A stretch of 61,250 nt of DNA, the filler included, from Dugesia japonica (lineage: Eukaryota), in assembly GCA_001938525.1 (NCBI GenBank). It is 6 parts of 6 records of this genome, joined end to end, with 100 filler letters (N's around TTAATTAATTAA, not from the genome) between each part and the next. Parts side by side here need not be neighbours in the genome. Positions count along the whole stretch, not along the records: positions 8,765 to 20,850 come from MQRL01492412.1; 5 more parts are not named here. One strand, given 5' to 3'. A program made the translations under genes and the position numbers. Positions within the stretch are counted from its first letter, which is position 1, and every line of letters starts with the position of its first letter. The notes beneath the pieces are model-generated. The model was not told the origin of the DNA and made no database searches. It saw only the letters and a list, made by a program, of their open reading frames with translations. Positions 1 to 61,250 of this stretch are shown here, piece after piece.

Positions 1-1031
1 TTTCTTATCTAAATTTAATTTAATTTTGTCGTTTTTTCTTTCATTAATTAATTTAATTAATTCCTGTAATTTATTTTTTCTTTCTCCCATTATTAGTTCA
101 ATATGATTTTCTTAGTTTTGCCTAATGAATTAATTGTTATACATTATTTTCTTTATCTGGCTGATAGCTTCTATTACTTATTTTCTTCTTTTTGGCTTTC
201 TTATTTCTGAGTTGTTTCTTGCTGTAATTTTAGATTTTGCTGGTTATTACTTTGGTTTTAACTGTCACTTTTGGTTTTGCCTTTAACTATTTCCTTCTTT
301 CAATTAACTGTGACTTTCTTTTGTCTGAATTCTTGGTTTTCTCATTTGGTGACTTTTCACTTTCGGCTTTACCTACCGCCATTTTTCTTCTCCGTACCAG
401 ATGTTTTACCCCATCAAAATACTCTCCCTTCTGAGAAAATCCACTCCCGGAATTTAATTCTCTTGTCTAATAGATTCTTCGTCTTGTCTTCTTTATGGTT
501 GCTTTTAGTTCTCACTTGCTCCGATCGATTTCGAGCCCACTAATTGGTCCTAATAGACAATTATGATAACACTTAGATTCACATACACTCAATAGGTCAT
601 GTATTCATTTTGTCTATAGTAGTTTTAACAGGGTCTAGATAGATTGATAGAGAGCACAAGATCAGTATTGAGTAACTAAGAATTAATCAGTACATCATAC
701 ATCACAAGATATATAAACGGCCCTCTAATTCAACGTACCACATCTATTACGTGCTTTTAATTATACACCGATATTTATAGTTAATATAAATCATAAGTTC
801 ATTTTGATTTATCAGACAAAGGTTCCTGTCATTCTATGAAGTGATGAGTAGCGACGCTCGTTGGTTTCTCCTAAAAAAATTATCGAGTTGTTTGATTGAC
901 CATTGAATGATTGGTTCTACCATATGGGGCATATTATTACAATGGGCTTTATTGGTGTTGCTTAGTTCCAGATTTCGTTATCGCCTGGTTCTGGAGCTTG
1001 AAGTTGATTGATTTTGCTTACGTTTAGATTT

Positions 1032-1457
1032 TCATTTGCTCTGGTTTTCCAGTTCTGTTGATAATCCGTTAGCTGTTTGCAGAAAATTTTTCTTTACTTC
1101 AATTATTACTAACAGCTTCCCATTGGTTGCTCTCTGTTCTTCCGTGACCTTTTCTGATAAGAGTTTAAAATTCTGACATTGTACTTGGCTTGAACACAAG
1201 GCTTCTTCTAATTGGGATTTATGGTTTTGGCTGAATGTTATTCTTCTTTTTAGGTTGGCCATTGCTGTATCCCGTAATACTATTGCATCTCTTTTTTCTC
1301 CTATTGCTTTATCTGCTAAGAACTTGAAACTTTGGCATTGTACTTGACTCAACCGTAAAGCTTCCTCTAATCTGGATATCCGATCATCATATGCAATAAG
1401 CATTTTCTGCCAGTCTTCTGGTACTGTCTGGTGATTATCTTGTTCCCCATATGTCAT
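1032..1457 (-). CDS. Coiled-coil ORF with an internal duplication; probable retroelement accessory ORF
   Basis: 141-aa ORF containing RLEEALRLSQVQCQSFKFLADKA and QLEEALCSSQVQCQNFKLLSEKV; same strand as the neighbouring gag-like ORFs. Confidence 0.4.
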   Translation of the reverse strand: MTYGEQDNHQTVPEDWQKMLIAYDDRISRLEEALRLSQVQCQSFKFLADKAIGEKRDAIVLRDTAMANLKRRITFSQNHKSQLEEALCSSQVQCQNFKLLSEKVTEEQRATNGKLLVIIEVKKNFLQTANGLSTELENQSK

Positions 1458-1579
1458 TAGTTGTTTCCTTTTGGGATATCTGGCGATTGAATTTTTTCTT
1501 CGTCATTAGTTATTTGTAACATACACAACTTCTTTGATCTTTCTATTAGTATAGCTAAGTCTTCACTACTTACTTTAAA

Positions 1580-2200
1580 ATCTCATGGTGTGTCCGGTTT
1601 TACCACAGTTTAAACATCTAGGAATACCACATTGTTCTGCTAGATGTTCTCTCATTCTACACTTAGTACATTGTTTGTCCGGTTGGCATACTATTTCAGC
1701 ATGTCCTTTGCGGCCACATTTTTAGCATTTTAAATCACATGAGGTTATCATATGGTCTCTTTTTCTACATCTCGTGCAACCCTCCCTTCTAAAGATAGTT
1801 TCGATATCCGATTCATTTTTACATTGTTTCACTGTATGTTCTAATTTGCAGCATAATTTGCATGGTTTTTTCCAACAAAGTCTCATTGGGTGATCTGATT
1901 CCCCGCAATATTCGCATAGTCACTTTTTCCATTACCAGGTTGCCAAATGACCAATTTTACCACACTTATAGTTTTCGTTTTGTTTGGGGTTTCATTATTA
2001 CTTCTTCTGTTTCATTCCAGATTTTTAACAACAATTGCATTGCAAAATTCGTCCTTTTTTCTTGCTCTCTGAATTTCAATAGCCTTGGCTTTAGGACATT
2101 GTCTACTATTGCTTCTACCGATACCTTTTGTACTGCATTGGTAACCTCTTCCAATTCTTTTAGTTGTAACGTTAATACCCATAACAGTTCTTCCATCTGA
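1580..2200 (-). pseudogene. Array of about 5-7 CCHC zinc knuckles (gag/AIR1/CNBP-like), disrupted
   Basis: Manual minus-strand translation: CKLCCKLEHTVKQC, CTRCRKRDHMITSC, C*KCGRKGHAEIVC, CTKCRMREHLAEQC, CLNCGKTGHTP; preceded by helical ORF 1966-2196. Confidence 0.7.
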
Positions 2201-2283
2201 TCTGGAAGATCGTTGTTTGACGATAGTTCCGACTCTTGATTTGAGTTTTTCCTTGTTATATGTTACTTGTTACTTGTTCTGGG

Positions 2284-3571
2284 CTACATGTTTGATTTAT
2301 TTCGGCATTCTGTATATTTAGAGTGCTTACCTCCGGCATCTGGCCTCTGGTTTTCATTCTCCAGTTGTCTTTCTTCATTTTTCTTCTTTGTCACCACTTC
2401 TGTGAAGTCGTCTGGTTCTATTGTTTCTACGGTTTCCGCTTGTAGCATGCAAATTATAATTGAGTTGGTCATTGCGTTTTCTTGTTCTTCTTCGTTATTC
2501 TTGCGAATTTGTGTTGTTTTTTTCTTAGCTCTTTTCCGTTTATTGCTACAATTTTTCCAAATGTGCCCTTTTTTGCCACAGGAGTGGCAAATTTTATCTG
2601 TCCAACAACTTTCTTTTATATGTCACTTTTTCGCATGTTTTGCATTTTGCATATTGATAATGATCCGCGTTTTTGTTCTATTAGTTTTAGTAGTCTTGCT
2701 ACTAACGCGGATTTCTCTTCTGCTTCTTCAGACATTAGATTTACCTTGTGAGTTATTTTGTTTAGTTCTCGTAGCTGCATTGTTACCGTTCGAAGTAAGC
2801 CTTTAGATGCATTCAAGATTTCTTCTTCAATGTTCTTTTCATACTTTGTTTTCTTATTCATTGCTAATTTTTGTTCTTGCCACTTTGATACTATCTGTTT
2901 GTTAAGTAATGTTAATGCTCGGAAATCTTTTTTTCTTACGCTTATCTTTAATCGGTTTCGATGTTTATTGTCTGGCCCATCTCCTTTATTTTGAACGAAT
3001 ATATTGATTCCAGCATTTTTCCAGAGTCCTCCTAATTGTATTAGGTCCATTGACTCGCTGTCAATAAGTATAGCACCAAAATTTAATTCTGTAGATTTTC
3101 CGTCTGCTGATTCTCCTGACTCTTGGACGTTATTTCTAACTAATTCCGCTATATCACACAAGCGGTAATCTCCTGATATAATTAGCTTTCTCTTATTGTA
3201 TTCTGCGTTTTTTTTATTTCAAATGATTCTGGTTTTAGACCAGACAACCTTTGACCTTGATAATAAACTAATTCTTCCAATAACACTTGGTTTTCTTGGT
3301 TTATCATGGGATTAAAATTATGGAGGGCTTCAATGAGTTTGGCTGTTCTGGTTGAAATTAATTGTCTATTTTTACTTATCATTTGGATGACCTCTTGGAT
3401 TTTATTTACCCTATCTATTTCTGCTTCCACTTCTTTGATTACCCTGGTTTTTACATCTATAATTTCTTTTGTTAGGCAATTTTGGGATTGGTCTTCCAGG
3501 ATATCCCGGTTTTTCTCCAGATGTGTGGTTGCATGATTTACTTCTGCTATTTGCTGGTTTTTTTGCAACAT
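2284..3571 (-). pseudogene. Fragmented coiled-coil ORF(s) of the retroelement
   Basis: Consecutive K/E/Q-rich ORFs 3182-3571, 2616-3161 and 2284-2472 on the same strand, separated by stops or frameshifts. Confidence 0.35.
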
Positions 3572-4372
3572 GCGTATTGTTTCTGATCTTGGCTTTTCTA
3601 CTAAAATTTGAAGTGTAGTAAAATCTAATTTCGTTCTGACTTACAATTTTGGCATTAAATCCGTTCTTAATACTGCATCTTATTTATCTACATTAGTTTT
3701 CATATTAAGGAATTGATGTTTTATTGTTTTTCTTGAAGTTGAGCATTACATTCTAGTGTTCCAATAATCTGCATCGTTTTTTCGTTTACTCATTTTGCCC
3801 TGGTTGTATAAGGTTTTATTTCTTTTCTCTTACTTTAAGATATATTTCTTATATTTAACATCGATCTGGATGCTCCTGTGTCCAATAGTGTTTTCATCGG
3901 TTGGTTGTTAATTCATATTATTAACAAGAGGCTAAATCCACCATTTTAAGTTTCTATTACTGATATTTGCTCGTTTTGTTTCTCTTCATTAAGTTCCGTG
4001 TTTTTTTATCTTCTGGAGCTATTTTATTCTAATTTTGCATGATTTCCTCTGGTGAGTTTCCTCCTAAATTAAGTTTTAGTTTAGCCATGGCTTCTTTTAG
4101 TCGAGTGATTCTTTGTTGATTAATTTTCATTTGTTTTCTTAACTGGCAGTTTTCTTTGGACAGGATTCCTGTTACCTCTTTGTTTCTTGTATTTTCATCA
4201 TCTTTATCTTGTCGTATTTGGTGATATTGTTCATATTTAATTGGAAAATGGTTTTCTTCGTAATTACGCCTTCATCCGACTTCAGTTACATTTCCTGATC
4301 GTGCGATGTATATTCTGTGTCGACATAATCATGTAATATGCTCCCGTTTTTCGCAGACGTAAAATACCATAT

Positions 4373-5140
4373 TTATTTTGGGTATTCCTTAGCTTGGTGC
4401 CCTTGTCTGTTGCAATTGTAACATTTTTGTAGTTGTTGAGTCTTCGGTGATATTCTTTTAGTTTCTTGGTTTTCTGGTAATTTGATTCCTAACATGAGCA
4501 ATCTCGCTGATTCCTTGCTTCGATTCTCAATTCGTTGGTTCTGGGCTTCGTTAACTCCATTATTGTTTCCTGAACTTTGTTCTTCTTCCGATCTGATTCT
4601 CTTGAGTAGGCATCTCTCTTCTGGGTGTCCTTTCTTACCGCAATTGCTACAATATCTGTGCCAACAATTATCCATAGAGTGGTTTTTTCCGACCGCAGAT
4701 GCTACAATAAGTATATTTGATTGTACATTGATTAGTATTATGATGAGTTCTCCGTCAATTTTGACATCTACTTTTTATGTTATTTTGTTTATACCTTGTT
4801 TCTTGACTAGCAGTTTCCTTTCCTAAAATTAACCGTTGCTCTGCTAATATTTCACTCATTGCTTCCGCTTTTAATATAGCGGTGGTCAAATCCTGGGGTT
4901 TACTTGAAGCTACGTGACTTCTTATCAATGGGTCTCGTAAGCCAGATCTGAAACATCTTATTATCATTTCTTCATTTGTTAGACCTGCTAATCTTGCAAG
5001 ATCCTTTATTACTGCTGCAAACTCCTGAAAGGTTTCATTTTTTTCTTGTTTCCTTCTTGCAAATTGTTCATATCGTCCCCATATTAGTTTATTTTCTTGT
5101 TCTCATATTGCTCCTTCTTCCATTGCTTTCCTGATAGTAA
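4373..5140 (-). pseudogene. Retrotransposon gag-like ORF with zinc knuckles
   Basis: RRKQEKNETFQEFAAVIKDLARLAG...CFRSGLRDPLIR (gag major-homology-like region), then CSICGRKNHSMDNC, CSNCGKKGHPEERC and CYNCNRQGHQAKEY; frameshifted. Confidence 0.75.
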
Positions 5141-5147
5141 CTTTTTC

Positions 5148-5344
5148 TATAATTACAATTATTGTGAGAATAATTGTTGGACTTAACCATTGATCGGATT
5201 TCAGATTTCATTAAAATAAGATAAGGCTTCGATCAAAACAAAACAAAATTTATTTGTAAAAAAATTTGTAAAAAAAATCTATTTGTAAAAAAAAAGTTCA
5301 ATTTTGTTTTGTTTTGATCGAAGCCTTATCTAATTTTAATGAAA
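5148..5344. repeat. Dispersed repeat with a 45-bp inverted-repeat hairpin
   Basis: Arms 5206-5250 and 5300-5344 are reverse complements with one mismatch; 5148-5216 recurs nearly identically at 61182-61250. Confidence 0.75.
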
Positions 5345-5393
5345 ACTTTTTCTACTTTCTTCATTTTTTGATTTATGAGTGGCCTATCTGATT

Positions 5394-6244
5394 CTATATG
5401 TAGCATATATAATACTTCTGGTTCATTATTCTTGGGTAAACTTTTAAAAACTTGCCATTTCCGTTGCAACAACGTACCTCTTCCTTTTCTTCCATATTAT
5501 TTCTACTACCTCGACATCCTTTCTTGGAACAATTTAATATTCTGTGACCCATTTTTTGATAATAGTGACATATGAGTGCGGGGTTTGGGTACTCTTTCAT
5601 TTTATGTCCCTTGCGCCGGAACTTTCCACACTTCTTCTTTGATAAGCATTCTATCACCGTATGACCTTTATTGCAACATTTCTTGCAGCGCATGAATACG
5701 TAATTCTGCCCTAGGATCTTTTTCTCTTCCTCCCGATGTATTGCAATAGCTTCCGTAATTGTTTTGGGTTCTTTTATTGGAACTATTTGTTGTATTTCTT
5801 TACTTTTGATTCCTTTAATGTCGATTCCGACACACTGATCGCCAGTTTCCTTTGACAAAGGTACTTTAAACAATCGCTGTCTAAATCGGATGGCTTAATT
5901 TTGAGCTGGTTCTTTGTCCTATTGTTGACATTGTGAGAGTTCCTTTGATGCTTGTAGAAGTCTCTTTGTTCTTCGAAACTTTGTCTAAGAAGTAGGTCTA
6001 CTTCCTTCCATGACTTGAGTGGTTCATCAGTTTCTTGACTATGTTGTCGGTAAACTTTAAAAGAATTTTCTCTCTGGTATAATGCTACCAAGTTGATTTT
6101 ATCTTTTTCACTTTAACCATAGGAATTTGAGTGATTTTCCTAGCTCCATAAGAATACGTCCACATAGTTGGGGTTTCCGTCAAAGGGTTTACTCCGGTAT
6201 CTCTCCACAGGCTTTGGGTTCAATGACGGGTTATCGTTGTTCAT
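5394..6244 (-). pseudogene. Further gag-like ORF with three degenerate zinc knuckles
   Basis: N-terminal KPFDGNPNYVDVFL; CKKCCNKGHTVIEC, CGKFRRKGHKMKEY, CHYYQKMGHRILNC; frameshifts. Confidence 0.65.
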
Positions 6245-6559
6245 TTATAATGATAAATATTAAAATTTTATAACTGGATAGTGCCTATTTGTTGCAGCAA
6301 TTTCCGATTTAAATAGGCTTGCTCCGATAAATGCTCTGTACCTGTAACAAGATATTTTATTCACCCCCGACAATACGATTTTACCCTCGAGATTTATCTT
6401 TGTACCCCTTTATTTTGGTTTCAGTTTGTATGTTATATTAGCCATGTCCTCGAGATAATTTCCTTGTTCATTCCCCACCCAGGTTTGTTCAAATTTGACG
6501 TCCTCGTCGAAGCCCATGAATCTTATTAATTGCGTTTTAACTTTGAACAGCAACTCGCG

Positions 6560-7095
6560 GAATCAACTATGAAAATCCCTTTTAAGAGAACAGTTAAGCT
6601 TGAAATTCTTTTAATATTCGAATAATTATGCGTGAAAATCCTTTTTTTATAAGAAAGTTTAAGCGTGGAATCCTTTTTATATCTTAACCACTATGCGTAA
6701 AATTAACTATGAGACAATCCTTTTTTAATAAAAACAATTAAACTTAAATCTCTTTTTTATACATGAAATTAGCTTAAAAAAATCCATTTTTATAGGAGCA
6801 ATTAAACTTAAATCCTTTTTATATCTGAACAATTATGCTCGAATTTAACTATGAAAAATTCTTTTTTATAGGAACCATTAAACTTAAATCCTTTTTTATA
6901 TCTAAACTAAAAATCTTTTCATATCTGAACAATTAACTATGACAATTAAACTTGAAATCCTTTTTTATATTTGAGAATCATACTGAGATATCAAAATTTA
7001 ACAATGTGAAATCCTTTTATCATTCGAATCTATTATTATGCACGTTTGAATTAACTTAAGAACACTTTAATATCTGAATCCTATTATGCGGAAGT
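6560..7095. repeat. Imperfect tandem repeat array upstream of the gag-like ORFs
   Basis: Recurring AATTAAACTTAAATCCTTTTTTATATCTGAAC / TTAACTATG units of roughly 40-60 bp. Confidence 0.65.
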
Positions 7096-8664
7096 GTGTT
7101 AGAACAAACCAGCGAAAAATTTGTCGTGAGACCAGGCTAGGTACTTTTAACAGTTTACCAATGCAAATTGCTTTTGCGTGACGAGGCGCTTCCAGTAATT
7201 ACAATCAAGTAAATACCGTTTCTGGTGATGGGGTAGTCGAGACACCCAGTAACTCCTGCTACGTGACATGCATAAGAGTAGATCATACCGATAGTGGCTT
7301 TTTGAAACGTGCCCAGCACTCCTTGACCGTAGGTTCTCTGGAACCTACCAAGTACTGGAACCAAGTATATCTCGGTTCAGTATATCCCCATTTGTGGTGT
7401 ACATATACCTAGCTTGATATGAGTAGAGCGCACTCTTAACCGACGAGACTGGTTTTCCTGGTCCAGTCGCTTTCCTCATTTTATAACAATCCCACAGCCC
7501 GAAAAGTTTTGTTGTGGACAAGTGAGCCAATCGTATCCCGGATGTCTGGTTGATCAGACCAATTAACAACCACTAATCTCGGTTAGTATGATAGCTGAGG
7601 CCCCTCATTGTGCTAAGACTTCCTGTAGGTTGTGTTAATTAATTTTTATCACCATTCTTGCTCCTAGGCGCGTTGGAAGTACCATTTAAGTAGCAGGCGA
7701 ACTCTCCTGACCAGCCGGGTAGCCATAAAATTTGTGGCTAAATGTTACTAAAATTTGAGTAACATTTAAAGTGCAAGCGAATTCTCCCGGCTTTCAAATT
7801 TATCTTCTTTGTCTTTTGTAAATCCTTGTTTCTAGTCAGGCTTGTGAGGTAGGAGGGCCTTTCTGTGAACCCTTAATTTATTTCATTTTTATTTCCAACA
7901 TTCTTAATTTGCTCATACTTCAATTTTCTAAGATCCTGAGTTCACAACAATTTTACTATTCTTACTTTACTTCTTTTAACCAAAAATCTGCTTAAACTTA
8001 ATATACTTTACTTACTTTTGATTGTTTTACTTGATTTTTTCAATCTTAATAATAATATACTGGATTTTCATTTAATGCTGTAGATTTACTTCCAAATTCT
8101 TATATTGCTTTAATCATGATATTTTGTATTTGTACTTGATTTACTTTATTATGCTTAATTTACTTTGAGATGTCGAGTTTACTTCAATATTCTCAATTTA
8201 TTTATTTAGTATTATTTTAGTTTTAATATACTTCTTTTATTTTAAAATGCACCATCCGTTTTAATCTTAATAATCTGGCTACAATTTGCACAACATTCCT
8301 GATTTATTTTAAATTGCTTAGGCTTGCTTCAATTTCATTTTATTCTTATTTTACTTTGCTTTTACTACCTTAATTCTTATATCCTTACTTAAAAATTAAT
8401 TTTACCACTTTAAACCTTATTTTATCTTTACTTTTAATTAATTTGGATTCCAAGAGTTTCAATTTTATTCCAAGTCTTAGAAGTCTCTCCAATGTATGTG
8501 GCATTACACCCATTACATTTAAATTGATAGACCAGATCAGAGCACAAGCCTAAAGGGGTTACAGATTTATTATTGAACATATTTATAACGTTTTGAGATT
8601 GAGAAACAACCTTTATATTTAAATTATTCTTAAGAGCATTTTCAATCGAAAGTTTGAATTTTTT

Positions 8665-8764
8665 NNNNNNNNNNNNNNNNNNNNNNNNNNNNNNNNNNNN
8701 NNNNNNNNTTAATTAATTAANNNNNNNNNNNNNNNNNNNNNNNNNNNNNNNNNNNNNNNNNNNN
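8665..8764. other. Artificial contig linker (N run, TTAATTAATTAA, N run); also at 20851-20950, 29778-29877, 39228-39327 and 49527-49626
   Basis: The identical 12-mer, with stops in all six frames, is centred in 100-bp N gaps five times. Confidence 0.95.
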
Positions 8765-11071
8765 TTATATTCAAGTTGCATGACAAAACCATTACCAACA
8801 GGGGCATTTTACATTGATGTAAATTTAACATATGAAAGAGCAACTGATGAAATGAATTATCTTTATGAGGTGGATCTTGATTATCCAAAAGAGATTCATG
8901 ATAGAACAAAATATTATCCATTAGCACCAGATAGAATAATTATTACAGAAGACATGTTAGCGAGATATCAAAAGTCTTTTAATAAAAATTTAACAAATAA
9001 AAATGAAAAACCTACAATTAATCAATATGATCATAAAAATTATGTGGTATTAGGATCTAAACTAGATTTATATTTAGATCAACGGATGATATTAAAAAAG
9101 ATTCATACAAAATATAAAATTCCAACATGTACTTGGCTAAAAGATTATATACTTTTTAATATTGAACAAAGAAATATAGCAAGAAGAAATGGAGATGAAT
9201 TTGGAGTTGATTTCTTTAAATAATGAATAATTCATTTTATGGTAAAACACTTGAAAATATTAGGAATAGATGTAATGGGAAAATTGTAGGATCAAATAGA
9301 GAATTTCAGAAATTTGTTAGTAAACCAAGTTATTTAAGCAGTAAAATTTTCACAATAGATGAAGAAAATGTCAGTAATATGGCGGCAATGCATATGAGAA
9401 AAACCAATTTAAATTATAATAAATTTCCATATTTAGGATTTACAATTCTTGAATATGCAAAAGAAGTAATGTATAATTTTGTCTATAATCAATTAGAACC
9501 AACAGTGTGACAAAATAATTATAAAATTCATTACAGCGATAGTGTGACAAAAGACACACCAAAAATTTTAAGAAAAAATAATAAAACTGAGATAAAAAAG
9601 ATTTCATAAATATCAACATGTTATGAAAAAACTTTGATGGTAAAGAATTTTCTTATCCACAGAATTATTAAATATGGACAAAAAGTGGATTGAGTAAATT
9701 AAACAAAGTAATTAAACATTCTACAATTAAAAAGATTTTTAGGGTAAGAACAAAGATGGGAATTGTAGATGGCACACAAGATCATTCACTATTAAATGAA
9801 AATGGTGAACAAATTAAACCAACAGATGTAACCAATGAAACCAAATTACTTCATAATAAAATATTTAAAGAAACAAATAATGAAATAAATATTTATAAAA
9901 TTTTATTTGATATTTATGAAAATGAACCCAATGATTTATTTTCAAAGACAGCTTTTATAGATGGCTTCTTTCTTGGAGATGGGTCAGCGGGAATTTATAA
10001 ATATGAATCAGGGATAAAATATTGTTGTACATTTAATAATCAAGATTTATATTTATTAAATAAAATAAAAAGATTTCATAAAGAAGTTTATAATAAAGAA
10101 ACAATGATATACGATACAATGAAATCATCACACGTTTATAAACTTAATTTACAAAATCCACAAATACATGCAAAGTATTTTTCTAAAAATTATTATAATG
10201 AATTTGAAAAGACAAAACAAATTCCAGAATATGTTTTAAATGCGTCATTTGACACGAGATATTGGTTCTTTGTAGGATTCTATGCAGCAGGTGGTAGTAA
10301 AACTTTCAATGGAAAAAATAGTTATAGAACAATTAGTTTTACACAAAAAGGAAAAGAATGTTTTACACAGTTGTATTATTTAGCAACATCTTTAGGTATT
10401 AATTTAGTTGTTTCAGAAAAAAAAGATAAACCAAACTGTTTCAGTGCTATGCAAACAAAAACTGAAATTTCAACTAATGTGCAGTGTTAGATTTTTAAGA
10501 GAAGAACTAGAAGATGTTTATGATATCAAAACAAGCGATGGATCATTTAACTGTGGATTTTCCATTAATTATAAAAAATACTGATAGTTTATTTGTAGAG
10601 ATAATTGGAAGAGATAATTTAGAAAAATTAAATAGATTAACTGGAAGTGAACTATTTCAGATGAAGGATGAAATACCTAATAACGAAATACTTAAATCTG
10701 ATTTTATAAAACCAAAATTATATGCTTATCAGTGGGTCCTTATGGGTGAAGAAGTAGATAATATTAAATTTCAGAAAAAACATAAAGGTGTACAATCTTT
10801 TAATAAAATTGGAATGGAAGAATTTGATAGTGTTTTAGAAGATTCAACTTCAATAGTTTACGGTACAAATTATTCATTAAAATCTTAATTAAATGAAATT
10901 AAAGTAACCAGTCAAAAGAAAATAGCTTTAACAGGTTACAGTGATAAGAGAATTATAGAAAATAATGGTGCCAGAACATGGCCACATGGAAATAAATATG
11001 AATGCTCAAACTGTGGAGATTGGTATTTAAAATTAGATTTAATAAATAATAATTTAAGATGTAATCAATAA
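8765..11071 (+). pseudogene. Protein-primed DNA polymerase B (C-terminal half) with an intein at motif C
   Basis: YEVDLDYPKEIHD..YYPLAP; FFK*MNNSFYGKTLENIRNR (motif B); YSD|intein|TDSLF (motif C); MKDE, KPKLY, KKHKGV, KKIALTGYSDKR...TWPHG; stops at 9220, 9508 and 10886. Confidence 0.93.
9541..10579 (+). mobile_element. Intein with LAGLIDADG homing endonuclease (PolB motif-C site), pseudogenised
   Basis: Block A SVTKDTP; block B GIVDGTQDHSLL; endonuclease blocks FIDGFFLGDG and FFVGFYAAGG; block H QLYYLATSLGI; block F VYDIKT; block G LIIKN followed by +1 Thr. Removing it restores YSDTDS. Confidence 0.93.
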
Positions 11072-11085
11072 TTTTTTATTAAGAA

Positions 11086-11559
11086 ATGACAACGAATCCA
11101 ACAGAAAAAGAATTAGAAAAAATAATATATTCAAAGAAATGTAAATCAGTAAAGATTGATGGTAAAAATTATTATATCAGTAAAAAAGTAAAAGATGAAC
11201 CTAAGAAACAAAAAAGTAGTGAAGGTGGATTTACTTTTCTGGCGGCCATCCCAGCTATCAGAGGCGCTTTAGCTGGCACAGCGGGAATAGCCTCAGGCAT
11301 AGAAAGTACCGTCACGAATTCAAGACAAGCAATCAAAGCACAAAAAGAAATAGAACAAATTGGCAGTAAAGCCCACAAAGGACATGGTAGTGGTATTTAT
11401 TTAACACCTTATCAAGGTTCTGCAATACATAAATATTTAAAGAATATCATTGATGATCCAAACTTAAAAGAATTAACAAAAAATTTTAAACATGGTGTTG
11501 AACTAGAAATAAAAGGAGATGGATTATATTTAAATCCTTATACTAAAAATAATGTATAG
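11086..11559 (+). CDS. Adenovirus pX-like virion core protein candidate
   Basis: Intact 157 aa; basic segment then EGGFTFLAAIPAIRGALAGTAGIASGI; KGHGSGIYLTPY and IKGDGLYLNPY repeats. Confidence 0.6.
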   Translation: MTTNPTEKELEKIIYSKKCKSVKIDGKNYYISKKVKDEPKKQKSSEGGFTFLAAIPAIRGALAGTAGIASGIESTVTNSRQAIKAQKEIEQIGSKAHKGHGSGIYLTPYQGSAIHKYLKNIIDDPNLKELTKNFKHGVELEIKGDGLYLNPYTKNNV

Positions 11560-11562
11560 AAA

Positions 11563-12462
11563 ATGAATACAAAAGAAGTAGAAAATAGAATTAAAGAATT
11601 GAAAGCATTAATTAAAGGACAAGAAAAATATAATAATTTTTTCAGTGAAAATGTTATTGATTCAAGAAACTTACAAAGTGATTTATCTATATTACAAAAA
11701 CCAAAAATTTCAGCAATAGAAAAAAATAAACCAAAAAATACATTAATTTTAAAAGATGAGGTAACACAGGGGATCTTGAAGTAGAAGATGAAATTAAACC
11801 ACAACTAAAAATAAAAGAAGAGCCTTCTCAAAACAATATTAGAAACATTAAGAAAAGAAGATATACAACCATTAGTTGTTAATTTAACAATTAATAAAGA
11901 TGAATTAACAGATTTAACAACACCAAAAATATATTTGACAAATGTTGCTTTAAAAGGAGAGCGCCCAAAGAAATTCGTTACAGTAAAATTTCCAGAAAAG
12001 GATGAAGAATTATTTTTTTATAAAAAAAGGGGTATGAGTTATTTTACAATGGAAAGAGAAAGTCATGCTTATAATGATATTTTAATGGATATAATTTTAG
12101 GAAATAAAGAAGATATAAGAAATGATGTTATGGCAAAAGAATTTATAGAAAGATATTTAAATAAAATGATAAAGGAAAGTATAAATGATGAATACTGTAA
12201 ATTTTTAAGAGAAAATAAAACATAAACAAAAAGGTAGACCAAAAAGTAAAGGAAAAAAGACCATAAAGGAAGCGTAGCCCACCAAGGAAAAAGCGTTTCA
12301 CCGACTGGTTTATTTGAAGAGTTAACATTATTAATATCAGCAGCAAAATCTGGACATAATAATGTAGATGAAGAAATAAAGAGTGTATGTAAAAAATTAA
12401 AAACTATAGGTTTAATATCTAACATGATTTATGATAAATATAAAACTAAATATTTCAGTTAA
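11563..12462 (+). pseudogene. Conserved Polinton hypothetical protein
   Basis: Frameshifted and stop-containing ORF; C-terminus PTGLFEELTLLISAAKSGHNNVDEEIKSVCKKLKTIGLI resembles a recurrent Polinton C-terminal motif as I recall it. Confidence 0.55.
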
Positions 12463-12505
12463 ATAAAAAACCGTTCATGCATAAGCAAATTATTTTAGAT
12501 ATCGC

Positions 12506-12518
12506 GGGTCCCTTTGGG
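12506..12518. promoter_or_regulatory. Intergenic motif GGGTCCCTTTGGG (variants at 15677, 15716 and 16688 reversed; 18592, 18618 and 18680 forward)
   Basis: GC-rich motif confined to intergenic spacers of Polinton A, often flanked by ACATTT(T/A) repeats; function inferred only. Confidence 0.5.
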
Positions 12519-12627
12519 CATTTAACATTTAACATTTAGATGACACATTTAGATTTTACACTTTACATTTTACATTTAACACTTAAGGACTTAACAAAAG
12601 CTTACTGCGTAAGCTAAAGTTTTTTTA

Positions 12628-13314
12628 TAAAAAATTTCACATCAGTTTTTAGTAGTTGGTAAAGAACAAGATTTAAAGTTAGATTTAAAGTTTCCTATAA
12701 AATTAGATTCAGAATATGAACTTGGTTTGATTTGCTTTACATGTTACAATATTATTTTTAACATTAATAATTTAAATAATAAATTTATCAATAATACTAA
12801 AGAAGAAAAGATTGAAGCTGGAGCTTATGAAATAAAAGAAATTTCAAGTAGATTAGAAAAATATGGAATAGAAGTTATAGCTGATCCCTCAACAGCAAAA
12901 TGTAATTTATAAACAAAAAACGTATTAACTTTTGATGATAAATCTTTCTTTCATAAAATCTTAGGTTTCGCTGTAAATCCTTATCCACCAGGAAATTATT
13001 ATTTAGATAATAAAATTGATATTTCAAATATTAACATGATAAATATTACTTGCAATATTGTTAAAGGTAATTAGGTAAAATCTTCAAATTCAGGTGACAC
13101 CCAACAAATAAATTTATTAAATTCATTTCCAATTAATACAGTTCCTTTTGGATTTAAAATTATAGAAAGACCATCAGTAATTATTTATACTAAAATTTAT
13201 ACAAAATACATTGACAGTTTAAAATATAATATTATAGATGAAAACTTTAACACGATAGATTTTAACCAAGAGATGATATCAATTTTTGCACATTTAAGAA
13301 AATATAGACACTAA
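12628..13314 (+). pseudogene. Minor capsid (penton) protein, Polinton A
   Basis: FPIKLDSEYELGLICF...IEAGAYEI...ILGF...INITCNIV...VPFGFKIIERP...IIDENFNTIDFNQEMISIFAHLR; two internal stops. Confidence 0.85.
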
Positions 13315-13320
13315 TTTTTC

Positions 13321-13336
13321 GGGCCCTACAGGGCCC
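13321..13336. promoter_or_regulatory. Intergenic palindrome GGGCCCTGCAGGGCCC (copies at 13321, 17512 and 18561)
   Basis: Three near-perfect copies, each preceded by TTTC and followed by ACTTT; all intergenic. Confidence 0.55.
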
Positions 13337-13406
13337 ACTTTTGATGTCAGATGTGAGATGTCACACTTCATTCAACATTTTACATTCGACATTTTATATT
13401 TAGAAA

Positions 13407-13832
13407 ATGACATACAGTTTGATTGATTTCTTAAAGACTTTTAAAATTAACACAACAACAAATTTTTATTTATATTCAATTGCTGACGTTTTAGATTTAC
13501 CCATTGAGATTTATATGAAAAATGAAGTGCCCAAATATTCGGAGAATAGTGGCACCATAACAGGTAACTTAATAATTAATTATCAAAATACAAATCAAAA
13601 AGGAACTTATTGGACAGCCTATACTAATGAATATTATTTTGATTCTTTTGGTTTAAAACCTTTTGAAGAACTTGAGCCATTTGTAAAAGTTTATAAAAAA
13701 ATTCAAGTATAACATTTTGATTTAAAAATTTGTGGTATCTTGTGTATTTATTTTTTATATAAAATTCGTGATGTTGACTTTAATGAAATTATTAGTGAGA
13801 TGAAAAGTTTATATGATAATTTAATTATATAA
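13407..13832 (+). pseudogene. Adenain-like cysteine (maturation) protease
   Basis: LIINYQ...KGTYW (catalytic His changed to Tyr), YYFDSFG, QV*...ICGILCIYFL. Confidence 0.88.
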
Positions 13833-13837
13833 AAAGA

Positions 13838-14980
13838 ATGAATAAGTTTGGTGAAAGTTTATTCGGTGTAAACAATTCACTATTAATTAAACATGTTGAT
13901 GCTAAAATTAGAATATCAAATGCTTAAAATGAAAATAAATATGTAAATGAAACAAGTGACACAATAAAATCTTTAAAAATAACAGATGACCCTAAAGATT
14001 TAACAGATGCAGTTAATTTAAAATTTATTAAACAATTAGAAGAACAGATTGAAAGACATGAATTAATTTTCACAAAATTTTTGAAAATTGATAAATCCAC
14101 AATTAATAAAATTTAGTTGCAATTTAAAGTTGATGAATTAAATAAATTAAAAAATATAGATTTCTCTAAAAAACTCAAAAGTATAAATGAGAAAATTAAA
14201 AATTTAAGTCAAAACTGTAATCGACAAACATTTGACAGAATAAGTTTTGAAATTAAAAGAATAAAACTAGAAATTTTCCCATTAAAAAAAACTGATTTAT
14301 TGTTTAGATTAAAAATATTAAGAGAAGAGGATGTGAATCTTACAATTAAAAAAGCAATTGATGTATTAAATAATAAACTTGATTTTTTACCTGCTGATTT
14401 AGATAAGAAAACTTTTGACCTACATTTATATCTCATTGATGTAATTAGATTAAATATAGATTATTTTCACTTTAGAATTTCTGAAATACTTAAAGAAATT
14501 AAAAGAATAAAATCAAGACTACATAAAACTTTTATTGATAGAATTAATATTTTATTTAAAACTTATAAAGAAACCTTTTTTGAATCATCACTTAAAAGTT
14601 TAGGACATATGATTGATAATTACTTACCTTATATTTTTAGGTTTAGTGATGAAATAATATTTACAATTATCTGTTATGAAAAAAATGATAATCTTCCACA
14701 ATTTTGTATTATAGACAAGTATGTGCATAATTTAGATTTTATAAGAAAGGGTGAAATGAAAATTGTGAAAACTATACAATATTTCTATCTTGAAGATCCT
14801 TTTAGTATTTTTTTACATACAAAGATTATTGCAAAAGTTAGTATAAATATAGAGGGCCATTCTGAAATTAAAATTTTTCATTACACCATATTGCAGTATC
14901 ATTTTTGTATATTATTAATAAAGATAAATCTATTAAAATTTACCGAGAAAGCACTGAAATTAATAGAAATACTAATATAA
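13838..14980 (+). pseudogene. Fiber/spike-like coiled-coil protein candidate
   Basis: MNKFG N-terminus, DDPKDLTDAVNLKFI motif, long helical middle and beta-rich C-terminus; two in-frame stops. Confidence 0.4.
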
Positions 14981-15051
14981 ACTATATTTCAATAGTTTTA
15001 CCAAAAGGAATTTATTTATATAATTTAAGTGTTAAATTTATTCTTTAAAAA

Positions 15052-15668
15052 ATGGAGGAAAAAAGTATTTATCCTGATTTAGAAATTGAAAGAAGTAGTT
15101 ATACGATTTTAGATTTAAAAAATAAACTGTCAATGTCTAGAATTAGAGATTTTGAAAATGACCTTTAGTTTATAAAAGATAAAATAAAACATTATAAAAA
15201 AATTCATAGAAGATGGGAAAGGATAGATTCAACAATAAAATATACACAAATATTTGTTAGTGCTGGCATTGGAATTGGAGGTGTAATTTTGATTACGTCA
15301 ATTGGCACCGCTATTGCCACTATAGACGTTTCAATTATTACAGGCGCAATTTCTGTATTACCTGTCAGCAGCACATTAAATTTATCATTAATAAAATCAC
15401 GAAAGGAAAGATATGAAAAATTAAATAAGAAACTTGAGGCTGTTAAAAATAAATTATTTCTATTTCAACAGAAAGCTGTAATGATGAAATTTTAACTGAT
15501 GATGAATTAACAATAAGTGAAAATATGGTAAATAAAGTTCATGAAATAATATCGGCAACAAAAAAAGCAAGCGAAGCCAATTATAAAAATAATGATGTTA
15601 CTTTAAAGAAAATGGTAGAAAATCAAACTAAGGCTATTAATGAAATGAAATCAAATTTAGAAATGTAA
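15052..15668 (+). pseudogene. Two-transmembrane Polinton accessory protein
   Basis: SIYPDL N-terminus, KHYKKIHRRW, hydrophobic IFVSAGIGIGGVILITSIGTAIA / VSIITGAISVL, then KAV..DEILTDDE; one stop and one frameshift. Confidence 0.6.
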
Positions 15669-15761
15669 ATTTCATACCCAAAGGGACCCAGACCAAGGTG
15701 TTGGGTCTTTCATACCAAAAAGGGACCCACCAGAGTGATGATTAAAAATTAATATCAATAA

Positions 15762-16683
15762 ATGAGTAAAGAATTAGTAGATAAAGTAATGGAAAGAATC
15801 AATAAATTGTATAAACCTAAAGAAGGAATTAATATAAAAAAATCAGAAGAAAATTTAAAGAATTGTTGAAAGATGATATTAATAAACTTTATTTACATGA
15901 AAATAAATTATGTGAAGATGGTGAACAAAACCATGCAATAATTAGAGGCGAAATTATCACGAAAAAGAGAAATAAGATGACTTTAAAAAAAAGAATATTC
16001 GCCACACCAGAAGAATTAAAAGAAATGTTTAACGGTTCTATTTACATGGTGTACAAACTGATTTAAGTATGGGTATGAATTTAATAGAATTTAAATCTAC
16101 TATGAAAAAAATAGATGAAATGGGTAATGATACAATTAATGTGTTAACAGAAAATCTAATGAATGAGTTACTAAATACTTTAACAAATCAAGCAATGGAA
16201 GAATTAATAGCTAATCGCAAACTTATATTGCTTAATAATAAAATTTTCTCTAAAAGGAAATTTTTAGCCTCATTACAAAATACTATAACTCCCTATGATG
16301 AGTTAGCATTAGTTGTTTATAATCTTGATGAAAATTCATTAGAAAAAATAACTTTAGATATAAAAAAAGAATATCAAACTGTAAACTTTATTAATAAATG
16401 TAGTTTATTTACACATGCTAAATTATGAGTGTCATTTAAACAATTAAAAAATCATTTTGAGAATAATAATGAAATAGAAACATACTTACATTCAATTGGT
16501 ATAAAATATAAAATAAATTATGTTAATAAAATTATAAAGTTTACTAATTTAGCTGAAAGATTTCCAGAAATATTAACTTCAACTTTACCATTAACTAAAA
16601 TTATAAAGAATTTCCCACAAATAGAAGAATATGTAAAAGAAATATTAGAAGAAAGAAATTCTCATTTAGGACTGCCAATTTAA
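15762..16683 (+). CDS. Three small tightly packed hypothetical ORFs (15762-16066 frameshifted; 16069-16428; 16429-16683)
   Basis: Abutting ORFs inside Polinton A with no recognisable motif. Confidence 0.45.
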
Positions 16684-16709
16684 AATCGCAAAAGGACCCC
16701 TAAAATAAA

Positions 16710-17452
16710 TCATCTAACATTTCATCAGTTTCCTAATTCAAATAAAAATAATTATATTTAGTTTTCCAGTGAAGATTAACCTCATAATCATATTCCGTTT
16801 TATTAGTAAAAATATTAGAAAACAATTCATGATAAACATTATACCTATCTGTCTTATTTAATTTTAAAAAGATGTAACAATTTGAATTATTCCTTATAGA
16901 ATTTTTATCTAAATGATAATATGTTTGGGAAATATAAATTACATTACAATTTGAATGTCAGCCTCTAGTGAAATAACTTTTTTGTATCTCTTGATTCTTT
17001 TCATTAACTTCATCACCAAGTATTATTAAGTTTTTCTTTTCTTTTGAAAGTCTGTCACATGAAATTATTTCATTAGGTTTATTACTCAATGTTACAATTA
17101 TAGATCTAGGTTTTTTGATAACTAATTTTTTCTCTAGATAATATTGTACAACCTGATATGGTGTAATGCAATTATTTGGTACTATATTTTGATTTTCAAA
17201 CATTAAATTAATTTCTTGTTTAGTTAAACCATTTTGAAAATCAATGTAAAGTAATTGAATTTCAAATTGATTAATTGTTGTTGAATATAAAATTAAAACA
17301 TCATAATCTAAAAATTCAGGTGCCAATAACATTTTCATTAATAAAACATTTTTCCCACAACCTGAAGATCCTATCATTAAAAGTCTAAAATTATTTGGTA
17401 ATATTTTATTATTGATAATTGTTATATTTTTATTCCAGATTAACTGCGTCAT
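16710..17452 (-). pseudogene. A32/FtsK-like DNA packaging ATPase
   Basis: Walker A GSSGCGK, Walker B LIILGD, and FTRG*HSNCNVIYISQ...IRNNSN continuing past the stop at 16958. Confidence 0.9.
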
Positions 17453-17529
17453 TTTTATTGTTAAATTTTAAATGTGAAATTTTACATGAAAAATTTCATA
17501 TTTTATTTTTCGGGCCCTGCAGGGCCTAC

Positions 17530-18510
17530 TTTAGACTTCATAATTAATTTCTTCATCAACAATTTCTTCAATCGCATTAAAATTCATGTGAATTTTGTAA
17601 AATGAAAATTTGCTTCTTAATATCTTTGGGGACGTATCTACTAACTTACTAAATTGTATTAATTTGTTTATGTCTCTTACTGAATAGTAAATTTTTCTTC
17701 CAGCTAAATAATTTTTAAATTGTGAACTTTTTTTAAATTCTAATTTTAATATTAATAATAATTTTCCTAATTTAGAATAACCAATTAAACCAATTTGTTA
17801 ACATTTATTTATTACTTCACCCCAATAATAAATTTCTTCTGTAATTCTTTTTCTATCAAATGATTTATAACGTTCTTCTGAAAACTCATAAATACTTAAA
17901 GTTTTTTGCCCAAGACCTTCTTGTTTTAAAACAGCTGAAGAAAATGGTTTTGATACAAAAGATCTTAAAAACTCTTGTTTAAAATTTAATTTATTATCAC
18001 TTTCTAAAAGAATAAATTCTCTCCTATTTAATTTTCCTCTTTTGATTAGATTTATTTCTGATTTAGTTAATGGTGGTATTTTAGATTCAGAGTTTTCACT
18101 TTCAGATTCAGATTCAAAACTTTCACTTTCAGATACAGAACTTTCACTTTCCGATTCAGATTCTATTTTTTCTATAACTTTGGGTTCTGGTTTTATTTTT
18201 TCAATTTTAGATTTAGATTCAGAACTTTCACTTTCAGATTCTATTTTTTCTATAACTTTTGGTTCTGGTTTTGGTTTTGGTTATTTTTTATTTTAGCTTT
18301 AGTAATTGGCACTTCAATATATTCACCTTCTGAATTTGTTACTAGTTGGGTTCTTTCCTTTTCTTCTTCAAGTTGTTTTCTTTTTATTGTAAATCTATAA
18401 TATCTTACAAAAGATTTTAAAAAATCCATTTTAATAATTTCATAATTTAATTTTTCTAAATTCTCACAACCTTCTAAAATTTTATTTAATTCATTTAAAA
18501 CTGGTTCCAT
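17530..18510 (-). pseudogene. Hypothetical Polinton ORF with a duplicated KPEPKVIEKIESESES linker
   Basis: ATG at 18510, frameshifted; direct repeat ~18136-18195 / ~18219-18272; globular-looking C-terminal part. Confidence 0.45.
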
Positions 18511-18742
18511 TTTATTAGATATTTTAAAATTTATATTTAAATCATAAGCCTTGAAATTTCGGGCCCTGCAGGGTTCACTTTTAGATTTTACGTGTCCTTT
18601 TGGGATTTTACATTTACGGTTCCCTTTGAGATTTTACATAGGACATTTTACATTTTACATTTTGCACTTAACATTTTACGGGTCCCTTTGGGTATTTTGC
18701 ATTTTAATTAAATTGGATTAAAATGCATGCTGTGCAGGCATA

Positions 18743-20056
18743 TTATAATGCCGATTTCTGCAACTCATTACTATAAAATCTTCCCAACATTTTGTTGCCG
18801 TTTAGATTACTAATTTTAAATGTATACATTTTTCCATAATATATTTTTGTAATAATATAAATTCTTTTTGACCATTTAAATTTATACCCTTTAGGAAATG
18901 TTTTTCCAATTTTATTAATCCTTACACGATCTCCTATTTTAAATTTAAGTTTCTCAGGAAAAGTAGTTGGTAAATTTAATTGAATACTTTCTGGATTTTT
19001 TGATGCTTTTTGAGGTGTAACATTAATTGTTGAATGTATTGTGTTATTGTAATCATTTACAATTTGTTCTAATAAATCTAAAGTAACATTTTGATTCCCA
19101 ACGGCAGTAAAATGTTTAAAGAGTTTATTTTTAAATGTTCTATTAAATCTTTCAATGACAAATGCTTTGCCATGATTTTCAGTTGAATACAAATTTATAT
19201 TATTCTCATTACAAAAAGTTTTAAATGTTACATTATAAAATTCTTTTCCTTTATTTACCCATAATTTATTTGGTGTCCTAAAACTTTTTTCTAGAATTCT
19301 TTTAAATGCTTTTGTTGTTAATAGACCGGTTTTATTTGCATAAAGTTCTATAAAAGCAAATCTCGTATAAAGATCATTTAAAGTTAATATTACATTTTTC
19401 CCTTTTCTTTCTGTTCCTTGAAATATCAAATCTGCTGACCAAATATCATCTTTTTCATATACAATTACTTTTCTAAAATGTTTTGGTTTTCTATATTCTT
19501 TATGAAGTTTTTTACTTTTACTTTCACTTGGGTCCATTTTATCATCAGATTCTTCTTCAAAAATAGTACTTTCCTTATAAGGATCCTTTCTTGTCCCACC
19601 TCCACCAAACACTATCTTTGCTTTCATTGCTAATTTGATCAAAGCTCTTTGTAATTTTTTACTTGTTGTTAGATTTTGGATATTATTTAGATCATGTATT
19701 AAATTTGCATCCGCAATATGTCGATCTCTAATATCTTCACTGTAATATGAGATGTCATGTTTTAATGCGGGATTAGCAACTCTATTAATTGGTTCTTTAC
19801 CTAGATTTGGAATATTATTTTTATCAAGTCTAATATCTAATCTTGTCCCAGGCCCAGTGTAATAATGTGTAAATAAATGTCTTTCACCTGGATACTTTTC
19901 CCCAGTAAATGGTTTTAATAATGCTGATGTTAATTTTGAACTTTGTAAGTCGCCGCCTTGATTTACTTTGTTTATGCTCAAATCTAAATGTCTTGATTTA
20001 TGTTTCTTTAAAATTATTTTACCACAATTGTCACATATAACATTTTTAGAGGTCAT
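18743..20056 (-). CDS. Zinc finger + parvovirus-type phospholipase A2 + rve (DDE) integrase fusion
   Basis: Single open 437-aa ORF: CDNCGKIILKKHKSRH; YTGPGT...HDISY...RHIAD (PLA2); IWSADL, LWVNKGKEF (second Asp is Asn), IERFNRT, KFKIGDRVRI, FYSNELQ. Confidence 0.9.
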   Translation of the reverse strand: MTSKNVICDNCGKIILKKHKSRHLDLSINKVNQGGDLQSSKLTSALLKPFTGEKYPGERHLFTHYYTGPGTRLDIRLDKNNIPNLGKEPINRVANPALKHDISYYSEDIRDRHIADANLIHDLNNIQNLTTSKKLQRALIKLAMKAKIVFGGGGTRKDPYKESTIFEEESDDKMDPSESKSKKLHKEYRKPKHFRKVIVYEKDDIWSADLIFQGTERKGKNVILTLNDLYTRFAFIELYANKTGLLTTKAFKRILEKSFRTPNKLWVNKGKEFYNVTFKTFCNENNINLYSTENHGKAFVIERFNRTFKNKLFKHFTAVGNQNVTLDLLEQIVNDYNNTIHSTINVTPQKASKNPESIQLNLPTTFPEKLKFKIGDRVRINKIGKTFPKGYKFKWSKRIYIITKIYYGKMYTFKISNLNGNKMLGRFYSNELQKSAL

Positions 20057-20065
20057 TTTTTATAT

Positions 20066-20585
20066 TTAACATTTACAATTATAATCAGAGTATTCAATTC
20101 CCCTTATATTTTCAATCATAACAATTTTACTATTTGCTAATTTCATTTCAACATGTTTCTCTTCAAGTATACACCAATAAATAGTTCCTTTGAAATCTAG
20201 ATCTTTTGTAATATTAAGTGTAACATCAACATTATTAATATTCATTTTATAATCATGAGCACTTACATCAAAACAAAACATCGGATATAAATTACCGAAA
20301 TCTAAAAGTGATAATTGTGGTTCTGTTAAAAACTCATGGCAACATTTTACATAATTTAAGTAAGGATAAATCATTTCATTATTAACAAATTAAATTTACA
20401 TTCATTAATTGGATAAAAATTATTGTTCAACTGTATCTGTATCTTTTTCACATAATTAGCACCATTTTTCTGCATAAATAAATTATTATTATTTTCATAT
20501 GTAATTTCTGTTTCTTTTAAGCAAATGAAAACATATCTAGGTTGATATGCTGGACTACTAATTTTTATTGAATAATATCCACTTT
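20066..20585 (-). pseudogene. Major capsid protein, C-terminal part (Polinton A)
   Basis: PRYVFICL...KIQIQLNNNFYP...YLNY...LYPMFCFDVS; frameshifted; position within the Polinton. Confidence 0.75.
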
Positions 20586-21489
20586 ACATTTAATTTACAT
20601 TAATTTACATTTAATTTTCTTGTGTTATTTTTAAAACTTGTTAACTTATTAGTTTTTATTTCTATAGTCATTTATTAAAGTAATTGTTTAGATTTCGTTC
20701 TTGTTCTACGTAAAGCATTTAATACTATTTCATTTTTATTTTCATCATGTTCACTTTTTTTATTGCAATTAATTTCGTAACTTTTTCTTCATTAAATTCA
20801 TTTGATTCTTCTAACTTTGTTTTATAAAAATCATTTTCTATTTGTAAATCNNNNNNNNNNNNNNNNNNNNNNNNNNNNNNNNNNNNNNNNNNNNTTAATT
20901 AATTAANNNNNNNNNNNNNNNNNNNNNNNNNNNNNNNNNNNNNNNNNNNNAATCAAATATTTAATTTTATATTTTATTATATTTAAATTATATTTGATTT
21001 TTAAAAAATATATTAAATAAACATTTAAATAAATTTGATTTTGAAGCTCAACAATAAATTTACTAGCCGTATTTTCCGGATGAATAAGCGAACTAGGTAA
21101 AATTATATAGAAATTATTTGATTAAAATATATTGGATTTTTATGATTTAAAAATATATATGATTTAAAAAAATACATTACAATAGAAATTTAATTTTATA
21201 TTTTATTCTTTTTAAAATATATTTGATTAAAAAAAATACATTAAAATAAATATCTTTAATTCATTTCATTTTATATTTTTAAAAAATCCTTTAATTTTAG
21301 TAATTTATTTTATAGTTAATTTTCTTGATATAATTTTAAATATACTTTTGATTTTACTAAATTCCGTTTTTAAAGATAAAAGATTTTAAATCTATTCTTT
21401 TAAAAAACTATCTTATATACTATATATTTACTTTTTTTTATATATTTACTTAATTGTTCTAATTCTATTATGTATAAATCATCATTAAA

Positions 21490-21984
21490 CTATATATTAA
21501 AATAATTCACTATTGAGAAATTTATTTTCATATTCACTATTTCTATTAAAGAATCATCTTTGAATTTCGCGTTGACCCATTTCATGACTTTAGATGTTGT
21601 TTTGTTAGTCTTATATTCAAATCCAAAGTTTTGTGCAATAGTTACATCCTCAAATATAAGATAATATGGAAAATCACAAGTAAAAGTTATATCTATCTTA
21701 TTAAATATATCGACATGTTCATTTTGTTTAACACTTAAAGATTTTTCTTTGTTATTGATTATATTAATTATATCATTTAAAATAATGTTCTGTGTCAAAA
21801 AATCACTTTTCGATTTGGTATACACTGGAAATGAAGAATATACAAAGGTGAAATCTAACAATGCTACTTCTCCGTGGCCATTTAAATAAATCAGATTTTG
21901 AAGCTCAACAATGAATTTACTAGATGTATTTTCCGGATGAATAAGCGGACTAGGTAAAATTGTATAGAAATTATTTGATTTCAT
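21490..21984 (-). pseudogene. Penton N-terminal part, Polinton B family
   Basis: FYTILPS..HPENTSSKFIVELQNLIYLNGHGEVALLDFTF; homologous DNA at 39170-39227 and 21030-21125. Confidence 0.8.
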
Positions 21985-22049
21985 CTGATTTTTCTTCTTC
22001 TTCTACTTGATTAACTATCTAATATCCAACTAGGCTTTTCATATCCATA

Positions 22050-23300
22050 CCACTTTACGTGTAATAAGTATGAAATAGGTATGCAACACAAGTGTAACTT
22101 AAAATCACGTGACTGATTATTTTTAGACTACCTAAAGCAATAAATTATACATATAACTAGATTTTGCAACATGATTGCATCAACTATGCAACACATTTGC
22201 AACACGCATATGCATAAAGTCTGTCCGAACAAAGACAAAACATCAAGACTGCCCGAACAAATTATTAAGACTCTCGAAACATTCATCTATAAACATCTAA
22301 ATCCTCTTTTCATCCTCTTTTTAAAAAATTCATATATACAAATGCACACCTCGGAAAAATCGAGGCATAATCGAGGTATGTATCACATCAATATTATAAT
22401 ACATAATATTTTAAAAATAAAAAGAAATTAAAAAACTTCAAAATAAAATTTAAAATTCAAAGAAAATTCATCTATTAATTATCACATAAAAAGAAAAAAT
22501 TCAAAAAAAGTAAAAAAAATATATTTATATACCAAAACCTCTTTAAAAGTGATTTTTAAAAAAACCATACGCATAAACTTACACGTCGGAAAAATCAAAA
22601 CTATACTTTTTCATATCCCTTCTTATTTCCGCTTTCTATTAAAAATAAAACACACCTTGGAAAAATATTTTTCGCGTACTTATAATATTAACAAACAAAC
22701 ATTCTTTATCCACTAAAGGTTTAATCAATAATCTACCAATTCACTACAAAACATATACCATCACATTGCCAAACACTTTCATTTTTCAACAACATCAAAT
22801 TCATCCAAATCGAACAAATAACCACAACGATTTAAAGTCGAGTGCGCGATAAGTCATTGCCCTACAGTCATGCTCTTACAAGTTTTTCATCCTCAGGCGC
22901 ATTTTAGCTCATAATTCCTTTAGGTAATGTATAGGTCGATTTCCGGTCAAATCCATCATCGAAACATTAAAAAAGTACACACACAAAAAATTATTTGAGT
23001 TAAATTTTGAATTTTACAATATCTTTACACACAAACAACATACACATACAAAAACTGAATGATAAAATACACACACACATTCCGCATACACACATACGAA
23101 ATACCATCCGCCATCAATACTTCAATACCTTAAAATAAATTTATTAATTAAAAGAAAACAAATTCTGAATAAATTAAAACAAAATTTAAAGTTTACAAAA
23201 AATTCTCTCATTAATTGAAACAAAAAAATAAAAATTTAAAAATAAAATTTTTGAAAAAAAATTTGATCCACGATAACTACTACGATTGCACACCGAAGTT
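22050..23300. repeat. Non-coding Polinton B subterminal region
   Basis: Shares colinear blocks (CCATCACATT, GCGCGATAA, CCTTTAG..AATGTATAG) with 43420-43610, which lies next to a Polinton terminus. Confidence 0.55.
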
Positions 23301-23559
23301 ATCGCATCTAAATACTAACGAGATATCTGTATCATGAATATTTTTGAAAAGATGTATTGCAGTTCTTAGAATTTGAGTTTTTCAATGTTATTTTCACATT
23401 TATCCATTCGAGACATTCATCTAAAGATGGGTTTAAATTATTTATTCTTGAACTCGCTGCGAGACATAATGAGTCTATATTGATTTTGTTTGTGTACATG
23501 CATCTTGTGATGAGTAATTTAAAATATTGCACAGCATATTGAGTTTGATATTCACCAAA

Positions 23560-25090
23560 CAGATCAACGCAAGCAGCTCCTCGATTTTCGGTTGAATTGT
23601 GGAAGTACAGAGTTGCAGATTGTTTAGGAAGATTTAATATAAATCTAAGTTGGAATTTTCCGTCAATAAATGCTGCATTTCAAAGGGTAATTCATCAAAT
23701 AAGAGAATTTACATGAGGAATTTAAATTCATTTATTTAATTGTTAATCAATAACCGAAGCTCAATTAAGGATATTTATTTATTTTTCATGACAAAACAAG
23801 ATAGCAATTTTATTTATTATAAAATCATCAGGGCTCAGAAAAAATTTCAATATTTTCATGGGGAGTTCTTTTCTATATTATAAAGTTAAATGAAAAAAAT
23901 ATATCTGAAAGGTCAACAATTTAATGAAACTGATTGCATGGGTTCTGCTATCATTGATCTTCAAAATAACAAAAGTAAAAGTAATGAAGCCACTCATCTA
24001 TTGTCCAGATACTCACAAATTTCCATTAAAACATTTCAAATTGATTTGCTTGATGAAGCTTCTAAATCATACAGACTTTGTAGTCAAATTTTTTATGAGT
24101 GAAGAACTACGTAGCACCAGAATTTGCTTCTCTTTCCCTCTGATCGACAAGGGAGTGAGAAATCGAAAAACTGAATTGTTTCCAAATATTCGTATGTAAG
24201 CGTGTCTTTTTCATTTAAAACAAGCTGTAATAAAATTTATTGTAAGCTGCACTTAAACAATCTTTTTACAAAAAATAAACCAGCAAAAATCTTAAATTGG
24301 TTTATATTGAACATTGAATTTTTACCAACATACAGAATAGTTGATTCTTTTGAAATGTTGAAAAATATTCGATTTGGTCTTCGTAATCATCAATTAAATA
24401 TTGAAATATTCAAAAACTATTTTAGTAGGACTTGGTTAAGAGATTTACAATTAATCAGCTGGTTTGATTTTAATTGTAAAACAAAGAATTTTAGTAAAAC
24501 TGTGAATAGGAATTTGAAATCCATCTTTGTTGTTCACAATACCTATTCTTGGTTTTTTTTTATTGAAAGGTTAAATACTAACATTAGAAATTTTGACTTG
24601 GAAATTTTAAGAATCAATAACAATTTAATGATAACTGGGCAACGTAATCCAGTAAATCTCATCTCACTACCTTTATATCTGCAATATTAATTGATTTCAC
24701 ATTCAATTGATGTCATTTGAATTCTTCGTGCAGTTTCTCCAATTGGACAAATTATTATTTTAAATACAGCATTTATTGCAAGAATTCTCAGACAAATAAT
24801 TGCCAAACTGAGTTAGAAATTCAGATTATGGATGGGATTAACAGACCTTTAGAGTGCAGTTACAGTGATAAATCATGAGCATTTTGTGGAAATGATAATT
24901 TTCTTCAATTTCTTCGAAGGTTGCAGAAATTGCTAAAAACTGTCATTTGATTCCATAATCGTGTAGGAAACATTCGATGTAATTGTGGACTATTTCAACT
25001 ATTTTGTTGCAAATGTACTAAGAGAGTAGTCGAAATTTCATCAGAAAACAGTCAGTTATAACAATATCCTATGTACAAAACTGAAATTGA
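23560..25090 (+). mobile_element. MULE/Mutator transposase remnants
   Basis: IEFLP...FKNYFSRTWL...ISWF...KTKNFS..VNRNLK...SWFFFIERL (24202-24690) and PRFSVELW (~23580) fit the MULE C-terminus; Cys-rich remnant near 24950-25080. Confidence 0.55.
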
Positions 25091-25903
25091 ACAATTTTAT
25101 ATAATTTATAAGTTGTTCGTATTGCTTTGTATTTTATATTATAATTTTGATGGATATTATAATTTTAACGGAATTAAATCATTTTAATTGACTTCGAAAA
25201 AAATTTAAATGAGTCAATCTTTTTAAAATATCTGGTATTTAAATAAATTAAAAATAATTTAATTCCAATGATCATTATTAATAATTTTGTAGAAAAATTC
25301 ATTTGTTGAAATTAGTTCTGTATCCCTTTCCTATAAAAAATATATCAAGATTTTATAAATAAACAATTGCATTTAAAATCTACTAATCAAAAGATTTTCA
25401 TAAAAATTTCTTAGAGTGTTCATGGTAATACAAGTGATAATAAATTTGACAACGATTAATAGAGAAAAATATGGTTAATAAAGTAATAAAGATAAATAAT
25501 GAGATCAATATTTCAGCGGTAATTGTTAAGGTAGAAATAAAATCGTCAATTCAAATAATCTAAATAATTATTTCTCCGGAAAAATAAAAATAAGGCAAAA
25601 ATTATTTATTAGTCAATATAATATCTTTCAATTTTAAAACGTGATGCCAATTTTATACAGAATCTTATTTAAAGATTTTAAAGATTAACTGCATTTTCTA
25701 GGTTTTACCATGAAAACATGTCAGGTGATTTTATTTGATGGGAATTGTGCGATTATATTTAGCAGTTTAAACAGTTATAAATAATGGACAATTTTTGAAT
25801 TTTTTAATCTAATTAAATTTTTTATAATATTTATTCAATCTACCATAAACAGTGTTTTTAAATCATAAAATATCAAAATAAAATAATATATTAATGTAAA
25901 TAA

Positions 25904-25907
<4 letters not shown>

Positions 25908-25950
<43 letters not shown>

Positions 25951-25951
25951 G
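25908..25951. repeat. (ATT)n microsatellite (also 26322-26392 and 37305-37500)
   Basis: Directly visible trinucleotide runs. Confidence 0.95.
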
Positions 25952-26321
25952 ACGCTGGTCAATGTTAACATTCATCAAACTTTATCCTGGTTGAAATAAA
26001 TGAGATTTTGTCTTTCAAAATCGCAAATTTCAAATTTTGGCGCTCAATTCTATCTACGTAAATAACTCATATGGCTTCAAATTTGGTATCATTGAACTCA
26101 GGAAGAAAAAGTAACTGGACAAAGTTAAAATATCGTCTAAGGGAAAATGCTTCATATCGAAGTTATAAATCTGTCCTCCCGGATTTGGCAATCTTTTCAA
26201 AAAATAAAAACTCAAAGTTAAACATTAAAGTATCTATTCGATAGAGAATTTTATGATGAGTAAGAATATGTNNNNNNNNNNNNNNNNNNNNNNNNNNNNN
26301 NNNNNNNNNNNNNNNNNNNNN

Positions 26322-26372
<51 letters not shown>

Positions 26373-26391
26373 GTTATTATTATTATTATTA

Positions 26392-28910
26392 TGACGCTGG
26401 TCAATGTTAACATTCATCAAACTTTATTCTGGTTGAAATAAATGAGATTTTGTCTTTCAAAATCGCAAATTTCAAATTTTGGCGCTCAATTCTTTCTATG
26501 TAAATAACTCATATGGCTTCAAATTTGGTATCATTGAACTGAGGAAGAAAAAGTAACTGGACAAAGTTAAAATATCGTCTAAGGGAAAATGCTTCCTATC
26601 GAAGTTATAAATCTGTCCTCCCGGATTTGGCAATCTTTCCAAAAAATAAAAACTCAAAGTTAAACATTAAAGTATCTATTCGATAGAGAATTTTATGATG
26701 AGTAAGAATATGTAAATCTTCCATAGCAAACCTAATAGATAAAACGCTATAGAGAAAATATGTATGTAATTTAATAGTCTCTCCCGAGAAACAATGATAT
26801 TAGTTGCATCCTGAGTATTGAAAATGTTTGTACCATCAAAGTATCTATTCGATAGAACATCTTACGACAAGTACGAAAATCACGGTTAAAACTCGTCAAT
26901 TATTAACCATGATGAAATATATTGAAAAAAAAGTGTAAAATAAATTGTCAATACTTTGATTTAAACCCATCATTGATGAGCTGTAAATGAAAGCTTGTTA
27001 CCACTGGTCCATCTATCCAATAAAACCTTTCAATGATCATTATTAATTAGGGTAAAAATCATCAATCATTATCATCAATGAAATAAATAAAAAAAACAAG
27101 TACTTATTATAGGTTGATCTCCTGGAGAATACCACAGAGGTTTGAAAAAATAAAAAGTAATCCCAAACTTTTATCACTAAATGTCACTCTTTAAAGATTA
27201 ATAATGTATGGTATAGGAAGAAAGATATAGCCATTCTTTACAAAAAAGAGAAAGCATGAATTAAAACACAATGGGAAATAGAGAAAATATAATTAAACTT
27301 TGAGAAATAGGAAAAAAACAACAGGCAAATAGAGAAACTATAGCGAAATAGGGATAAATAGAGAAAATATGGTAAAAAGAGGGGAAATGAACAAAAATGG
27401 GAAGAAAACGCGGTCAAATTTACATTATTCAGTATTTTATATGATAAGCCCATTATTTTCAAAGCTTGTTTTTTTAATGACGTTGCCCGTATTTCCCATG
27501 TTATACATATATTTTCAACAGTGAAACCATTATTTTCTATGATGACTCCTTCATATTCTAAGATAAATCATAAATTTCATAAATAAAGTGAGGGTGAAAC
27601 TGAGGGGCGCGCTGGGATCCATACGAGTAACAGGCAGAGGATAAAGCAGAAAGATGAATGATATAGATTTTATTGAAAAGTCTACATATAATCAAAGCAT
27701 AGTCTAAGTGACAATTGGTATATTACGTAACAATTACACACATAAAATCTATTATATAATCAATAACATGATATTTGATCAATTATTTAATAATTAATCT
27801 TAACTTGGTAGTTAAGTATTAAATTTTCCCCCTAAAGGCACAGAAAAGAGAAAGATAAAACCGGCATATGAGAGAGATGATTAGAAAAGAAAGATATTGC
27901 TAATCGTTATAGAAATGAAATAGTTATGTTAATATTCTTCTCTTCTACTCTTTATTGGTTTTCTTTTACACTTCTTCTTCTTCTCCAGGGAAAATTTATT
28001 ACGTAACATATCAATGAAAGATTAATCATTTTTAACTATTTATTGAAAAGTCCTCCTTAAGACGATATCAGTAGGGTGTCTGGAATCATCATTTACTGAA
28101 AATGAACAAGTGCTAAGACAGCGTGGGTCTCACGCTTTTTTAGCAAATTTTCTCTTGTCTCAATCAGGAAAATGCCTGTTCCAGCAGGCATTGGAGTTTT
28201 CACAACGGACAAGCTAGAACTCTTGAGATAAAATAGATTCAACGAATTTGGAATTTTTTCATGTAGAAGAAGTTAATTAGGGTTCCCAAATTTTCCCACC
28301 ATTTTCTAATGCCTTCTTCTTTTTTTCTTCTCTTTTTGTTTTGTTTGACAGCTTCCCACAGGGTGAACTAGGACATGATTAATCCTCGGGGAATTTTTCT
28401 AGCCTGTAAGAAGGCTTTGGTTATCACGGCGTGTTTAATACGTGTAGTTCTTAATTAATGGCTAGTTCAAATCCATTGGTTGACCATTTATTTTACACTT
28501 CATTTGGTGTTAAAATCTAGTGATAAAAACTTTTACAATATTCAGGATGCAACTAATATCCTTGGTCCTCGGGAGAGACTATTAAATTACGTACATTTTT
28601 TCACTATAACGTTTTATCTATTAGGTTTGCTGTGTAAGATTTACATATTCTTACTCATCATATAATTCTCTATCGAATAGATACTTTAATGTTTAACTTT
28701 GAGTATTTATTTTGTGAAAGGTTGCCAAATCCGGGAGGACAGATTTATAACTTCGATAGGACGCATTTTTCCTTAGACGATATTTTAAATTTGTCCAGTA
28801 ACTTTTATTTGATTGATCGCAAAAATTCGAAATTTGCGATTTTCATAGACAAAACATGATTTATTTCAACGACGATAAAGTTTGACGAATTTTAACTATG
28901 ACCCTCGCGA
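26392..28910. mobile_element. Non-autonomous element with ~300-350 bp terminal inverted repeats
   Basis: 26395-26745 is the reverse complement of 28612-28905 (e.g. CTGTCCTCCCGGATTTGGCAA / TTGCCAAATCCGGGAGGACAG); no transposase inside. Confidence 0.7.
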
Positions 28911-29877
28911 TAGCATAAATTTCTCTATCTAATAAACATAATTATTTTATGTAAAGATGATAAAAAAAATTTCCGAAAAGTTTTTATTTATGAAAAGTAA
29001 TTTCGATAGAATTTTGCATCGACTGATGTAAAAATCTTGATAAAAACCTTTTTAAAAAGTTTCGAAATTATGGATATTCACTCGGATTTCATAAAAGTTA
29101 TTTTTTAAAAATTTAAAATCTGAAAATTTAAACAAAGATGACCTAATTTCATCGATTTTCATAAAATTATTCCATAAAAAATTTTTATCGCTTAAATAAA
29201 AAGATTAAAATTTGAAAATTATTTGTTAAACTGAAAAAATACGAGCAAAAGCTATATAATCCACATAAATTTACTCACCGCCTAAAAAGCCTAAATTCCA
29301 AACCACTTAATCCATTATGCAATAATGTCGCCGACGAAATTAATACAATTATGTAATGGATACAAATGTGTGCAACCGCATATTTACATTTAAAAAATTC
29401 AGAGCCACTTATGTAATAATTTTTACAGAAGAGGGAAGGTGTCTTAGTGCGCACCGATCTACTGTCCAAGATAAATCATAAGATATTTGAAAATGTTAGC
29501 AGTTTTCAGGAGGAATGCTCCTACCCAATAAATTATTATATAGAAAGATGAAGACACAATTCANATAGAAGATAAAAACTCATGGAATACCAACAATACA
29601 ATCGTTTAGTTTATTTATAATAAACACTTGTTATTTGTATAAAAAAAACATTAAAAACCACACAATCAATTAAAACATTTCAACGTATATTATTCACAAA
29701 AGTTGAAATTACAGTTTTTGAAGCATAAAAGCCACTGTCAAGTAGTTTTTCTTGTGAACGTATTATGTCTCTTCACANNNNNNNNNNNNNNNNNNNNNNN
29801 NNNNNNNNNNNNNNNNNNNNNTTAATTAATTAANNNNNNNNNNNNNNNNNNNNNNNNNNNNNNNNNNNNNNNNNNNN

Positions 29878-30510
29878 TATTCCAAATTGTATTTTTACAC
29901 TTTTCATTTCTTCGATTATCTTCAATAATTTTTCTATTAAACTATCCGGTAGAATTATTTGTTTCATATTTAATTTGGATACGTCAAGTTTCAATATTTG
30001 ATGACACTTATATAGGTCAATTTCTATGGTAGGTTCATTAAGAGAACGCCAACTTGCGTTTCTTTTTCATCTAAAAACCTATGTAAAACTATATTTTCAT
30101 CGCCTTCTTCCATATCTTATTCATTCATTTCTTTGATTATTTCAACATTACTCCAATCTGGTTCCTCAATAATATTCACTTCTGGATCTAATTTTATTTT
30201 CTTACATGGAATTTCTTCTAATATTTCCAATAGTAATTGTNNNNNNNNNNNNNNNNNNNNNNNNNNNNNNNNNNNNNNNNNNNNNNNNNNTATTTCCAAT
30301 AGTAATTGTTTCTTACCAACAATAAAACATGTCAAATGATGTACACGCAACCTATAAAATTCATCATATGTACTTAAAACGAGTGTGGTGCATGCTGGAC
30401 ATATAAAATATTTTCTCCCGTAATAAATAATAGTATATCTGCATCACTTTATGACAGTCAACATTGTGTCTTGTGTTATTACAGTAGTTTTTGTAGAGTA
30501 AACATTTATC
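29878..30510 (-). pseudogene. pPolB N-terminal fragment, Polinton B (copy 1)
   Basis: HHLTCF..KKQLLLEI, acidic linker, then IEIDLYKCHQILKLDVS...MKSVKIQFG, homologous to 32211-33038. Confidence 0.7.
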
Positions 30511-31066
30511 TAAAAGAATATTGATATAAAGTGTAGCAGAATAATTGTTAAAAATATATAAAATGTCAATAAAACTTATTTAATTGCTATATTATTATAA
30601 TCAAATCAATAAAATTACAATTAAAATCGATAAACATATTAAGTCGGGTAACACCATACTAAAAAGTAATAAAAACTTTAAAATATATATTTATCATACA
30701 TTAAAATCAGTAATTTAAATCATTAAATTAAAATAATTAAGTTATATCATTAAATTACATCATTGAGTTCAATTAAAATCATGAAATTAAGTAAAAATTA
30801 TTAAGTTAAAATTTGATAATATTATGTTAAGTNNNNNNNNNNNNNNNNNNNNNNNNNNNNNNNNNNNNNNNNNNNNNNNNNNGAAATTAAGTAAAAATTA
30901 TTAAGTTAAAATTTGATAATATTATGTTAAGTTTAAATCATTACAATAAAAATTATGATAGTTAACTTAACAATGTAAATAAAATCATTACAATAAACAT
31001 TGCAATGAAATTAACTTATTAATACACTAAAAATGATGATAATATTATGTAAAGTTCGATCTCAAT

Positions 31067-32024
31067 ATGATATACTGTAAGAACTGTTCTTCCAAGTTTT
31101 ATCAGAGGACTTCAATGAATGAAATAAATTCTTCTGATGATTCTCAGACGTTCCTAAGTAGCTCATCTATGAGCAAAAAGGACAAAGTCGAGAACATCTC
31201 ACTGCTTGGTCACAATAGTGATAGTTTCGCCTTTTTAAAGCAGAATGTTCAATTCTCACTTTCAAATAAACTTACCGCTGCTCATGTATGTAAGGGTGAA
31301 ATTGTCAATAGTGCTTCATTCATTTGTAGATCTTCATGATAATGGTGTATTATTGGACTTGGTTACCCCGGCTAAAATTGTTAATGAAATTACGGATAAT
31401 GGAATTGATCAGTTGAATTCAATTGTTGATAAATCTGCTAAAGATGTAATAATTGACATGGTTACCCCAGCTAAAATCATTAAAGAAAATACGGATAATG
31501 AAATGGATCTGTTGAATTTTTTGAAATTTATGGAGTTCTGCCTAAAATATGCAAATGAGCCAAACAATGACTGCTGCCTCGATCTCCTCAAAACGATGAT
31601 GAATATTGGTCTCTACAAGTATCATTTGCGATACGGATCCTGTGCCAGAAAATGCGAACAACGATGCTCTTGGCGAGACTGTGAGGACATCAATGGATCA
31701 TGCTTTTTCCATCAGAAGTACTTCTCTAAAGCTCGGAAATGCAATGAAAAATGCAATTTCTTGGCATTTTCTGAAGAATGGAACGCAGATCAATGTACGT
31801 TTATCACTGAATTTAGTTTAAAGTTCTTAAATTGTAAATTTTGTAAAGATACCTTTCATTTTATTTTTGATGTTAATTTTATTAGTGTTTTTAATGTTTT
31901 TTATTATAATTATTTTAATAATTTTAACGAGTTTGAAACTGTGAAGTTTGCAGATTTTTTTAAATGCCTTCACTCAAATACTGAAAATGCATGTTTAAAC
32001 GCTAAGATTTTAAGGCTGTGCTGA
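31067..32024 (+). pseudogene. Cys-rich accessory protein with a 33-aa tandem duplication
   Basis: Overlapping ORFs 31067-31339 and 31245-32024 (probable frameshift); LDLVTPAKIVNEITDN / IDMVTPAKIIKENTDN; CARKCEQRC..DC..SC..H..RKCNEKC. Confidence 0.55.
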
Positions 32025-32210
32025 CCACATTTGTTATATCAAATAGTTACAGAAATTTTTTCAGAAATGAGAAAACTCGTAAAACTACTGACAGAAGCAA
32101 TAAAATGCCCATTCTCTATAAATTCATGCAAAGATTCTATAAATACATAGCTAAACAAACTCCACAACCTTATGTAGTGGTGAGGAATAGACCTCTCCCG
32201 AAACTTGGCG

Positions 32211-33400
32211 TTAATGGACCAATTTTTCACCATCGCATTTAGATCGATGTATGATGTCTAAATTTGGATGTTGCATTACTACATCATCATCAATCAAAAG
32301 TTCGTCATCATTCCAGAATAGTACGTTGATTGATAAACCCGGATTTTGCCTTTCAAATTTGGCTATACCATTCAATTTCATTGACAGGTCTGCTTCATCG
32401 AATACTAATTCAGACATGTACCTTGTATATTTGCTCGGTCTGCATTTATTGTTTTTAATTTCATTCTGTTTTAGTATAGCTAGTATACTGTAAAGGAAAC
32501 ATTTATTGTCACTATTTTGTACATTTATAATAGCATGTTTCCTTTTTAGTTTCCGTAGAGTTTTAATATAACTGTGTCCACTCAATCGACTTATATTTGC
32601 TGTTTTTGTAATTTTTAAATTATCTTCAAGGATTCTACTCAAAATCCAACTTGATCCTATTTCATTTTGTACCACAATTTTCTCATTTAGGGAATTTATT
32701 CCATCCACAAAAAATGTATCACTTAGAGGAACGGCGTGATAAGACATATTACATGTCTTTATCTCCTCATCTTTAACAAATTTGACATTGATTCCAAATT
32801 GTATTTTAACATCACGTAGCTCCAGTATTGTTCGGTTTAGTTCCGCAATCAATGAATCGGGTAAAATTATTTCCATTGTATTCCATGTTGATATATCAAC
32901 TTTTAAAATCTGATGACAATGATACAAATCCGTTTCAATCACTACATTATTTATTGATCCACTGACTGTTACTTCATCCAAATCAACTACTTGATTATTT
33001 TCTCCATCGTCCGTCTTTGCATCATACTCGTAAAACACTTAAAAATTGCTCCAATCTTCACCACTCTCTTCTTCTTCACTATCTTTAATTACAATAATAT
33101 CCATCGTTTCTTCACTATCTTCAATCAATATTGATTTCTCTTGCACTGGTTCCTTTTCAATAATTATTGTTTCCTCTTCATTTAATTTTACTTTCTTTGC
33201 TGCAGGACCTACTATTTCATTATTTAATATTATTTTTAATAATTTCTTTTATTTTTAGTAAACTGTACTAGGTGGTCTGCATACAAGCTATAAAAATTTT
33301 TATATTTTTCTAAATCTATTGACCGACAAGTAGGACATATGCAGTACTTTTCCCATAAAATGATAGCTTATAATACATTTTCATATTTTTATGTCAATCA
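32211..33400 (-). pseudogene. pPolB N-terminal region, Polinton B (copy 2), truncated
   Basis: GSSWILSRI, SGHSYIKT, AIINVQNSDNKCFLYSILA, KFERQNPGLSINV. Confidence 0.85.
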
Positions 33401-34210
33401 TCTTTTTGGAAAGAATTGGAGCAGTAGCTTTAATAAATTGAACATCGCTCTAAATTAATATTTAATTTAAAATAATTTTAATTAATATTTAAAATTTTAG
33501 AAATTTATTAATTAATTAATTAAAAATACTATTTGCTTAAGTAAGAACAAATTGCAATATAAATGTATTATGAATGCAATATAAATACAATTTTAACAAA
33601 GATATCTTTGTTTTAGAAATGTAAATTTAAAATAATGAAATAAATATTTGCAACTAAAATTTTATTTTAATAAAATATTTTAAATTATTAATAAACTTTC
33701 ATTTAAAGAATCATAAAAGATATATATTTCATTAAAATCAAGGAACACTTTAAAAGCAATGAAATAAAAATTTTACAAAACAAAAGTCTTTAAATTTCTT
33801 GTGAATTCTATATATAAAAAAATTCAAATTCGCCGATAAACGCGCATATTGTTTTGAGAGTTTTAGCAAATAATTTCTGGATTCAATAAAATTCCTAAAA
33901 TTCAAGTAAATAAATTATATAGTATTACTTTTCTCTTATTTCATTTCATTTTTATTTTCAATAAAAAAAATATCAACTAATTTTATTTTCCAATATGATA
34001 TCAATATAATAACCACGTTCACTAAATTTATAAAATCAAGTAAATAAATTATAGAGTATAGTTATGTTTTCGGTTATTTCATTTTCAAGAAAAATTTATA
34101 AAATATCAACTAAATTTTATTTTAATATATGCTTCGCAAATGATATCATTACATTTATGAAAATCATAAAAAAGTCCATATTCGTAAGTTAACATGTTTC
34201 TTAATTCGGG

Positions 34211-34244
<34 letters not shown>

Positions 34245-35298
34245 TGTTTTCATTTAAAACAAAATCCGCATCAACATTAATAGGAGCATTATTCAAAGCA
34301 ACAGCATTTGATAAAATATCCCTATTAATCATATCATATTTCTAAAATCAAATATATAGTATAAATATCGAAAATATATATGTATTAATTTACAATTAAT
34401 GTATTCTTTCTCTTCATTCCAGCTTTATTTGATTTTGGTTTATTATCAGTTGATTTCAAAATAATGGTTAGTTGAAATCAAATAAAATAAAAATAATAAA
34501 TTTACCATGTTCAATAATCTCGATTTATCATCTGCATTCTTTTCTTTATTTAAATAATTCAAAATCTATAATTAAATTTTAATTAATTTTCTTAAACAAC
34601 TAAGTGAAATTTAATGTAATTAAACAATTTCATAAATAATGATAATTTATCATTTAAATTGATAATAAATAATAAATTTACCAAATTCATTTGACTTTTT
34701 CTAGAATTTTCTTGATTGTTGACATTATTCATATTGTTCATACTAAAATGTAAAAAAAATTAATATAGATTAAATATAAATAAAAAATAAATGTTACTTG
34801 AGTTACACTCAGATTTGTTTTGGTTTTCTAAAAATTTTTAAAAATATGTTATACTTGATAATCTGAAATTTGATTGATTAGCCAATCAGATTGTAGTAAA
34901 ACTAGCACGGAAAATTAAATTAAATTTACAGTAAAATTTATAATACCACAACGTAAAATATTTAGAAATTTACTTGTGTTAACAAAGGCATTATGAAATT
35001 ACAATGCATAATTAACAGAGTTTTAATCATATTATTAATAATATTTTAAAATAATTTTTAAAAAAAAATAATAAAATAAAGACTTTTATTTCTATAAATT
35101 TATTATTTTTTTTGTTAAATACAATAACTGTACAGCAAGCATAATGTATACATTTTAAATATAATTTTGATTTTTCAACCATAATATCAATGTATATTGA
35201 AGTAAAATCAAAAGTAATTTTTATATGATACATTTATTTACATACAACATATACATTTTCAACTACAATGTTGATTATATTCTACATAATGTTAACTT

Positions 35299-35700
35299 TT
35301 AACTAAAATGTTGATTTTGAAGCCATAATAAACAATGTTGACTGTAGGTTGTTGAAAACGTATTTTTAAATCTAATTTTGTTATATTCAATTGGCTTGGA
35401 TAATTTTGAGACATGTGAGACCAATATATGTGGATAATAAAATCCGAGCGGATCCAAAACTGAAATAATTCCAGGCTTATGATAAACTGCTATCTTATGT
35501 CCTCTAACAAGATTTGATGTATCAGTATTGACGATTAGGGCTTTATTAACTGAAAAGTATGGAAGTTTGTCTAACGGATATATTTCCAACCACGACGATC
35601 CCAACAATTTTGATCCCATTTTGATTAATCTGAAAAAAACTAATAAAGTAAAATATTGAAATTAAATAAAAAACCTTACTTCATAATTTTTATTATTTGA
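35299..35700 (-). pseudogene. Adenain-like protease, Polinton B, with a putative 50-bp intron
   Basis: IYPLDKLP, LIVNTD...GHKIAV, LDPLG, SQHCLLWL; GTAAGG...TTTTCAG at 35679-35630. Confidence 0.75.
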
Positions 35701-35716
35701 TTTTATTAGATATTGT

Positions 35717-36916
35717 TTACACTAGTACGGTTTTATTAGCATTTATTTGGATTTCGCTTTCAAATACTCTATATATTTTAACATATGCTGGCGCAGTCAA
35801 AGCTTTAGCAAACTTTATATCCAATCTTAAATTTCGTTGTTGAGGCATTTGACTCCGATTAATATCGAAGTTCGGAGCCAATACAAATGTTAAAAACGAA
35901 AATTTGCTTTTATATTCTTCAAGTGTTATTCCACAATTCATATTCTTATCCAGATATCCCATATTTCAAACAACACTTCGCATATATGTTATACTATAAT
36001 CATCTTTTTGAAAATCTTGAATATATGTCTCTCGATAATCAATGTTTTTCGATAAAGATATGGAAGTAGCATTTAAATCTTGAAATGTTGTAGTAGAGAT
36101 TTTATAATTACCATTATATTGATCTCCATTTTGAAATGTAATTAAAAGAAAGTTGGGTAAACAGCAATCACCAAATATTTGCTCCTTATAAAATGATGTA
36201 CTATCTTTACTAATTGCAAACGCAACAGTTTTCTTCTTTCTTATCGGATAAATTGTATTTTTTTATTTAATCCCAATTGATGACCAGCCAATACTGACGG
36301 TTCATCGCGTTATATATCTAGTTATACATAGTTAGGTTTATTGACTGCAGATTTCAAACAAATGTTAGCAGTTGCTCTTTTCAATTGAATGTGAACATTG
36401 ACACCTGGAATAAGATATTTTGGTTGATTCATAAAATCTAATTGCGATGAACCACATAGGACAATGATTTTTATTTTTTAATAGAAGCTTTTCTATTTTC
36501 TTCTGATCTATATCTCATTGCTGTAAGACAGATATTCTTACTGTCGCCATTATAATTCAATATAGTTTTAATCAATGCTTTTTGAATATAGGTTCCATTA
36601 ACCATTCAATTGTGTAATTATTAAATGAAAGAATTATATCCTTCAAAAGTGTATGCAACATATAGTTACTAGGAACTGTATCATGAGTGTCAGTCAAATC
36701 TTTGCCTGCCTTATCAACTACCTTTAGTTTATTATACAATAAAGTATCATTCAAATCTAAATATTAAGTTTGAGATTCATTTATATGAAATTCTACATCG
36801 CTTTTTGGTTTAGAAATTGAATTCACTGGAAACACATCTTCAAATGCAGCATTTTCAGTAACTGCTTGAGGTGATGGACAATCAAAAATACATAATTCAG
36901 TTTAATCGCAAATCAT
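35717..36916 (-). pseudogene. Major capsid protein, Polinton B (F54H12.2-type)
   Basis: ELCIFDCPSPQAVTE...VEFHI...YLDLNDTLLY...PSNYMLHTL...ILIPGVNVHIQL...CGITLEEY...NLRLDIKFAKAL...FESEIQI; several lesions. Confidence 0.85.
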
Positions 36917-37336
36917 TTTCAAATATTGTTCCATGTCCTCTCATTCGTTTGTTTATACCTTTTGCTTTAGATTTTCTACGCTTTTTAATAATTTTTTGTG
37001 GTTGTTTTGTTATCATATTACTTATTTCCGATGGAATCATTTTTTCGATACTGGATGGTAACTTGTTTGCTACTTTTGAGATCATTTTAGTTACTCTACT
37101 AGGTAACCAAGACACTACATAACCAAGTTCTGCCAATGCATTAGATTTCCATGTTGGTAATGTTGGGATGTGGTCCACTATAAATGTGAATTTTGATAAT
37201 TAACTCAAACATTTATCAAATTGATCATTGATTTTAACTTTTATGAATATTTTTTCAGTGCTTGGCTTTATTTTTTTTATTGCATGATCGTAGTTATGTT
37301 GTTAATATCATTATTATAATTATTATTGTTATTATA

Positions 37337-37383
<47 letters not shown>

Positions 37384-37433
37384 NNNNNNNNNNNNNNNNN
37401 NNNNNNNNNNNNNNNNNNNNNNNNNNNNNNNNN

Positions 37434-37499
<66 letters not shown>

Positions 37500-38276
37500 T
37501 ATTTTTAGTTTTACTATACATAGTGCATTAAAATTTTATCAATCAACTGTATTAGTCAATTGATTATAAAAATCGATGTATAAACAAATATAAAAGTGTA
37601 TACAATTGAAAAATATCAATAATAAAAAATGTTTATTTTAAATTTTTTTTGTAAAACATGTTTATCAATGGAAAATTTATATTTTTATAATGTAAAAATT
37701 TGCATGATTATCATTAGGTCAATGCATGCTGACCTAACGCAAAATCAGTATTAATACTGATTAGTTTTAGTTGATTCAGAGTCATTTTATTTGCAGAGAC
37801 TCTAACTTCTTTGAGCAGCAGTCCTCTGTCAAAGGAAATTACTGCGCTTAGCATTATAACTACTACGTTTATATTTTTATACATCAAAAATAAATATTAA
37901 AAGGTTAATTACTTATTTATTTATATAGGAAAACGAATACACTATATTATTATATTTATAAGTTTTGAATAAAATATCTACTATATAGTATTGTATCAAC
38001 ATACCAAAGGGAAATCAATATCCGTAAAATAATACACACATTACCATACAATAATTTAAAATCACGAACCATAAAATCTCTTTGTTGAGTTTAAATACCC
38101 AACAGTAATATTTTTTCATTATTGGCTATAACATCTTGAGCAGTTTTCATACCAAAACTACCAATACGTTTAAGAATAGGAAGCGCAAATCTACCTATTG
38201 TACGCAACCATACGGACTCAAATGGTTTTCCTACAAAGTAAGGCAATTCTCTACCTGCTTGACTGTTACTATACAA
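36897..38276 (-). pseudogene. Basic core protein gene, Polinton B, split by a solo LTR
   Basis: YSNSQAG.ELPYFVG...LRTIGRFALPIL; rejoins in frame (EKILPTWKSNALAELG) after removal of 37161-38104 and one TSD copy; KR-rich tail. Confidence 0.75.
37161..38104. mobile_element. Solo LTR with a 4-bp target-site duplication
   Basis: Starts TGTTGGG and ends CCCAACA; GTAA duplicated at 37157-37160 and 38105-38108. Confidence 0.8.
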
Positions 38277-38321
38277 TGATATAATATCAGGAATAGATAT
38301 TAGTTTTATTAAAATGTAAAG

Positions 38322-39227
38322 TTAAATGTGATTTTTATCTTTTGGAAACTTGATTAATTTTCCATTATCATCACNAATATTAATTTCTATATTGTTTATA
38401 CATGTTGTTGCAATCGGTAAATACATTGGATTATCAACTATTATTTGTACTACTTCATCAGTTTTATGTTTTTCTATCCATACCAATTTTAAAAGAGGAA
38501 CTTTAACATCTCTTACGATTATAGGTTCAACAATACTACTATAGATGGACATTTATTGATACAACTTAATTATTTTCGGATTTCTAATAGCTTGCAATCT
38601 ACTATCCTTCAATTTTGCATTTGAATATTTTTGTTTTTCTAATCCAAATTTTTTTGCCAAGACTTTGTCAAATGTAACAGTTTTGATATCATTTCTTAGT
38701 GACATTTGAAATAGATTATTTACTTTGAGAATAATTGTATAAAATAGTTCAGAATCACTTTCTGTTAAATATTTACTTAATTCTGCTATTTTTGTTATGT
38801 AAATTCATCTTTCAAATGAATAGTATGATAACTTACTTGAGTATATTCTATTTTAAATTTTACATATTCTATTGGAGAATCTTCTTTAAATTCTGTATAC
38901 AGAATAGGAAAATATCCAAGATTTATTTGGTTAATCTTTTATGAAAATCCTAATCTATTTGCAATTATTTCATTTTCAAATATGGCAACATACGGATAGT
39001 CACAATTATTAGTTAAATAACCACTAAACGCTATATAGACATTATTATTTTCATTTTTACTTATACTCAAGGATTCTTCTTTGTGATTACTTGTAACAGT
39101 TATTTCATTTGATATATTTTTGTAGACATGTATTGAATTTTAGACTTGCTATTAAATGGAAATGTTTGATATACAAAGGTAAAATCTAACAATGCTACTT
39201 CCTAACTATCATCCATATAAATCGGAT
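38322..39227 (-). pseudogene. Penton protein, Polinton B
   Basis: EVALLDFTF at the 5' end; IYSSIVEPIIVRDVKVPLLKLV...NPMYLPI...IEINI.DDNGKLIKF at the 3' end. Confidence 0.85.
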
Positions 39228-39399
39228 NNNNNNNNNNNNNNNNNNNNNNNNNNNNNNNNNNNNNNNNNNNNTTAATTAATTAANNNNNNNNNNNNNNNNN
39301 NNNNNNNNNNNNNNNNNNNNNNNNNNNAAACAAAATAGGTAATTTTTTTCCTAATATTGCAAAATGTCAAAATTAAAACAATTTGTAGTTGATCAAGTA

Positions 39400-39936
39400 A
39401 ATGATGATGTTTTTATTCGCCAAAAAATATTTTTTGAGAAGAAAAACTATGGAAAAAAAGAAACATTATGTAAATAAGAAGCAACAAGTAAATAAAAGGA
39501 AACAAATGAATATGTTTGAAAAAGGAGTGGGAAGATTGAAAAGAAAACATCAATCATGATGAACAAATAACTAATTATAACAAACTGGAAGTAAGTTGTG
39601 AACATCAGAAACCATTTGAAGATATTTTGGAGTTAAAAATAATTTTTATGGTAAGAAATTTATTTATTGATAATTTATTTAATTTTTTTTTTAGAACTAG
39701 CAACTCAAATAGTAAATGAACGTTTTCCAGAATTTGTAGAAGAATGTAATATTATGAATTCAGAACAATATTGGCGTCATGTTTTAAGAACAACCATCAA
39801 TGATATTGATAAGCTTATAGATGATTTCATTTTAGAATTGAAAATGGAGTTTGGACATAACAGAAACAAAGCTAATTATTACTTGCAGCAGCTGAAGAAT
39901 ATGAAAATCAGTTGTAATGTTATTTTGGAAAATTAA
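39400..39936 (+). pseudogene. Possible spliced accessory gene
   Basis: Helical ORF ELATQIVNERFPEFVEEC... preceded by an intron-like GTAAG...TTTTTAG segment (~39651-39694). Confidence 0.3.
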
Positions 39937-40147
39937 TTTTTTTAATAAATATTTTATTATTGGAAATAGATGCAACTCAGGTGCAACATATAAGCAACAC
40001 ACATTCACACAAAAATCACGTGCCTGTGAATTTTTTAAAATAAAAATATTCACTGTAATGAATTATTTTTTAAAAGGTTCCTACTTTAATGAATTTTTTA
40101 TAAAAATGTTTACTGTAATGAATTATTACAGATTAAATAAAGGAAAA

Positions 40148-40630
40148 TAGTAGTCTTGTTGAACCTGTAATTGTAGGTAATGTTAGTGTACTTTTGTTGA
40201 AATCAATATGGATAGAAAAGCATGAAACTTATGAAGTAGTACAAATAATAGTTTAGAATCCAATGTATATANNNNNNNNNNNNNNNNNNNNNNNNNNNNN
40301 NNNNNNNNNNNNNNNNNNNNNNNNNNNNNNNNNNNNNNNNNNNNNNNNNNNNNNNNNNNNNNNNNNNNNNNTACATTTTAGGAAACTAAGTATTGAATCC
40401 TGATATTTTTTCAATGTATAGTACTAGTCAAGCAGGTGGAGAATTATTTTACATTCTTGGAAAACAGTGCGGATCCGGTTGGTTACGAACAATAGGGAAA
40501 TTCGCATTACCTATTCTTATACGTATTAGTCAATTTGGTATGAAAACAGCTTAGGATGTACTAGCTAATAATGGGAAAATACTACCAACATTAAAATCCA
40601 AGGCATTAACTGAGGTTGGAAATGTGGTTT
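40148..40630 (+). pseudogene. Penton C-terminal fragment plus core-protein N-terminus (second Polinton B copy)
   Basis: SSLVEPVIVGNVSV..IWIEKH..VVQII; MYSTSQAGGELFYILGKQCGSGWLRTIGKFALPIL from 40414. Confidence 0.8.
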
Positions 40631-41230
40631 TTCTCAATAAAGACATTGTTTGCTTAGATCGTCCGAGCTACATAGGACAAACTGTACGTAACCTCTCAAA
40701 ATTAAGAATGTACAAACTTCAGTACATTGAGTTGGACAAGTACAGGAAAAAATATAATTGTAAAATTAATATTGTAGTCGGCGATACAGATAGTTTTTTT
40801 CTAGAAATAGAAAATATTAAATTAGAAACTATAACAGCTAGTATGCTGAGAGATCAGCTACTTGATACTTTGAATTATGATAAAGATAGTAACATCATGA
40901 ATTCGTAATAGGGAAATTAAAAGATGAGAGAAAAGTGAAGAAGTATCAAGAATGGGTATTTTTAAGGCCGAAATGCTATAGCCTTCTCAGTGATAAGAAC
41001 AGTATGAGAGCAAAAGGCATAACATTGAAGAACACAAAAATTTCTCATCAGTCTTACATTGACTGTTATAATAAGAACAAATCGGTCTCGGTCGAACAAT
41101 TTAGGATAACCACCAAAAATCATCAATTATACAGCATTAAGCCAAACAAAATAGCGCTGACAAACACGGACGATAAGCGGGTATGAGTTCATAAAAATAA
41201 AAGTGTACCATATGGTCAATATAGCCTAAA
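40630..41230 (+). pseudogene. pPolB C-terminal part, intein-free
   Basis: PSYIGQTV..LSK..MY; VVGDTDSFF (GDTDS at 40780-40794); GKLKDE, LRPKCY, RAKGI, KIALTNTDDKR, VPYG. Confidence 0.9.
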
Positions 41231-41799
41231 ATTGTTTTTTCCATCAATTCGATTCAGCTTCATCAAGAACAAAACATCAAACAAAGGTATTTATATGTTT
41301 TTAATGTAAGTTTAATTATTTCTATTTAGATTATTACAAGAAAAGAAAAAAGATAAAACCAATTGTGAACGTATAACCGGTCCTCTTTAGGGCCAAAATT
41401 GTATATTGAATTGTGAATAAAAAGATGTTATTATTATTTCTTAAGTTTTTTTAATGAACATGACGTCATCATGTATTTACATGACCCGAGCATGCATTAT
41501 GCATGACGACTGCATGCATTTACATGTTAATTATAAAAAAAATTAAATTAAATCTTATATTAACAATGAATTTGGATTTTATTATAGAAGAAATGTTAGA
41601 AAATATTGATAAAAATTATTTTTTTACCAGACCTTAAAATACTACCAACAATTGAAGGTAATTTAAAAAAAAATTATATTATTTAAATATATGATTAATT
41701 AAAAAAACTATGTTTGATATATAAAATGAAAAGAGTTTGATTTATTACTTGACATTTATTAACACACAAAAGTACAACAATTTACAACATTTAACAATA

Positions 41800-42560
41800 A
41801 ACAGTAAAATAAAGTCTTTCACAACCAAGAAACAAGGTGTTTGTGTAATTGTTTGACATTGCACACTGAATCTAAACTAATAATTAATAGGTTTACATAA
41901 ATAAAAAAATATTACCGCAATTTTTCTTCCTATCCACATGAGATTGCCTTTGCATTTCGATATTTGTTCTGCTTATGCTGATTATCTCCGGACTCTGATA
42001 TTGTATGTCAATGTTCAGGTTATTAGCAATTTTTACTTTTTCTTCCTTGTAAATCTCAATAGCTGCTGTTGGTGGATTAAGTTCAAAAAACTTTATCAAA
42101 TTTTTCATCAAAAATGACGTGTTTTCAAGCACCTTTGGATCGAATTGAAGTTTTTTAATACTTTATTCTTTTCTTAATACTTAATTAAATAACAATTATT
42201 GTATTAATATTAATAATATTATTACTACCAAACTATCTAGAAATTGAATTTGTATCAAAGCATGAATACCCTTTTGTAGTTTCCTCTCCAAATTATATCG
42301 ATACAACAAAATTTTATTGTTGGATATTTCCGTCATCGGATTCATAAACGGTTCCAGATTGTATTCTCTCTTCAATGCTTCTGCTTTATTAACTTATTTA
42401 AATTATCCAAATAGCCTAGTGTATAGGCCTGATTGATGATTGATAACATTTTGTATCCTTCATTGGCGGAGAATCTTCATTATCTTTGTTGTATATATCT
42501 ATCTGCTTGCGCATTTCATATTGTTTGTGAGATGAATTGCGAATATCTACCATTTTGAAA
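41800..42560 (-). pseudogene. Possible spliced accessory gene near the Polinton end
   Basis: ORF 41893-42132 flanked by intron-like AT-rich segments; no recognisable motif. Confidence 0.25.
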
Positions 42561-42759
42561 ATAATGAAATATTTAAAAGAATTTATATTTATTTACTTGT
42601 TGTGTATGTGTGTATAATATTATTGGTTGTAAAAAGGACAGAAACATACCTGGAACCAATAAAAATTCATCTAAATGAAGAAAACATTAAAGAAGAAAAG
42701 AAAAGTAGTTGTAATAATAAATGTTTATTATTGTAAATAGTTTTTTATTAATGAATGCA

Positions 42760-43865
42760 ATATGTTTGCAAGAGGGATGCATCACGTGCCTGGGAATTTT
42801 AATAAATGCAATAGGCATGCAATATGAATGCAATACAGCAACACATNNNNNNNNNNNNNNNNNNNNNNNNNNNNNNNNNNNNNNNNNNNNNNNNNNCGTG
42901 AATTTTAGACTGCCCCAATCTCTTACAAAAATATAAAGACTGCCCCATCTTCTGCAAAAATTTAGACTGCATCATCCCATACATAAATATAAAATCTGCT
43001 CTAATAGAAAATAGAAAAAGAAGGGAAAAAATTTGTATTTTTCGCCAAAAATATCGAGACTGCCCTCATCTTCTGCCAAAATATAAAGACTGCCCTTCCC
43101 ATACATAAATAAAAAGTCAGCTCAAAAAATACATCTATTTTTACATAAACCAATATTTTCAATTAATTAGAGCATTTTTATTAAAATTCATCATTTTTAT
43201 TAAAATAAACTTTTCAAAAAAACTATTACGTCACAGCCACCCCACAGAAAAATTTCATTTAAATTTTATAAAATCTGATAATTAATTCCGTTCACACCCA
43301 TACCCATTTCTCTCGCCCAAAATCTTTTTTTAACATCTTTATACTATTTACAAACATCAACTAATCAAATTTTAGCACAAAAAGTCGTAAATTCTGACAC
43401 AATCTACCTTCAACATATTCCCCATCACATTACTTTTCACACAAACCATCACCTACAAAATCCATCAACTACCAACAAACCTACACCTTCCCAAAAATCA
43501 AAGCGCGATAACTCATAACTGTGTCAGTTCGCTACCACACTTGTAGGACGAACCATTCATCCTATCTCGTAAGTCCTTTAGACAATGTATAGACAGAATT
43601 TCGGTCCTGACACACTTATATCTTAAAAGCCCTCAAAAAGTTAAACCCAAGATCTCCACACATCTCTCCAGTGCAATTTTACTCTTACACACACACCACC
43701 TCCACATGACCTCAACCTTNNNNNNNNNNNNNNNNNNNNNNNNNNNNNNNNNNNNNNNNNNNNNNNNNNNNNNNNNNNNNNNNNNNNNNNNNNNNNNNNN
43801 NNNNNNNCCCCCCCCCGCCAGGGAAAAGAAAATAAATTGTGCTAGTGCGCTTCTATCTACCTACT
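42760..43865 (-). repeat. Polinton subterminal region and terminus (...CTATCTACCTACT)
   Basis: Reverse complement begins AGTAGGTAGATAG; internal blocks mirror 45358-45510 and 46690-47200. Confidence 0.7.
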
Positions 43866-44481
43866 TTGATTTATATAACTATGTATAAAAATATATATAA
43901 ATAATAATTTATTTTGAAAATAAAAAAAATTTTGAAGCTCACAATAAAATACCATTCGTTAGGCAACATTAACGAACACGAGAAACCTTACTGATTGTAA
44001 GTAGTAAACTACTATTTACTATTAGTAGTTGACTATTTTTTGTTATCTTTTTGGTTTTATGTGCACAGCAGGAATATTTTTTTTTAATTATGAACCCGAA
44101 TCTGGTTGAGGTTTTGGGTTCAACGGGTTCGGTTTCAGTCTCTGGTTTTGATAAAATAAATTTTGTATTTCAAAAATAAAAATTTGAATTATATGTCTAG
44201 ATGTAGATTCTTCACTTTAATGGATATTCTTTTAGAATGGTGGATAATTACATACTTGTATGCTACTTATTTTCAATTATAATAATAACTTATTTTTTAT
44301 TATTGTTTTTAAGACTTTTATGCACTTTATTTTTTTAACTGGGTAATTTTCATTACTTTAGATATTTTAATTATACAGATAAGTCTTTTTTATTAATATC
44401 TAATGTTATTATGCGTTTTCACATTTTCAACTTTCAAAGTATCTTATTAATATTTAAATATTAATTTTACTGTCTATTTAG

Positions 44482-44610
44482 TATGGAGCTAACGTTTGTC
44501 ATATTGATTCATTCATGAGAACACCATATAAAGTAGCTTACAAAGGTAACCATTTAAAAATTTGTAATTTGCTAGAAAAACACGGCGCTCTAAAAGATGG
44601 AATGATTTGA
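44482..44610 (+). CDS. Terminal exon of a host ankyrin-repeat gene
   Basis: TTAG acceptor then YGANVCHIDSFMRTPYKVAYKGNHLKICNLLEKHGALKDGMI*. Confidence 0.7.
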   Translation, partial: YGANVCHIDSFMRTPYKVAYKGNHLKICNLLEKHGALKDGMI

Positions 44611-44874
44611 TATTAACTATATGTTCTTGTAATTGAGGATATATTTGTTTTACCGTAAACATTTTTCATGTTAAGAATAATTAGAATATGATATTGAATG
44701 GAATGAATGTTTTCTTGTAAATAAATGTGTATTGTGATTTTCATTTTTAAATTTTCTATTCCTTTAATTGTCACAAATAAGAATTAAAAATATTTATTTT
44801 TAACATCTTACATTAATCTTAAATTTCAATTCATACGTTATCTAAGAATTTTCGTAAATTTATACATTCACTAA

Positions 44875-47200
44875 AGTATGTAGATAGTGGTGCACGGGAA
44901 AAGCTACCAAACCCACTCCCATTTGTAAAAATTATTACATAAGTGTTACCAACTTTCTCTTCTTTTTAAGCATTGATAATTTTGCACACGTGAGTAGGTA
45001 GATAGTGGCGCATTACCCAACTTTTTTTAAAGTATTTATCGCGCGACCTCCCCCCCCCCGGTGGAGCTCGGAAACTGCGTAATTAAACGTTGGGTATGTT
45101 TTTTTTCTAAGATTTTTGGGGTCAAATATTTTTTGATCACAACAGTTTTTTTTATCCTGGCAATTTTTTCGATTGGATCATTTTTTTTCCTGGAAAACTT
45201 TTTGATTGTATCAGAAATTTTTTATCGGATCAATTTTTTTATCTGTTTTGTTTTTTATTCATTTTCTAATCTTTTATTTTTTTAGGATAGAATTTTTGTT
45301 TTAATTAATGAAATTTATTTTGTTTTAATTAATGAAATTTATTTTGTTTTCATTGATTTAATAGTTGCATTTTGTAGGTAATTCAAATTTTAATGTTTTT
45401 TTGGGGTTAGGGAATTTTAATTTTTTTTGTAGAAGACTATATTTATGTATGAAATGGGACAGTCTTGATATTTTGCATGGTTTTTGGGGGACTCTATATT
45501 TTGATTGGTATNNNNNNNNNNNNNNNNNNNNNNNNNNNNNNNNNNNNNNNNNNNNNNNNNNNNNNNNNNNNNNNNNNNNNNNNNNNNNNNNNNNNNNNNN
45601 NNNNNNNNNNNNNNTACATATGTTCAAAGGTATTTAAGGAATAAGACATTAATTAATTTCTTATAAGTTAATTAGTTGAAATAAATTATTAATAATTATT
45701 TTCATGCATTTTTTCAGTCTTGTTTTCCTTCCATACCATTACATTACCTCCTCTGACATGTACAGTCCAACGGAGCGAATCCATCAAGGTCTTTAGCATC
45801 CAATTCGAGTCCGTTAATAATTGAACTTATCGATTAGCTTGCGTAGTTTTAACTAGGCTAAGCTCGATTACAGTATGTGGATCTCTGGTAGCAGTGTTTC
45901 TATCCGTTCACATTCGAACATAATTGAACATCATTATAATTGTTTTAAAAACAATCAGTCATCATCGTCAATAGTTGACTGGACTCAGATCCGCAAAATA
46001 GTAAGGAATTCCAAGACAACTGTTACTTTTTCAATACATGACATTTTTTTAAATATTATTTAGCACATATTAGACATCTTTGACCATATTAATAGAACCT
46101 TTAAATATTATAGACCATATTACTATGGAACCTTTAAACATAATTGACCATATTAATGGAANNNNNNNNNNNNNNNNNNNNNNNNNATGGAACCTTTAAA
46201 CATAATTGACCATATAATAATGGAACTTTTTATTTGATATACCTAAATTTACATTAAATTAACATATAAAAGAAATAAACTCACCATTTTTAATTTTCCA
46301 TTTTTAATTCTCCATTATTAATTTTAAATGCAATTAAGTATATATGAAATTAAAAAATCAATAAAGATATTGTTTTTTTTATAATTTCATATAATAAATA
46401 CATTTAAAATTAAGAATGCTAATTCATAGTAGCATAATTATAATAATTACAATTATGATATAATATTAAGTAATCAATATAATTATTGATTTTTTAATTT
46501 CTTATCATAATTGTAATTTTTATAATTATGCTAATATGATATGGATAAAATATAAATTTTTTAAATATTAATTTATTATTTACATAGTTACGGAGTATTT
46601 ATTTAGTTACTATGTATAGTTTGTATTATTTGCCTAGTTATGCTATGTGTGAGAGGTTTTCTTTAGATTATTGCTCTATTTTGAGTAGTTTAAAAAATTC
46701 CCAAGCACGTGTTGGTGTGTTGCAATTGTGTTGAATCTGAGTTGCATGCCTAATGCATTTATTAAAATTCCCAGGCACCTGTTGCTGTATTGCATTCATA
46801 TTGTATACCTATCGCATTTATTTTTCGCGGGAAATTAAAAAATTTCATTTTTGACAAGAAATTGAAAAAATTAATTTTTGATGGGAAATTTAAAAAAATT
46901 CTTAGGTGCATGATTTTCAATGAATGTGTGTTGCAGCTGTGTTGCATCACTATTGCTACTTAATTGAATGCCTGTATTGCTGTGTTGCTGTATTGCATTC
47001 ATATTGCATCTCTATTGCATTCATTATTAAAATATTGATGTAGTCTTGATATTAAGTATGATAGTGAGCAGTCTTGTTATTATTGCAAGATATTGGTCAG
47101 TCTAAAATTTAAATAAAATGAATTAACTTGATAAAATATTCAAAGAGGGGAGTCTTTGTGATATTTACATATTCTCTATTTTTACATTCTTTATTCAATT
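44875..47200 (+). repeat. Polinton left terminus/termini and subterminal region
   Basis: AGTATGTAGATAGTGG at 44875 and AGTAGGTAGATAGTGG at 44993; repeated TGCTGTATTGCATTCATATTG blocks; ~33-bp tandem repeats at 46075-46230. Confidence 0.65.
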
Positions 47201-47304
47201 TAAAACTTTTCTTTACAAGATGGTAAAAGCAGAACTTTTTTTTAAAATAAACAGATTGCTAGTGAAAATTTTCTTTAAAAAAACATATTACTAGTGACAA
47301 TTTG

Positions 47305-47530
47305 AGTGGAGAGGGTTTAAAAAGGAAGAGAGTACAGAAAGGAAGAGGGTAAAAGAAGAGGGTTAAAGAAAGAAAGAGGGTAAAAGAAAAGGAGGAGGGT
47401 AAAAGAATAGAAAATGGTAAAAGAAGGAATTGGGTAAAAGAAAAGGGTTAAAGAAAAAAAGAGGGTAAAAGAATGAAGAGGTTAAAAGAAAAGAAGAGGG
47501 TAAAGGAAAGGAAAAAGATAAAAGAAAGTT
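47305..47530 (+). repeat. Purine-rich tandem repeat upstream of pPolB
   Basis: Repeated AAAGAAGAGGGTAAAAG units. Confidence 0.8.
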
Positions 47531-47574
47531 AAAGCGTTTTTAAATGGTTATTATACATAAACAAATTGGAATAT

Positions 47575-49352
47575 GTTTTATTTTAACTAAGAAAATGATA
47601 AATATTGCTGAAGTTCGAAGTAGAAATTTACTAGAAGACGTTGGATCGAGAATGATTTGGAGTGCAGATACTTGCAACTTGTACAGAAACCATTGCGCTA
47701 GTGTGAGTCACAATAGTGACTGCCATCATATTATGGAAAGATACTATGGTCATTGGTTTTATGGGAAAAATTATTTTGTGTGTCCTAATTGTAAGGTATT
47801 AGGTTTAGGGGACTTTTTAAGTTTTTATAAGACACATAAAACCACTTGACAAGCTTCAAGCAAAATAAACGAAATTTACTTAATACAATATTAGACATAC
47901 AGACGCATAGACAGTTAAATGAACGATCAGTAAATGAGATAGTTAAGCTAGAAGAACCAGAAGTTATTACAATCAAGAATATCATTGAAGATAACGAAGA
48001 AGAAGAAGAAACAATCAATAATGAACCAAATGAAGAGAATCAAAATTTCTTCAAACTATTTCCCTAAATTCTGGACATCAGTTTATGGTTGCAGAAGAAA
48101 ATATGCAAGATAGTAGATCGATAGTTAATACTGATGATGATGCCAAACTATTTGACGAAATTGGGGACGATGACATTATATTACAACAGTTTATGGAATC
48201 AGAAGAAAATATTCAATGCGGTGGATCAATAATTGCTACTGATGATGGTGTGATAATAGAAACAGATTTTAATCGCTTTTATCGTGTTTTAAAAATAGAT
48301 GTCTCAATTGGAATTTTGGAATTGGAATTACCAGAAGCAATAGTCAACAAAGGTTTTCAGACAATAGAAGAAATGAAACAAGTTAAAATTCAATTTGGAG
48401 TACGTGTTGAGTTAAAAAGGATAAGAAGAACTACTTATGGAGAATAATTTGAGTTAAAAACCTGTAGGATATCAAATAGAGCCGTTGAATTAACTGATAA
48501 CTTTTTTGAAAATGGGATAAACCAATTAAATGAAAAAATAACAATAAGAAGCGAACTAGGCTCCAGTTGGATGTTGAATCGAATACTGGGAATTAATTTC
48601 AAGATCACAAAATTTGCAGATATTTGTTGACTTTCGGGAAAAAGTTATATTCCAACACCGATAAATTTAAAAAAGAAAAGAGCAATTGTAAACGTCAGGA
48701 ACGATGATAATTACTGTTTTATTTACAGTATTTTTGCTATCAAGAAAAAAGAACAAATAAATCAATTAGACAAGAATAAAAATCACATAAGATTATATAA
48801 AATAAAACATGTCAGAGCTTGTATTCGATGAAGAGGATATGCCAATGAAACTGATTGATATACCAAGGTTTGAGAAGAATTATCCAGGACTATCCATCAA
48901 TGTCCTATCGTGGAATCAAGAATCAGTGGATNATGAAAAAGATGATGTAGTAATGAAACATTCAAGTTTGGACATAATTCATCGTTCAAAAGTGATAAAT
49001 GGACAGAAAATATATTAGTTATTACAAGAGAATAACAACAGATTTTATTACACCGCAGTAATGAATCTAAATCGTCTAATAAACAGGGATAATAATAAAC
49101 GACAGGGTGTTTGCATTCAATCAACATGGTATCCTAACTGTCTCAATGGATTAAAAAATGAAGTAGCATATTAGAAACACGAACCAATTTGTGAAAAAAT
49201 ACAGACAGGTACCGCAATGTATACGATGTCATCGCAGAAGAACTTGATTTTTAAGGATTATTCAAAAACTATAACACCGCATTTTGTGATATATGTGGAC
49301 TTTGAGTCGGTTTTACCTCCAGACCAGAAGCATTTCCTGAAACATTTACAGA
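47575..49352 (+). pseudogene. pPolB N-terminal half, Polinton B (copy 3)
   Basis: Cys/His-rich N-terminus, IQCGGS, VKIQFGV, GSSWMLNRI, AIVNVRNDDNYCFIYSI, FEKNYPGLSINV, and exonuclease-I FVIYVDFES. Confidence 0.88.
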
Positions 49353-49354
49353 AG

Positions 49355-49526
49355 GTAGATATGGGAGCACCAAACCGGGGTCCCTCGAGAGAGGGGGCCT
49401 ACGCCCCACCTCCCCACGAGTCATAGCCCCGTCCACTTTGGACTCCGCCCAATTTGATCTAGGGATACTTATTTCTCTTTTGAGGACCACTGTCTCTCTT
49501 TTCATTCTTGCTTTCTGATCCCATTG
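49355..49526. mobile_element. GC-rich insertion interrupting pPolB
   Basis: Abrupt switch to high GC immediately after the exonuclease-I region; runs into the contig end. Confidence 0.4.
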
Positions 49527-50559
49527 NNNNNNNNNNNNNNNNNNNNNNNNNNNNNNNNNNNNNNNNNNNNTTAATTAATTAANNNNNNNNNNNNNNNNNN
49601 NNNNNNNNNNNNNNNNNNNNNNNNNNGACATTTTTAAAAGTGTTATTTGAATTTAATCGATTTCTGACTTTTGTTTTTAAGTGCCAGTGTAGAAAAACCC
49701 ATCTCACAAAATAGGTTGCAAATTGTAAAAGTGTCTCCTATGTTGCTCTTGTCAGCTGTTCTAAGTTAATGTTTTCAAAGTCTTACTAGCAGTAGTTTTT
49801 TATGGAAAATTTAAATACTTTTGTACGCCGGTTAAGAACTACTGGTCTAGTCCATATATTATTTAAAATTGTATGTAATGAATGATTTTGTTTGTTTTCA
49901 ATATTTACAAAGTTAAGACACTTTTATTTTAACTTTATATTACACATCATTTAGCTATATGATTTTTAACATAATGTTATTCAATTAAATACTTTACAAT
50001 TCATAGCTATGTAACAAACTGAAATCTTCAAATCTGTTGATAAAATAAAAATATTTCAATAAATAATAATCNNNNNNNNNNNNNNNNNNNNNNNNNNNNN
50101 NNNNNNNNNNNNNNNNNNNNNNNNNNNNNNNNNNNNNNNNNNNNNNNNNNNNNNNNNNNNNNNNNNNNNNNNNNNNNNNNNNNNNNNNNNNNNNNNNNNN
50201 NNNNNNNNCTAATTCATTACTTTGAAAGCAATTGTAATCTAGAAAGTATTTACAGTTAAGTGTTTAATTCTAATAAATTTATATGTTGTAGACAGTTTGG
50301 AAATTTAAATAAAATAGTAATTTTAAGAAGACTCATAAATTATATGTAGAAACATATACTATGTTTAACATCGAATCCTGGTTGATAATTTCTTTTCTGG
50401 ATTCGGTCACTCTTTTCTTTAAAAAGTCAATTCCTGACGAAGACAAGGTCGAAATATCGAATTGTTATCCAATATCAATAAATAAAACCAAAATTTTGAT
50501 CTAAGCTTTTATATTAAATGAACTCTTTTCTTATTCGGTTATATTATACTAATAGAAAG

Positions 50560-52446
50560 TGATCTAACAGTTAACTATGCCTCCACATATAATAATGACG
50601 AGTTCAGATAAAAGGTATGTTAGATACGACACTTAAAATCCAATTTAAATAGTGAGGTTCTTTGTTGTATTCCACTTTTATGTCTTATCATAACAGCTGT
50701 ATTTTTCATAGCACTGTGATCTACTGTCAGTCAATTGTAAAGTATCATCATCCAATGAATTAATTGGTCTTTTTTCTAATGATTATACATCCGTTGTAAG
50801 TAATTCAATATATCCAAGAAATGATTCTTCGATTTCACATTTCTTATTATTAATATAATCAATTTGTAAGTAACGTATGATTTTAGATAAATGTTCACGA
50901 TGTTGATATCTCCAAGAAGTTTATTTTTAACAGTAGATGCTAATAAAACATTAAATTCATTCTGAATGGCAAGCGATAAATATGAGTCGCTAATAGAAAA
51001 TCATACTGTCCAATAAGTTGTAAAGGATCTAAGAAATTTCCAATATTTTGTCCCTCACTTTTTGATAAATTTTCTTCATGACCCCTTAAAGCTAAGTTTG
51101 GATATTGCAAGAATTTAATACATGATAGGAGACATTTTAGGATTTCTCTCCGACGATATGTTTCCAGCATTTTTTGTTGTTCAAATTCACTATCAATTCC
51201 TGATTCTTGAAATAATCTTCGTTCAGCCTCTTTCAATGTTGTAAAAACAATTGTCGATGAACTGGATTATTTTCATGCTTACCAACTTTTTCAGTACGAC
51301 GACATTTCAAAAGTCCATTTGATGATGTGGATGAGGATTTGCAATTTATATTATTAAAAAATAAACAGCAAAAACAAAATACCGATACTTTATGTGTTGA
51401 ATAAACTAACCATGATCTACTAACTATATTTACATTTGCTAAATCTCGTTTAAACTGTGTAGAGGTCAAAGATCGTCCATTAGATGATGAAAAAACGCCA
51501 TTATTATTTTGAAAAGCATTGGGGCCGCATAAATTCATTTCCATACGGAGCCTTTGAGATAATTTCGGATAAAATGTTCTTTCGAACTCGATATATCCAA
51601 CATCATTGAATAATAAAACTTTTGGAATATCAATCAAATTTGGTTCAATCAAATTAATTTTCATGCTATCAATAACTACAGGTTTTAAATTTTTATTTTC
51701 ATTCATTTGTTTTGATTCATGCTCTGATTCAGAAGAATTTTTATAATCTTCTTTTTTCGGTTTTTGTTAAAAAAAACTCTTCTTAATTTCGCTAGACTTT
51801 TGAGTATCTCTTTCCGTTGATTTTGATTTTTTTTCGGCTTTGAGTACTGCTTAATTTTCCAGAAGACATTATTTTAATTTAATCTAGAATAACAAATTAA
51901 ATTAACCTAATAATTTCTCGGGATCGAATCACTCTGATGTAACTACATGATGTATTAAGCTAAATTGTGAATTCAAATCAAGATTGGAATTCATATCTTA
52001 GATTCTCGTCTTTCAGATAACTTGCTTTGTGTATCTTCTGTTAGAATTATAATTGTTAAGTTAAATACAAAAGCTTGTGCTTTTTCTTTGGTGGAATCGA
52101 AAAAGATTCATGAATTTTTGCCACCTGCTAAAACAATTACACCCGGTATGTACTGTGATCAACTGACTTGTTTAGCAGCCGAATTACATAATAAACTCAC
52201 CAAATATTTTCGAGGAAGAAAAAGGCTACAAGATGATCCAGAAAGAATAAAAAGTCATTTCAATTGTTATTGACAACTTTGCTAAAAATGCTGGGACTAA
52301 GAACAAGATAAATTCTATTTTAGATGAATCGGGATTAGATTTTCTTGCGTTAAACAATTATGAATAATCATTAAATGGAAAAAGGGCAGTATTATACCAA
52401 CATTAATTACGATTTGTTAAATTATAATTTTAATTAGACGCCCCTG
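50560..52446 (-). mobile_element. hAT transposon remnant (ZMYM1/DUF4371-type)
   Basis: RSWLVYS...VFCFCCLF, KHENNPVH, LALRGHEE...GNFL; CAGGGGCGTC terminus on the minus strand at 52446. Confidence 0.8.
52075..52200 (+). pseudogene. mariner transposase fragment
   Basis: IHEFLPPAKTITPGMYCDQLTCLAAEL resembles the mariner catalytic-domain segment. Confidence 0.6.
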
Positions 52447-53042
52447 TTTTTGAAAAATTCAAATTTTGAAAATATAAAAAATAAATAATGTCATTTAAAA
52501 TAATATTTATATATTTATTATTAGATTATAAATTAATTTTGTATTTAAAAATGTTTAAAAAATTTAAAAACCAAGAATTTTTAAAAGTAAGATTTATAGC
52601 CATCTTATATTCAGTATAATTGGTCGAATCTTTGTTTAAATAATACAGACTAAATAAACTCATTTTTTTCATTTTTGTTTGACGATGTCGGTTGATTCGT
52701 CGAAATATATAACAATAAAGTTTTATTTTAAATGGCGTTATTTATTTTTTTATTAAACATTTTCCATCGTTTTTTACATATTTAGAATATATAATTCGCT
52801 ATATTTCTTCTTTAATAGTAAGGTTCTCAATACAATATAACAAATGTTATAATTTCGGCCTGTTTAATTATTTATATTTTAAAAAATTAAATTAATTACA
52901 AAAAGATTAACTACGTTGTTTTTGATTTTTATCTTTTTAAGTGTAAAAAATGTTTTTAAAAAAATTATTTTTAAAATTTTCTTTATAAACATTGTCTATC
53001 ACAGTATTTCCATCGTTCGTTTTGCTTTACAAATTAATTGTA

Positions 53043-53234
53043 CAGTCAACTCTCCCTATACCGCCAATATTCGTAATTTGCTTAAAATAAATATTTTCGA
53101 TGGCATAGGAGTGGAATTTTTGAAAAGTTTACTCTTTTGTTAAATTATTATGTTGAAAAGAGTATGATTCAGTATACTTTAGAATATTTTCTTTGGGCGA
53201 TATAGGGAGGTAACGGAATAGTGGGGGTTAACTG
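53043..53234. mobile_element. Tc1/mariner-pogo-type MITE
   Basis: TA|CAGTCAACTC ... GGGTTAACTG|TA; internal CTCCCTATA / TATAGGGAG inverted pair. Confidence 0.6.
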
Positions 53235-53564
53235 TACTATTAATTATTTAATTCTAGAAACAAATTATTATTATTTAGCTATTTACAATTTATAAATAGT
53301 GTAATTCTTTGAATTATTCTAGTTTATTTATAATGTTAAAGAAGTAGAAAAATCTTTATATAGCAATATGTAGAGTATTAGAAAATAAATACATTTTATT
53401 CACGAATTTTGTCTTACTCGGTAATATTTAGATTCTTTGAACTTTCTTTTTAACTTTGTACTTGATTAAAAAACGGAACTTTAAACTTATAATTTTAATT
53501 ATTGTCAATTATTCTTTTTCTGTTTCAATTACAATTTAATTTTCTATTTTTATCAATATTTCAG

Positions 53565-54325
53565 GGATTTATTGGGGACATGATAAATTACCTATCAAAT
53601 AATGAAACTAAAAACTTATTAGAAATTTCCACTAAAAATATGAAAGATAAATTTCCTGTTAATAAATTAATTACTCTTATCCATAATGAAGATTTTCTCA
53701 CAGGAAAAAAATTAAATGAGAAAATCTCCATGTTGCAGAAAATATTCGAAATCTTATTCGGTTATTCGAAAAACTTGCTGATAAAATTCGATGTTTATCG
53801 TGATAAATATATTAAAGTAAAATATCAAAATAAATGAATATTAAATTTAAATTTATTAGATTAATACGTTTCAAATAGCTAATTACCTGTCAGAATTACC
53901 TGATTATTCAAATTATTTAGCATTGATAGGCTATTTATTTTATGAAAATAATCAAGAATGGAGATTTTCCGAAACGAAATTATCAAACGAAAGACGGACA
54001 ATATTACAAGATTTGACGGTTTGCTGTGCTCTTGGATACGATTATTGGAACGATTGTTTAAAGGTAATTTTGTTTATTTTTTTTTAAAATTTTAATTTTA
54101 AAAATATTTAATAGTTGTCAGAAATATTTCTGAAAATTTATGAAAAATATTTAATAATTTTCCAATATTGAGTTATTTAATAAAATATATATATATATAT
54201 TTTTTTTTAAGGAGCTTGAACAAAACATATCGACCTTTAATATAATGCTATTCGATAAATATAAAAATTTAAACTTTGATAATTTATTGTTGAAAATTGA
54301 CTCGTTAATGACGAATAATCAATAA
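53565..54325 (+). CDS. 3' exons of an unidentified host gene (53565-53816, 53860-54063, 54212-54325)
   Basis: Canonical GT-AG phase-0 introns of 43 and 148 bp join into one open frame ending in TAA. Confidence 0.65.
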
Positions 54326-54749
54326 AAATATTAAAAAAAAATTTTTCTAGTTATATCTTTTTCTGGTCGTTAAATGAGTTTGAAGCATTCATCGGATAAT
54401 TAATGTCAAAACTCGTTTCCATAAAAGATTTTTTCTCAAAACAAAACTTTAACCATCATTATTTGTTTTTTCAAACAAATGTAATTAGAAATTATTTTTT
54501 AATAATTTTAAAATTTTAGATAAAAGTTTCATTTAAAACAATTCGAAAATTTTAAGAAAATTATTATTTGTTATTAAAATATCATTTAAAATTCACAGAA
54601 ATTTTAAAACAAAATTGTCATTTCTAAAAATCTACAATAAATTGTGTATAAAAATATTGAAATTAATCCTTAAACTACACAAAATTTCATTTAATTTACT
54701 TTAGTTTATTAATTAATTTGTGACTTTCAATTTTTAAATAAAAGATTTT

Positions 54750-57725
54750 AAGAAAATGATTTCCAACCAAAGCACAAAAATTTCAACTCGCTTTTCAAAG
54801 CATACTTACATCCCACTTTTCAGAAATTTTTTGATCTTCTCTACATTTCTTTCGAGACCTTTTCTATTTGTATCTTCAAGGATATAACGTTTGTCGTGAA
54901 CCTATCCTTTGATCTTATAGGGTCCTTCAAATCGATCATGGTTCTTGTTTCAACTTTCACAAAGACCTCATCACCAACCTTGAATTGTCTTTTGGTTAGT
55001 ATATCTTTATTTTGCTCTTTGTGCTCTCTTTGAGAATCTATTTCTTACCTTTTTTCTCTGCTTATTCTCTTCCCAACTAAGATTTCAGCAGGACTTCTCC
55101 TGATGGTCTTGTGTTTTGTAGCATTTAAGATAAATTCTATCTTTCTCAATACCTCCGCCCAATCTGTGGTTTTCCTTTCTTTAAGTGTCGCATTTATCAT
55201 ATCTCGTATAATTCTAAACTGCCTCTGGATTTGTCCATTTGTGTTATGATGATATGGACTTGAAAACTTGAGGGTAATTCCATGTTCAGCTGCAAAATCT
55301 TTCATTGATTTAGACTCAAATGCTCTTCCACAATCAACTCTAATTTCTCTCGNNNNNNNNNNNTTTAATATCCACTTCTCCATTATTGCTTTCCGTATGG
55401 TATCTTCATCTTGTCTTGTCATTGCTATCAAGGCTATATACTTACTGTATTGATCTATTTTACAGATAACATATCTTTTTCGACCTCTTCTCTCCTGCAG
55501 TGGTCCACAAAAATCTATAAATAACAACTGGAAAATGTCGGCTGGTTGTGTCATTTTAGTTTCTTCCATCGTTTTTGTTGACAACACGTTAGCTTTCTGG
55601 CATGTTATACAGCTTTGAACCACCTCTTGTACTTTGCTCCACAAAGGTTTTGCGTTATATTTATGCTTCATATACGCTGCTAATTTTTCTGCTCCAGCAT
55701 GAAATAATAGATGGTGTATCCTCATTAAAACCTTTTCTACTTTATCATCAGGTATCCATGTTCCTTCATCATTTTCTCCAGAATTGCCTTACTATAGGAT
55801 ATTTACTATATTTAACATCCTTGTTTTTCATTTTCCACTATTTGGATCTTCGTGTGACATTAGACATTGTGCACATGTATCGCATGTACTCCTTGACAAC
55901 ATATCCGCATTTGTATGAATCAATCTTTTTCTATATTCCAATTTTATATCTAAACTTCTCAAGTAATTAATGCAAGTTTGAAACTGTGACGTGATCGGTT
56001 TCTTAGTATTTAGCATAAAAGTGATAGCTTTATAGTCTGTTCTAAGGATAAATCTCTTCCCATATAAGTAATGTTTGAAATGAATAGAAAAGTAATAAAT
56101 TGCTAGTCATTCTTTCCGCGTAGTACAATATCATTTCTCATGGCTAGTCATTGTGTGAGACCCATATGCAATTACTCTTTCTTGCCCATTGTTGTCCTTT
56201 TGAGATAGTAATGCCCTTGCATCCGTGTCCAAAATAAATCCTCTATTTATATCTGGAAAATATAATATTGTAGACATCATTAGTGCCTCTTTCATTCCAT
56301 TAAAAACTTCTTCTAATTCGTCCGCACATTGGATTTTCTTGTTACTCGGCCCACTTCACAGTTGTTCCAGCAATCTAGCTTATTTAGAATAATCTTTAAT
56401 AAATTTGCGATAGTAATTGCAAATTCCCAAAAAGCTTTTCATCTTCTTAACACATTTTGGCTTGCGAAAGTTCTTAATTGCTTTTATTTTAGTTGGATCT
56501 GTTTTGGGACCTTCTTTATCGATAATGTGCCCCAGAACGTTTCGCAGGAATTCAAATTTCCCCGGATATACTCTTAGACCAGCATTCTTGGTTTCTGTCA
56601 GTACTTTATTGACTTTTTCATAGTAAATATGAGAATATCATCTAGGTAAACTACCGCTCCTTTTATTTTCCCGATCACTTTATTCATCATTTCCTGGAAC
56701 GTACCTAGTGCTGTCGCCATTCTAAAAAGCATTTTATTGAAACAACATTGTCCTTGTTTGGTTGATAAAGCCGTCTTTCTTTTGAATCTTCACTAAGTTC
56801 TACTTGATAGTATGCATTTCCCAAGTCTATGGAGCTAAAATACTGTACACCTTTCAAAGCATGCAGCATTTTGTTCACATTTGGCATAGGAAAAGCTTGT
56901 CTTTCTGTTATTACATTGAGCTGTTTAAAGTCTAAGCATAATCGTATATCCTTTTTTTCCTTTTTCCAAACGCAGATTAATGGCGTATTCCATTATGAGA
57001 ATTATATTTCCGGATGTTACCGTTAGTATACAGATTCTTGATAGCCTTTTCAATCTTTTCTTTTAGATTCATTGGTGGGCGATACAGTTTTATGTTGATT
57101 GGACCTTCTTTAGTGATTATTCGATGTTTCGTTAAGTGTGTGCATCTAATGTCCTATTTGTCCGTCATAAATACATCTTCATTATTCTGAATAATCGTAG
57201 TCAATCTATGATTTTTTTTTAATTTCTAGAATCTCCATCGCATGTCTCAGTCGTTCACCCGTCTGTATCTGTCTTCCAAATTTTGCCTCGATATTGCAAA
57301 CAAATTTTTCTCGTTGATTATTAATGTTTATCTTTCATTTTTTCTGAAGATGAAAATCCACTCCACCGATTAGATCTGGTATTAATTTCACTACTATTAT
57401 AAATGTTACTTCCTTGCACACCTCTGAAACTATAACTTCCACACGTATCTTTCAAATTGTCTCCAATGAGCTGTTATTCGCGCAATGTAATCATTCCAAG
57501 CTTTTCTCTAACATCGTTTCTTCGAGTCTACTAAATCTTTCCATACTCATTTCATTTAGTCTTGCTCTTGTATCTTACAAACAATCAAACTGTTCACCCT
57601 TGATCATCACTGAAATGCTAGGTCTCCCTTGCTTCTTATCATACGAAATTTCTACGTTCTGTTTCTCTTCAATTATTCCTATCACTTCTGCTTTGTTAAC
57701 TTCCTCATCGTTGAAAATTTTCTAG
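54750..57725 (-). mobile_element. Gypsy LTR retrotransposon pol remnant (RT, RNase H, integrase) with PPT and 3' LTR start
   Basis: YFSSIDLGNAYYQV, YLDDIL, FILDTDA, FILRTDYKA, HHLLFHAG...CITC, FIDFCGPL, VDCGRAF; AAAAGTGGGA|TGTAAG at 54820-54805. Confidence 0.9.
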
Positions 57726-57749
57726 GAAATAGTTTTATGTAATATTTTT

Positions 57750-57938
57750 TAAGCCTTTGAACCCGTAAACCATGGCTTGTAAAAAACGCTACCTTTCAAC
57801 GTGGTAAGTTTTGGTGTATCGAATCAAGATATTGATTAAAAAATTAAAAGGAATGTTATAGAATACTTTATTTTTTATGAAAAATTTTCATTTTTCAGAT
57901 AAAAATTTTATTTTTCGTTAAGCGCATTCAAAGGTTTA
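57750..57938. mobile_element. Possible piggyBac-like MITE
   Basis: TAAGCCTTTGAA ... TTCAAAGGTTTA inverted ends. Confidence 0.35.
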
Positions 57939-58699
57939 NNNNNNNNNNNNNNNNNNNNNNNNNNNNNNNNNNNNNNNNNNNNNNNNNNNNNNNNNNNNNN
58001 NNNNNNNNNNNNNNNNNNNNNNNNTTTACCGTTTTGTTGTATCATGATTCCTTTTAAATTAAAAAGTATTTAGAAATTTGATTAAATCGTTTAGAAATTT
58101 TAATAAAATTAGTTGAAAATGGATTACAACCAGTAAAAAATTCTATATTAGAAATATATTTTTTTTATTAATTTTTAACAGCTGTTTTTGAAAAACCCTA
58201 TCCGTTACTATTTCAAATTTTCATGTAACATCAACCCGATGATCGAAATATTTTTAAGGTTTGATTCCAGCAGAACACTGCTATTTTTCTGATACCAGTT
58301 TACGATCTTTGTCTATAGATTTATTATTGAAATTGAGAAATATTTTTTTTTCAACGGAGAAATAATTTTCATTAAAAAATGAAAAATAGGAAGATCATTC
58401 AATATGTTAAAAAAAATTTGTAAATTATTCTTTAAATGAATTTTAATTTAATAAAATACGTCAGAAAATTGAAAAATTAAAATCATTTTTTTTACTTTAA
58501 AAAATGTATTTTAGAATTTTAAAAAAATAAAATGAAATTTTTTTGAAATTTTAATATTAAAAAGTAAAATTAATAAAATTTAGTAAATGTTAAATTTGAA
58601 TTTAATAAAATAAATACTACGGAAATAATTATTGAATTTAAAGTTCTATTGTGATAAAACAAAGAAAATAAATTCTCTGTCTTGATAATATTGCAGATA

Positions 58700-59690
58700 T
58701 ACAGTGAATCCAGTGAAGGTGCGTGACTAATTTGATCAATTTGAGTGTCTTATGTTAATGTTTCATTATCACGTTAATTATGTTAAAATGATAAGTTAAC
58801 TACTGCAGATTTATACGATTAAAATTTTGAAAGTAGAAAATTAATCATTTTGTGTTAGTATATCAAAATTAATTTAATTTCGATACATACTGATAATGAT
58901 TTGTTGATTTATTTGTAAGTAGAATCGTTTTTAAAAAAATCATGAAATTATTTTGTTATCTCAAACACGGTTGTCTTAATTTATTTCTAAATGTTCATCA
59001 TAAAATCACTACTTCAATTCCATATTGAGGGATTTTTGGTAAAGATTAATCGAAGTCTTTTTATTTCATTTGAATAATTTTTCTTTTATGAATATTGTAA
59101 AAATAATTGGCAAAATTATTATTTTTTAGATTTACACTTAGAAAACCGTGTAAATCGAAAACAAACGAAAATGTGCATAATTCAATCATTTTTTTCAACG
59201 TAAAATATATCTTAAAAACAAAAATAACGATCTATTCATAAAATGACAAATATAAATTAAAAAGTTTAACTGAAAATTTAATTAATGTTATCAGTATCGT
59301 AGACTATTAATCTTTTCTTCCTGATTGGTATTATGTCACTTTTATCAATCGATAGTACTTGATGCGATTCAAGTTAGATGTTAAATGAATTAGAAACGAT
59401 TTCAAGTAGGCGAACCTTGTTAATGAAATATTTAATTAACAATTGTGTTTGGTTTATGATCATATCTTTATAGACATTCTCATATTGAATTAAGCGTTTA
59501 TTAATATCTCGCTGAAATAAGAGTTCAACATTAGGGTCATTTTGTAGAAAATAATTATCCAATTTTTGCCGTAATTCAAGTCCTTCATGCATGACTTTTG
59601 CTATAAATGCAGCTTGTTTAGACTCCTCTTCATCAAGATCACTGTCACGATCATTTGCTTCATTAATATGAAATTTTAAAAAATCCCTGA
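58700..59690 (-). mobile_element. Tigger/pogo remnant
   Basis: EGLEL..KLDNYFLQNDPN...FQRDI...YENVY...Q..IKYF resembles the Tigger C-terminus; TA|CAGTGAATCC at 58701. Confidence 0.55.
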
Positions 59691-60091
59691 AAGAAAATAA
59701 AATATGGAATTTAAAAATGAATAGAGATATAAGCGTTAATGTTACGAAGTGAACGGAATTTTAAAAAGCCCATATTTTTAAAATCGCGTAAATAAAGTGT
59801 AAGTGTGCTTATTTTCATAGCTACATTCACAAATATCTTTAGAAATGTAGGCTTCATTTAGTTACTATTCGGCATATCCGTGTTATAATATATTTGAAGA
59901 AAAAATTGATTTATAAAAATGTTCAGTGTGACCGTCGGATCAAATAGTTTGCAGACACCTGGATAAAATTTTTAAAAAATATTTCCAATATTTTAAATAT
60001 AAAGGTGTTAGGATTCTGGATTCGATAAAGATTTGCATTTTCATTTTGCAATATCCTTGTTAAATAATTATATTTTCTTCAGTATTTATTC

Positions 60092-61087
60092 TTGACAATA
60101 TTTACCGATCAACGTTTATCAATGGATCACTTAATGAACGAACAAAACTGTGAATTTTGCGATTTTGAATTGGATAAATCAGAATATAGATGTGCTGTAT
60201 GTTTAACTGAAATTAAAAAAATGTCATTTTTTGGACGATGGCAAAGTCAGCCGGTTCTCACACAAAAGTATTCTTCTTTAGAAACTATTAAAAAAAATTC
60301 TCAAAATGCACCAAAATTCTTTTCATTATCAATTACAAAATCCAATAATTCAATTTGTACTCATTCTACTAACGATTATAGTAATAAATGCTGTTCTGAT
60401 TATAATAATAATAAAACCAATAATATTTTTTGGACTTGTGAATGTAGTTTTGTTAATGAAGCGAATCAAGTAAATTGTTCAATGTGTTATAAAGCGAGAA
60501 TAAATCAAAATTCCGATGACAAAGTGTTAATAGATAAATCTAATTTTATTGAATTGCCTTCCAATTTTCGTTCAAATGAAAATAATAAAATGGTTAAAGT
60601 TGAGCAAAAGAAACAGATGGAATTACATAGTGAACGTAATTATGATGAAGATGAATGGGAATGTTATTATTGCACAACTAAAAATCAAATAGATATAATT
60701 AACTGCTCTACATGTTATAATGAAAATCCAAATAAACCTAAATCTCAAATAATTAACACTGAAGATGAAAACGATAATAAGAAAGTGCAAAAAATCGATG
60801 AGAAATTGCCGCTCTATAATTTGAATAATGACCAAAATATGATGCAAAATAAACCAATATATCCGAAAAACGAAAATCAAATCAATTATATTGAAGATAA
60901 AGGTTTTAATGACAAACCTGTTGATAAAAACGAAAACCCCAAAATCTTTATTCCAATAAATCACCCTCATGTAAATGGTACGCAAGATTTATTAAACAAT
61001 AATGAAAATGGTGTATTTGGAGGACTTGTGAGTTGGATTTTTAAAAAGGTTTTAAATCTTTATTCATGGTTTGTTAATATGTGTTGA
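60092..61087 (+). CDS. Host protein with RanBP2-type zinc fingers
   Basis: Intact ~1-kb frame; WTCECSFVNEANQVNCSMC and WECYYCTTKNQIDIINCSTC, plus CEFC...CAVC; ATG at 60122 or splice acceptor at ~60082. Confidence 0.7.
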   Translation: MTIFTDQRLSMDHLMNEQNCEFCDFELDKSEYRCAVCLTEIKKMSFFGRWQSQPVLTQKYSSLETIKKNSQNAPKFFSLSITKSNNSICTHSTNDYSNKCCSDYNNNKTNNIFWTCECSFVNEANQVNCSMCYKARINQNSDDKVLIDKSNFIELPSNFRSNENNKMVKVEQKKQMELHSERNYDEDEWECYYCTTKNQIDIINCSTCYNENPNKPKSQIINTEDENDNKKVQKIDEKLPLYNLNNDQNMMQNKPIYPKNENQINYIEDKGFNDKPVDKNENPKIFIPINHPHVNGTQDLLNNNENGVFGGLVSWIFKKVLNLYSWFVNMC

Positions 61088-61250
61088 TAATCTTGAAATG
61101 TACTTTTTAAAATTTTTTAAATTATATTTTGTTAAATGAGTCTACATTATGAGTTCATAAGAAATAACATGAGTCGTATATTATAATTACAATTATTGTG
61201 AGAATAATTGTTGGGCTTAACCATTGATCGGATTTGAGATTTCATTAAAA

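What the first reader, a model, noticed from the sequence alone, without database searches (positions are those of the whole stretch)
9541..10579. Giant-virus-type intein with a LAGLIDADG homing endonuclease inside a Polinton protein-primed PolB
Seen in sequence: catalytic motif C is split as IHYSD|SVTKDTP...GIVDGTQDHSLL...GFFLGDG...GFYAAGG...VYDIKTSDGSFNCG(frameshift)FPLIIKN|TDSLF. All splicing and endonuclease blocks are present, with Ser1, a Lys-Asn end and Thr+1. Established: YGD|TDS is the classic Pol-c intein site of archaeal and mimivirus RNA-primed PolBs, and inteins are essentially unknown from animal nuclear genomes. From memory (not verified by a search), segments such as VIKH..KKIFRV, GIKY...NNQDL..LNK, DTMKSS.VYKL and the KN end closely track the mimivirus PolB intein. 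Inference: an intein crossed between a giant-virus polymerase and a protein-primed Polinton polymerase, probably during co-infection, and was then endogenised. That makes it a selfish element within a virus within a probably metazoan germline. This copy is inactive (stops at 9607, 9669 and 10488, about three frameshifts, and Asp to Gly in the second LAGLIDADG motif).
Basis: partly seen in the sequence, partly recalled or inferred. Interest (0 to 1): 0.93.

Follow-up and report, generated by a model that had tools for sequence, protein, structure and literature searches.

The report
Decayed intein inside a Polinton polymerase
A self-splicing protein insert (an intein with a homing endonuclease), related to inteins in giant-virus DNA polymerases, splits the catalytic motif of the protein-primed polymerase of a decayed Polinton-like element; I found the same arrangement, sometimes intact, in about a dozen other public sequence clusters but in no paper I could search.

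Summary
A 1,039-nt insert (9541-10579) splits motif C of a family-B polymerase as YSD|intein|TDS. It has Ser1, a terminal Asn, Thr+1, the block-B His and two LAGLIDADG motifs.

Its longest stop-free piece matches 995 library proteins (best E 1e-50, 33-47% identity). The nearest are inteins at the same YGD|TDS site of RNA-primed-type PolBs, two of them on 228-258 kb giant-virus-like contigs.

The flanking polymerase is protein-primed (PF03175 family). Its neighbours are a PLA2-rve integrase, an A32-like ATPase and a double-jelly-roll capsid fragment, so the element is Polinton-like.

The copy is dead. The intein has 3 frameshifts and 2 stops, the exteins 1 frameshift and 2 stops, and five other genes are broken or truncated.

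It is not unique. At least 11 clusters of pPolB carry the same intein at the same site. Some are intact (1,504-1,693 aa). One multi-copy family has intein-bearing and precisely intein-less alleles.

Eight pPolB-borne inteins, the window's included, form one clade (100/100 NJ bootstraps). The jump between polymerase families therefore predates this copy.

A metazoan host, and a specific likeness to mimivirus, are not shown.

The parts
8765..11050 (+). 3' part of a protein-primed family-B DNA polymerase gene (pPolB), from motif A onward. The piece edge cuts its 5' end. It is broken: 4 frameshifts and 4 in-frame stops in all, intein included. The 3' bound is approximate.
   Evidence: The two N-extein pieces match 120 of 120 PF03175-family relatives colinearly, best E 5e-31 and 9e-20. 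They show no similarity to RNA-primed PolB exteins. The N-extein alignment ends exactly at 9540 against the uninterrupted Y.DTDS of intein-less relatives. The C-extein is only weakly similar: frameshift-aware score 87-94 against shuffles of 37-43 +-6.
9541..10579 (+). Intein (domain bounds) inserted between the D and the T of polymerase motif C. It has Ser1, the block-B Thr..His, a terminal Lys-Asn and Thr+1. It is broken by 3 frameshifts and 2 stops.
   Evidence: 995 homologues, best E 1e-50. In the homologues the junctions read YGD|SV.GDTP ... (K/H)N|TDS. The predicted fold (pLDDT 86) matches endonuclease-bearing inteins (TliVMA, PI-SceI, PI-PfuI).
9936..10430 (+). LAGLIDADG (two-motif) homing endonuclease domain inside the intein. 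Bounds are approximate. One of its two acidic motif columns is no longer acidic.
   Evidence: Pfam LAGLIDADG_3 at E 1e-7, above the cut-off, and Hom_end at E 8e-4. Fold matches to I-DmoI at TM about 0.7 on the target. Column shares.
11086..11559 (+). Intact 157-aa ORF, conserved in related elements, where it lies beside the packaging ATPase. Function unknown.
   Evidence: tblastn to L003 and L004. Frameshift-aware alignment shows 0 breaks and 43% identity.
11857..12456 (+). Homologue of a 213-aa protein of related element L004. Broken (2 frameshifts, 1 stop).
12961..13302 (+). Homologue of a 108-aa protein of related element L003. Broken (1 stop).
15058..15650 (+). Homologue of the 176-aa (L003) and 209-aa (L004) proteins of related elements. 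Broken (1 frameshift, up to 1 stop).
16703..17452 (-). A32/FtsK-like packaging ATPase. Broken (1-2 stops, no frameshift).
   Evidence: Weak Pfam Pox_A32 hit. 46-50% identity to the ATPases of L003 and L004, E 1e-61.
18743..20056 (-). Intact 437-aa integrase: an rve core with an N-terminal parvovirus-type PLA2-like domain.
   Evidence: Pfam rve at E 2e-6 (28.2 bits, below the 32.6-bit cut-off) and Phospholip_A2_4 at E 4e-6 (above its cut-off). 917 relatives, nearly all of those listed with both domains, best 53% identity.
20114..20574 (-). C-terminal third (about 150 aa) of a double-jelly-roll major capsid protein, with 1 frameshift. The N-terminal part is not found in the piece.
   Evidence: 41-45% identity to the PF21738-bearing capsid proteins of L003 and L004. 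An intergenic-type repeat array follows at 20583-20617.

Best explanation
The piece is a decayed copy of a Polinton-like element. It carries a protein-primed PolB, a PLA2-rve integrase, an A32-like ATPase and a double-jelly-roll capsid protein. Its polymerase gene carries a pol-c-type intein.

How an intact copy would work (inferred from established intein chemistry):
- The polymerase is translated as a precursor.
- The intein's Ser1, its block-B Thr/His, its terminal Asn and the Thr+1 of the C-extein carry out protein splicing.
- Splicing joins ...YSD to TDS... and so restores catalytic motif C.
- The LAGLIDADG endonuclease cuts intein-less polymerase alleles at the DNA that encodes motif C. 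Repair then copies the intein in (homing).

Origin:
- The intein belongs to the large family of inteins at the same site of RNA-primed-type PolBs of giant viruses.
- The window's copy sits in a sub-lineage that lives in protein-primed PolBs, so the jump between the two polymerase families predates this copy.
- The motif-C codons shared by both families (TAY-NNN-GAY | ACN-GAY-WSN) are the likely reason the site could be reused. This is inference.

State of this copy: neither splicing nor homing can work, and most of the element's other genes are broken too. This points to an old, probably integrated, fossil. The host is unknown.
For: Shown:
- Junctions and splicing residues are in place.
- Pfam LAGLIDADG_3 is above its cut-off. 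There are 995 homologues, best E 1e-50.
- 28 of the top 30 homologues are DNA_pol_B (PF00136) proteins; 20 also hit Intein_splicing and none hits PF03175. Their junctions read YGD|S...(K/H)N|TDS.
- Two carrier contigs, of 228 and 258 kb, have a MutS gene near PolB (one contig), Rpb7 (both), ankyrin, XPG and DUF5770.
- The fold matches solved inteins, and the top BFVD matches are Pandoravirus, phycodnavirus and Marseillevirus DNA polymerases.
- The extein matches 120 of 120 pPolB relatives and none of the RNA-primed exteins. The relatives' family is PF03175.
- Related elements L003 and L004 share the integrase, ATPase, capsid protein and pPolB.
- The same intein at the same site of pPolB occurs in L006, L007, L008 and L009 and in at least 11 protein clusters. 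These include intact proteins carrying PF03175 plus PF14890.
- In the P0409 cluster, alleles 98-99% identical in the N-extein differ by the exact presence or absence of the 346-aa intein.
- Eight pPolB-borne inteins form one clade in 100 of 100 NJ bootstraps, and the window is sister to P0412.
- Decay: 9 in-path stops of all three types and 8 frameshifts over 8 genes. 3 of the 8 frameshifts lie near a homopolymer, against a 27% background.
Against: - The window's own pieces do not reach Pfam's Intein_splicing or DNA_pol_B_2 models. Both assignments rest on homologues.
- The C-extein is recognisable only with a frameshift-aware alignment tested against shuffles.
- The trees are neighbour-joining on 155-266 columns. 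They are unrooted, so the direction of transfer is not shown.
- One pPolB-borne intein (P0418) falls outside the clade.
- The giant-virus nature of the carrier contigs is inferred from gene content and from named BFVD matches, not from a capsid gene or a taxonomy label.
- There is no host flank, so integration is inferred from decay alone.
Confidence: 0.85

Rival explanations
1. One reading: a recent, direct jump of the mimivirus-type intein from a giant-virus PolB into this Polinton during co-infection, followed by endogenisation in a metazoan germline.
For: The insertion site is the same and the homology to giant-virus PolB inteins is clear. Intein-less members of the wider pPolB family are annotated in a snail, a sea slug, an anemone and snakes.
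Against: The window's nearest intein relatives are other pPolB-borne inteins, at only 42-48% identity, in a clade with 100/100 support. No named mimivirus hit came back. No host DNA lies in the piece. All intein-bearing pPolBs found are in unnamed records: metagenome assemblies or unidentified contigs. The 24% GC matches L008 (25%) and the giant-virus-like contigs (21-32%).
Confidence: 0.07
2. The contig is a free, functional Polinton-like virus genome, and the breaks are sequencing or assembly errors or a variant genetic code.
For: The DNA is very AT-rich and holds many homopolymers. The closest relative, L008, is a compact contig with an intact intein-bearing pPolB and full-length called genes around it.
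Against: There are nine in-path stops of all three types (2 TAA, 3 TGA, 4 TAG), whereas the intact ORFs end in TAA and TAG. Only 3 of 8 frameshifts lie near a homopolymer of 5 or more, against 27% of random positions. The capsid gene lacks its N-terminal two thirds.
Confidence: 0.05
3. The insert is not an intein but a captured or free-standing endonuclease domain, like the HNH and VSR domains described in nematode and mollusc pPolB2.
For: Endonuclease insertions in Polinton pPolB are documented (PMC10748475, PMC11071308). The relatives here also carry an Endonuclease_7 domain elsewhere in the protein.
Against: Ser1, the block-B His, the terminal Asn and Thr+1 are all present, and the split of motif C is exact. 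Homologues hit Intein_splicing. The fold matches Hint plus LAGLIDADG inteins. Intein-less alleles show an uninterrupted motif C.
Confidence: 0.02
4. An assembly chimera that joins a giant-virus PolB fragment to a Polinton.
For: Both kinds of virus can occur in one sample and are similarly AT-rich.
Against: Only the intein is giant-virus-like. Both flanks are pPolB, and the joins fall exactly within one codon-defined motif. The same architecture recurs in independent assemblies.
Confidence: 0.01

Closest known systems
Pol-c allele inteins of RNA-primed family-B polymerases (mimivirus PolB intein, Ogata 2005, PMC549080; other Nucleocytoviricota and archaeal PolB inteins)
   Same: The insertion point is the same, between the D and the T of motif C (Y.D|TDS). 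Both have Ser1, a terminal Asn, Thr+1, a LAGLIDADG endonuclease and a length near 350 aa. Sequence homology is clear: 33-47% identity, E to 1e-50.
   Different: The host protein is a protein-primed PolB (PF03175 family) with no detectable extein similarity to the RNA-primed hosts. The window's intein lies in a separate pPolB-borne clade. Its penultimate residue is Lys, as in many of the giant-virus-like relatives; others, and some pPolB-borne ones, have His.
Endonuclease domains in Polinton pPolB (HNH and VSR in nematode, oomycete and mollusc pPolB2, Jeong 2023, PMC10748475; read as traces of intein invasions by Krupovic 2024, PMC11071308)
   Same: A nuclease of homing type is embedded in a Polinton polymerase.
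   Different: Those are bare nuclease domains at other positions and have no splicing domain. Here there is a complete Hint splicing domain with a LAGLIDADG nuclease, set exactly in the catalytic motif. Intein-less alleles exist in a close family.
Inteins in endogenised giant-virus DNA polymerases and nuclear genes of protists (Gallot-Lavallee 2023, PMC10710043)
   Same: Inteins occur in virus-derived polymerase genes that sit in eukaryotic-size contigs. Viruses are proposed as the vectors. Transfers between paralogous sites are documented.
   Different: Those polymerases are of the giant-virus RNA-primed type. Polintons and protein-primed PolB are not mentioned in that paper.

Membership tests
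Intein (Hint splicing domain with homing endonuclease) | Insertion within a conserved motif of a host protein, with host sequence continuing on both sides | tested here: met
   Motif C is split as YSD|...|TDS. The N-extein alignment to intein-less relatives ends at the junction. The C-extein similarity is weak but above shuffles.
Intein (Hint splicing domain with homing endonuclease) | Splicing residues: Ser/Cys1, block-B Thr..His, terminal Asn, and a Ser/Thr/Cys at +1 | tested here: met
   All are present in the window. The His column is 100% His in 126 relatives.
Intein (Hint splicing domain with homing endonuclease) | Recognition by a Hint or intein-splicing profile, or by fold | tested here: inconclusive
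   The window's pieces give no PF14890 hit. However, 20 of the top 30 homologues do, and the predicted fold of the 266-aa piece matches solved inteins at E about 5e-8. That piece lacks both ends of the splicing domain.
Intein (Hint splicing domain with homing endonuclease) | LAGLIDADG endonuclease with two motifs | tested here: met
   PF14528 scores 32.5 bits against a cut-off of 22.5. Fold matches to I-DmoI. One acidic column is lost.
Intein (Hint splicing domain with homing endonuclease) | Protein splicing and homing activity | not testable with these tools
   This copy is broken: 3 frameshifts and 2 stops. Indirect sign of mobility in relatives: intein-bearing and intein-less alleles at 98-99% N-extein identity.
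Pol-c allele of PolB inteins (giant-virus / archaeal type) | Insertion between the D and the T of the Y.DTDS motif, and closest similarity to inteins at that site | tested here: met
   In two giant-virus-like PolBs a second, weaker homologous intein copy sits at another position.
Pol-c allele of PolB inteins (giant-virus / archaeal type) | Host is an RNA-primed family-B polymerase (PF00136) | tested here: not met
   The exteins match PF03175-family pPolB and not PF00136 proteins.
Pol-c allele of PolB inteins (giant-virus / archaeal type) | Specific closeness to the mimivirus PolB intein | tested here: inconclusive
   No search returned mimivirus by name. The BFVD top matches were Pandoravirus, an unknown phycodnavirus (31% identity) and Marseillevirus polymerases. 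The protein I had in mind is the mimivirus PolB intein of PMC549080.
Polinton / Maverick (polinton-like virus, Preplasmiviricota) | Protein-primed family-B polymerase | tested here: met
   Met through relatives: 120 of 120 matches, many of them PF03175. There is no direct Pfam hit for the window's pieces.
Polinton / Maverick (polinton-like virus, Preplasmiviricota) | Retrovirus-type (rve) integrase | tested here: met
   An intact 437-aa ORF. Pfam rve at E 2e-6, 28.2 bits, below the 32.6 cut-off. 917 relatives annotated with rve.
Polinton / Maverick (polinton-like virus, Preplasmiviricota) | Double-jelly-roll capsid protein and A32/FtsK-like packaging ATPase | tested here: met
   A capsid fragment and a broken ATPase, both homologous to those of L003 and L004.
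Polinton / Maverick (polinton-like virus, Preplasmiviricota) | Adenain-like cysteine protease | tested here: inconclusive
   The 101-aa ORF at 13407-13712 looks protease-like to my eye, but it gave no Pfam hit and only short matches to L003 and L006.
Polinton / Maverick (polinton-like virus, Preplasmiviricota) | Terminal inverted repeats and a target-site duplication in host DNA | not testable with these tools
   Both ends of the piece fall inside element genes. No long inverted repeat was found.

The most novel reading that the evidence does not exclude
Pol-c inteins move between the RNA-primed polymerases of giant viruses and the protein-primed polymerases of Polinton-like viruses that replicate in the same cells. 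They would do so through the motif-C codons the two families share. They are still mobile inside Polinton populations, as shown by intein-bearing and intein-less alleles at 98-99% identity, with the flank next to the site diverged. If so, the endonuclease could act as a weapon or an addiction module in the conflict between giant viruses and their parasites, and the intein tree would record which viruses meet in one host.
Probability: 0.3. Interest if true: 0.8.

Novelty: new variant of a known kind. Interest (0 to 1): 0.6.

Why it matters
Inteins at the pol-c site are a textbook case of site-faithful selfish elements. So far they are described in RNA-primed polymerases of archaea and giant viruses. 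Finding the same intein lineage at the equivalent motif of a protein-primed polymerase matters in three ways.

- Host range of the allele. An intein allele can cross between polymerase families that share little beyond their catalytic motifs.
- Evidence of exchange. The result is a sequence-level trace of genetic exchange between giant viruses and Polinton-like elements.
- Support for an inference. It gives direct support to the published inference that endonuclease inserts in Polinton polymerases descend from intein invasions.

The window's own copy is a fossil. The intact and polymorphic relatives found on the way are the material on which the question can be studied by description alone.

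Tried and rejected
Searches that found nothing:
- Pfam on the extein pieces and on nine smaller ORFs gave no significant hit.
- PDB sequence searches with the intein piece, the first extein piece and the L004 polymerase gave nothing.
- An exact look-up of the integrase found nothing on record, so the source genome is not in that collection.
- The search for related loci with the intein piece in viral contigs found no relative.
- A degenerate DNA pattern for the junction found no match in viral or metagenome contigs.

Literature:
- Eight searches and several full-text look-ups found no report of a Hint intein in a Polinton or polinton-like pPolB.
- Kapitonov & Jurka 2006 and Krupovic & Koonin 2015 are not held. 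I could not rule out a mention there. I have a vague, unverified memory that the former may note an intein in a protist Polinton.
- The WGS prefix of L007 is not in any held paper.

Readings rejected:
- A variant genetic code, because all three stop types occur in path.
- Homopolymer sequencing error as the main cause of the frameshifts.
- An RNA-primed extein.

Correction: my first NJ run had invalid distances. It was redone with a safe cap and gave the same sister pair.
Full report
**1. The observation**

The piece has about 24% GC throughout. On the + strand a family-B polymerase starts at the piece edge inside motif A. It shows a motif B of the NSFYGK kind and reaches motif C, which is split.

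- The first intein codon is at 9541 and the last intein base at 10579. The flanks read ...HYSD and TDSLF....
- The longest stop-free piece of the insert (266 aa) passes Pfam's cut-off for LAGLIDADG_3 and nearly reaches that of Hom_end.
- Scored against 1.84 billion representatives, it finds 995 proteins at E<=1e-3. The best has E 1e-50, with 33-47% identity over about 250 residues.
- Aligned to intact relatives with frameshifts allowed, the whole insert lines up from junction to junction: about 350 residues at 43-46% identity, with 3 frameshifts and 2 stops.

**2. What the insert is**

- Of the top 30 relatives, 28 carry DNA_pol_B (PF00136), 22 carry its exonuclease domain, 21 carry LAGLIDADG_3 and 20 carry Intein_splicing. 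None carries the protein-primed model PF03175.
- In nearly all of the top 45 the insert sits as YGD|SV.GDTP ... (K/H)N|TDS. This is the pol-c site with Ser1 and Thr+1.
- Two carriers lie on contigs of 258 and 228 kb. The first has MutS near PolB, with DUF5770, ankyrin, XPG and a kinase; both have Rpb7. This gene content is typical of giant viruses.
- An AlphaFold model of the 266-aa piece (pLDDT 86, pTM 0.80) matches endonuclease-bearing inteins (TliVMA, PI-SceI, PI-PfuI, PhoVMA, a Thermococcus Pol intein) and I-DmoI in the PDB.
- Among predicted viral structures, the top five matches include DNA polymerases of Pandoravirus, an unknown phycodnavirus (31% identity) and Marseillevirus. Mimivirus was not returned by name.
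- The features Ogata et al. give for the mimivirus intein are shared: 351 aa, Ser1, terminal Asn, Thr+1, the YGD/TDS pol-c allele and a LAGLIDADG domain (PMC549080).

**3. What the host gene and the element are**

The N-extein pieces show no similarity to the RNA-primed exteins that carry the related inteins (best E 0.2-0.4 in a set of 164).

They do align, in order, with the polymerases of two metagenomic elements, L003 and L004. I reached these through the integrase.

The L004 polymerase (779 aa) has thousands of relatives. Many are annotated PF03175, and some are named from a snail, a sea slug, an anemone and snakes. These are Polinton pPolBs.

- The window's N-extein pieces match 120 of 120 of them (best E 5e-31 and 9e-20). 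None of the 120 has the intein, and none of the 164 intein carriers has a pPolB extein.
- Intein-less relatives have an uninterrupted Y.DTDS, and the window's N-extein alignment stops exactly at 9540.
- The C-extein is poorly conserved. Plain searches are not significant. A frameshift-aware alignment scores 87-94 against 37-43 +-6 for shuffled queries, and 0 of 60 shuffles reach it.

Around the polymerase lie:
- an intact integrase with a PLA2-like domain (above its Pfam cut-off) and an rve core (E 2e-6, below its cut-off), with 917 relatives;
- a broken A32-like ATPase;
- the C-terminal third of a double-jelly-roll capsid protein;
- several small conserved genes.

This is a Polinton-like element. 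Its ends are not in the piece.

**4. State of the copy**

| Gene or region | Frameshifts | Stops | Note |
|---|---|---|---|
| Intein | 3 | 2 | |
| N-extein | 1 | 1 | |
| C-extein | 0 | 1 | |
| ATPase | 0 | 1-2 | |
| Capsid gene | 1 | 0 | N-terminal two thirds missing |
| Three small genes | several | several | all broken |
| Integrase | 0 | 0 | intact |
| 157-aa ORF | 0 | 0 | intact |

In one set of frameshift-aware alignments, one per gene, the in-path stops are of all three types (2 TAA, 3 TGA, 4 TAG). A variant code therefore does not explain them.

Only 3 of 8 frameshifts lie next to a homopolymer of five or more, against 27% of all positions. Sequencing error is therefore not the main cause.

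The element is a fossil. That fits an integrated copy, but the piece shows no host DNA.

**5. The arrangement is not unique**

The same intein at the same site of pPolB turned up in several independent records.

- L006. A 190-aa fragment (P0031), 46-47% identical to the window's intein, lies on a 239-kb metagenomic contig. It sits just after homologues of the window's N-extein, with junctions HYMD|SVTKDTP and NN|TDS. Integrase remnants and a capsid gene lie nearby. This copy is also fragmented.
- L007. A pattern scan found this 4.2-kb contig. It holds a pPolB with an Endonuclease_7 domain and a 340-codon intein whose two junctions share one frame. It has a single in-frame stop.
- Further clusters. 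Searching with the junction-spanning part of the L007 ORF returned at least 11 clusters of intein-bearing pPolB. They include:
  - P0409: 1,537 aa, PF03175 + Intein_splicing + Hom_end, 136 members;
  - P0412: 1,693 aa, PF03175 + LAGLIDADG_3 + Intein_splicing;
  - P0414: 121 members, with YSD and KN as in the window;
  - P0416 and P0418.
- Their contexts are Polinton-like: rve integrase, A32 ATPase, capsid protein (L008, L009). L008 has 25% GC, like the window.
- Presence/absence alleles. In the P0409 cluster, proteins of 1,537 aa and of about 1,191 aa are 98-99% identical over the first 1,042 residues. They differ by the exact presence or absence of the 346-aa intein. The empty site is an uninterrupted motif C. 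The residues next to the site and the C-extein are more diverged, at 90-91% identity.

**6. Relationships**

- In neighbour-joining trees the window's intein is sister to P0031 (90% of 200 bootstraps).
- With the new sequences added it is sister to P0412. Eight pPolB-borne inteins form one clade in 100 of 100 bootstraps. P0418 falls outside.
- The DNA on both sides of the site encodes the same Y-x-D | T-D-S in both polymerase families. In the 15 nt downstream, the window matches a giant-virus-like PolB at 13 of 15 positions.
- Inference: the shared catalytic motif offered a usable target. The intein entered pPolBs long before this copy arose. The larger diversity in RNA-primed hosts suggests that direction of transfer, but an unrooted tree cannot show it.

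**7. Comparison and novelty**

Known already:
- pol-c inteins of archaeal and giant-virus PolBs (PMC549080);
- HNH and VSR nuclease domains in Polinton pPolB2 (PMC10748475), read as traces of intein invasion (PMC11071308);
- inteins in endogenised giant-virus polymerases (PMC10710043);
- PLA2 lipases in Polintons (PMC4642659).

I found no report of a complete Hint/LAGLIDADG intein in a Polinton or polinton-like pPolB. Two key papers were not held.

I rate it a new variant of a known kind. The window's copy is one decayed member of a lineage that is well represented in public data.

**8. Verdict**

- Observation: confirmed.
- Interpretation: partly supported. The intein, its giant-virus kinship, the pPolB host and its inactivity hold. 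The recent direct jump, the mimivirus-specific likeness and the metazoan germline are not shown.

Noticed in passing
window 13320, 17511, 18560 (+); 12506, 18618, 18680 (+) and 15677 (-); arrays at 12519-12586, 13369-13400, 18579-18679, 20583-20617: The spaces between genes hold two short GC-rich motifs: a palindrome of the form CGGGCCCTNCAGGG and a GGTCCCTTTGGG-like word. They sit beside arrays of a 7-nt unit (CATTTAA / ATTTTAC). None of these occurs in the nine related loci fetched. They may be promoter or terminator signals of this element. Unexplained.
   Followed up: partly
window 18743-20056 (-): The integrase carries a parvovirus-type phospholipase A2-like domain fused in front of the rve core. 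The same two-domain architecture is seen in nearly all of the relatives listed (917 found in all), almost all from metagenomes.
   Followed up: partly
P0409 cluster; L009:13124-14161: A multi-copy Polinton-like family on contigs of 95 kb to 1 Mb has both intein-bearing (1,537 aa) and precisely intein-less (about 1,191 aa) polymerase alleles. They are 98-99% identical upstream of the site but only 90-91% downstream. This pattern is expected from recent homing or from target-site escape.
   Followed up: partly
P0001, P0004; L001:10001-15481, L002:10001-17029: Giant-virus-like PolB genes of 1,800-2,400 aa hold two or three inteins each. At least two in each gene are homologous to the window's intein.
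   Followed up: no
L005:8134-12675: An RNA-primed PolB with a related intein is split into many short called genes on a 26-kb, 21% GC contig. This is either a decayed copy or an error-rich long-read assembly.
   Followed up: no
window 18083-18163 and 18100-18276: A 21-27-nt tandem repeat lies between the ATPase and the integrase. On the + strand it reads as a serine/aspartate-rich low-complexity ORF. No homologue was sought.
   Followed up: no
window 14117-14980 (+): The second-longest intact ORF of the piece (287 aa) has no Pfam hit and no match in the related loci.
   Followed up: partly
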